Virus record (IMG/VR): IMGVR_UViG_2534682287_000008
Location: 1 to 38,438 of that record
Length of the DNA stretch: 38,438 nucleotides
Source: a virus
Lineage: Duplodnaviria > Heunggongvirae > Uroviricota > Caudoviricetes
Reading direction: 5' to 3' (one strand)
Numbering within the stretch: the stretch's first letter is position 1; the number at the start of each line of letters is the position of its first letter. Both the position numbers and the translations under genes were made by a program. Shown one piece after another: positions 1 to 38,438 of the stretch. The notes under the pieces are model-generated. The model was not told the origin of the DNA. It made no database searches and was given only the letters and a program-made list of their open reading frames with translations.

Positions 1-1149
1 ATGCTCACCGTTAAGCAGATTGAAGCAGCAAAGCCGAAAGAAAAACCATACCGCCTTCTCGATGGTAATGGACTGTACCTTTATGTCCCTGTATCCGGGA
101 AAAAGGTATGGCAGCTTCGCTACAAGATTGACGGTAAGGAGAAAGTCCTAACCGTAGGAAAATATCCGCTAATGACTTTGCAGGAGGCAAGGGATAAGGC
201 ATGGACTGCGAGGAAAGACATCTCGGTTGGCATCGATCCGGTAAAAGCGAAAAAGGCTTCGTCTAACAACAATTCCTTTAGCGCCATTTACAAGGAATGG
301 TACGAGCACAAGAAGCAAGTCTGGTCAGTAGGCTATGCAAATGAACTTGCAAAAATGTTTGATGACGACATTTTACCTATCATCGGCGGCCTTGAAATTC
401 AGGATATTGAGCCGATGCAACTGCTGGAAGTAATCCGCAGATTTGAAGATCGAGGTGCAATGGAGCGAGCCAACAAAGCCCGCAGAAGATGCGGCGAGGT
501 TTTCCGTTACGCTATTGTCACTGGTAGGGCTAAATATAACCCGGCACCTGACCTTGCTGACGCCATGAAGGGATACCGCAAGAAGAACTTCCCGTTTCTT
601 CCAGCAGACCAGATCCCGGCATTCAACAAAGCACTTGCAACATTTTCAGGAAGTATCGTATCGCTCATTGCGACCAAAGTTTTACGCTACACAGCCCTAA
701 GAACGAAAGAGCTTCGTTCCATGCTATGGAAGAACGTCGATTTTGAAAACAGGATTATCACCATCGACGCCAGTGTGATGAAGGGCCGCAAGATTCATGT
801 AGTACCGATGTCAGACCAGGTGGTTGAACTTCTCACTACGCTAAGCTCAATCACCAAACCAGTATCAGAGTTTGTTTTTGCCGGTCGCAACGATAAGAAG
901 AAGCCAATCTGCGAGAACGCGGTACTGCTTGTGATCAAACAAATCGGCTATGAAGGTCTGGAAAGCGGTCACGGATTCAGGCATGAATTCAGCACGATTA
1001 TGAACGAGCACGAATGGCCTGCTGATGCTATTGAAGTGCAACTGGCACATGCCAACGGCGGTTCTGTGCGTGGAATTTACAACCATGCTCAGTATCTCGA
1101 TAAACGCAGAGAAATGATGCAATGGTGGGCGGACTGGCTTGATAGATAA
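1..1149 (+). CDS. int: Tyrosine integrase, P4-type
   Basis: 382 aa; N-terminus MLTVKQIEAAKPKEKPYRLLDGNGLYLYV typical of P4-family integrases; C-terminal catalytic region with HxxR...Y context; ATG at position 1. Confidence 0.9.
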   Translation: MLTVKQIEAAKPKEKPYRLLDGNGLYLYVPVSGKKVWQLRYKIDGKEKVLTVGKYPLMTLQEARDKAWTARKDISVGIDPVKAKKASSNNNSFSAIYKEWYEHKKQVWSVGYANELAKMFDDDILPIIGGLEIQDIEPMQLLEVIRRFEDRGAMERANKARRRCGEVFRYAIVTGRAKYNPAPDLADAMKGYRKKNFPFLPADQIPAFNKALATFSGSIVSLIATKVLRYTALRTKELRSMLWKNVDFENRIITIDASVMKGRKIHVVPMSDQVVELLTTLSSITKPVSEFVFAGRNDKKKPICENAVLLVIKQIGYEGLESGHGFRHEFSTIMNEHEWPADAIEVQLAHANGGSVRGIYNHAQYLDKRREMMQWWADWLDR

Positions 1150-1332
1150 AGATCACTCATATATCATTGAAAAATGATATAAATTTTATTTACATGTGTT
1201 ACTATTTTTATTGTAATTGTAGTTTGATTTAGAATATAAACGGAAAAACAAATGAGATGGCACTCATTATTCCAATTTTAGAATAAGCAATATTAATATT
1301 GTCATATATAATTTTAATATAAGGGCGTAAAA

Positions 1333-2340
1333 ATGCAGTGGGCTTATAATTTAAGAGTATTTGCCATTTTTATGGTTGTTGTTATACATGTCACAGCTGG
1401 GTATGTTACTTTCGCAGATACTAACCCAAGCTTCTATGGATCTACACTTTGGTGGTCTGCAAATATTCTTGATTCATTCAGCAGATGGAGCGTTCCTGTT
1501 TTTGTTATGTTGAGTGGTTACTTTTTGATAAATGGAACGGATTCTACAATTAGTTTTTACAAAAAAAGAATGACGAGGATATTGATCCCAGTATTGGCAT
1601 GGACGATGATATATATCACATGGACAATATTTAAGTCCTACATCAAAGGTGATATAACTCTAGGGGTTATAACATCAATAAAACAGCTTTTAGCTGGTAA
1701 ACCATATTACCATATGTGGTTTTTATATATGATTCCTTTTTTATATATTATAACGCCTTTTTTAAGAAAAATAATTGCAAAATCAAGTGATAATGAAGTA
1801 ACAATCCTCATTGTAATATGCTCTGCATTGCCATTGATTAATCTAATATACAACAACGTTGTTGGCATGGAAAACAACAAACCGCAATTTTTCATGATAA
1901 CATTTTTAAATTATATAGGCTACTTCGTTATTGGTGGTGTGTTTAGGGCAAAGAAAACAGAAAAACTTTGCATGTGTACTATATTCACATTAATTTCATT
2001 GATAATAACGGCTATTTTAGCTTATAAGTTTGGTCGAGTGTATTTCTATGACTATTTAAGCTTAAATGTTTTTATTTCATCGGTGTTAATATTCGCGATA
2101 TGTTCTTCAATCAATGGTGGAGAGTCGTTATTATCAAAAAAACTAGCAAGCCTAACACTTGGAGTGTATTTAATACATCCTATTTTTATTGAGCTTTACT
2201 CTTATTTATTGAGACATTTATTAAAAATAAATGCATTCTCTATTGTATACATGCTCTTTATGATAGTGGTAGTTTTTGCATCTTCTTTAGCAGCTAGCTT
2301 GATTATTAGTAAATTAAAGTATTTGAATAAGATAATATGA
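1333..2340 (+). CDS. oac: O-antigen acetyltransferase, acyltransferase-3 family (Sf6 Oac-like); lysogenic conversion gene
   Basis: 335 aa polytopic membrane protein; motif RWSVPVFVMLSGYF; strongly AT-rich relative to the rest of the phage; sits between int and tailspike. Confidence 0.8.
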   Translation: MQWAYNLRVFAIFMVVVIHVTAGYVTFADTNPSFYGSTLWWSANILDSFSRWSVPVFVMLSGYFLINGTDSTISFYKKRMTRILIPVLAWTMIYITWTIFKSYIKGDITLGVITSIKQLLAGKPYYHMWFLYMIPFLYIITPFLRKIIAKSSDNEVTILIVICSALPLINLIYNNVVGMENNKPQFFMITFLNYIGYFVIGGVFRAKKTEKLCMCTIFTLISLIITAILAYKFGRVYFYDYLSLNVFISSVLIFAICSSINGGESLLSKKLASLTLGVYLIHPIFIELYSYLLRHLLKINAFSIVYMLFMIVVVFASSLAASLIISKLKYLNKII

Positions 2341-2345
2341 CCAGC

Positions 2346-2376
2346 AATGCCAGCGCACTTGTCATGCGCTGGCATT
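2346..2376. terminator. Hairpin between convergent oac and tailspike genes (possible bidirectional terminator)
   Basis: Inverted repeat AATGCCAGCGCA-cttgtca-TGCGCTGGCATT; flanking T/A-runs are weak. Confidence 0.45.
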
Positions 2377-2378
2377 TA

Positions 2379-4517
2379 TTAAAATGCCATGGGGAAGTTT
2401 GCTGTTAACGGTATAATAGAATATTCTATAGATGTCGGTGGATTTCCTGATGAATAATAATTACCCCTTGCCTGCAAAACAATTAGCCCACTAGAACCTG
2501 TATAACCAGCTCTAAATGATATTTGTTTTAAATTGTTGTCAGTTGTGTTTGGGTCTATTCTTTCGTCTATTGCTGGCTTTAGATCTTGCGCATCGTGAGC
2601 TCCAGAAGAGACAACAAATGTCTGATAGTTATTTTTAATCCCACCATTAACTTTTACCATTAAGAGATAAAGACATCTGTCCGAAGCGTATCCATTATTT
2701 ATCGCGTAATCCAATTCAATTCTTATTATACTCCCATCTTGTTGAGCTGGTATTTCCTTTCTTAAAAGATATGGGCCACGAACAGAGTTATCGTAAGAAC
2801 TTCCAATATAATTACTTCCACCAACGAATGCGGAATTCATTCTCCATATATCCTCAGCAGAAAATAGACCAGAGCTTATATAATTACCACTCCAGACATT
2901 TCTATTTCTTTCAGGTCTTGCATCTATCACCATACCATTACCACCAAAAAGACAATTTCCATTAAAAACGCTCCCAGCGAAATCAGTAGGATTGATGCAT
3001 TGCACTCTAACAGATTTGTCAACTTCACCTGTAATAATTTGAATTATGTTGTTGGATACGTTATTACCAGCACACCAATCACCACCAAATCCATTGTTAT
3101 TATTATCTAATTTTTGCCCTGAAATTCCGTTAAATGTACGTTGCTCTGAGGGGTTATCAGATCCAACATAATAAATAACATTGTTACATACATTTACCAG
3201 TGATGTTCTTAACCATATTCCAAAATCATTAAGTGGGTTTTTTTCAAAATGAAAAACGTTATTACTTATAGATGATCTTCCTCCAAGACCAACTCGTTCA
3301 CCGCCACTTATTAATAACGTCATGGCTTTTACAGAAACATTCCACATTGTGTTATTATCAATAACACATTCAAGACCTCCGGTGAACGTATCAATTTCAC
3401 ATGATGATTCTTCATTCCTATTTATGAACCTATTTCCTGTTGTTTCCCCTCCTACTGTTGTGCTTCCTATTTTATATATATCTGTATTATAACCTGATTG
3501 CATAAACACATCGAATGTATTTCCTGTTACATGGAACATTGATTTTCTTGGTGTTCCCAAATCTACAGAATCAAGCGTATCACCAAGTATTGTTAAATAT
3601 GGGAATATGCTTTCTCCTGGCTGCATATCTGAATTTGATATATATAAATCTGTATTATCATCAGTCGTACAATAGTTATTTTTAACTGAAATATGTACGC
3701 TGGTTGGGTCCTGACAGTTAACCATGATGTAGCCAACACCGCAGTTAAAGCATTGCATATCTTTTATCACCACGCGCGTTGGTAAATTCGCCAGCCCATC
3801 AGGGTAATCATTGAAAATTACCTGAGGACGCTGGGTGTGGTATGCATTTGCGGTGAACTTACCGCCGATAATCTCTACTGATTTTGCGCCAAGCGGATGG
3901 AAAATATAATCAATGCCATTGAAGGTAAATTCTCCAGTAGAAGCATCGATAATGATGTCTCCTGGGATGGTGACGGGGGCTGTTACATCGTACACACCTG
4001 ATGCTACAACTCTCGTTTTGTTTGCAACCGCATAATTTACAGCTGCCTGTAATTTTTCTGACGCATTACTTCCGGGGAATACCTCGGGGACAACCCATTT
4101 GATGGCATCCTGTACCGTGCCATATGGCATAATCCCAACAAGACCAGCGCCGTCTTGATTAGAAAGCCTAATCTCAAATTGATCAGGGGCGTACTTCAGC
4201 ACATTTGGGAATTTGAACTGCTGTGCACCATACGCATCATAAACAGCCATAGAATGGCCTTGCTCAGTTACGAATTTGGCAATCTGTCCGTTATATACCG
4301 GATATCCAGCAGCATTAATGATGATTGGTTGCGAAACAGGAACGTGAGAGCCGTCTTCGTTCTCCACATAAACCTGAATCTGGTTTTCTGGATTTACCGG
4401 ATCAGTGTCAATTTTACCGATATAAATTTTACCATTGGCTACGGCTTTAAAAGAACGAGCCATAGTGAAGAGTTGCGAAGGCATGCTTACCACAACATTT
4501 GCGGTGATATCTGACAT
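2379..4517 (-). CDS. Tailspike protein: conserved P22-type N-terminal head-binding domain, divergent C-terminal receptor-binding domain
   Basis: N-terminus MSDITANVVVSMPSQLFTMARSFKAVANGKIYIGKIDTDPVNPENQ matches P22-family tailspike head-binding domain; ATG at 4515-4517 with GGAG 8 nt upstream; ORF track's longer start is probably upstream extension. Confidence 0.85.
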   Translation of the reverse strand: MSDITANVVVSMPSQLFTMARSFKAVANGKIYIGKIDTDPVNPENQIQVYVENEDGSHVPVSQPIIINAAGYPVYNGQIAKFVTEQGHSMAVYDAYGAQQFKFPNVLKYAPDQFEIRLSNQDGAGLVGIMPYGTVQDAIKWVVPEVFPGSNASEKLQAAVNYAVANKTRVVASGVYDVTAPVTIPGDIIIDASTGEFTFNGIDYIFHPLGAKSVEIIGGKFTANAYHTQRPQVIFNDYPDGLANLPTRVVIKDMQCFNCGVGYIMVNCQDPTSVHISVKNNYCTTDDNTDLYISNSDMQPGESIFPYLTILGDTLDSVDLGTPRKSMFHVTGNTFDVFMQSGYNTDIYKIGSTTVGGETTGNRFINRNEESSCEIDTFTGGLECVIDNNTMWNVSVKAMTLLISGGERVGLGGRSSISNNVFHFEKNPLNDFGIWLRTSLVNVCNNVIYYVGSDNPSEQRTFNGISGQKLDNNNNGFGGDWCAGNNVSNNIIQIITGEVDKSVRVQCINPTDFAGSVFNGNCLFGGNGMVIDARPERNRNVWSGNYISSGLFSAEDIWRMNSAFVGGSNYIGSSYDNSVRGPYLLRKEIPAQQDGSIIRIELDYAINNGYASDRCLYLLMVKVNGGIKNNYQTFVVSSGAHDAQDLKPAIDERIDPNTTDNNLKQISFRAGYTGSSGLIVLQARGNYYSSGNPPTSIEYSIIPLTANFPMAF

Positions 4518-4638
4518 TTCATTGCTCCAAACGAATGATATGATGCAACCATGATGTAATTGCATACCGAAATGGTACTATTGAGTGTTTATCCAGTAGG
4601 CTACGATGCCATTCCACCCAACTGGTGAGGCATCAAGG

Positions 4639-4899
4639 ATGTACAGCAAATACGACGAGGCGCAGTTTCACTTGAGACTTCCGCATGAACTCCACGCGAA
4701 AATTAAGCAGCGTGCGAAGATGAATAACAGGTCGCTGAACTCAGAGATAATTGCAGCGATTGAAGAATCATTGGCTAAACAAAGCTCTGCATCTGTTTAC
4801 ATTGACGATGCAGAGCGTATGGCAGAACAACAATCTGATATGGTTAAGAAAATTGTCTTTGGTACGCTCAAGGAGCTATATAAAAAAGACAGCAGCTAA
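4639..4899 (+). CDS. mnt: Mnt-like ribbon-helix-helix repressor (immI remnant)
   Basis: C-terminus DAERMAEQQSDMVKKIVFGTLKELYKK resembles P22 Mnt tetramerisation region; N-terminal arm QFHLRLPHELHAKIK; start chosen at MYSKYDE. Confidence 0.75.
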   Translation: MYSKYDEAQFHLRLPHELHAKIKQRAKMNNRSLNSEIIAAIEESLAKQSSASVYIDDAERMAEQQSDMVKKIVFGTLKELYKKDSS

Positions 4900-4988
4900 C
4901 CATCAGTTACGGAGGATTTATGCAAAGAGATATGCTGAACATTGCGTTCTACATATTTGGTTTTTGCACGTTCCTGGTGTTTGCGAAG

Positions 4989-6986
4989 CTATTCTGACAA
5001 CGCATCAGACTTGGCACCCTGAGTAAGGGCGTTAATGGCCTTTTGCGCCTGCTGCATGGCTTTCTCAAACGCTGTTGATCCGCGTGGGGTGTTTGCCATT
5101 CGGAGCATTGCATTTCTGAATGGCTCGCTCTCATAGGCGCGAGTAAGAAGTCCGTAGCTTACTGCTGCGCCAGTTGTCGCCGGGTTCATTGCCGTCCCAT
5201 ATCCGATAATGAACGGGATGGTTTGCTGCCCTGTTGGTGTTGTTACTGCCGCTTTTGCAGCCTGTTGCGTGGATTGCAGGTAGTTTTTCAATCCTTTCAG
5301 ATAAGCAGCGTCCTGCCCCTTAAATGTGATGCCAGTCTGGTTTTGCAGGATGTTAAGCTGTCGAAGGAACTGATCAGGGGAACCACCTGATTTCTCCATC
5401 GCCTTTCCAATGATGCCATTGCGCATTTGCGCCCTGCCAACACGACCAACTGAGTTATACAGAGTCTTAATTTCCGATTTGTTCTTGCTGAATAGCATGT
5501 TGTTGACAACTTCCGGCGTCAGATCGCCTTTCATGAGAACATTCTTCAGCCTGGTATTCTTTAGTTTCGCTGCTTCGTCAGCATAGACGGCATTGGCCTG
5601 CTGATATTTACGGAGAGTATCGTTGCCAAGATTCTGACCAATGGCACCATTGATATCGTCGGTCATTGCCTTGTAAACGCGCTGAATGGCAGCATCGGAA
5701 CGGTTTGGTAACACTGGTCGCTCACCCTTCACGTCCATTCTGAACTGGCTGCGCAGGTCGCTTAATTGCTTCAAATCCAGATTTACAGGACCATCAGGGC
5801 CAGCATTGCGAATAAGCTCATCACGATAGGATTGAAGTTTTGAAATCGTCTCGTTATCAGCGACCTTACCAAGCTTCTGCAGGTTAGATATCTCAGTATC
5901 AATCTGCTGAATTGCTCGCACAGGCTGAATGTTTACTCCAGCCATAGCATTCTGAACCTGCTCCAGTCGATTACCGGCAGCACGACGAATTCCTGATGTT
6001 TTCGCTTTAAGGCTGTCAATAACAACCGCTGGATCATACTCACCGAATTTATCAGCAAATCTCTGCACCAACTGACTTCTCGCTTCCTGTTGCGTTGCTC
6101 TCATTCCGCTTGTGCCAGCCAGGGGGATATTTTCTGCTGTAGTCTGCGCCATTTTCCCGACGCGGGAAGTAGGCTGTAACAGGTCTGTGGTGTGCAGAGG
6201 AACTCCTTCACGCTCTGCAAACCTGATAGCCTGTTGAGCTTCTGGTGCTATCGAACCACGAACACCACGATAAGCAGCACCTAATCCACGTCCGGCAGCG
6301 TTAATAGCACCGCCAGCCAGCACACCAACGCCTAAATCGGTGGCGAGTGCTTCCGCATCATCTTTCGCACTGTTTGCAGCAAGTGATCCAACTGCGTTTT
6401 CTGCTAGAAGGCGAGTTGCCCCCTGAGCAATTCGACCAGCAAGTGTTGGTGCCTGTGTTGCCGCTCTCTCAACGCCAGCAGGAGTGAGGTAAGGCAATGC
6501 TTCAGCAAATACCCTTCCCTCTGTCGTTTGTGGAGTCAGCGCGCCTTGCTGAAGGCCAAAGTCCTGCTCTAATCCCTGCGTTGTTACTCGTGGCGCTGGT
6601 TGATATGTACCATCGCCAATGCCTAGTTTACCGCCAGCCCAAGCCGCCGCGCTTGTTACAGCATCGGCAACTGATGCAGGTATGTTTGCCACGTTCACGC
6701 CAGCCTGCACCAGTCCGCGACCAGTCTCTTTTACTGCTTCACCAAGATCAGACATAAATCCACTTTGCTGTGGTTGTTGCTGTGCAACTGGTTGCTGTGT
6801 CTTCACTTGCTGCACAGATGGCAATGGATAGGCAGCATAGAAAGCTTGCTTAGCCTGCTCTGCATTTTCTCCGGCTTGCGGGGCCACGACTTCATTGAAG
6901 TATTGCTCCTGAGCCTGCGCTTTTTGTTCTGGTGCTAACGCCTGATACTGTGGAGAGGCGATAACATCTTTCCATGCTTTAGCCAT
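4989..6986 (-). CDS. Ejection (injection) protein, P22 gp16-like
   Basis: 665 aa; position immediately downstream of gp20-like gene; Gln/Ala-rich; synteny with P22 7-20-16. Confidence 0.75.
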   Translation of the reverse strand: MAKAWKDVIASPQYQALAPEQKAQAQEQYFNEVVAPQAGENAEQAKQAFYAAYPLPSVQQVKTQQPVAQQQPQQSGFMSDLGEAVKETGRGLVQAGVNVANIPASVADAVTSAAAWAGGKLGIGDGTYQPAPRVTTQGLEQDFGLQQGALTPQTTEGRVFAEALPYLTPAGVERAATQAPTLAGRIAQGATRLLAENAVGSLAANSAKDDAEALATDLGVGVLAGGAINAAGRGLGAAYRGVRGSIAPEAQQAIRFAEREGVPLHTTDLLQPTSRVGKMAQTTAENIPLAGTSGMRATQQEARSQLVQRFADKFGEYDPAVVIDSLKAKTSGIRRAAGNRLEQVQNAMAGVNIQPVRAIQQIDTEISNLQKLGKVADNETISKLQSYRDELIRNAGPDGPVNLDLKQLSDLRSQFRMDVKGERPVLPNRSDAAIQRVYKAMTDDINGAIGQNLGNDTLRKYQQANAVYADEAAKLKNTRLKNVLMKGDLTPEVVNNMLFSKNKSEIKTLYNSVGRVGRAQMRNGIIGKAMEKSGGSPDQFLRQLNILQNQTGITFKGQDAAYLKGLKNYLQSTQQAAKAAVTTPTGQQTIPFIIGYGTAMNPATTGAAVSYGLLTRAYESEPFRNAMLRMANTPRGSTAFEKAMQQAQKAINALTQGAKSDALSE

Positions 6987-8374
6987 TAATCACCCCATAG
7001 TGAAGAAAAGTTACTGCTGGCTGCTGGCTGTGATACCTGTGCAGGTTGAGATTGCTGCCGCTGAGATTTACCAACATTAACGTTATATTGTTGGTTGTAA
7101 TTGTTGGTGTATTCCTGAATCTCACGAATCGACTGCTGCATAGCCTCCGGGCTTGAATAGTCAACCTGCGGCATCCCCTGAAAATACATCTTCGCTTCTG
7201 CAACGGTGTTAATACCACTGGCCCCCATGTCCCTTGCTGCCGCCACACCCTGATTCTGCATTCTGCCCTGAATACGTTGTGCTGAGTTATATAACTGGCG
7301 CTGCTCTTTTCCTGTTAATCGGCTGCGAACATCAGCACCAATTGCTGGATTACCTGCACCGCCTGTCATTCCTGTCATGAAATCGAGAGCAGAAGCGTCT
7401 GCATTTGCGATCGCGTCGATATCCTTCTTCATGGCATAGTTTTGTGCTGATGCAGACGATGTTGCAGGCGCTGCGATTGAACTGGCAGGAACGCGAACCA
7501 TATTCCCCTCGTTGTCGATGCCTTCGTAGAACGCATTAGCCCCAGCGCCGTGAAGCTTCCCGCCTACCGTTACAGTTCTGCCATCTGATAACTGAACTGT
7601 ACGCTCATCATTCCCAGCGGTTCCTCTTGTTGACGCTCGCTGCATTGCCAAATCCTGCCCGCGTCGCGCAGTAGAAGCAGATAAATCCTGACCGCGCATC
7701 GTGATGTTCTGACCTCGTGCTGTTAGCGCCTCTCCGGCCTGATTGCTGCGGATTGTCTCTGCCAGTCTGCCTCTGTCAATCTCACGACCAGCCATCTTGT
7801 CCTGAACATTGAAGTAATCAATCGGACCAAGAGCAGCCATTCCGAGGTGATCAACAAACTCACCAAATCCTGAAGGATTCTGCTGATACATCTGAGCAAC
7901 GTTGTTAGGGTCAACGCCGACGCGCGCCAGTTCCTTGGCGTTGTTTTGCAGCCATGATTGCATTGCTTCTGGAGACGAGGCCGCAAGGCGTGCGCCAGCT
8001 GCTAAGGTGCCGATAGAATTACGCTGCTCTTCATCAATGAATCCCATGCCTTTACGAACGGATTCAATCTGGTCTGGATATTGAGTAGCCAACTGACGCA
8101 AAGCACCGCGATCACCAGACGCATAAGCATTAGCGTATGCCTGCTGAAATTCTTTCTGCCGCTGAGCCTGCTTTTCCTGCTGAAACACCCCCGCAATACC
8201 TGAAAGTCCTTGCAAAGCAGTCAGCCCAACATTGTTAGCGCCTGAACGCTCAATATCATTGTTCTGCCTGATAAGCTGAAGCGTATTGCCGATGTCATTT
8301 ACGCTCGGAGCGTTTGAGTTGACGCCGCCGATACCAGCCAACAATCCGCCATTTGATCCTTGCCAAGTAGCCAT
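6986..8374 (-). CDS. Ejection protein, P22 gp20-like
   Basis: 462 aa; synteny; start and stop overlap neighbours. Confidence 0.75.
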
Positions 8375-8383
8375 GATTACCCC

Positions 8384-9076
8384 TTAAAACAACGAACCAA
8401 GCAATCCGATACCAGCACCAATGCCAGCGCCCCAAGGTGTTGATGTTCCCAAAAGGCTGGCAAGACCTGCACCGGCAATCGCACCGGACGTTCCGCCGCT
8501 AATTGCTGTCTGAAGACTTGATGGTTTGTTGGCATTAGCAGCGGCAAGAGCTGCGCTTTGCTGTGCAATGCTGCTCATGTTGTTGGCGTACGTCTGCCCG
8601 GCGTTTGCCTGACCTTGCAGAGCACCAAGCCCAACGTTTGCCAGATTGTTGTAATTGCTCATCTGGTTTGATAACCAAGACTGACCGAGAGTCGGCGCGA
8701 TCGTAGCCAGTTGATTGCTTGTGGCTGTCGAACCAAGTCCCCCCGTCGCCTCCGCAGCAGCAAGATTCTGGTAGCGAGCCTGACCTGCAAGGTCTTTATA
8801 CTGCTGAGAGTTGTAATACTGATTAAGTGCCTGCCCCTGTCCTTCTAAACTGGAAAGATTCTGAAGCTGGTTAACATACTGCTCCGCAAGCGGCGTGAAC
8901 GGAGCAAGGTTTTTCATGATCGTCTGCCACTGCTGATTTTGCAGGTCTGCGGCATACTTCTGAGCTTCTGCGGCATACTTTGCGCTTTTATCAGAACTGC
9001 CACCTTTCCCGCCTTTTTCAGGGCAATAAGGTTCCTCGCCGCGCAGTTTTCTGCCCAGCTTAAATGCATATAACAT
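8384..9076 (-). CDS. Ejection protein, P22 gp7-like
   Basis: 230 aa; C-terminal Gly/Ala-rich hydrophobic stretch; synteny. Confidence 0.7.
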   Translation of the reverse strand: MLYAFKLGRKLRGEEPYCPEKGGKGGSSDKSAKYAAEAQKYAADLQNQQWQTIMKNLAPFTPLAEQYVNQLQNLSSLEGQGQALNQYYNSQQYKDLAGQARYQNLAAAEATGGLGSTATSNQLATIAPTLGQSWLSNQMSNYNNLANVGLGALQGQANAGQTYANNMSSIAQQSAALAAANANKPSSLQTAISGGTSGAIAGAGLASLLGTSTPWGAGIGAGIGLLGSLF

Positions 9077-9078
9077 GG

Positions 9079-9534
9079 CTATCTCCCGTGATTCAGGAAT
9101 TCGATTAGTTCTTCGCGTGTAGCACTGTAAAATGTCACGTCATCCACGCCTTTGAAGTATTTCTTGATGGTTCCTACACGATTAAGGCCAATCATTGCGC
9201 AGTACATCTGCCCGTGGCGGAATTTGCGCGCAGCGAACGATGTGACACACTGAACAGTGGTGTTAGTCAGAATGTATCTCCAGAACGCCAGCCCGATTTC
9301 CTTGCTGAATCCACGAACCTCTGGCAGGTACATGGCGTGGCAATCGAATGTCAGCGGCTGAATCTCCTGATAGTAAACAATTCCGCCGAACTGCCCGTGC
9401 ACGTTCACCTCAAAGTAACGGCATTCAGGCTTGTAGTCGTATCCATCACCGTTGTTGCTCCCGGCGATAATGTCGGGGTGATTTCCCACGGCTTCTATCA
9501 GGTCGATGTTTCGCGTTGGTTTGAACTGAATCAT
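9079..9534 (-). CDS. P22 gp14-like virion protein
   Basis: About 151 aa; lies between tail needle and gp7-like gene; ATG at 9534 overlaps needle stop (TGATG); ORF track start is a GTG one codon upstream. Confidence 0.55.
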   Translation of the reverse strand: MIQFKPTRNIDLIEAVGNHPDIIAGSNNGDGYDYKPECRYFEVNVHGQFGGIVYYQEIQPLTFDCHAMYLPEVRGFSKEIGLAFWRYILTNTTVQCVTSFAARKFRHGQMYCAMIGLNRVGTIKKYFKGVDDVTFYSATREELIEFLNHGR

Positions 9535-10382
9535 CACTGCTCCGCGATTATCTTGATGGTTGTGGCAGTAAACGCCGCACCATTTGACTGAATGGTTAAC
9601 GCGCTGCCATTTGTGGCAAGAAATCCGTCTTTATCCACGCTGAAGAACGTAGCTAACAGGATGTTATCGGTTGTTGTCGCCGAGTTGCGACTGCTTACCA
9701 GCGTGTCAGGAACAGCGCCGGAAAAGGTTAGCTGCATTGACCTGTTGGCGGTTCCGCTGGGCCACGTCCCGACAATCGACAGCTTGAAGAACAGGGTTTT
9801 GTTCTCGTTGAACACAACCATCTTGTTGTTAACGGTGTCGAAGAATGGTGTCAACGAGCCGGATGACGGCGTGAGCGTTTTCAGCAGGCTAACAAGGTTG
9901 GTCGGCGCTGTCGGGATGGTTACTGATACGCCAGAGTAAACAACCTCTGACTTCTTGCGAGTAGTGGCATACTCCAGAGCATCGATGCGCGTTTCATGTT
10001 CTGAAACCTGCGATTCCAGCGACTGAACTCTGGTATCAAGCGACGCAATATCGCTTTCATTCTGAGCGATTCGCGTTTCATGTTCCTGAAGAGTTGATTC
10101 TGCCTGGCTGATTCGCTCCTCATGATTAACAAGCGTTGCTTCCGCAGCAGAAATTCGCTGCTCATGGTCAGCGAGAATCACATCCTGCTCATCGTTCCTG
10201 ACTTGTGCATCATAAGCGCCCTGTCCGGCCTCGTTGGCCTTGTTAGCCACGTTACCAACATCAGTACCCTGTGCAATAACGTACAGCAGATATGACTGCG
10301 AGAAGATATTGCGTGGAAGGATTGATGTATCGAGCCGCGTAGCTTGGATGATTACCGGCACATTGAGATTCGAATCCGCCAT
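9534..10382 (-). CDS. Tail needle protein (P22 gp26-like) with extended C-terminal knob
   Basis: N-terminus [43 protein letters not shown] matches P22 gp26 N-terminus; heptad coiled coil; 282 aa. Confidence 0.85.
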
Positions 10383-11800
10383 TACTCAATCCTTATCTGG
10401 CAGCCAGACAGAGTGACAGGTGACTTCGTGATAACGCGCAATTTGAAGCCAACATTTTTCCTGATTCGCCCGACACGCTTCCACAAAACGCGTTTGTCGT
10501 AAACGAACGGTTCATTTTGCTCAATCATCTGCTCACGCCCGTAATTGATGCCGTCAGTAGTTGCAGAGAGGAACAGTCGGTCAGCATACTGCGCAACGCC
10601 AGTTGAAGATTCAACTTCAAGGTCGAAAACTCTGGCGTTATCCGCTTTGAACAACGGAGTAAACAGCAGGTGTTCCTGTTGCTTTTCGTACTGGCTGCTG
10701 ATATCGAATTGCAATTTCCCGGTCACGGACTCCAGCTTATCGCCGCACGTTATCTGATTGCCTTCGTAAATGAAGTCGATAGCGCGGTACACATCGTCAT
10801 ACAGGCCTGTTTTCAGTACACACCATTGCGGACCATTGGCGCTTGAAGATGCGTCGTACACGAGAACATGGCGCGGAAGATGGATAATCAGCAGCTCATG
10901 CGCATCAAATCGCAGAGACTCCATCACACCATCAGCCAGTTCATCAGCAGTGTAGGAGCGGAGAATTTTCTCAATGCTCGCGCTGGCGATTGGTGATACC
11001 TGACCGGATCCGATGATGTACACAGACGGCGCACCTGTTGCCGGATTGCTGATGAACGCATAAGAATCAGCGAATGGCGTTTTACAGTAAGTCCCGGCAA
11101 TGCCTTTCTGCACCATCAGTGATGGCTGTGCGACATACAAAGCAGCACCAACAGTGGTTGCACCAGTCAGGGAAAAATATTCAATCGTCGATGAACCAAA
11201 GCAGACGATGAAGTCTCGCCATGTTCCGATGCCGATGATGCCGTCAGGCTGAGACTCTGCGCGATATTGTGCGCTGTAACGGTCAGGATGAGATTCGTCT
11301 TCAAGGTCAGTGATAAACCATGAATCAGTACCGTCTTTTGACCACGCATAACGCCCACGTAAGCGCGTAATATCGCGGACTGAGCCTAACTCATACTGCG
11401 TGAATCCGCTGTCTGTAGGCCAGTTTGAGACGGTTTTAACCGTGCCATCATAGCGATACTCGACCAGTTGACCATTAACGCCTACCGCCTGTGATGTCCG
11501 ACCATGCGCCATTGATACACGACCACTTCCGGCAACATCACCGACTTCACTTTCTCCTTTGTACAGCTTGCCGCCACACACGCGATAAACAGCACTCTGC
11601 GCCATGTTGTACTCGACGCCGCGAGATACGCCGTTCACATCAGAGCGTTTGGCAATGCCCGGGAATGAGCGAAGATATCCGCTGCTGTTCAGGATTTCTT
11701 TGGGTGTAGCCAGCATATTCACTGGCAGATAGTCGATATAGTCGGCGTTTCGGAAGTCTTTGCCGACACCTTTCATAAGCGGAAGTTGCTGAATAGGCAT
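10382..11800 (-). CDS. Tail hub / head-completion protein, P22 gp10-like
   Basis: 472 aa, same length and position as P22 gp10. Confidence 0.75.
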
Positions 11801-11808
11801 TTATTCAC

Positions 11809-12291
11809 CTATGCGTTTGGGATATCGCCATCAATCAGAGGGAGATCGCCTGGATAATATCGGTCAGATGTGAACACGTCATATTTATTACCCAGTCCTA
11901 CAGGAAAATCTCCACGTCGTCGCATTGAAGGAACAACCAGAGTGTCGGTCATCAAGGCATCATATGAGCGTTGGGCGTTACTGAGAACTTGCGGAGTTGG
12001 CTCAAGGCTGTAATCAGATAGCATTCTCAGCAATAACTGATAGCCTACTGCGTGTTTGTATTTTCTTGGAAGACCTGACTCATCATCTGGTAATGGCTGC
12101 TCATCTCCAGTTGCGAAAGCGTAACCAATGTCGCCGGGGTTAATCATCCACTCGGACATCATATCTTCCAGATCATTTACACCATCTTCAATTGATTGCG
12201 GCTCAACATCAGTCAGCGATGCATTAGAAGCAATAGCAAACTTACGAAGCGCAAAAAGGACGATCTCACCCTTTGTCAGTACTGTTGCCAT
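11809..12291 (-). CDS. Head-completion / tail adaptor protein, P22 gp4-like
   Basis: 160 aa; synteny between coat and gp10. Confidence 0.75.
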   Translation of the reverse strand: MATVLTKGEIVLFALRKFAIASNASLTDVEPQSIEDGVNDLEDMMSEWMINPGDIGYAFATGDEQPLPDDESGLPRKYKHAVGYQLLLRMLSDYSLEPTPQVLSNAQRSYDALMTDTLVVPSMRRRGDFPVGLGNKYDVFTSDRYYPGDLPLIDGDIPNA

Positions 12292-12451
12292 TGTCTGCCG
12301 CCTTACGACCTCGCTTACTGGTCGGTTTCAATTCATCAACTGAGGCAACAAAGCCCAACTTTTCGAAAAACTGGAAGTCTTTTTCTGCGATAACGGCCTG
12401 TACATGCCCGGATTCGTTATCTGCGGCAAGGAATACACTCATGCGATCCAT
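12266..12451 (-). CDS. Small hypothetical protein between coat and gp4-like genes
   Basis: 61 aa; ATG with AAGGAAACAAT Shine-Dalgarno; follows the coat terminator. Confidence 0.35.
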   Translation of the reverse strand: MDRMSVFLAADNESGHVQAVIAEKDFQFFEKLGFVASVDELKPTSKRGRKAADNGNSTDKG

Positions 12452-12461
12452 ATTGTTTCCT

Positions 12462-12489
12462 TAAAACATAAAAGGGGCGTAAGCCCCTT
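12462..12489 (-). terminator. Rho-independent terminator after coat gene
   Basis: AAGGGGC-ttac-GCCCCTT followed by TTATGTTTTA on the minus strand. Confidence 0.6.
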
Positions 12490-12493
12490 GTTA

Positions 12494-13765
12494 TTACGGA
12501 TTACCGAAGAACTGACCGCCCATGTGAGGGTTAAAGCACACATATGCAGGCAGTAAGTCGAAGCGCATTTTTTGCACGTTGGCATCGCCATCTGCGTATT
12601 TATGTACGCGGATGGAGAAACCTTCATATGTTGCAACAGCAGAATCAATACTGTGCAGTTTCGGCAGTGGGATAGAGCCAAGTCCACAGAAGAACTTGTT
12701 ATAGAACAGGTTTGGCTTCATTGTCTGGCTAGCAGTGCCTACTACAGATACGGCATCGCCTGCCGCTACATGACGACTTACAGAGTTGTACTGCGGGTTT
12801 GTAGTGTCATAAATCGGAACACCAGAAAGCGTAACCGTCACATCGCCACTGCCGTCTGAATCAGCATCAGCAGTAACCGTTGCAGTGAAGCTAATTGGTG
12901 TGGCTCCGTTATACAACGCCTGTTTGGTCTGCTGTTGCAGCCAGTAGGTATTGGTGAATTTAACCTGATCACCAGCTTTCAGGAAACCTGTAACGCTGGT
13001 TGTCGCTCCGGTCAATGTTACAGTGAACTGGTATGAGTCTTTAACTGCGTTATAGGTAACAGTTGGCTGTGTTTTGACTGTCAGTGTTCCGCCAAATGCC
13101 CCCTGCGTACGAGAGGCAAGCCCATTAGACATCAGTGCGCGAATGCCGCCAAAATTGGTTGGGATCTGTGCATTCTCCCATGCAGTACGAACCAATTGAT
13201 CTGAAGCGTGCAAACCAGTCTGCGCATCAGCAAGTCGCTGTGCAGACCATGGATCCATTACAGCATAGTTTTCACCTTCATTAACGCCGAGGTCTTTCAG
13301 GAAAGATGCCGTCTGCGCAACATCAGACCATTTGGTGATTGGAGTATTGGGGCTACCAAGTGACAACGCACCGTTATTCATCATGAAGTGAGCAAGCTCT
13401 ATTTCAAGGTCGGTAACGATTCGCTGGCGAACCGGCGCGAGAATTTCTTCCAGTTGGTTAAGCTTGATCGCTTCCTCCAGTTGCTGATATTCAACAGCAA
13501 CAGTGATGTAGTTACCTACACGCCCCGTAGCTTTACCTGAGATCAGGTTGTTTTTATTTTGCCCTGAAATATCACCAGTGGGAGTACGGAGGGATGAGAA
13601 TTGATGCGGACGTTTAAAGCTAACGCTATCGCCAGTGCTGGAGTTGATTTCACCTGCCAGCAACTGACGGTCTACGGTTTTCGCCAGAACTAAATCTGAC
13701 ATAAAACCCGGAAGGAATTTTTTCAGAACGATTTGACTGACGTTACTGTCGAGATTGTTAGGCAT
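12494..13765 (-). CDS. Major coat protein, P22 gp5-like
   Basis: 423 aa; follows scaffold gene; synteny. Confidence 0.85.
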   Translation of the reverse strand: MPNNLDSNVSQIVLKKFLPGFMSDLVLAKTVDRQLLAGEINSSTGDSVSFKRPHQFSSLRTPTGDISGQNKNNLISGKATGRVGNYITVAVEYQQLEEAIKLNQLEEILAPVRQRIVTDLEIELAHFMMNNGALSLGSPNTPITKWSDVAQTASFLKDLGVNEGENYAVMDPWSAQRLADAQTGLHASDQLVRTAWENAQIPTNFGGIRALMSNGLASRTQGAFGGTLTVKTQPTVTYNAVKDSYQFTVTLTGATTSVTGFLKAGDQVKFTNTYWLQQQTKQALYNGATPISFTATVTADADSDGSGDVTVTLSGVPIYDTTNPQYNSVSRHVAAGDAVSVVGTASQTMKPNLFYNKFFCGLGSIPLPKLHSIDSAVATYEGFSIRVHKYADGDANVQKMRFDLLPAYVCFNPHMGGQFFGNP

Positions 13766-13776
13766 TTATCTTTTCC

Positions 13777-14661
13777 TTATTCGATTTTTGCGCCGGGGCA
13801 TAATTTGTTGAATTCGTCTTGTTTCGCATCAGCACCGCCACCACGTACTTCCGGCTCTGGCTTGATGGCTTTCTTTGGTTTTGGAGCAAGGCTTACCTGT
13901 TTGCTAATCTGCCCCAAGAGGAATGCTGCGCGAATTGGATCTGTCTCAGCGGCTACACGCTGGCGTAATTGCTGGCTCTTACCTAAGCCATAGGCGAGTA
14001 GTTCAGAGCCTTCGTCTGCACAGTGAATGATGATTTCCTGCTGAATTGGTGGTAGCTCACTAAGAACAATGGCCTCCATTTCCTGATAATCTTTCACAGG
14101 AAGTTTGGCTGCCCGTTGTTTATGCGCTTCTACCCTTTGCTGGAAACGCTGTTGGTATTCCTGTTGCTGACGTAGTTTTTGTTGCTGCTGCTGTTCGACA
14201 CGGCCTTTTTTCTCATGCCAATCAGTCAATGCCTGTTCAAACGCCTGTTCGTCATAATCACACGACTCAAGAGTCGGTTTTGGTGGAATAGCGTCTAGTT
14301 GTGGTTGCTGATGTTCCGCAGGCTTGGCTAATGCTTCCTCAAGCTGGCGGCGCAACTCACGGTTTTCTTTCTGTGTTTCTTTGAAGCCTTTGCGAAGATC
14401 TTTCACCCATTGCGGTGCAGGTTGCCCGTCAATGTGATCATCATCGTCAGCGTTAAGCTGAATTTCTTCATCACCAATACGCAAGGCGTAATCTTCTGGT
14501 GTCTCTTCGGTTTTTTCAGGATCAGTTGCCATCTCTTTTCCGTTGTCATCCTGGCTTTTATTCTCAGGCTGTGACTCTGTTTGGATGATGGTTTCTTCTG
14601 CATTTTCCTGTGTTTCAGACAGGTCAATAACCTGACCGTCGATGATCAGTTCGTTTTCCAT
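13777..14661 (-). CDS. Scaffolding protein, P22 gp8-like
   Basis: 294 aa; acidic N-terminus, Gln-rich coiled coil, basic C-terminus; between portal and coat. Confidence 0.8.
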   Translation of the reverse strand: MENELIIDGQVIDLSETQENAEETIIQTESQPENKSQDDNGKEMATDPEKTEETPEDYALRIGDEEIQLNADDDDHIDGQPAPQWVKDLRKGFKETQKENRELRRQLEEALAKPAEHQQPQLDAIPPKPTLESCDYDEQAFEQALTDWHEKKGRVEQQQQQKLRQQQEYQQRFQQRVEAHKQRAAKLPVKDYQEMEAIVLSELPPIQQEIIIHCADEGSELLAYGLGKSQQLRQRVAAETDPIRAAFLLGQISKQVSLAPKPKKAIKPEPEVRGGGADAKQDEFNKLCPGAKIE

Positions 14662-14674
14662 TGATTACTCCTGG

Positions 14675-16801
14675 TTAACTCGGCATTAAGTCTGCCGGTG
14701 ACTGTGGTGGTGACTGGAATTGCTGTTGTTGTGACTCGGCGACATCTTTCAGAAGGCGTATTGCCTCCATCACTGCTTTGTCATCGATGTTTCTGGCTTG
14801 AGCCAGTTTATAGACAGTGTTTGCCTGACTCTCCATCGCATCCTGCTGGGCAGTAAATGCTTTGATTTGAGTTTGAGCAGTTTCGTTAGTTGCTTTTTGC
14901 GCTTCTGCCTGCGCTGCTACCATTTGCGCCTGAGCGAGAACCATTTCAGGATTTGGCTGGCTTTGTGCTGCCATTTGCGCCTGTTGAACAATCTGCTGCT
15001 CTTTCTCATTGCGTGGTTTTGCAATACCAGATATCAGCAGTTGGTTTCGGTTGTACTCTTTGAAGTCATCAAGGCCTTCGCCATCGATATTGTCCAGAAT
15101 AATACCCTGAATTGCCGGGCGCATTGGGTCTGTTGGAAGCATAGAGCTAAGGACATTTGTCAGTACAGAAACCGTTGCATCACGTCGTGCTGTGTAGCTT
15201 GGTCCAACATCAACCGTCACATCGTATCGACCGACAGAAAGGTCATTTAACGCAACAACAGCCCCTGTTTGCCTGTCAACAACCTGTGCGCTCAGGACAG
15301 CGATATCATCACTTCCATCTTCGTTAACGATGCGCACTTCACGTTCTGAACCGTACACTTCACGCGCCATTGACAGCCATACTTCACCAGCGCGTTTAAG
15401 ACTTTTCGCCATATTGTCCAGATAGATAAACGAAGCCATATCTGCTCTGTTCATCAAGTTGTTAACCGTTTCCTGAGCAATATTACTTGGCATCTGCTGC
15501 ATAGCCTGACTGCCGCCTGTAACCTCCTGAATATCTGCACTGGTTTGCTGTAGTAATGCAGCCAATGCCTGATTCATAACCGCAGGCTGTGTATATCCTG
15601 CCGGGGTAGCTCCAGCGATAATGTTGCCAGATTTATCTCTCACTTCGCGCAACGGCAAGAATGCTGGGCGTTTCTTGTTGCGAGCCTCCCAGTGCTTCTC
15701 AAGTCCACGAATTTGCTCCATGCCAACTATAGGGATCTGACCGGGGTCTTGCGCTGCAGTATCAGCCAGCATTGAAACCTGAAGGTTGTACAAACGCTGT
15801 GGATCCATTGCTTTTGCAATGTGCCCTTCGACACGCTCAATGTCATCAATGAACCAGCGTTTTCCATAAACCGGGATGAGGGGGATATGCTCACCAGGAA
15901 TACGTCGAGGTTTCTCAAGGAAACCATCACCATCCACTACGGATACATACACACGACGGCGCTTCACTGAGCGCCTTGCCACTTCCTGAAATCCAGCTAT
16001 TGCCAGTTCATCTTCAATATCTTCAACCTGATCACTGTCGTATGTTGCAATCTCTCCAGTGATTGGATGTCGATAACTGATAACGTCAACAGACTCTTTA
16101 CGAACTTCGTAATACTTCGCTATGTAAATAACATCTGCATCAAACCAGTCATATTCCCAACTGGTCATAGACGTTACGTCCAGAGAAGCAGGAGGTTTCT
16201 TTCCGTATTCAGCCTCATATTTTTCAGGTGACAACGAATACATGCAGAACGCCCACAACGCGTCAGATTTGTCGTACTTCTTAGCGTCAGGGTCAAACCA
16301 CACAGAGCGCGACGGGTCGTATATTGGTTCAATAGCAATACGCTGACGATCGTCCATGGGGTCGTATTCATTGACCAGCATCGACGTCAAACGGAAGCAA
16401 CCGAAACCACCAGTAGCAGCGTCGTCAAATGCATTATCGCAAGCCTCACCGCCATCAGTTTCTTCGTAGTCAGCACGGAACAGACCATTTAATTTATTGG
16501 CTAACTCTTCGCTTGCCTCTCTGTCACCAGGACGAAACTTAACGGTGATTCTGTTATTGCGGTATTCTGCAATGATGCGGTTAAGTTCAGTTGCTACCTT
16601 ATTGATTTCAAACTTAGGATACTTCTCGAACTGCTCATCAAGCTTAGTTCCAGCCGCCGTTGCTCCTTCCCATTGACCTCCGGGGACACGAGCAAACCTC
16701 GTAGCTTCAATGCACTTTTCGCGCACTTCCTGCTGTGGAGAATAGGCGCGGTCAAACCTGAGCATGATCCGCTCATGTTTTTTCTCTAATGTCTCTGCCA
16801 T
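14675..16801 (-). CDS. Portal protein
   Basis: About 708 aa; follows TerL; ATG at 16799-16801 (MAETLEK); ORF track start is a TTG three codons upstream. Confidence 0.85.
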   Translation of the reverse strand: MAETLEKKHERIMLRFDRAYSPQQEVREKCIEATRFARVPGGQWEGATAAGTKLDEQFEKYPKFEINKVATELNRIIAEYRNNRITVKFRPGDREASEELANKLNGLFRADYEETDGGEACDNAFDDAATGGFGCFRLTSMLVNEYDPMDDRQRIAIEPIYDPSRSVWFDPDAKKYDKSDALWAFCMYSLSPEKYEAEYGKKPPASLDVTSMTSWEYDWFDADVIYIAKYYEVRKESVDVISYRHPITGEIATYDSDQVEDIEDELAIAGFQEVARRSVKRRRVYVSVVDGDGFLEKPRRIPGEHIPLIPVYGKRWFIDDIERVEGHIAKAMDPQRLYNLQVSMLADTAAQDPGQIPIVGMEQIRGLEKHWEARNKKRPAFLPLREVRDKSGNIIAGATPAGYTQPAVMNQALAALLQQTSADIQEVTGGSQAMQQMPSNIAQETVNNLMNRADMASFIYLDNMAKSLKRAGEVWLSMAREVYGSEREVRIVNEDGSDDIAVLSAQVVDRQTGAVVALNDLSVGRYDVTVDVGPSYTARRDATVSVLTNVLSSMLPTDPMRPAIQGIILDNIDGEGLDDFKEYNRNQLLISGIAKPRNEKEQQIVQQAQMAAQSQPNPEMVLAQAQMVAAQAEAQKATNETAQTQIKAFTAQQDAMESQANTVYKLAQARNIDDKAVMEAIRLLKDVAESQQQQFQSPPQSPADLMPS

Positions 16802-16803
16802 GT

Positions 16804-18216
16804 TTACCAACCGGAGGATGAGGGAACGTATATTTCAGTTTCTTCACGGTCCAATGCCGGGCAATGCATACACATCATCAGCGCATCAGCCAGGTTAGGA
16901 GATGGAATACCGAGCTTCTGCTTCATTTCGACCTTAGTCATTAGCTCCAGCTTCCCGTTGTTATTGAATTTGCGCTGAATCTGCGTCAGTTCTGCAAACA
17001 GCTTCTCCAGCATATTCTCGCCTATTGCTTCTTTGTCGAAACTCAGCATGTCGTCGGGGTCTGCATACTCACCGTAGACAACCGCCCGATATGTCAGATA
17101 CAGCCTGTCAGCCAGCGCGTAATAGAATTGCGCTCGCTTATTGCGGAATACATCACCAATAGTGCGAACGTTGTCGCCCTGTACGACTTCATCAGCCCAT
17201 GCTCCGGCTTGATACGGTGCATCTTCATTGAATGGCGATTCGCTGCCCTTGAACATCGTGGCGGTGATTTTCTTGCCGGAGAACGCTTCCGTTGTCTGTC
17301 TGCGTAGCCCGGCACCAACACCATCACCATCCCACAGGTAATGGTCAGCGCCGTCTTCAATCGCCAGCGAAGTAGCCCAGTCAGCGCCCTCGTTGATGTC
17401 CATCAGCAGACCTTCGGCAATGCGATTAACTACCGAACCGTGACGCGATGCATAACCTTTAGCATCTGGCCCTGTATCTGACGGGTCATGCGCAGAAACA
17501 ACAGCGCCTTTCGCTTTCCATCCGAGTTTCTTGTGCGCATCGGTTGCGGCTTCAAGCCATTCACGTTTGATGATTGCCATATCACTTGCGCTTACTGGCT
17601 CACCAAGCCAGATGTGACGATACAGTGTCGGATTTCTGCGTTTACACTCTTCCATCTCCAGACGGAGAACTTCAGGAAAGTGCGGGTTGTCGGTGTAGTT
17701 CACCGTCAGCAGACAAATATCATCGGGAGGATTTACGACGAATCGCTGATAGGTATCGTCGAGTATGTTTTTCGGGTTAAAGCTCACCCATATTTCGGAA
17801 AACGGCTTGCGGATGGTTGGTATCAGGATATCCCATGATTCCTTCGTTACCGCTTCCGCTTCTTCCACCCAGCAGATATCAATGCCTTCGAGCGATTTAA
17901 TCTTCGTCGGGTTGTTTTTTATGCCGTAGAACATGAATTCAGCATTCGTTCCGAGATGACGGATCATTGAACGCTGAATTTCAAACTCAGCCGAATACCC
18001 TTCACGCTCGATGGTATCTTCAAGCAACCGGATTACCGAATCGCTGATACTGTTTTGCAGTTCACGAGCGCAGAGAATACGCACTGGCTGACGACGCGCC
18101 GCTTCAACAAGCAGCCTCGCAATTGCCCATGATTTGCCGCTACCTCGACCGCCTTTGGCGACTTTGTAGCGATGCGCCTCAATGAACGGTTCAAAGATAG
18201 GATTAATCGAGGTCAT
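16804..18216 (-). CDS. Terminase large subunit
   Basis: 470 aa; Walker A GGRGSGKS; start overlaps TerS stop (ATGA). Confidence 0.9.
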   Translation of the reverse strand: MTSINPIFEPFIEAHRYKVAKGGRGSGKSWAIARLLVEAARRQPVRILCARELQNSISDSVIRLLEDTIEREGYSAEFEIQRSMIRHLGTNAEFMFYGIKNNPTKIKSLEGIDICWVEEAEAVTKESWDILIPTIRKPFSEIWVSFNPKNILDDTYQRFVVNPPDDICLLTVNYTDNPHFPEVLRLEMEECKRRNPTLYRHIWLGEPVSASDMAIIKREWLEAATDAHKKLGWKAKGAVVSAHDPSDTGPDAKGYASRHGSVVNRIAEGLLMDINEGADWATSLAIEDGADHYLWDGDGVGAGLRRQTTEAFSGKKITATMFKGSESPFNEDAPYQAGAWADEVVQGDNVRTIGDVFRNKRAQFYYALADRLYLTYRAVVYGEYADPDDMLSFDKEAIGENMLEKLFAELTQIQRKFNNNGKLELMTKVEMKQKLGIPSPNLADALMMCMHCPALDREETEIYVPSSSGW

Positions 18217-18740
18217 TTTCCGAATAGAGTGCTCATCGGTGATGTTTCAATCTGTATTGCGCCGCCGTCTTTACCGGTTAGCTCGTGAGAAGCTTGTTCT
18301 TTAAATGCCTGAACGGAAACATGCTTACCAAGAAGTTCGAGGTTTTTGACCTTATCAGGCCATTTGATTTTCTTCAGAAGTGCGGCACTATCTGCGGATA
18401 CCATCTCCACGACATCCATTCCTGATAGCGTTGTGCGCCATACCTTAGGCCAGTCTTTAATGGGCTTTAACTCACCGTTTTGCAGGAGAATGTCGAGCAC
18501 ATCCATCTGGTCGATTTCAATAAGGCGGTTAAGTACATATTCTGCATTAATACCAACAAGATCATTGCGTTGCGCTTTCAGTTCGGAGATTCTTAACTTG
18601 ATGTCAGGTTTTGACAGGTTTTCGGATGCGGTACGGTTAGCTGTCTTTGCGCTGTACCCCGCCCGAATAGCCGCTTGCGTGGCGTTTAAATCGATGAGGT
18701 ACTCGCGACAGAACATTTCTTGCTTGTCAGTGAGTGCCAT
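18213..18740 (-). CDS. Terminase small subunit
   Basis: 175 aa; N-terminus MALTDKQEMFCREYLIDLNATQAAIRAGYS typical of small terminase family; immediately upstream of TerL. Confidence 0.8.
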   Translation of the reverse strand: MALTDKQEMFCREYLIDLNATQAAIRAGYSAKTANRTASENLSKPDIKLRISELKAQRNDLVGINAEYVLNRLIEIDQMDVLDILLQNGELKPIKDWPKVWRTTLSGMDVVEMVSADSAALLKKIKWPDKVKNLELLGKHVSVQAFKEQASHELTGKDGGAIQIETSPMSTLFGK

Positions 18741-18766
18741 GTTTTCTCTTATGAAGGTGATTAGTT

Positions 18767-18979
18767 ATGAGCAAATCTTCGACTGTAAGAAAAGCGTTAT
18801 TTAAAATTGGCGATTCCGTATATTTGAAATCAGGCGGTCCTGAGATGTCTGTATACGAAATCCACGAATTCGGAGGTTCTTTTACTGGAACATACACATG
18901 CCAATGGTTTGCAGGGAAAAAACTTGAGAAAGGACACTTTGCTGAAGAGTCTTTAACGGACACAAACCCAAAGCCATAA
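18767..18979 (+). CDS. Small protein, DUF2158 (YodC)-like
   Basis: 70 aa; motif GDSVYLKSGGPEMSV; antisense to late operon. Confidence 0.5.
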   Translation: MSKSSTVRKALFKIGDSVYLKSGGPEMSVYEIHEFGGSFTGTYTCQWFAGKKLEKGHFAEESLTDTNPKP

Positions 18980-19023
18980 GCCCAAGCGCGTCTCATTTAA
19001 AAGTTGCTGATATAACAAAGTGG

Positions 19024-19263
19024 ATGATGTCCGCATTAGCAACTGACAGATGCCTTTATCAGCAAGATGTTGTCGATTACCTGATAAAGACAGGTAATGA
19101 GCAGCACCTGAAAGAAAATGCAGATGGCAACCAAGTACTTTCAACCAAAGTTATAAATGCATTTAGAGTTGATAGTGGCGATGATGTCGTTTGGGTTAAG
19201 CCAGATAAGTACTGGCGTTTCCGTGTGCCTGAAGACGAAAACGGTCGTGAAGCCCGCGGTTAA
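19024..19263 (+). CDS. Hypothetical protein
   Basis: 79 aa ORF directly downstream of the DUF2158-like gene. Confidence 0.4.
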   Translation: MMSALATDRCLYQQDVVDYLIKTGNEQHLKENADGNQVLSTKVINAFRVDSGDDVVWVKPDKYWRFRVPEDENGREARG

Positions 19264-19326
19264 ACTTATCCACGATAAAAGGCAGCATGCTTAGTGCTGC
19301 CATATTCATCTCACTTAATTGTCATT

Positions 19327-19506
19327 TCAGGTTGAGAACTCTTTTGCACCTTCAATCAATGACTGCTTCAGCAATTCGAGTGTGCCAATCGCCTCACACA
19401 AACTGATTTCACCATCGTAATCATGAATAACGCTTTCAAGCCGCTCGTATAGCTCTTGAGTAATTGGGAATTTCTTCTCCTTACCCAAATTGATTACGCG
19501 GCTCAC
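19327..19506 (-). CDS. Hypothetical small protein, GTG start
   Basis: 59 aa read by hand; GGAG 7 nt upstream of GTG; frame opens immediately after stop of upstream 80-aa gene; absent from ORF track. Confidence 0.3.
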   Translation of the reverse strand: MSRVINLGKEKKFPITQELYERLESVIHDYDGEISLCEAIGTLELLKQSLIEGAKEFST

Positions 19507-19507
19507 A

Positions 19508-19750
19508 TCATGCTCCGGTGGTGAACAGGTCTAACGCTTCCTTCGATTTACGCACCGCTTCGATTGTGCGGGTCGTGATATCTGAATTAGCGCCGCCTGA
19601 CTGGAAGTGAATTTTGAATAGCTCAAGCTTCAGTTCGTCAGTGCCAATGAATTGAAATGCTTCCTCTGCGGCTGCGTTCTGGTTCATGACCAGTTTGTAA
19701 ATCTCTAACTGGAATTTCTGTTCTTCAGTCATGGGGATAATCTCTGCCAT
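19508..19750 (-). CDS. Hypothetical protein, possibly P22 orf80-like
   Basis: 80 aa from ATG at 19748-19750 (MAEIIPMTEEQ) with GGAG 6 nt upstream; ORF track start is an upstream TTG. Confidence 0.45.
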   Translation of the reverse strand: MAEIIPMTEEQKFQLEIYKLVMNQNAAAEEAFQFIGTDELKLELFKIHFQSGGANSDITTRTIEAVRKSKEALDLFTTGA

Positions 19751-19818
19751 TGTTGGCTCCGGTTGTGGTGATGATGTCAAGCAAGCCCATCTTGACTATC
19801 TCAACTAGTCGATTCATG

Positions 19819-20019
19819 ACATATGTCACATTTATACCAACCAGATCATTGCGTTGAGTTTACAACTCAATAATTCTTGGTTGGACGTCAAGTTTTGACG
19901 GTTTTTCGGGTGGCAGTTGATAGCAATCTTAGAACTGCCCCCGAATAGCCGCTTGTGTGGCGTTTAAATCGATGAGGTACTCGCGACCGAACGTTTCTTA
20001 TTTTTCGGTAAGTGCCATT
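19819..20019 (-). pseudogene. Degenerate duplicate of the terS 5' end (start codon plus about 200 bp), premature stop at codon 7
   Basis: Near-identical blocks to 18545-18740, e.g. CGCGAGTACCTCATCGATTTAAACGCCAC and GCGGCTATTCGGG; reads MALTEK-stop. Confidence 0.65.
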
Positions 20020-20766
20020 GCTTATTCTCTTTATTTAGTTAAACTATCTCCCTACGAGCCCATAGGGAGTGCCGGAAGCGATATCGTTCAAGTGGTGAAA
20101 AACATTACAGCAGTAGGACTTTTGTTTTATCCACTGATACCAAAAGCAGTAAAAGTTGTTAGCGATATAGCCAAAAGCAAGGGGGTTGCCATGAGGAAAT
20201 ATTCAGAAAAATTCATGAATACGGTAAAACGCTTAACCTCGAATACCGAAGAACTCACCATGGTCGATGTCGCTCTCTTCTACCTCGGGGGCTGGGTTAC
20301 GTTCCCACTCCCTATGGGCTCAAATCCATCCTAAACTCAATATAACCAATTCGTTTCTGCCTCACATATTGTGCTTTTACTCATTGTCGAGACCACTCAT
20401 TGAATGGCCTCTGCAATAACCGATGTCTTTCCATCAGTCCGCCACCACAAAGAATCTTTTTTGCCATAAGGCTGGAGGTTCATCTTTCAGTGGCTGCCAG
20501 TGTTATTTCCCCACTTACTGGCTTGGGTTGTTTCGCGGTACTGCCGTAACTGGTTGCCCAGAATAAATTCCGGTTTCATTATCAAGCCCACCCGTAGATA
20601 GGCTTTGTAATGAACTGGCTCTTATCTCAACGCAGCCCCTTACCGCGCGCCAGATGCTCAACTTCAAGCATCAGCAATGAGATGTTTAATCTGGATTCAC
20701 TCCAGAAGTGATCACCACCCTGTCTACAGAGCCAGATGTGAAGGATGATGAGTAAAATTATCGCTA

Positions 20767-21234
20767 TCATCGAAGGCATTGCGTCCTGATGTATTCCTGA
20801 AGAGTTCTCAGTGCTGTTTGGTCGCGGATAATTCCGTCCCGGACACCGAGAACGTTTCGTCCAGCAACTGGAGAGAGTTCGACGGTGGCATCATTGCCCA
20901 TGCCGGAGGCGCCGGAGGTTTCGGCTGAGGATGGCACAGGGCATTTTCCTTTGACGAGCACCCTGCCACCATTATCAAGCTTGCGACGAAGAGCATCATT
21001 TTCAGCTTTCGCATCAGCTAACTCCTTCGTGTATTTAGCATCGAGTACATCAGCAGCACGCTGGCGTTGCTGCATGTCAGTAATGGTGGCGGTCGCCTGC
21101 TTCAGCTCACTGACTTTTTTATCACGCTGTTCTTTATAGGCGATGGCGTTATCACGGTAATGATTAACAGCCCATGACAGGCAGACGATGATGCAGATAA
21201 CCAGAGCGGAGATAATCGCGGTTACTCTGCTCAT
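20767..21234 (-). CDS. Rz: Spanin inner-membrane subunit Rz
   Basis: 155 aa; N-terminal transmembrane segment then coiled coil; contains embedded Rz1 frame. Confidence 0.9.
20808..21014 (-). CDS. Rz1: Spanin outer-membrane lipoprotein Rz1 (embedded in Rz)
   Basis: MRKLKMML... lipobox LIMVAGC, proline-rich; in +1 frame inside Rz. Confidence 0.85.
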
Positions 21235-21707
21235 ACCTCAATCTCTCTGACCGTTCCGCCAGCCTCTTTGAATTTTGCAATCAGGTTGTCAGCCTTATGC
21301 TCGAACTGACCATAACCAGCCCCCGGCAGTGAAGCCCAGATATTGCTGCAACGGTCGATAGCCTGACGGATATCACCGCGATCAATCATCGGCAAAGCGC
21401 CACGCTCCTTAATCTGCTGCAGCGCAACAGCGTCCTGGCTTTTGGGAGAGAAGTCTTTCAGGCCAAGCTGCTTACGATAGGCATCCCACCAACGGGAAAG
21501 AAGCTGATAGCGCCCGGCTGCTGTTGATTTGAGTTTTGGGTTTAGCGTGACAAGTTTGCGAGGGTGATCGGAGTAATCGGTAAATAGCTCTCCGCCTACA
21601 ATGACGTCATAACCATGATTTCTGGTTTTCTGACGTCCATTATCAGTTCCCTCTGACCACGCCAGCATATCGAGGAACGCCTTACGTTGATTATTGATTT
21701 CCACCAT
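21231..21707 (-). CDS. R: Endolysin, lambda R-type lytic transglycosylase
   Basis: 158 aa, [35 protein letters not shown] matches lambda R. Confidence 0.9.
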
Positions 21708-22014
21708 CTTCTACTCCGGCTTTTTTAGCAGCGAAGCGTTTGATAAGCGAACCAATCGAGTCAGTACCGATGTAGCCGATGAACACGCTCGTTATATAAG
21801 CGAGATTGCTACTTAGTCCTGCGAAGTCGAGAAGGTCACGAATGAACCAGGCGATAATGGCGCACATCGTTGCGTCGATTACTGTTTTTGTAAACGCACC
21901 GCCATTATATCTGCCGCGAAGGTACGCCATTGCAAACGCAAGGATTGCCCCGATGCCTTGTTCCTTTGCCGCGAGAATGGCGGCTAACAGGTCATGTTTT
22001 TCTGGCATCTTCAT
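21691..22014 (-). CDS. S: Holin / antiholin, lambda S-type with dual start (Met1-Lys2-Met3)
   Basis: 107 aa, [43 protein letters not shown] matches lambda S. Confidence 0.9.
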
Positions 22015-22132
22015 GTCTTACCCCCAATAAGGGGATTTGCTCTATTTAATTAGGAATAAGGTCGATTACTGATAGAACAAATCCAGGCTACTGTGTTTAG
22101 TAATCAGATTTGTTCGTGACCGATATGCACGG

Positions 22133-22169
22133 GCAAAACGGCAGGAGGTTGTTAGCGCAACCTCATGCC
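22133..22169 (-). terminator. Terminator-like hairpin in late leader upstream of S
   Basis: GGCATGAGGTT-gcgctaa-CAACCTCCTGCC followed by GTTTTG on the minus strand. Confidence 0.45.
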
Positions 22170-22305
22170 ACCCGCTTTCACGAAGCCAGCCATTGCGCTG
22201 GTTTTCTTTTATGCAAAGCACACCGCACCGTAGCCACAGCGGATAAGGTGATTATTTTTGTCTGTCTGGTATTTGGTTTGATGCGCTTTCAGAAAGGTCG
22301 TGCTT

Positions 22306-22340
22306 AAAACGCAAAAAGCCCCGAGCTATTAACTCAGGGC
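22306..22340 (-). terminator. Rho-independent terminator just downstream of late promoter (tR'-like)
   Basis: GCCCTGAG-ttaatag-CTCGGGGC followed by TTTTTGCGTTTT on the minus strand. Confidence 0.6.
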
Positions 22341-22376
22341 TTTATTTAACGAGTGCATTTATCCATCGTTGAGTCA

Positions 22377-22405
22377 AATTTACCCAACTTTATTCAAAAA
22401 GTCAA
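22377..22405 (-). promoter_or_regulatory. Late promoter pR' with Q-utilisation region
   Basis: TTGACT - 17 nt - TAAATT followed by TTGACTCAACGATGG, the lambda pR' arrangement. Confidence 0.6.
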
Positions 22406-22447
22406 TATTATGCCGTTAATATGTTGCCATCCGTGGCAATCATGCTG

Positions 22448-23071
22448 CTAACGTGTGACCGCATTCAAAATGTTGTCTGCGATTGACTCTTCTTTGTGGC
22501 ATTGCACCACCAGAGCGTCATACAGCGGCTTAACAGTGCGTGACCAGGTGGGTTGAGTAAGGTTTGGGATTAGCATCGTTACAGCGCGATATGCGGCGCT
22601 TGCTGGCATTCTTGAATAGCCGACACCTTTGCATCTTCCGCACTCTTTCTCAACAACTCTCCCCCACTGCTCCGTTTTGGCTATATCAACCGCCCGACCT
22701 GTACCGTGGCAATCTCTGCATCTTGCGCCCGGCGTCGCGGCACTACGGCAATAATCCGCATAAGCGAATGTTGCGAGCACTTGCAGTACCTTTGCCTTAG
22801 TATTTCCTTCAAGCTTTGCCACACCACGGTATTTCCCCGATACCTTGTGTGCAAATTGCATCAGATAGTTGATAGCCTTTTGTTTGTCGTTCTGGCTGAG
22901 TTCGTGCTTACCGCAGAATGCAGCCATACCGAATCCGGCTTGTGATTGCGCCATCCCCATAGCAGCCATCACATCAGTACCGGAAAGAGAGTCAGAAGCC
23001 GTGGCCCGTGGTGAGTCGCTCATCATCGGGCTTTTTGGCGAGTGAAATTTAGCTACGCTTTCGAGTCTCAT
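22448..23071 (-). CDS. Q: Late antiterminator Q (lambda-type)
   Basis: 207 aa, MRLESVAKFHSPKSPMMSDSPRATASDSLSGTDVMAAMGMAQSQ matches lambda Q. Confidence 0.9.
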   Translation of the reverse strand: MRLESVAKFHSPKSPMMSDSPRATASDSLSGTDVMAAMGMAQSQAGFGMAAFCGKHELSQNDKQKAINYLMQFAHKVSGKYRGVAKLEGNTKAKVLQVLATFAYADYCRSAATPGARCRDCHGTGRAVDIAKTEQWGRVVEKECGRCKGVGYSRMPASAAYRAVTMLIPNLTQPTWSRTVKPLYDALVVQCHKEESIADNILNAVTR

Positions 23072-23256
23072 GGTCTTCCCCTCTTGCCCTGTTTGACCAT
23101 CAGGACGCCGTTAACTATTACGTGACGCTCGCCTTTGCTGTCTCGGTTGTACTTGAGCACTGTTCCTCTTGCGCAGGAAAGCATCCTCGCCACTTCGGTC
23201 TGATTGCCTCGTGTCTGGATAAGAAGCTCTGGTATCGTTTGAATTATGGCGTTCAT
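23068..23256 (-). CDS. ninH: NinH-like small DNA-binding protein
   Basis: 62 aa; GNQTEVARMLSCARGTVLKY resembles lambda NinH. Confidence 0.65.
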   Translation of the reverse strand: MNAIIQTIPELLIQTRGNQTEVARMLSCARGTVLKYNRDSKGERHVIVNGVLMVKQGKRGRP

Positions 23257-23615
23257 GCGTTCTCCAGTTCGGTGATTTTTATTCCAAGCCTTCCGCCTGG
23301 TACTTTCACGCCACGAATTACGCGAATGTCATCGAATTGCTCGTCGTCTTCCGCAAATCCAGCGTGGATAAGGGAGTCGAGTAAACCTTTCAGGATGTTG
23401 TCGAGGTCGCGGCGGCGGGAGTCTGGAACGTCTGCGATGACTTTGATACGGAGTCGTGATTTGGTGAAAATGTCTAACTTGAGTTGGCGGATGATTTTCT
23501 GAACGTCTTTTCTGTATTTCTGGCCTTTATCGCTAATGTAATATTGGCTTCCTCGTCTTCGCCAGTAGGTATTCACCGACGGTGGGTATGGAAGCACAAA
23601 CTGATATTCGTTCAT
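23253..23615 (-). CDS. rusA: Holliday-junction resolvase RusA
   Basis: 120 aa; LPYPPSVNTYW and RRRDLDN motifs. Confidence 0.85.
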   Translation of the reverse strand: MNEYQFVLPYPPSVNTYWRRRGSQYYISDKGQKYRKDVQKIIRQLKLDIFTKSRLRIKVIADVPDSRRRDLDNILKGLLDSLIHAGFAEDDEQFDDIRVIRGVKVPGGRLGIKITELENA

Positions 23616-23902
23616 GACTTAATCTTCCCCTCCTTCAGCAGTATCGCCTGCGTCCTGATCACGCCTTCGAGGTGGTAAAGTCTGGCGTCTTTGTTGTCGA
23701 GGTTATGGGTGCGTCGGTCGATTTCATCGTGACACGCGCTACAAGCCCATGCTCCGATCAGGTCGTCAGGTTTCATTCCCGTTCCGCAAATTCCAGCCAT
23801 CCGGTAATGTGCCAGAACTGTAGTTTCAGGATTACCATTGCATACGCCGTAAATACGTACCTGGCATTCTCTTCCGCGCGCTTCTTTGCGTAGGTTAGCC
23901 AT
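23612..23902 (-). CDS. Cys-rich DUF1364-family protein (YbcO-like)
   Basis: 96 aa; C13, C21, C39, C54, C57; position upstream of rusA as in DLP12-type nin regions. Confidence 0.55.
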   Translation of the reverse strand: MANLRKEARGRECQVRIYGVCNGNPETTVLAHYRMAGICGTGMKPDDLIGAWACSACHDEIDRRTHNLDNKDARLYHLEGVIRTQAILLKEGKIKS

Positions 23903-24107
23903 TTACCTTCCCTCGCAATTGAAGAATTGACTGAAGGTCTTTTTTAATAAATATGCGAGTGCGAATTGAGCAGTAGTTTTCCTTCATTCTGGCGTAGTAA
24001 TAGTCCTTTCGTTGTTTAAGCTTGTTGGCATCCGCTGTCATCCAGTCTTTTACAGCAAACTTAATTAACCAGCGGTGGCAGAGATACCATTTCAGGTAAT
24101 CATTCAT
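23895..24107 (-). CDS. Hypothetical protein
   Basis: 70 aa; start overlaps NinF stop (ATGA). Confidence 0.35.
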   Translation of the reverse strand: MNDYLKWYLCHRWLIKFAVKDWMTADANKLKQRKDYYYARMKENYCSIRTRIFIKKDLQSILQLRGKVNG

Positions 24108-24276
24108 CGTCTTCTTCCTCGTACATTGAGCTATTCGGATCGCTCATCAGTTCTGCGCAGCAGTGCTCACACACGTGAACTTCCAGCACATGCAGCTTCT
24201 GGCCGCAGTTAGCGCACGTTAAAGCTCGCTCGACGCTTTCTTTCTGGTATTGAAGGGATTGGGATGGGCTAAGCAT
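24100..24276 (-). CDS. ninF: NinF-like protein
   Basis: [44 protein letters not shown] matches lambda NinF. Confidence 0.7.
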   Translation of the reverse strand: MLSPSQSLQYQKESVERALTCANCGQKLHVLEVHVCEHCCAELMSDPNSSMYEEEDDE

Positions 24277-24676
24277 GGCTTTCACCATTAAAAAGTCGCT
24301 TGTAAGCATCAATGTCTCGTTTTGCTTCACCAAGCTTTCGTCTTAATTCCATGTTTTCTGATTCAAGCTTTTCCATGTCTTGTTGGTATCGATCGCGGTG
24401 TTCTTTCCATGCTTTTTGATACGCCTTCATGTATGTCATGTTGGCCTTTCTCTTTGCCTGACGAACTGCGTGGTGGTTTTTCACAAACCAGTCAGGGTCG
24501 TTAAATGCTGCTCTGGCGCATGTATACCAATAATTTGTTGCCTCCCTGTTTAGCCAATAAATACTGATAAATGGCAACCGGATAGACACCATTTTTCGTT
24601 GTGACTCTTTCTCGCCAAACATGTGGCCTTTTTTGATGCTAAGTCCAAATCCAGGTTGAATTAAAAGCATTGTCAT
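24269..24676 (-). CDS. Hypothetical protein with C-terminal coiled coil
   Basis: 135 aa from ATG at 24674-24676 overlapping NinE stop; GAGGAA Shine-Dalgarno; ORF track start is an upstream GTG. Confidence 0.5.
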
Positions 24677-24849
24677 TTCCTCGCACGATGTCTTAGCCAC
24701 CGGATATCCCACAGGTGAGCCGTGTAGTTGAAGGTTTTTACGTCAGATTCTTTTGGGATTGGCTTGCGTTTATTTCTGGAGCGTTTCGTTGGAAGGTATT
24801 TGCAGTTTTCGCAGATTATGTCGGTGATGCTTCGTCGCTGTCGTCTCAT
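24673..24849 (-). CDS. ninE: NinE-like protein
   Basis: [40 protein letters not shown] matches lambda NinE. Confidence 0.7.
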
Positions 24850-25286
24850 GCCGCCCTGTCTCCCCATCTTGCTTTCCACTCCAGAGCCAGTCGAGCTTCG
24901 TCTGACCACTTAACGCCACGCTCTGTACCGAATGCCTGTATAAGCTCTAATAGCTCCGCAAATTCGCCTACACGCATCCTGCTGGTTGACTGGCCTATTA
25001 CCACAAAGCCATTCCCGGCAAGGTTAGGAACAACGTCCTGCTGCTTTAAGGCTGCGGTAAACACACACTTCCAGCTTTCTGCATCCAGCCAGCGACCATG
25101 CCATTCAACCTGACGAGAGACGTCACCTAAGCAGGCCCATAGCTTCCTGTTTTGGTCTAAGCTGCGGTTGCGTTCCTGAATGGTTACTACGATTGGTTTG
25201 GTTGGGTCTGGAAGGATTTGCTGTACTGCGTGAATAGCGTTTTGCTGATGTGCTGGAGATCGAATTTCAAAGGTTAGTTTTTTCAT
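24846..25286 (-). CDS. ninB: NinB (Orf-family recombination mediator)
   Basis: [46 protein letters not shown] matches lambda NinB. Confidence 0.85.
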
Positions 25287-25362
25287 GACTTCCCTCTCCC
25301 CCAAATAAAAAGGCCTGCGATTACCAGCAGGCCTGTTATTAGCTCAGTGATGTAGATGGTCA

Positions 25363-26799
25363 TCAGAATCCTCCTTTCTTCTTGGATTGCGGTTCCTCGC
25401 GTTCACGGCGGCGCATTTCAGCGGACTGTTGGTCTGTGTCATAAATAGCGCCATTTGCCTGAATGCAATACACCGTGCCGGTATTGCCATGACGATTGAG
25501 ACGAAGGATTAGTTCAGTTTCACCATGTGGAACACTGTCATCAAAAGCGCCTTCACGATGGATCCCGACCCAATAATCGCAATCCTGTTCAATCTGCCCT
25601 GTATCTCGTGAGTCACTTGGTAATGGGCGTTTATTGGTTCGGCTTTCCAGTGCGCGGTTAAGCTGCGTCAGAAGCACAACAACGCAATCAAGCTCTTTGG
25701 CAAGGTTCTTCAGTCCTTTGGTGATCATGCCGTAAGCAAGGTCGTTGCGATCGGCCTTCTCAGCGGTCATTAGTGTCAGGTAATCGACCAGAATCATGCC
25801 AACACATCCTTTTTCTCGCTTGATTCGACGGCTTTCGCTGACGATTTGAGCCAGAGATAATCCCGGCGTGTCGTCGATGTAAAGCATGTCGATTTCACTC
25901 AAGCGATTAGCTGTTTCGATCGCCCTGTTGAAGTCACCATCGTAATCACCCTGATAGCCGTCATCAGCGTCATTTGTCGCCGGAAGGTAAAAAATATTCG
26001 GGTTAACACCAGACTTCTGCCCTACCAGTTTTTCCAGTATCTGATCACCTGGCATTTCAAGGCTGAACATCAAAGCGGGCTTTTTCTCATGCACTGCGCA
26101 ATTGATTGCCATCTGGCTGTATAGCGTCGTTTTCCCCATCTTAGGGCGAGCGCCAATGACAAACAGAGAGCCTTTCACCAGACCTTTCGGTGACAGCATC
26201 CTGTCCAGCGATGGGATCCCTGTGCTCATTCCCCGTTGTTCGCCTGATGGGTCAAATCGCTTCTCAAGGTCGCTAACCCAGTCTTCCATGACCTCACCAA
26301 ATGAACGAAGGCCGCGACGCGATCCGGTTTTTGCATGGTCTGTCAGTTGCGTGAAAATCGACTGAATAGCTTCGTACTTCTGCGTTGCAGTCATTCCGTT
26401 GCGGGAATAGAGCAATTCCGTCGCTTCAGTCATGCGGTTGATGGCGTAGCGTTCCATTGCGGTTTCGCGAACCTGCATTGCATAAGCAACGATGTTTGCT
26501 GCGCTTGGCGTGTTCTTTGCGATCTCAGCGATATAAGCAAAACCGCCAACAGACGCCGTTAACGATTTACGCTCCAGTTCATCGAAAAGCGTCAGGCCAT
26601 CTACTGGCTTTTGCTCACGGTGCATTCTGGTTATTTCTTCGAAAATGATTTTGTGTGGCCGGCTGTAAAATGAATCAGGCTTCAGCATCGCCAGAACCTT
26701 CTGGACGCGCTCACTGCTGTCATCATCCAGAAGCAATCCACCAATCACCGCCTGCTCTGCCTCGATGCTATGGGGCGGCGCATAAAAATTATCGGTCAT
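25363..26799 (-). CDS. Replicative DNA helicase, DnaB family (P22 gene 12-like)
   Basis: Walker A GARPKMGKT; DnaB-like N-terminus MTDNFYAPPHSIEAEQAVIGGLLL; ORF track start is a GTG five codons upstream. Confidence 0.9.
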   Translation of the reverse strand: MTDNFYAPPHSIEAEQAVIGGLLLDDDSSERVQKVLAMLKPDSFYSRPHKIIFEEITRMHREQKPVDGLTLFDELERKSLTASVGGFAYIAEIAKNTPSAANIVAYAMQVRETAMERYAINRMTEATELLYSRNGMTATQKYEAIQSIFTQLTDHAKTGSRRGLRSFGEVMEDWVSDLEKRFDPSGEQRGMSTGIPSLDRMLSPKGLVKGSLFVIGARPKMGKTTLYSQMAINCAVHEKKPALMFSLEMPGDQILEKLVGQKSGVNPNIFYLPATNDADDGYQGDYDGDFNRAIETANRLSEIDMLYIDDTPGLSLAQIVSESRRIKREKGCVGMILVDYLTLMTAEKADRNDLAYGMITKGLKNLAKELDCVVVLLTQLNRALESRTNKRPLPSDSRDTGQIEQDCDYWVGIHREGAFDDSVPHGETELILRLNRHGNTGTVYCIQANGAIYDTDQQSAEMRRREREEPQSKKKGGF

Positions 26800-27679
26800 C
26801 GTGTTCACCCTCACGAACTTTCAGGTAGGTATTATCGTTAAGCAGGAAATCAAATCCCTTTTTGTGCCAGACGGTTCCGCGTTGATGGTTTGGACGCTCT
26901 TCGAACATCCATCGGCAATTTTCGCCTACGTAGCTCAAATAATTTCTCCAGTCCTGCATCGTGAACCCATGCCCGTCAAGCTGGCGGGTTATCACTCCGG
27001 CTTTGCGCCAGAACGTTCGGATCTGGTTTTTACGCTTGTCATTCAGTGCGCGGATTCTTGGCGCTTCAGGAAGGATTTCGTGGTAAGCATCGACAACATC
27101 CTGACAGCTAACGGAAGGTTTTTTCTTGTCAGACTTTTTGTCTGCTGTAGCACTCTCTAATACGTCAGTATTAGAGATATTATTTATATTATTGTTTATG
27201 GACAACCGTTGGACAACCGTTGGACAATCTCCGCTGAGAGCCGCACCATTACTGGTGTTTGCGTTGGACAACTGTTGGACAACCGTTGGACAATTTTTTG
27301 CCTGAAAATCGTCATATTTAACGATTGTAAACAGGCTAAATTTCTTCCCCATCGAGCAAATATTAAGCATACCTTTCGACTCAAAAGTCCGTAATAAGCT
27401 CCGAACTTTGTTGTCGGGGATGAATGTTTCTCTGACCAGCGACGGGCGTCCAGTTATCATCTGACCGCGATCAACAGTTATCGGACCGATATCCGTATTG
27501 ACGACAGTAGATTCGTGATTAGCCTTGAGGATTAAGTGAAGCCAAAGATGTACTGCCTGAGAGTCCTTATAGAGCCTGCTGTCCATAAACTGGCGGTGTA
27601 TAGAGACATACCCCATACTGGATGCCTCCTGATGTTGTACAGGGTTATGCCTGTAATCAGCTAACTTAACGACGCCCAT
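26789..27679 (-). CDS. Replication initiation protein (lambda O / P22 gene 18-like); alternative start at 27616
   Basis: Contains origin iterons inside the coding region with matching peptide repeats CPTVVQQLSN / CPTVVQRLSI; immediately upstream of helicase. Confidence 0.75.
   Translation of the reverse strand: MGVVKLADYRHNPVQHQEASSMGYVSIHRQFMDSRLYKDSQAVHLWLHLILKANHESTVVNTDIGPITVDRGQMITGRPSLVRETFIPDNKVRSLLRTFESKGMLNICSMGKKFSLFTIVKYDDFQAKNCPTVVQQLSNANTSNGAALSGDCPTVVQRLSINNNINNISNTDVLESATADKKSDKKKPSVSCQDVVDAYHEILPEAPRIRALNDKRKNQIRTFWRKAGVITRQLDGHGFTMQDWRNYLSYVGENCRWMFEERPNHQRGTVWHKKGFDFLLNDNTYLKVREGEHDDR
27199..27297. repeat. Origin of replication iterons TGGACAAC(C/T)GT, two clusters, adjacent AT-rich tract (about 27165-27198)
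   Basis: Direct repeats at 27199, 27210, 27265, 27276 plus partial copies at 27221 and 27287. Confidence 0.7.
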
Positions 27680-27827
27680 GTTTCACTCCTGCTTTGGCTA
27701 GTCTGTAAACACCAACAAGGCGCTCTGCGAACGCCCTGTTATTTGCTGCGGCTACCACTAATCCCTCAGGTGAATCAGGGTGTCGAATCTCTTCTTTTTC
27801 CTGGTATTTCTTACGACGTTTTGTCAT
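27666..27827 (-). CDS. Small basic hypothetical protein between cII and replication gene
   Basis: 53 aa read by hand (MTKRRKKYQEKEE...); GGAG 7 nt upstream of ATG; absent from ORF track. Confidence 0.3.
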   Translation of the reverse strand: MTKRRKKYQEKEEIRHPDSPEGLVVAAANNRAFAERLVGVYRLAKAGVKHGRR

Positions 27828-27861
27828 AATAACTCCTGTGGATTGATCCAGTCTTTCTACA

Positions 27862-28143
27862 TCAGGCCTCGAAGAATTCGCCGTTCTTCGGGGCTTTTTC
27901 TTTTGTCAGGTAATCGGCAAGCCGCTTAGTCAATTCAGCCATTTCATCGTCTTCGATTCCGTATTCCAGAACAGCCAGCATCATGCTTACCTGCGAGAAG
28001 AAACCATTCTTCCATCGGCTTACCTGATATTCAGGAACCCCCATTGCTCGAGCGAATGTCTTCTGCCCCATCAGTGCCAGTTTGTTCAGCAAGGCCGACT
28101 CGATGCGAGCCGCTTTCTTGCTTTTAGTTGCAATAGTACCCAT
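27862..28143 (-). CDS. cII: CII-like transcriptional activator
   Basis: RIESALLNKLALMGQKTFARAMGVPEYQVSRWK resembles lambda CII. Confidence 0.85.
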   Translation of the reverse strand: MGTIATKSKKAARIESALLNKLALMGQKTFARAMGVPEYQVSRWKNGFFSQVSMMLAVLEYGIEDDEMAELTKRLADYLTKEKAPKNGEFFEA

Positions 28144-28219
28144 AGATAATTTCCTTAATGATTAGATAGAGTTGGCTTCGCAAAGAAACGCAAAACCATA
28201 GAGATTTGTTTCTGGTAAT

Positions 28220-28251
28220 GCCCTTTTTCAGGGCGGTGATGTGTAAGAGCG
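28220..28251 (-). promoter_or_regulatory. nutR (boxA CGCTCTTA + boxB GCCCTGAAAAAGGGC)
   Basis: Minus-strand CGCTCTTAcacatcaccGCCCTGAAAAAGGGC between cro and cII. Confidence 0.75.
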
Positions 28252-28259
28252 GGAATGTC

Positions 28260-28475
28260 TTAAGCGGCTTTGTGTTCCGGCGGGAACACGTCATCAAGAC
28301 TGACTTTTGCGCCTAACTTGTTTAGGCACTCAACAAGAGCACGGCATGTTTTAAGGTCTGGGAAGCGACGACCAGATTCCCAATGTCCGATAGCTCCCTG
28401 TGTGCATCCAACTGCCTTAGCAAGTGTTGTTTGAGAGATATTCAGTGACTCTCGATATTTTCGTAGGTTGCTCAT
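28260..28475 (-). CDS. cro: Cro-like repressor (HTH)
   Basis: 71 aa from MSNLRKY; [26 protein letters not shown]; GGAGGG upstream. Confidence 0.8.
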
Positions 28476-28501
28476 ATGCCCTCCATAGTAACCATGAAAC
28501 A

Positions 28502-28530
28502 ATAATACGATATGTACTTTTAGAATGCAA
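28502..28530 (-). promoter_or_regulatory. pR promoter with operator in spacer
   Basis: TTGCAT - 17 nt - TATTAT on minus strand; spacer contains AAAGTACATATCGTATT. Confidence 0.6.
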
Positions 28531-28588
28531 GCAAAAAAAATACATCTTGTGCATGGATGGTTTTAGTACAGAGCGTAATAATAAGGGT

Positions 28589-29248
28589 ATGAAAATGAAA
28601 TGGTATGAACTGGCTAGATCCAGAATGAAAGAGCTCGGCATAACTCAAGAGAAGTTAGCTGAAGAGCTTGGTATGACGCAGGGTGGAATTGGTCACTGGT
28701 TGCGCGGATCTCGTCATCCATCTCTTGACGAGATTGGTGTGGTGTTTAAATACCTTGGTATTGATAACGTCTCATTCAACCACGACGGTACATTTTCACC
28801 TGTTGGCGAATACTCATCTGCCCCCGTTAAAAAACAATATGAGTACCCTGTTTTTTCTCATGTTCAGGCCGGGATGTTCTCGCCTGAGCTTAGAACCTTT
28901 ACCAAAGGTGATGCGGAGAGATGGGTCAGCACAACCAAAAAAGCCAGTGATTGTGCGTTCTGGCTTGAAGTTGAAGGTAATTCCATGACCGCACCAACAG
29001 GATCCAAGCCAAGCTTTCCTGACGGGATGTTAATTCTCGTTGACCCTGAGCAGGCTGTTGAGCCAGGTGATTTCTGCATAGCCAGACTTGGTGGTGACGA
29101 GTTTACCTTCAAGAAACTGATCAGGGATAGCGGTCAGGTGTTCCTACAACCACTAAACCCGCAATATCCAATGATCCCATGCAATGATAGCTGTTCCGTT
29201 GTAGGGAAAGTTATCGCCAGCCAGTGGCCTGAAGAGACATTTAGTTAA
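28589..29248 (+). CDS. cI: CI-type prophage repressor (HTH + LexA-like S24 peptidase domain); start at 28589 or 28595
   Basis: [24 protein letters not shown]; C-terminal GNSM...K autocleavage-type domain. Confidence 0.85.
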
Positions 29249-29280
29249 CAACCTCACCACTCTAAAGCACACAACAATAA

Positions 29281-29308
29281 CCCGACCTTAGTGTCGGGTT
29301 TTCTTTTT
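29281..29308 (+). terminator. Rho-independent terminator after cI
   Basis: CCCGAC-cttagt-GTCGGG followed by TTTTCTTTTT. Confidence 0.65.
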
Positions 29309-29373
29309 CCAAAATATAAACCCATTAAATACAAAGCGTTATAAAAAACCAACTATATTTAGAACATTTTGTA

Positions 29374-29402
29374 TTGACTCGATAAAGTACAAATCGTACT
29401 AT
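29374..29402 (+). promoter_or_regulatory. pL promoter with operator in spacer
   Basis: TTGACT - 17 nt - TACTAT; spacer contains AAAGTACAAATCGTACT. Confidence 0.6.
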
Positions 29403-29441
29403 TTAGCCATCAGCAGGACGCACTGACCACCATGAAGGTGA

Positions 29442-29472
29442 GGCTCTTAAAAATTAAGCCCTGAAGAAGGGC
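29442..29472 (+). promoter_or_regulatory. nutL (boxA GCTCTTA + boxB GCCCTGAAGAAGGGC)
   Basis: Sequence GGCTCTTAAAAATTAAGCCCTGAAGAAGGGC matches lambda nutL. Confidence 0.8.
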
Positions 29473-29582
29473 AGCATTCAAAGCAGAAAGCTTTGAGTAG
29501 CGCGAAATGCAGCTGCAAGACAGCAACCGTGGAGATAAGCATCACGGCGCGTTACTCAAAGCTAACTGACAGGAGAATGACC

Positions 29583-29714
29583 ATGAATAACGAAGCGCTT
29601 AAAGAAATGATTGCGAAACTCCTTGAGGACGCTCGCCGAATTCAAGAAGTGGAGCCAAACGCAGGGACACAATCACGTATTGATGAAGCGATGAAGTTGC
29701 TCAAAGGAGAATAA
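29583..29714 (+). CDS. Small helical hypothetical protein inserted in the N leader
   Basis: 43 aa (MNNEALKEMIAKLLEDARRIQEVEPNAGTQSRIDEAMKLLKGE); AGGAG 7 nt upstream; stop 1 nt before N start. Confidence 0.35.
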   Translation: MNNEALKEMIAKLLEDARRIQEVEPNAGTQSRIDEAMKLLKGE

Positions 29715-29715
29715 A

Positions 29716-30042
29716 ATGGATGCACAAACACGCCGCCGCGAACGTCGCGCAGAGAAACAGGCTCAATGGAAAGCAGCAAATCCCCTGTTGGTTGGGGTAA
29801 GCGCAAAGCCAGTTAACCGCCCTATTCTCTCGCTGAATCGCAAACCGAAATCACGAGTAGAAAGCGCACTGAATCCGATAGACCTTACGGTGCTGGCTGA
29901 ATACCACGAACAGATTGAAAGCAACCTGCAACGTATTGAGCGCAAGAATCAGCGCACATGGTACAGCAAGCCACGCAGTGAAATGGGTGTGACTTGTGTT
30001 GGTCGCCAGAAAATGAAATTAGGCAGCAAGCCACTTATTTGA
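29716..30042 (+). CDS. N: Antiterminator N (lambda-type)
   Basis: MDAQTRRRERRAEKQAQWKAANPLLVGVSAKPVNRPILSLNRKPKSRVESALNP matches lambda N. Confidence 0.9.
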   Translation: MDAQTRRRERRAEKQAQWKAANPLLVGVSAKPVNRPILSLNRKPKSRVESALNPIDLTVLAEYHEQIESNLQRIERKNQRTWYSKPRSEMGVTCVGRQKMKLGSKPLI

Positions 30043-30050
30043 GGTGAGAT

Positions 30051-30521
30051 ATGACAAAATCATGGAGCGTACCTTTTCCTGAATCAGAAACTGAACATGA
30101 TGGAATGCCTGTTTTCTGGAGATTCCAGGCGACAGTTGAAGAAGATGGAATCAAAATATTCGCACTTCAATATATAGCTTTTCATCAGACAGAGCATTAT
30201 GCATGGTTGGTTCCTGCGCATTGGATTGTTAATTTTAAACCAGCACCAAATCAGTGGTTACAGGAATGGAAACAAAAGAGAAATAGATATGCAATTAAGA
30301 AAGTAGCAAAAAATGCAGAAAGATCTTTTGCATTCCCAACGAAGAAACTTGCCATTGAAAGTTTATTGCGCCGGAAGAAATACCATTTAATGAGAATCAA
30401 ACAGGATTTGGCTGTTGTATCAACTCTTGTTGATGGGATGAAGAATATTGATACATCAACACCAGATATTGAATATAACTTTGGGCACAACCAAGAAACA
30501 GAAAATTGGGTATTTTATTAG
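30051..30521 (+). CDS. Hypothetical protein in the ral/sieB slot downstream of N
   Basis: 156 aa, GAGGTGAG Shine-Dalgarno; AT-rich 3' half; no recognisable family. Confidence 0.5.
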   Translation: MTKSWSVPFPESETEHDGMPVFWRFQATVEEDGIKIFALQYIAFHQTEHYAWLVPAHWIVNFKPAPNQWLQEWKQKRNRYAIKKVAKNAERSFAFPTKKLAIESLLRRKKYHLMRIKQDLAVVSTLVDGMKNIDTSTPDIEYNFGHNQETENWVFY

Positions 30522-30625
30522 TACGAGTAAGCACTGTGTATTCATTCCAACGAGTGAATACACGGAGCAATGTCGCTCGTAACTAAACAGGAGCCGACTT
30601 GTTCTGATTATTTGAAATCTTCTTT

Positions 30626-30649
30626 GCCCTCCAGTATGAGGGCTTTTTT
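30626..30649 (+). terminator. Rho-independent terminator downstream of the 156-aa gene
   Basis: GCCCTC-cagtat-GAGGGC followed by TTTTTT. Confidence 0.65.
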
Positions 30650-30715
30650 ATATGCATACCAATAACGCTTCACTCGAGGCGTTTTCGTTATGCAATCAAA
30701 CAGAAGGAGTTACCC

Positions 30716-30850
30716 ATGATGCACTTTCAGCTCGCGGGTAGCGGCGTCATGTCCGCTTTCTACCCGCACGAATCTGAATTATCACGCCGAGTTAAACAAT
30801 TAATCAGTGCAGCAAAGAAACAACTGGAGGCGTTATGCGCAATGAAATAG
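30716..30850 (+). CDS. cIII: CIII-like small protein
   Basis: 44 aa read by hand; HESELSRRVKQLISAAKKQL resembles lambda CIII central helix; AAGGAG Shine-Dalgarno. Confidence 0.5.
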   Translation: MMHFQLAGSGVMSAFYPHESELSRRVKQLISAAKKQLEALCAMK

Positions 30851-30987
30851 CCATCAATCACCAGATGCTTCGTGCAGCACAAAACAAAGCAGTAATAGCC
30901 AGATTTATTGGTGATTCAAAAATGTGGCTTGAAGCAAATAAAGCGATGAAATCAGCTATCAATATTCCGTGGTATCGCAGGAAATGA
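30835..30987 (+). CDS. kil: Kil-like small protein
   Basis: 50 aa read by hand; motif IARFIGDSKMW resembles recalled lambda Kil; overlaps cIII-like stop. Confidence 0.4.
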   Translation: MRNEIAINHQMLRAAQNKAVIARFIGDSKMWLEANKAMKSAINIPWYRRK

Positions 30988-31142
30988 GTTTTACAGATAA
31001 CTGGTCAGACGAAGAATTCATTCGTCAGATGAAAGAATTAATCGGTAACGAAGGAGATATTCATGTCACTTGCAACCACAGTGAAGGAGAGCAAGTTACA
31101 GAGACGCATGTACACGCAGAAAGCTCTCTGGTATCGCCATAA
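30984..31142 (+). CDS. Small hypothetical protein upstream of erf (Arf-like by position)
   Basis: 52 aa read by hand; ATGA overlap with preceding ORF. Confidence 0.3.
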   Translation: MSFTDNWSDEEFIRQMKELIGNEGDIHVTCNHSEGEQVTETHVHAESSLVSP

Positions 31143-31243
31143 TGGCGACCGCGAAGGAATGCGGGTATGCCTTAATTTGTCCCGAGTCGAAGTATTAAAT
31201 CAGCGTTATTTCCTTGGGCCATGCCCATTCTGAGAACAAACAT

Positions 31244-31849
31244 ATGAGCAAAGAATTTTACGCAAGACTGGCAGCTATTCAGGAGAACTTGAACGCGCCA
31301 AAGAACCAGTACAACTCATTCGGTAAATATAAATACAGAAGCTGCGAAGACATTCTTGAAGGCGTTAAGCCGTTACTGAATGGTCTGTTTTTATCAATCA
31401 GCGATGAAGTTGTGTTGATTGGTGATCGGTATTACGTGAAAGCCACGGCAACTATTACCGATGGCGAAAACAGTCATACGGCAACCGCTCTTGCACGAGA
31501 GGAAGAAAGCAAGAAAGGAATGGATTCTGCACAAGTTACGGGAGCCACAAGCTCTTATGCACGCAAGTATTGCCTCAATGGTTTGTTCGGCATTGATGAT
31601 GCGAAAGATGCAGATACCGACGAGCATAAACATCAGCAGAACGCAGCAGCAAAGCAATCAAAACCATCACCTACACCTGAACAGGTTCTAAAAGCATTCA
31701 CTGACGCAGCATTGCAGAAAAACACCGTGGAAGAGCTTAAACAGGCGTTCGCCAAAGCGTGGAAGATGCTCGAAGGCACACCGGAGCAGCACAAAGCGCA
31801 GGACATTTACAACATCAGACGAGACGAATTAGAAGGAGCGGCTGCTTAA
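31244..31849 (+). CDS. erf: Erf-family single-strand annealing recombinase
   Basis: MSKEFYARLAAIQENLNAPKNQYNSFGKYKYRSCEDILEGVKPLL matches P22 Erf N-terminus. Confidence 0.8.
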   Translation: MSKEFYARLAAIQENLNAPKNQYNSFGKYKYRSCEDILEGVKPLLNGLFLSISDEVVLIGDRYYVKATATITDGENSHTATALAREEESKKGMDSAQVTGATSSYARKYCLNGLFGIDDAKDADTDEHKHQQNAAAKQSKPSPTPEQVLKAFTDAALQKNTVEELKQAFAKAWKMLEGTPEQHKAQDIYNIRRDELEGAAA

Positions 31850-32232
31850 TGGCACATTCGATTACTGTAAGACTAAACAAGCCCGCAAGAGAGTTTCAGG
31901 CCGGGGAAAATATCGGATTCAACATCCGTGCTGGCGTTCAGTATTACGATCGCCAGACAAAAAAGAAAGAATGGACAAACTACAGCGCCGTTGTATTTGC
32001 CAAGCCGGGAGCGCAAGCGGATTACTACCGTAGTGTTCTTGTTGAAGGTGGCATTGTGGAAATTACCGGAGAAAACATCAGGGTTGATGTTTATCAGGGG
32101 CAAAATGGACAATCAATCACTCTTGAATTACTGAATGCAAAGATTGGATTTGCAACTTCAGGAAACAGCCAACAGCAGCAAAGTAGCAATCATCAAAATC
32201 ATCCTGAATACGACGATTCAATTCCCTTCTAA
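31849..32232 (+). CDS. SSB-like OB-fold protein with acidic C-terminal tip
   Basis: 127 aa; C-terminus EYDDSIPF resembles SSB DDDIPF tail; TAATG overlap with erf. Confidence 0.55.
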   Translation: MAHSITVRLNKPAREFQAGENIGFNIRAGVQYYDRQTKKKEWTNYSAVVFAKPGAQADYYRSVLVEGGIVEITGENIRVDVYQGQNGQSITLELLNAKIGFATSGNSQQQQSSNHQNHPEYDDSIPF

Positions 32233-32255
32233 AGTAGCAACATAAGGATTCCATT

Positions 32256-32549
32256 ATGCCAGCGCCTCTGTATGGTGCGGATGACCCACGCCGCTGTTCC
32301 GGCAATTCCGTATCGGAGGTGCTGGATAAATTCAGAAAAAACTACGATCGGATAATGTCGCTACCGCAGGAAACGAAAGAGGAAAAGGAATTTCGCCACT
32401 GTATATGGCTTGCAGAGAAAGAAGAACTCGAGCGAATTTACCAGACATCAATCCGACCATTCCGCAAAGCCACATATACCCACTTCCCTGAAATTGACCC
32501 GCGCCTGCGTAATTACCGCTCACGCTATGGCGCTATCAGTAATGACTGA
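32256..32549 (+). CDS. Hypothetical protein (Abc2-like by size and position only)
   Basis: 97 aa downstream of erf; AAGGA Shine-Dalgarno. Confidence 0.4.
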
Positions 32550-32559
32550 GGAATTTACC

Positions 32560-32724
32560 ATGAGAGGACTTGCATACAATCCCAGCATTCTTCCAGCAGA
32601 AATGATTATTCGCCAACGCGTAAAGCCAATGCCATCGAGAGAGGAATTGCTTAAGAGAAATTCTTTTCCATCAGTGAATCAAAACAAATATCTGAATGCG
32701 ATGTGGCGGAGTGGGAAGAAATGA
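32560..32724 (+). CDS. Small hypothetical protein
   Basis: 54 aa; GAGGAA Shine-Dalgarno; stop overlaps next start. Confidence 0.3.
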
Positions 32725-33296
32725 AGCAAATGACACTAATTGAGATGGATGGATTTCTGAAAGGTAAATGCATCCCACGAGATTTAAAGGTTAACGAAAC
32801 AAACGCTGAATATCTGGTGCGTAAATTTGCTGAAGCGGAGGCCAAGATTTCAGCTCTATCCGAAGACCACCAGAAAGCGATTGAGTCAATTAAGCAGGCT
32901 GATGCGGCTGTTAAGTTGGCACACGAGAAGTTTTCGGCGCTGGCGGCGGAGAATGCGGGGATGAAGTCGGTCATTGAATACTGCATTAATCCCGACAATC
33001 AGCCTGAATACCATGACCAGGGCATGGGATGTGGAGTTGAAGACCACGGCTACCAGCGCGACGGCTATTCGGCTTGTTACTACGGATGGGAGTCGGCAAT
33101 GGATCGCGTCTACTCAGAGGTTATTCCAGACGCCATTCCAGAAACCCCAGCCACCGACACTTTCCTGGATGAAGTGCGGGCGCAGGGCGTGGAGATGTTT
33201 GCTGCCAGCATGAAGGTTGTTGGCGGTCATGAGCACCCATATTCAGCGATGGCTAACGAGTTCGCCGCCCAGCTTCGCAAAGGAGGCGGCCAGTGA
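32721..33296 (+). CDS. Hypothetical protein
   Basis: About 191 aa from ATG at 32721; N-terminal coiled coil, Cys/His-containing C-terminal half. Confidence 0.5.
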
Positions 33297-33922
33297 GCGA
33301 AATTAACTATCAGGCACTGCGTGAGGCGGCGGAACGTGCAATTCCAGCAATGGAACGCCTGTTAATGTTGCCAGCTGATGATTTGTTAAGTGAACAGGAA
33401 CTTAAAGATTACGGTGTGGATATTGATGCGCTCAACGCCTTCAAATTTCTGGCCGGACCAGAAACCGTGCTGGCACTACTGGATGAACGGGTAAGGAATC
33501 AGCAATACATCAAATCCCGCGACCAGGAGAACGAGGATATTGCGCTAACGGTAGGGAAGCTGCTAATCGAAAACGGCCGGCTTGTTGCCGATACGCTACG
33601 CCACTTAGCTGATAACGAAATCGACTCTGATTATTTTGCTATCACCTCAACGAATGAGAACGGTACTGAAATTGATCATGAGATGGCTATTACCGATTAC
33701 GCACTGCAAGCTGCCGGAACTGTAGACGAATTGGTTGCGGCGCTGGAATCCGCAGAGAATCGCATAGCAGAACTGGGGGAGCGGGGAATACTGCTCCCGG
33801 AACGTAGCAGCATGCTTCATCGAACAGATTTTCACGATGATTACCAAACGGTAATGGCATACAAAGTTTCTGAGGTCATCGCTGCAATCCGCGCCGCTGG
33901 CATTCGCATCAAAGGAGAGTGA
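33293..33922 (+). CDS. Hypothetical acidic protein, GTG start
   Basis: 209 aa; AAAGGAGG 6 nt upstream of GTG; GTGA overlap with upstream stop. Confidence 0.5.
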   Translation: MSEINYQALREAAERAIPAMERLLMLPADDLLSEQELKDYGVDIDALNAFKFLAGPETVLALLDERVRNQQYIKSRDQENEDIALTVGKLLIENGRLVADTLRHLADNEIDSDYFAITSTNENGTEIDHEMAITDYALQAAGTVDELVAALESAENRIAELGERGILLPERSSMLHRTDFHDDYQTVMAYKVSEVIAAIRAAGIRIKGE

Positions 33923-33923
33923 G

Positions 33924-34115
33924 ATGGACGGACAAATATCAATTGTTCGACCAGGAGCATGTGACGATCGCGAGATACGACTGATTATTCGTCTGGCGAT
34001 GGGGAAAACAATAACTGCTCTCATTACTCCAGAAAATCTCGCATTAGCGTTAACAGGAAAGTCAGACCTGCCAGTAGAGCTAAAGCTGCGAAATATTGAG
34101 ATTAAGGTGAAATAG
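33924..34115 (+). CDS. Small hypothetical protein
   Basis: 63 aa; AAAGGAGAG Shine-Dalgarno. Confidence 0.4.
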   Translation: MDGQISIVRPGACDDREIRLIIRLAMGKTITALITPENLALALTGKSDLPVELKLRNIEIKVK

Positions 34116-34117
34116 CT

Positions 34118-35062
34118 ATGACCACTATTACCAAAGAACGTATTGAATTGTTCATTAAAAATCCGCTTGAAAACGGGCTTACTCGTGGCGAACAAATGGA
34201 ACTGGCACGAATTGCGCTGGCATCGCTGGAAGCAGAGCCTGTGGCGTATATCATTCAGGACTCTGACGCTCGTAGTCGTGGAGAGAAAGGCATCCTTCGC
34301 TATTTCGCAAATATCAGCGACGAGGATATAAACGAGTACGAAATTACCGTAACTCCGCTTTACGCCGCCCCTCCAGAGACGGTATCTGTGCCTGATGCGA
34401 TGGAAATGGATGATGACTTTGACAGCGCGTTTGAACACGGAAAAGCTGTCGGCTGGAACGCCTATCGCGCAGCCATGCTTCAGTCCGGAAACTTTCGGGA
34501 AAACAAGAATTCGTCAACCAATAATTTTCGTGAAATCGCGGAAACGTCAACCAACTATCCGGTAATTCCTAGTGAGGTGTTGTCCGCAATCCAGAAGGTT
34601 GCCAAGATTCGTGCCGATTTCGATGATTTTGACGGTGACAGGCGAGGTATCGGTGATTGTCTGGATGAGGCTGAGCAAGAGCTTATCGTTACCATTAACA
34701 AATATGCCAGTCAGTTGGCAGCAGAACCTATCGCGCCTAATGACGTTCGAGAGCAGACAGCCATTCCGCAAGTTCCGGTAACTCCGGATGGTTGGATAAG
34801 CTGTAGTGAGAGAATGCCTGTAATCGGCGAGCTAAATTGGAGAACTAGTTTTCCTTTGCTGATTACGTGTGAGATCGGCGTTATACCAGCTTATTACGGC
34901 TTTGTGAGCGTTAATGGGAATAAGCATTATGGTTTTATGGAGAGTCTTAAATACGGAGACGATAACGGCAACCATCCTCAAACTAATGAATATGGTCTGA
35001 TTAGCAATGTCACACACTGGATGCCACTACCAGAACCGCCGCAGGAGGTTAACCGTGGCTAA
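34118..35062 (+). CDS. Hypothetical protein with DUF551-like C-terminal domain
   Basis: 314 aa; C-terminal W/C-containing region typical of phage DUF551 proteins (recalled). Confidence 0.5.
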   Translation: MTTITKERIELFIKNPLENGLTRGEQMELARIALASLEAEPVAYIIQDSDARSRGEKGILRYFANISDEDINEYEITVTPLYAAPPETVSVPDAMEMDDDFDSAFEHGKAVGWNAYRAAMLQSGNFRENKNSSTNNFREIAETSTNYPVIPSEVLSAIQKVAKIRADFDDFDGDRRGIGDCLDEAEQELIVTINKYASQLAAEPIAPNDVREQTAIPQVPVTPDGWISCSERMPVIGELNWRTSFPLLITCEIGVIPAYYGFVSVNGNKHYGFMESLKYGDDNGNHPQTNEYGLISNVTHWMPLPEPPQEVNRG

Positions 35063-35094
35063 CCTACAACTTGCCGTCAAAGGTGAATAACAAT

Positions 35095-35119
35095 CCTCGC
35101 ACTCGCGGGGATTTCTTTT
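35095..35119 (+). terminator. Rho-independent terminator upstream of the 266-aa gene
   Basis: CCTCGC-actc-GCGGGG followed by ATTTCTTTTA. Confidence 0.55.
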
Positions 35120-35132
35120 ATATGGGAATAAT

Positions 35133-35933
35133 ATGACCATCCACTTTCACGGCAGCCCAATATGGGGGGATGAGCATGCCCCTACAGATATGCTGATTAA
35201 AGCCCTTTACCGTGATGGTGGGGCTTTTGTTTCATTTGCCAGACCAGAGCAGATGAAAAAGATTGCCATGTTCCCTTGTGATATACGCCTTGATAACGGC
35301 GCTTTTAGCGACTGGATGAAAGCATTAAAGAAAGGCACTCCGGTAGACTGGAGTAAGAGACGAGCAAAATTCTACGACTTTGTTGGGAAGTGGTTCAGCA
35401 GAATTGAATGGTTTCTTATACCTGACGTTATCGAAGGGACAGAGGCAGAAAACGACGAGCAGATTGAGTTGGTTCCTGATTGGCTAAAATCAAAAGCGGT
35501 TCCGGTCTGGCATACCGACGAATCAATTGAACGTCTTTTACGCCTTTCTAGCAAATTTGAATGGGTGGCGATTGGATGCTGCGGACCACACAGGCACATA
35601 CGCTCTAAATGGTGGGAACAGAGAATGGATGAAGTTTTCACTGAGCTTTATATCAATCGTAATTTGAAAGTGAAAATTCATGGTCTTCGAATGCTCGACG
35701 TGAGAGTTCTTGGTATGTATCCGTTCGCCAGTGCGGATTCTACTAATGTTGCTGTTAACGTACCGAAGACAGAGAAGCGATTTCCTGAGATTACCGACAA
35801 ACTGGCACGCACAGCTGTACTTCGCGCTGCTATTGAAAAGGTGCACCCGCCATCGATATCAGCATGGGTAGACAGAAAGATGAGAGAGCCGGCGCAAGCC
35901 GGTTTTTTATTTGAATTCACCGACGCCGCTTAA
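35133..35933 (+). CDS. Hypothetical protein; candidate TGT-fold (DpdA-like) enzyme
   Basis: 266 aa; in-order motifs LDNGAFS, VAIGCCG, HGLRMLD, ADSTN reminiscent of tRNA-guanine transglycosylase family; flanked by terminators. Confidence 0.5.
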   Translation: MTIHFHGSPIWGDEHAPTDMLIKALYRDGGAFVSFARPEQMKKIAMFPCDIRLDNGAFSDWMKALKKGTPVDWSKRRAKFYDFVGKWFSRIEWFLIPDVIEGTEAENDEQIELVPDWLKSKAVPVWHTDESIERLLRLSSKFEWVAIGCCGPHRHIRSKWWEQRMDEVFTELYINRNLKVKIHGLRMLDVRVLGMYPFASADSTNVAVNVPKTEKRFPEITDKLARTAVLRAAIEKVHPPSISAWVDRKMREPAQAGFLFEFTDAA

Positions 35934-35978
35934 TGCGGATTTCTTTTATCTGAACTCGCTACGGCGAGTTTTGTTTTA
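35926..35978 (+). terminator. Tandem terminator hairpins after the 266-aa gene
   Basis: CCGC-ttaat-GCGG + ATTTCTTTT and AACTCGC-tacg-GCGAGTT + TTGTTTTA. Confidence 0.6.
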
Positions 35979-35990
35979 TGGAGACAAGAA

Positions 35991-36335
35991 ATGTCAGATT
36001 TGGCTATGAAGGTTTTGAAGTGGCAATCGACTGGCGATGTCGGCATCAGTAGCGCAACTCTTGCCTCAATCGCATGTGGACTGAAAAAGAATATCTATGG
36101 TCATCACTTCGGCGCTCCCCATGACGCAGCCGATTTCAGGCGATGCGTTGCGCTTGTCGAGCAGATTCCAGAAATCAGAGATTCATTCGACAAGGTTGCA
36201 AAGCGCGTTCCGGCATTCAAAGGAATCCTCAACGAATGGGATTCCCTAGTTGCTCTGTTGAAGTCTGAAATGAAGATACACGGAAACAAAGCACCAGAGA
36301 CTTACAGAAGAATTAGCGAGTTACGCAAGGACTAA
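35991..36335 (+). CDS. Hypothetical protein
   Basis: 114 aa; GGAGACAAG Shine-Dalgarno; followed by terminator. Confidence 0.5.
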   Translation: MSDLAMKVLKWQSTGDVGISSATLASIACGLKKNIYGHHFGAPHDAADFRRCVALVEQIPEIRDSFDKVAKRVPAFKGILNEWDSLVALLKSEMKIHGNKAPETYRRISELRKD

Positions 36336-36394
36336 CCACAGCCTCACACTCGATGAGGCCAGTTCATTTCTCAAGATATCCAGACCTACCATCG

Positions 36395-36416
36395 CCGCAT
36401 CAATGCGGTTTTTTTA
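36395..36416 (+). terminator. Rho-independent terminator
   Basis: CCGCA-tcaa-TGCGG followed by TTTTTTTATT. Confidence 0.6.
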
Positions 36417-36425
36417 TTGCCTGAT

Positions 36426-36441
36426 TTGCAGGTTCGATTCC
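36426..36441 (+). other. tRNA T-arm-like fragment (TTGCAGGTTCGATTCC)
   Basis: Canonical GGTTCGAtTCC T-loop signature, but no acceptor 3' strand follows. Confidence 0.5.
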
Positions 36442-36460
36442 CTATTCGGAGATAGCACTC

Positions 36461-36661
36461 ATGCAACACGAACTACAGCCTGATTCACTGGTTGATTTGA
36501 AATTCATCATGGCCGATACTGGCTTCGGTAAAACCTTCATCTACGACCGGATTAAGTCCGGCGACCTGCCAAAAGCCAAAGTTATCCACGGACGAGCAAG
36601 ATGGTTATATCGTGACCATTGTGAATTCAAAAATAAGCTCTTAAGCCGCGCTAATGGGTAA
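36461..36661 (+). CDS. AlpA/Xis-family excisionase-like DNA-binding protein
   Basis: 66 aa; LVDLKFIMADTGFGKTFIYDRIKSGDLPKAKVIHGRARWLYRD fits AlpA-family winged helix. Confidence 0.7.
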   Translation: MQHELQPDSLVDLKFIMADTGFGKTFIYDRIKSGDLPKAKVIHGRARWLYRDHCEFKNKLLSRANG

Positions 36662-36734
36662 AATAGCGGGTAAAATATTTCTCACATCTAAAAAATATCA
36701 TTCTAATCAATCCCCTGCCGCGCCAAGTAGATGT

Positions 36735-36749
36735 CTGCAGGGGACACCA
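36735..36749 (+). other. tRNA-Arg-like 3' end (CTGCAGGGGACACCA); probable attR core
   Basis: Matches recalled 3' end of argW-type tRNA; flanked by inverted repeat CCCCTGC...GCAGGGG. Confidence 0.5.
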
Positions 36750-37190
36750 GATACCCTTCAAACGAAATCTACCTTCACCCCGTAAAAGATGGGTTTGGCA
36801 GCACACTTGCCTTATATCTACTCATTTTTACTGCAACAGGTTGAAATCTCAGCACTGTCAGAAAGCGCTGATGACTAAACAGCCCTGGGCCGGGCGATGT
36901 AACCATCACACAGAATCCTGATAGCGAAATATGGCGTGACTCGATACTTCACTCCGCAATGCATTCCTTGATGAATTCGCAGGACCGTGATACACGGGAC
37001 AGGTCACTGAATGACGACAATGTCCTGGAAATCAGCGAACCGCGCATCTGAAGTACATTTGAGCGACTGTACCAGAACATGAATGAGGCGTTTGGATTAG
37101 GCGATTATTAGCAGGGCTAAGCATTTTACTATTATTATTTTCCGGTTGAGGGATATAGAGCTATCGACAACAACCGGAAAAAGTTTACGT

Positions 37191-38438
37191 CTATATTGCT
37201 GAAGGTACAGGCGTTTCCATAACTATTTGCTCGCGTTTTTTACTCAAGAAGAAAATGCCAAATAGCAACATCAGGCAGACAATACCCGAAATTGCGAAGA
37301 AAACTGTCTGGTAGCCTGCGTGGTCAAAGAGTATCCCAGTCGGCGTTGAAAGCAGCACAATCCCAAGCGAACTGGCAATTTGAAAACCAATCAGAAAGAT
37401 CGTCGACGACAGGCGCTTATCAAAGTTTGCCACGCTGTATTTGAAGACGGATATGACACAAAGTGGAACCTCAATGGCATGTAACAACTTCACTAATGAA
37501 ATAATCCAGGGGTTAACGAACAGCGCGCAGGAAAGGATACGCAACGCCATAATCACAACTCCGATAAGTAATGCATTTTTTGGCCCTACCCGATTCACAA
37601 AGAAAGGAATAATCGCCATGCACAGCGCTTCGAGTACCACCTGGAATGAGTTGAGATAACCATACAGGCGCGTTCCTACATCGTGTGATTCGAATAAACC
37701 TGCATAAAAGACAGGAAAAAGTTGTTGATCAAAAATGTTATAGAAAGACCACGTCCCCACAATAAATATGACGAAAACCCAGAAGTTTCGATCCTTGAAA
37801 ACTGCGATAAAATCCTCTTTTTTTACCCCTCCCGCATCTGCCGCTACGCACTGGTGATCCTTATCTTTAAAACGCATGTTGATCATCATAAATACAGCGC
37901 CAAATAGCGAGACCAACCAGAAGTTGATATGGGGACTGATACTAAAAAATATGCCGGCAAAGAACGCGCCAATAGCATAGCCAAAAGATCCCCAGGCGCG
38001 CGCTGTTCCATATTCGAAATGAAAATTTCGCGCCATTTTTTCGGTGAAGCTATCAAGCAAACCGCATCCCGCCAGATACCCCAAGCCAAAAAATAGCGCC
38101 CCCAGAATTAGACCTACAGAAAAATTGCTTTGCAGTAACGGTTCATAAACGTAAATCATAAACGGTCCGGTCAAGACCAGGATGAAACTCATACACCAGA
38201 TGAGCGGTTTCTTCAGACCGAGTTTATCCTGAACGATGCCGTAGAACATCATAAATAGAATGCTGGTAAACTGGTTGACCGAATAAAGTGTACCTAATTC
38301 CGTCCCTGTCAACCCTAGATGTCCTTTCAGCCAAATAGCGTATAACGACCACCACAGCGACCAGGAAATAAAAAAGAGAAATGAGTAACTGGATGCAAAA
38401 CGATAGTACGCATTTCTGAATGGAATATTCAGTGCCAT
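37191..38438 (-). CDS. cscB: LacY-family oligosaccharide:H+ symporter (sucrose permease CscB-like); host gene
   Basis: 415 aa, 12 predicted transmembrane segments; LacY-like N-terminus; start coincides with window end. Confidence 0.8.
   Translation of the reverse strand: MALNIPFRNAYYRFASSYSFLFFISWSLWWSLYAIWLKGHLGLTGTELGTLYSVNQFTSILFMMFYGIVQDKLGLKKPLIWCMSFILVLTGPFMIYVYEPLLQSNFSVGLILGALFFGLGYLAGCGLLDSFTEKMARNFHFEYGTARAWGSFGYAIGAFFAGIFFSISPHINFWLVSLFGAVFMMINMRFKDKDHQCVAADAGGVKKEDFIAVFKDRNFWVFVIFIVGTWSFYNIFDQQLFPVFYAGLFESHDVGTRLYGYLNSFQVVLEALCMAIIPFFVNRVGPKNALLIGVVIMALRILSCALFVNPWIISLVKLLHAIEVPLCVISVFKYSVANFDKRLSSTIFLIGFQIASSLGIVLLSTPTGILFDHAGYQTVFFAISGIVCLMLLFGIFFLSKKREQIVMETPVPSAI

What the first reader, a model, noticed from the sequence alone, without database searches (positions are those of the whole stretch)
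36426..36749. tRNA-Arg-like 3' half is split into two pieces that flank the excisionase-like gene
A T-arm fragment (TTGCAGGTTCGATTCC) lies at 36426-36441 just upstream of the AlpA-like gene, and the matching acceptor 3' end (CTGCAGGGGACACCA) lies about 295 bp further on at 36735-36749. Joined together they would reconstitute the 3' half of an argW-type tRNA. Either the attachment core of this phage is interrupted by the xis cassette, or two elements have integrated in tandem at the same tRNA and left a remnant.
Basis: partly seen in the sequence, partly recalled or inferred. Interest (0 to 1): 0.55.

Follow-up and report, generated by a model that had tools for sequence, protein, structure and literature searches.

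The report
Known argW prophage junction plus leader motif
The right-hand piece is the well-known crossover site of an Sf6/HK620/KplE1-type prophage sitting in the argW tRNA gene. The left-hand piece is a phage-borne, strongly conserved tRNA-T-loop-like motif in the leader of the excisionase gene torI, not half of a broken attachment site.

Summary
Both fragments are real and exact. Joined, they equal the last 30 nt of argW.

The window is one complete P22-like prophage, running from the intS start codon to the host gene cscB. It carries the published KplE1/HK620/Sf6 recombination module.
- CTGCAGGGGACACCA (36735-36749) is the attR copy of the published 16-nt core. Homology to empty argW sites starts exactly there.
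- The gene between the two pieces is TorI, a full-length match to PDB 1Z4H.

TTGCAGGTTCGATTCC (36426-36441) is neither host DNA nor a tandem-integration scar.
- It is present in the free phage genomes Sf6 and HK620, and in K-12.
- It lies outside the 135-bp attR that suffices for excision in vitro.
- In most related lineages, though only weakly in E. coli, attP keeps its own T-loop-like stretch next to the core. The 16-mer is therefore an extra copy, not the missing half.

Only the decamer GTTCGATTCC is conserved across Enterobacterales. It sits a fixed 29 nt before the excisionase ATG and is as conserved as the Shine-Dalgarno sequence.

My tentative best mechanism is that it forms the 5' strand of a hairpin that sequesters the Shine-Dalgarno sequence and damps TorI translation. 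It scores poorly as a TorI site and fits the annotated cII/pI promoter badly.

The system is already known, so interest is low to moderate.

The parts
1..1149 (+). intS, a P4-type tyrosine integrase. The window starts at its ATG, so attL (argW plus a 161-nt P' arm) lies just outside the window.
   Evidence: ORF 1-1149. Pfam Arm-DNA-bind_3, Phage_int_M and Phage_integrase. Annotated intS in related lysogens, with argW 161 nt upstream.
36394..36415 (+). Intrinsic terminator (the hit in HK022 record X51962 is annotated 'tL4 terminator'). It marks the left edge of the torI-attP-intS module.
   Evidence: Terminator scan. Homology to HK022/434/Stx phages ends at about 36413. Different upstream contexts converge about 50 nt before the torI ATG.
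36426..36441 (+). T-arm-like 16-mer TTGCAGGTTCGATTCC, equal to argW T-stem 5' strand, T-loop and CC. The conserved part is the decamer GTTCGATTCC at 36432-36441.
   Evidence: Exact single copy. Identical in K-12, Sf6, HK620 and CUS-3. The decamer has mean pairwise identity of about 0.93 across 48 distinct leaders.
36448..36453 (+). Shine-Dalgarno region GGAGAT of torI, the proposed pairing partner of AUUCC/UUCGA in the 16-mer.
   Evidence: Conservation 0.88-1.0. Pairing counts and folds.
36461..36661 (+). torI, the excisionase (recombination directionality factor), 66 aa.
   Evidence: Full-length match (residues 1-66 of 66, E=6.6e-43) to PDB 1Z4H 'Tor inhibition protein'. 100% identity to HK620 HkaC and Sf6 gp18. 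Annotated torI in E. coli genomes. No Pfam hit at E<=1e-3.
36656..36677 (+). Two direct repeats GGGTAAAATA (36656-36665 and 36668-36677), likely IntS arm-type sites of the P arm.
   Evidence: the repeat finder family D4. PMC2951348 reports a conserved TAAA in the P' arm-type sites of attL. Assigning these two attR repeats as arm-type sites is my inference.
36711..36744 (+). Inverted repeat TCCCCTGC (36711-36718) / GCAGGGGA (36737-36744) spanning the left attP flank and the core. It contains GATGTC (36729-36734), the inferred left core half-site.
   Evidence: the repeat finder I7. CCCCTGC and GATGT(C/A/T) recur in nearly all related loci. The half-site assignment GATGTC|TGCAGGG|GACACC is my inference.
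36735..36749 (+). attR core CTGCAGGGGACACCA, the crossover segment and 3' end of argW. Host DNA continues from here.
   Evidence: Empty-site genomes match the window from 36735 onward at 100%. The published 16/17-nt core is CTGCAGGGGACACCAT(T) (PMC2951348, PMC8787464).
37191..38438 (-). Host oligosaccharide MFS transporter gene (cscB-type), the chromosomal neighbour of argW in csc+ strains.
   Evidence: ORF. Annotated next to tRNA-Arg in empty sites.

Best explanation
Anatomy (firm, about 0.9). The window is a complete P22-like prophage integrated in argW through the KplE1/HK620/Sf6 recombination module. In the prophage the order is argW-[core]-P' arm-intS ... terminator-[T-arm 16-mer]-torI-P arm-[core]-host. 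The piece at 36735-36749 is the attR copy of the crossover core. The piece at 36426-36441 belongs to the phage. It sits in the 45-nt leader between an intrinsic terminator and the torI ribosome-binding site, at the left edge of the mobile torI-attP-intS module. It is not needed for recombination. The prophage is thus flanked by nested direct repeats ([16-mer][core] in argW; [16-mer]-torI-[core] at the right end), which is why the tRNA half looks split.

Origin (inferred, about 0.6). The 16-mer descends from argW T-arm DNA captured by an ancestor of the module. Many lineages still match argW at 15-16 of 16 positions. It is an extra T-loop copy, because attP keeps its own T-loop-like stretch next to the core.

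Mechanism (tentative, about 0.35). Only GTTCGATTCC is under strong constraint, at a fixed 29 nt from the ATG. Its RNA forms the 5' strand of a small hairpin, (G)GUU..AUUCC / GGAGAU..AAC(C), that buries the Shine-Dalgarno sequence. Together with the upstream terminator this would keep TorI translation low. That matters in this module because IntS is made constitutively and the decision to excise rests on TorI alone (PMC2951348).
For: Anatomy:
- Host homology to empty argW-cscB sites begins at 36735.
- TorI is a full-length match to PDB 1Z4H and is 100% identical to HK620 HkaC and Sf6 gp18.
- intS lies at 1-1149.
- attL in related lysogens shows the contiguous 16-mer plus core, followed by the five GTTCG-type TorI sites and intS.
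- The core and the xis-attP-int order are published.

Phage-borne and outside att:
- The identical 16-mer is upstream of torI in the free phages Sf6 and HK620, in K-12, and in 80 of 85 E. coli loci with at least 3 different upstream contexts.
- The in-vitro attR starts at the 3' end of torI.

Extra copy:
- The attP flank reads (A/T)TTCGATGT(A/C)TGCAGGGG in about 10 lineages.

Constraint:
- The decamer has pairwise identity of about 0.93, equal to the Shine-Dalgarno region. Third codon positions of the excisionase gene score 0.52 and DNA further upstream 0.3-0.5.
- It survives in excisionase lineages only 51% and 39% identical to TorI.

Hairpin:
- The proposed pairs are standard in 91.7% of cells in 24 distinct leaders, against 27-61% for slid registers.
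- The same architecture is the minimum-free-energy fold in most of the 24 leaders. P(SD paired) is 0.74-1.0 and the mean z is -1.36, reaching -4.2.
- It explains the otherwise odd conservation of A-4/C-3.
- It fits the loss of the motif where torI overlaps the upstream gene (Klebsiella phage Chronis).
Against: - There are no compensatory double changes, because the paired columns are nearly invariant.
- The tested structure was derived from these same sequences, which favours it over the slid registers.
- RNAalifold on -36..+24 predicts no consensus structure.
- The E. coli copy, which is the one in this window, folds weakly and in another register (-3.6 kcal/mol, z +0.19). With more flank it reaches -12.5 kcal/mol but z is only -0.95.
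- C-26/G-25 are conserved although they lie in an internal loop in most registers.
- E. coli polymorphisms in stem positions are a mix of wobble-compatible and disruptive changes.
- The motif is missing from several lineages (L013, L015, L016, L020-26, EhrS_49), so it is not essential.
- No experiment addresses it.
Confidence: 0.4

Rival explanations
1. Ancient split. An ancestral attP carried the contiguous 30-nt argW 3' half. The torI + P-arm segment was then inserted between C62 and T63, leaving the 16-mer as the displaced left part, which was later co-opted.
For: The two pieces abut to within one base in argW. They bracket exactly the excisionase gene plus P arm. The arrangement is shared by the whole family, and in Serratia and Pantoea loci the upstream piece extends to GATTCCTG.
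Against: attP keeps its own TTCGAT in the correct register next to the core in about 10 lineages, so the T-loop is duplicated, not divided. The rest of the leader shows no similarity to the tRNA acceptor end (p 0.19-0.99). No relative with a contiguous phage-borne 30-mer was found: all contiguous hits in phage records with IntS/TorI are attL junctions that include host argW.
Confidence: 0.2
2. Tandem or serial integration in this genome. A second element integrated at argW and left a partial tRNA fragment.
For: None beyond the repeat itself. Tandem arrays at tRNA genes are a known phenomenon (general knowledge).
Against: The 16-mer is in free phage genomes and in K-12. It lacks the 3' end that a displaced fragment retains. 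DNA to its left is contiguous lambdoid early DNA shared with HK022/434. DNA right of 36735 equals empty sites at 100%. There is only one integrase and one core copy in the window.
Confidence: 0.02
3. TorI operator. The 16-mer contains GTTCG, the core of the mapped TorI sites, and TorI binds it to autoregulate torI.
For: TorI sites in attL are GTTCG/GATCG/GTCCG, and TorI represses PintS (PMC2951348). A second (G/A)T(T/C)CG lies 12 nt downstream in TorI-type leaders. Erwinia phage Midgardsormr38 has two tandem copies of the motif.
Against: A weight matrix from 27 distinct sites in 7 P' arms scores the 16-mer at -0.07, against 8.8-16.4 for 26 of the 27 training sites. 73% of random G[TA][TC]CG pentamers in the window score at least as well. 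The base after GTTCG is always C/T in real sites but an invariant A here. phiEt88 keeps the motif although its P'-arm repeats are GATGTAACC/GCGTTACCC. Spacings of 12 and 17 nt do not follow the 10-nt phasing of the attL arrays.
Confidence: 0.12
4. cII-activated pI-type promoter, as annotated in the HK620 and Sf6 records. TTGCCTGATTTGC would be the cII box. The 16-mer would span the -35/spacer of a promoter that starts at or after the torI RBS, so that Int is made without TorI during lysogenisation.
For: GenBank features 'promoter, phage integration', 'cII protein' (HK620) and 'pI' (Sf6) cover this stretch. A terminator just upstream means some dedicated start or antitermination is needed. The related prophage encodes a CII-family protein.
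Against: The box is TTGC-N5-TTGC, not the canonical N6 (lambda/P22 knowledge). It is absent or altered in most other lineages, while the decamer is invariant. The sigma-70 scan finds no promoter in 36200-36900. I found no experimental support, and the annotation is a prediction.
Confidence: 0.13
5. Integrase decoy or operator. The decamer is a free-standing copy of the left (B-type) half of attB, bound by the core-binding domains of IntS. Bridging to the arm sites after torI could couple Int occupancy to torI expression.
For: The conserved decamer is exactly the 10 nt of argW that abut the common identity segment TGCAGGGGACA. Its invariance parallels that of the core across integrase lineages whose arm sites differ, GGGTAAA versus GGGCATA.
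Against: I know of no precedent. The inferred strong half-sites are GATGTC/GGTGTC, so selection for Int binding should not preserve the weak B-type GATTCC (inference). The motif is dispensable in vitro and absent in several lineages.
Confidence: 0.08

Closest known systems
KplE1 (CPS-53) / HK620 / Sf6 / Kapi1 argW recombination module (IntS + TorI)
   Same: TorI is 100% identical to HK620 HkaC and Sf6 gp18. The core CTGCAGGGGACACCA is the same. So are the xis-attP-int order (int and xis at opposite prophage ends), the GGGTAAAAT repeats after torI, and the 16-mer upstream of torI.
   Different: Nothing essential. The host flank here is cscB rather than dsdC, so the base after the core is G, not T. 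The accessible papers do not discuss the upstream 16-mer.
CUS-3 prophage ends as deposited (GenBank CP000711)
   Same: The same 16-mer TTGCAGGTTCGATTCC is annotated there as 'attL core' (1-16) and 'attR core' (40192-40207).
   Different: That annotation treats the 16-mer as the crossover site and cuts torI out of the prophage. Empty-site comparison here, and the experimental work on KplE1 and Kapi1, place the crossover in CTGCAGGGGACACCAT instead.
Lambda-type control of Xis/Int synthesis (pI inside xis, sib retroregulation, unstable Xis)
   Same: The biological problem is the same: making Int without Xis at integration, and keeping Xis off in the lysogen. A terminator precedes the excisionase gene in the pL operon.
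   Different: attP lies between xis and int. intS has its own autoregulated promoter in attL. The proposed device is a leader hairpin over the torI Shine-Dalgarno sequence, not a promoter inside xis or an RNase III site. (Lambda facts are from general knowledge.)
Partial tRNA 3' copies at the ends of tRNA-integrated elements
   Same: The core at 36735-36749 is a textbook example: the phage copy restores the tRNA at attL and the displaced copy marks attR.
   Different: The upstream 16-mer carries the T-loop but not the 3' end, is not at a junction, and travels inside the phage genome.

Membership tests
KplE1/HK620/Sf6 IntS-TorI module at argW | TorI-type excisionase | tested here: met
   Full-length match (66 of 66 residues, E=6.6e-43) to PDB 1Z4H. 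100% identity to HkaC and Sf6 gp18.
KplE1/HK620/Sf6 IntS-TorI module at argW | IntS integrase at the opposite prophage end, transcribed away from argW | tested here: met
   ORF 1-1149 with arm-binding, central and catalytic domains. Related lysogens show argW followed by intS.
KplE1/HK620/Sf6 IntS-TorI module at argW | Duplicated core CTGCAGGGGACACCAT at both ends, inside argW | tested here: met
   The attR copy is at 36735-36749 and the host junction was mapped against empty sites. The attL copy is outside the window but was seen in near-identical lysogens.
KplE1/HK620/Sf6 IntS-TorI module at argW | Actual Int/TorI-dependent excision at the core | not testable with these tools
   Shown experimentally for KplE1 and Kapi1 only (PMC2951348, PMC3509656, PMC8787464).
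tRNA gene, split or interrupted tRNA | Cloverleaf with 5' half, anticodon arm and paired acceptor stem | tested here: not met
   ARAGORN finds 0 genes. Rfam gives no tRNA hit at E<=10. I saw no GTCCTCT-type acceptor 5' strand on reading the sequence upstream of the 16-mer. T-stem 5' bases vary between lineages without any compensating change in the core piece.
Displaced att fragment of a tandem integration | Fragment keeps the tRNA 3' end, lies at an element boundary, and is absent from the free element | tested here: not met
   It ends at C62 and is present in Sf6/HK620 genomes. The flanks are contiguous phage DNA.
TorI binding site (I-site) | G(T/A)(T/C)CG pentamer | tested here: met
   GTTCG at 36432-36436. 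Motif taken from PMC2951348.
TorI binding site (I-site) | Flanking consensus (C/T)A-pentamer-(C/T) and 10-nt phased arrays | tested here: not met
   Weight-matrix score of -0.07, against 8.8-16.4 for 26 of the 27 training sites. A invariant A sits at +5, where real sites never have A.
cII-dependent promoter (pI/pRE type) | TTGC-N6-TTGC box straddling a weak -35, conserved with the promoter | tested here: not met
   The spacing is N5. The box is missing in most lineages that keep the decamer. No sigma-70 match was found.
Shine-Dalgarno-sequestering leader hairpin | Upstream strand complementary to the SD, kept in homologues | tested here: met
   91.7% of cells are paired, against 27-61% in slid registers. 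The SD is paired with P 0.74-1.0 in 24 leaders.
Shine-Dalgarno-sequestering leader hairpin | Compensatory covariation or folding energy clearly beyond shuffles | tested here: inconclusive
   There are 0 double changes. Mean z is -1.36, but +0.19 for the E. coli copy. RNAalifold gives no consensus.

The most novel reading that the evidence does not exclude
The phage deliberately carries a free-standing copy of the T-loop half of its bacterial attachment site in the excisionase leader. That copy would be read by a trans-acting factor that recognises the argW T-loop sequence (the integrase core-binding domains or a host T-loop-binding protein). The state of the recombination machinery would thereby be coupled directly to TorI synthesis, as a new layer of directionality control. 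This would explain why all ten T-loop bases, and not only the anti-SD part, are invariant across excisionase and integrase lineages.
Probability: 0.1. Interest if true: 0.55.

Novelty: already known. Interest (0 to 1): 0.3.

Why it matters
The att core, TorI and the xis-attP-int layout are textbook material for this phage group, so the finding as written adds nothing new. Two smaller points have some value.

First, the nested 16-nt repeat can mislead annotation. The CUS-3 record uses it as the prophage border and thereby drops torI.

Second, the T-loop decamer in the torI leader is as conserved as the ribosome-binding site across Enterobacterales, and no accessible paper explains it. In this module integrase is always present and excision is decided by TorI alone. 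A cis element that throttles TorI would therefore bear directly on lysogen stability, including that of O-antigen-converting and Stx phages that use the same module.

Tried and rejected
- Rfam at a permissive threshold over 36200-37000 gave only chance hits and no tRNA.
- Search for a contiguous phage-borne 30/33-mer. The CUS-3 hit was read and is an attL junction containing host argW. The other hits were judged from their annotation (attL, tRNA-Arg) or are unrelated tRNA genes.
- Distant P4-type integrase phages (38% identity or less) do not share the RDF-attP-int layout. The test 'does the leader motif track the target tRNA?' could therefore not be made. All RDF relatives found target argW-type cores.
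- Pattern scan of viral contigs for other T-loops (GGTTCGAVTCC) followed by SD-ATG returned 120 loci, with no TorI-like ORF behind any.
- The idea that the whole leader is a decayed tRNA 3' end, with the SD derived from AGGGGA, found no significant similarity.
- TorI-site weight matrix: the 16-mer does not fit.
- RNAalifold consensus: none.
- A long-range RNA pairing of the two pieces into a T-stem was rejected. The T-stem 5' bases vary (CCAGG, ACAGG, CCAAG and others) while the 3' piece is fixed.
- The JBC 2007 and Virology 2010 papers that map the att sites are not held. A full-text search for the 16-mer found nothing.

Full report
**1. Observation**

TTGCAGGTTCGATTCC is at 36426-36441 and CTGCAGGGGACACCA is at 36735-36749. 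Even allowing two mismatches, shuffled sequence gives only 0.04 and 0.06 hits.

In an unoccupied chromosomal site (strain 602354, L002) the argW gene ends ...GGGCTAATTGCAGGTTCGATTCCTGCAGGGGACACCA. The two pieces are therefore neighbours in the tRNA, share one C, and together make its last 30 nt. No tRNA is called in the window by ARAGORN, and Rfam gives none in 36200-37000 even at E<=10.

**2. What the window is**

The window begins at the ATG of intS (1-1149). Its product has arm-binding, central and catalytic integrase domains. The window ends at the start codon of the host cscB-type transporter gene (37191-38438, minus strand).

A closely related lysogen (O178:H19 2012C-4431, L329) shows the same layout: yfdC, argW, intS, acyltransferase, tailspike, P22-type virion genes, Q, replication genes, cII, cro, cI, N, erf, ea genes, torI, transporter. 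The window is therefore one whole Sf6/HK620/CUS-3-like prophage. Its attL (argW plus a 161-nt P' arm) lies just outside the left edge.

The 66-aa ORF at 36461-36661 is TorI. It matches PDB 1Z4H 'Tor inhibition protein' over its full length. It is 100% identical to HK620 HkaC and Sf6 gp18 and is annotated torI in E. coli genomes. It does not reach Pfam thresholds, so 'AlpA-like' is a structural resemblance rather than a Pfam membership shown here.

**3. The right-hand piece**

Genomes with an empty site (tRNA-Arg next to the transporter gene) match the window at 100% from 36735 onward and not before (alignment).
- The KplE1 literature gives the duplicated core as CTGCAGGGGACACCAT (PMC2951348).
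- The Kapi1 paper gives the same 17-nt site and shows by deletion that it is the attB. It also states that attP lies between int and xis, so the two genes end up at opposite prophage ends (PMC8787464).

The piece at 36735-36749 is thus the attR core. The last base of the published core differs here only because the host flank is cscB-type rather than dsdC-type.

Directly after the torI stop codon lie two GGGTAAAATA repeats. I take these to be the P-arm integrase arm sites, by analogy with the TAAA-containing P' sites of attL.

Around the core the sequence reads GATGTC|TGCAGGG|GACACC. This looks like two inverted half-sites around a 7-nt overlap. That reading is my inference, not a result.

**4. 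The left-hand piece is phage DNA, outside the functional att site**

The same 16-mer, in the same place, is found in four settings:
- K-12 KplE1;
- the virion genomes of Sf6 and HK620;
- CUS-3;
- 80 of 85 E. coli-type torI loci, the other five differing at one base.

Those loci have at least three unrelated upstream contexts, which converge about 50 nt before the torI ATG, at the T-run of an intrinsic terminator (36394-36415). Homology to HK022, 434 and Stx phages stops at about 36413. The 16-mer therefore sits at the left edge of the mobile torI-attP-intS module and travels with it.

In-vitro excision works with a 135-bp attR whose left primer lies at the 3' end of torI (PMC3509656). The 16-mer is therefore not required for recombination.

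These facts exclude a tandem-integration scar in this genome. A displaced att fragment would keep the tRNA 3' end, would sit at an element border, and would be absent from free phage.

**5. It is an extra T-loop copy, not the missing half of a split core**

In about ten non-E. coli lineages the attP flank next to the core reads (A/T)TTCGATGT(A/C)TGCAGGGGACACCA. That is the T-loop hexamer in the correct register, followed by three changed bases and then the core. The E. coli version (GTAGATGTC) is a degenerate form of the same.

The module thus contains two T-loop-like stretches, one beside the core and one upstream of torI.

The repeat has been noticed before. The CUS-3 GenBank record labels the 16-mer 'attL core' and 'attR core' and ends the prophage there, leaving torI out. 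By the evidence above that places the border wrongly. The HK620 and Sf6 records label the same stretch a predicted cII-activated 'phage integration' promoter, pI.

**6. Conservation**

I collected excisionase loci from 24 genomes of Enterobacterales and about 170 viral contigs and phage records. The motif recurs upstream of the excisionase gene as follows:
- Enterobacter, Citrobacter, Serratia, Pantoea and Edwardsiella;
- the Salmonella g341c group, whose excisionase is only 51% identical to TorI;
- Erwinia phage phiEt88, at 39% identity;
- Erwinia phage Midgardsormr38, where it is tandemly duplicated.

In 48 distinct leaders, GTTCGATT(C/T)C lies at -29 to -20 from the ATG. Mean pairwise identities compare as follows:

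| Region | Mean pairwise identity |
|---|---|
| Decamer GTTCGATT(C/T)C | about 0.93 |
| Shine-Dalgarno GGAGAT | 0.92 |
| Third codon positions | 0.52 |
| First / second codon positions | 0.69 / 0.78 |
| Further upstream | 0.3-0.5 |

The T-stem part is much less conserved (TTGCAGG, TTCCAGG, TTACAGG, TGACAGG, CCAAG, CCCTG, CTCAG). The host tRNA T-arm, by contrast, is GCAGGTTCGATTCCTGC in all the attL junctions recovered.

Three conclusions follow.
- Many lineages match argW at 15-16 of 16 positions, which supports descent from tRNA DNA.
- Only the T-loop decamer is under constraint.
- The constraint is too strong for a neutral relic.

The motif is nevertheless absent from several lineages. One is Klebsiella phage Chronis, where torI overlaps the upstream gene. 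The motif is therefore an accessory, not a necessity.

**7. What it may do**

*TorI operator.* The decamer contains GTTCG, the core of the mapped TorI sites. A weight matrix built from 27 distinct sites, at conserved positions in seven P' arms, gives the 16-mer a score of -0.07, against 8.8-16.4 for 26 of the 27 training sites. In the window, 73% of random pentamer matches score at least as well. The base after the pentamer is never A in real sites but always A here. phiEt88 also keeps the motif although its P'-arm repeats are of a different type. This idea is weakened.

*cII/pI promoter.* The box is TTGC-N5-TTGC rather than N6. It is missing in most lineages that keep the decamer, and no sigma-70-like promoter is found. 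This is possible for the E. coli lineage, but it does not explain the conservation.

*Integrase half-site mimic.* The decamer is exactly the attB sequence abutting the common identity block. However, the inferred strong half-sites are GATGTC/GGTGTC, and I know of no precedent.

*RNA hairpin.* In the leader RNA, (G)GUU and AUUCC can pair with AAC(C) just before the AUG and with GGAGAU.
- These nine pairs are standard in 91.7% of cells of 24 distinct leaders, against 27-61% when the 3' partners are slid.
- Folding of -31..-1 gives this architecture as the minimum-energy structure in most of the 24 leaders. The Shine-Dalgarno sequence is paired with probability 0.74-1.0 and the mean z is -1.36.
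- The hairpin also accounts for the fixed spacing, for the otherwise unexplained conservation of A-4 and C-3, and for loss of the motif where translation is coupled to an upstream gene.

Against the hairpin:
- No compensatory changes exist, because the columns hardly vary.
- The tested structure was derived from these same sequences.
- RNAalifold finds no consensus on a longer alignment.
- The E. coli copy folds weakly and in a different register.

I therefore put the hairpin first, at only about 0.35.

Biologically it makes sense. In this module intS is expressed constitutively at a low level and excision is governed by TorI supply (PMC2951348). A terminator plus a masked ribosome-binding site in front of torI would protect lysogeny.

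**8. Origin**

The simplest history is that an ancestor of the module captured a short stretch of argW T-arm DNA next to the excisionase gene, and that part of it was then co-opted.

The second T-loop-like stretch beside the core argues against a simple split. The remainder of the leader shows no similarity to the acceptor end of the tRNA.

**9. Verdict**

The system is the published KplE1/HK620/Sf6 argW module, and this prophage is an ordinary member of it. Neither of the two proposed mechanisms is supported: the tandem scar is refuted, and the interrupted core fails as a functional claim, although an ancient insertion origin cannot be excluded (section 8).

What remains unexplained, and mildly interesting, is the deep conservation of a tRNA T-loop decamer in the excisionase leader.

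Noticed in passing
L003:1-16 and L004:3193-3208 (CUS-3, GenBank CP000711): The deposited CUS-3 prophage ends are defined by the T-arm 16-mer ('attL core', 'attR core'). The record therefore stops just before where torI and the true core would lie. This is probably a mis-set right border caused by the nested repeat.
   Followed up: partly
window 36711-36718 / 36737-36744: An 8-bp perfect inverted repeat TCCCCTGC...GCAGGGGA joins phage P-arm DNA to the tRNA-derived core. The CCCCTGC arm is kept in nearly all related attP/attR sequences. Its role is unknown; it could be a second core-type site or an RNA/DNA hairpin.
   Followed up: partly
L335, L350, L362, L363 (viral contigs); L032 (Klebsiella phage Chronis): In some relatives the identity with the tRNA stops at TGCAGGGGACAC and continues TTGT/TTTT/TTAT. 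After integration the tRNA-Arg gene would then no longer encode its CCA end.
   Followed up: no
L031:1950-2000 (Erwinia phage Midgardsormr38): There is a tandem duplication of the leader motif: ACAGGTTCGATTCCCGTCAGGTTCGATTCCCACCGGAGAT.
   Followed up: no
window 36419-36434 and 36478-36493: A 16-nt direct repeat at 81% identity, GCCTGATTTGCAGGTT (leader) versus GCCTGATTCACTGGTT (torI codons 6-11). It may be chance.
   Followed up: no
L114:1935-2198 (Salmonella phage g341c gene 19): The deposited excisionase CDS starts at an upstream in-frame ATG and so reads through the T-loop motif. The conserved SD and ATG 60 nt downstream suggest the annotated start is too early.
   Followed up: no
window 1 and 38438: The window is cut exactly at the intS ATG and at the cscB ATG. 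The intact argW and the P' arm with the five TorI sites therefore lie immediately outside it.
   Followed up: yes
L329:18490-18645 versus the window: The closely related O178:H19 prophage carries tRNA-Asn and tRNA-Thr genes after the Q gene. ARAGORN finds no tRNA anywhere in this window.
   Followed up: no
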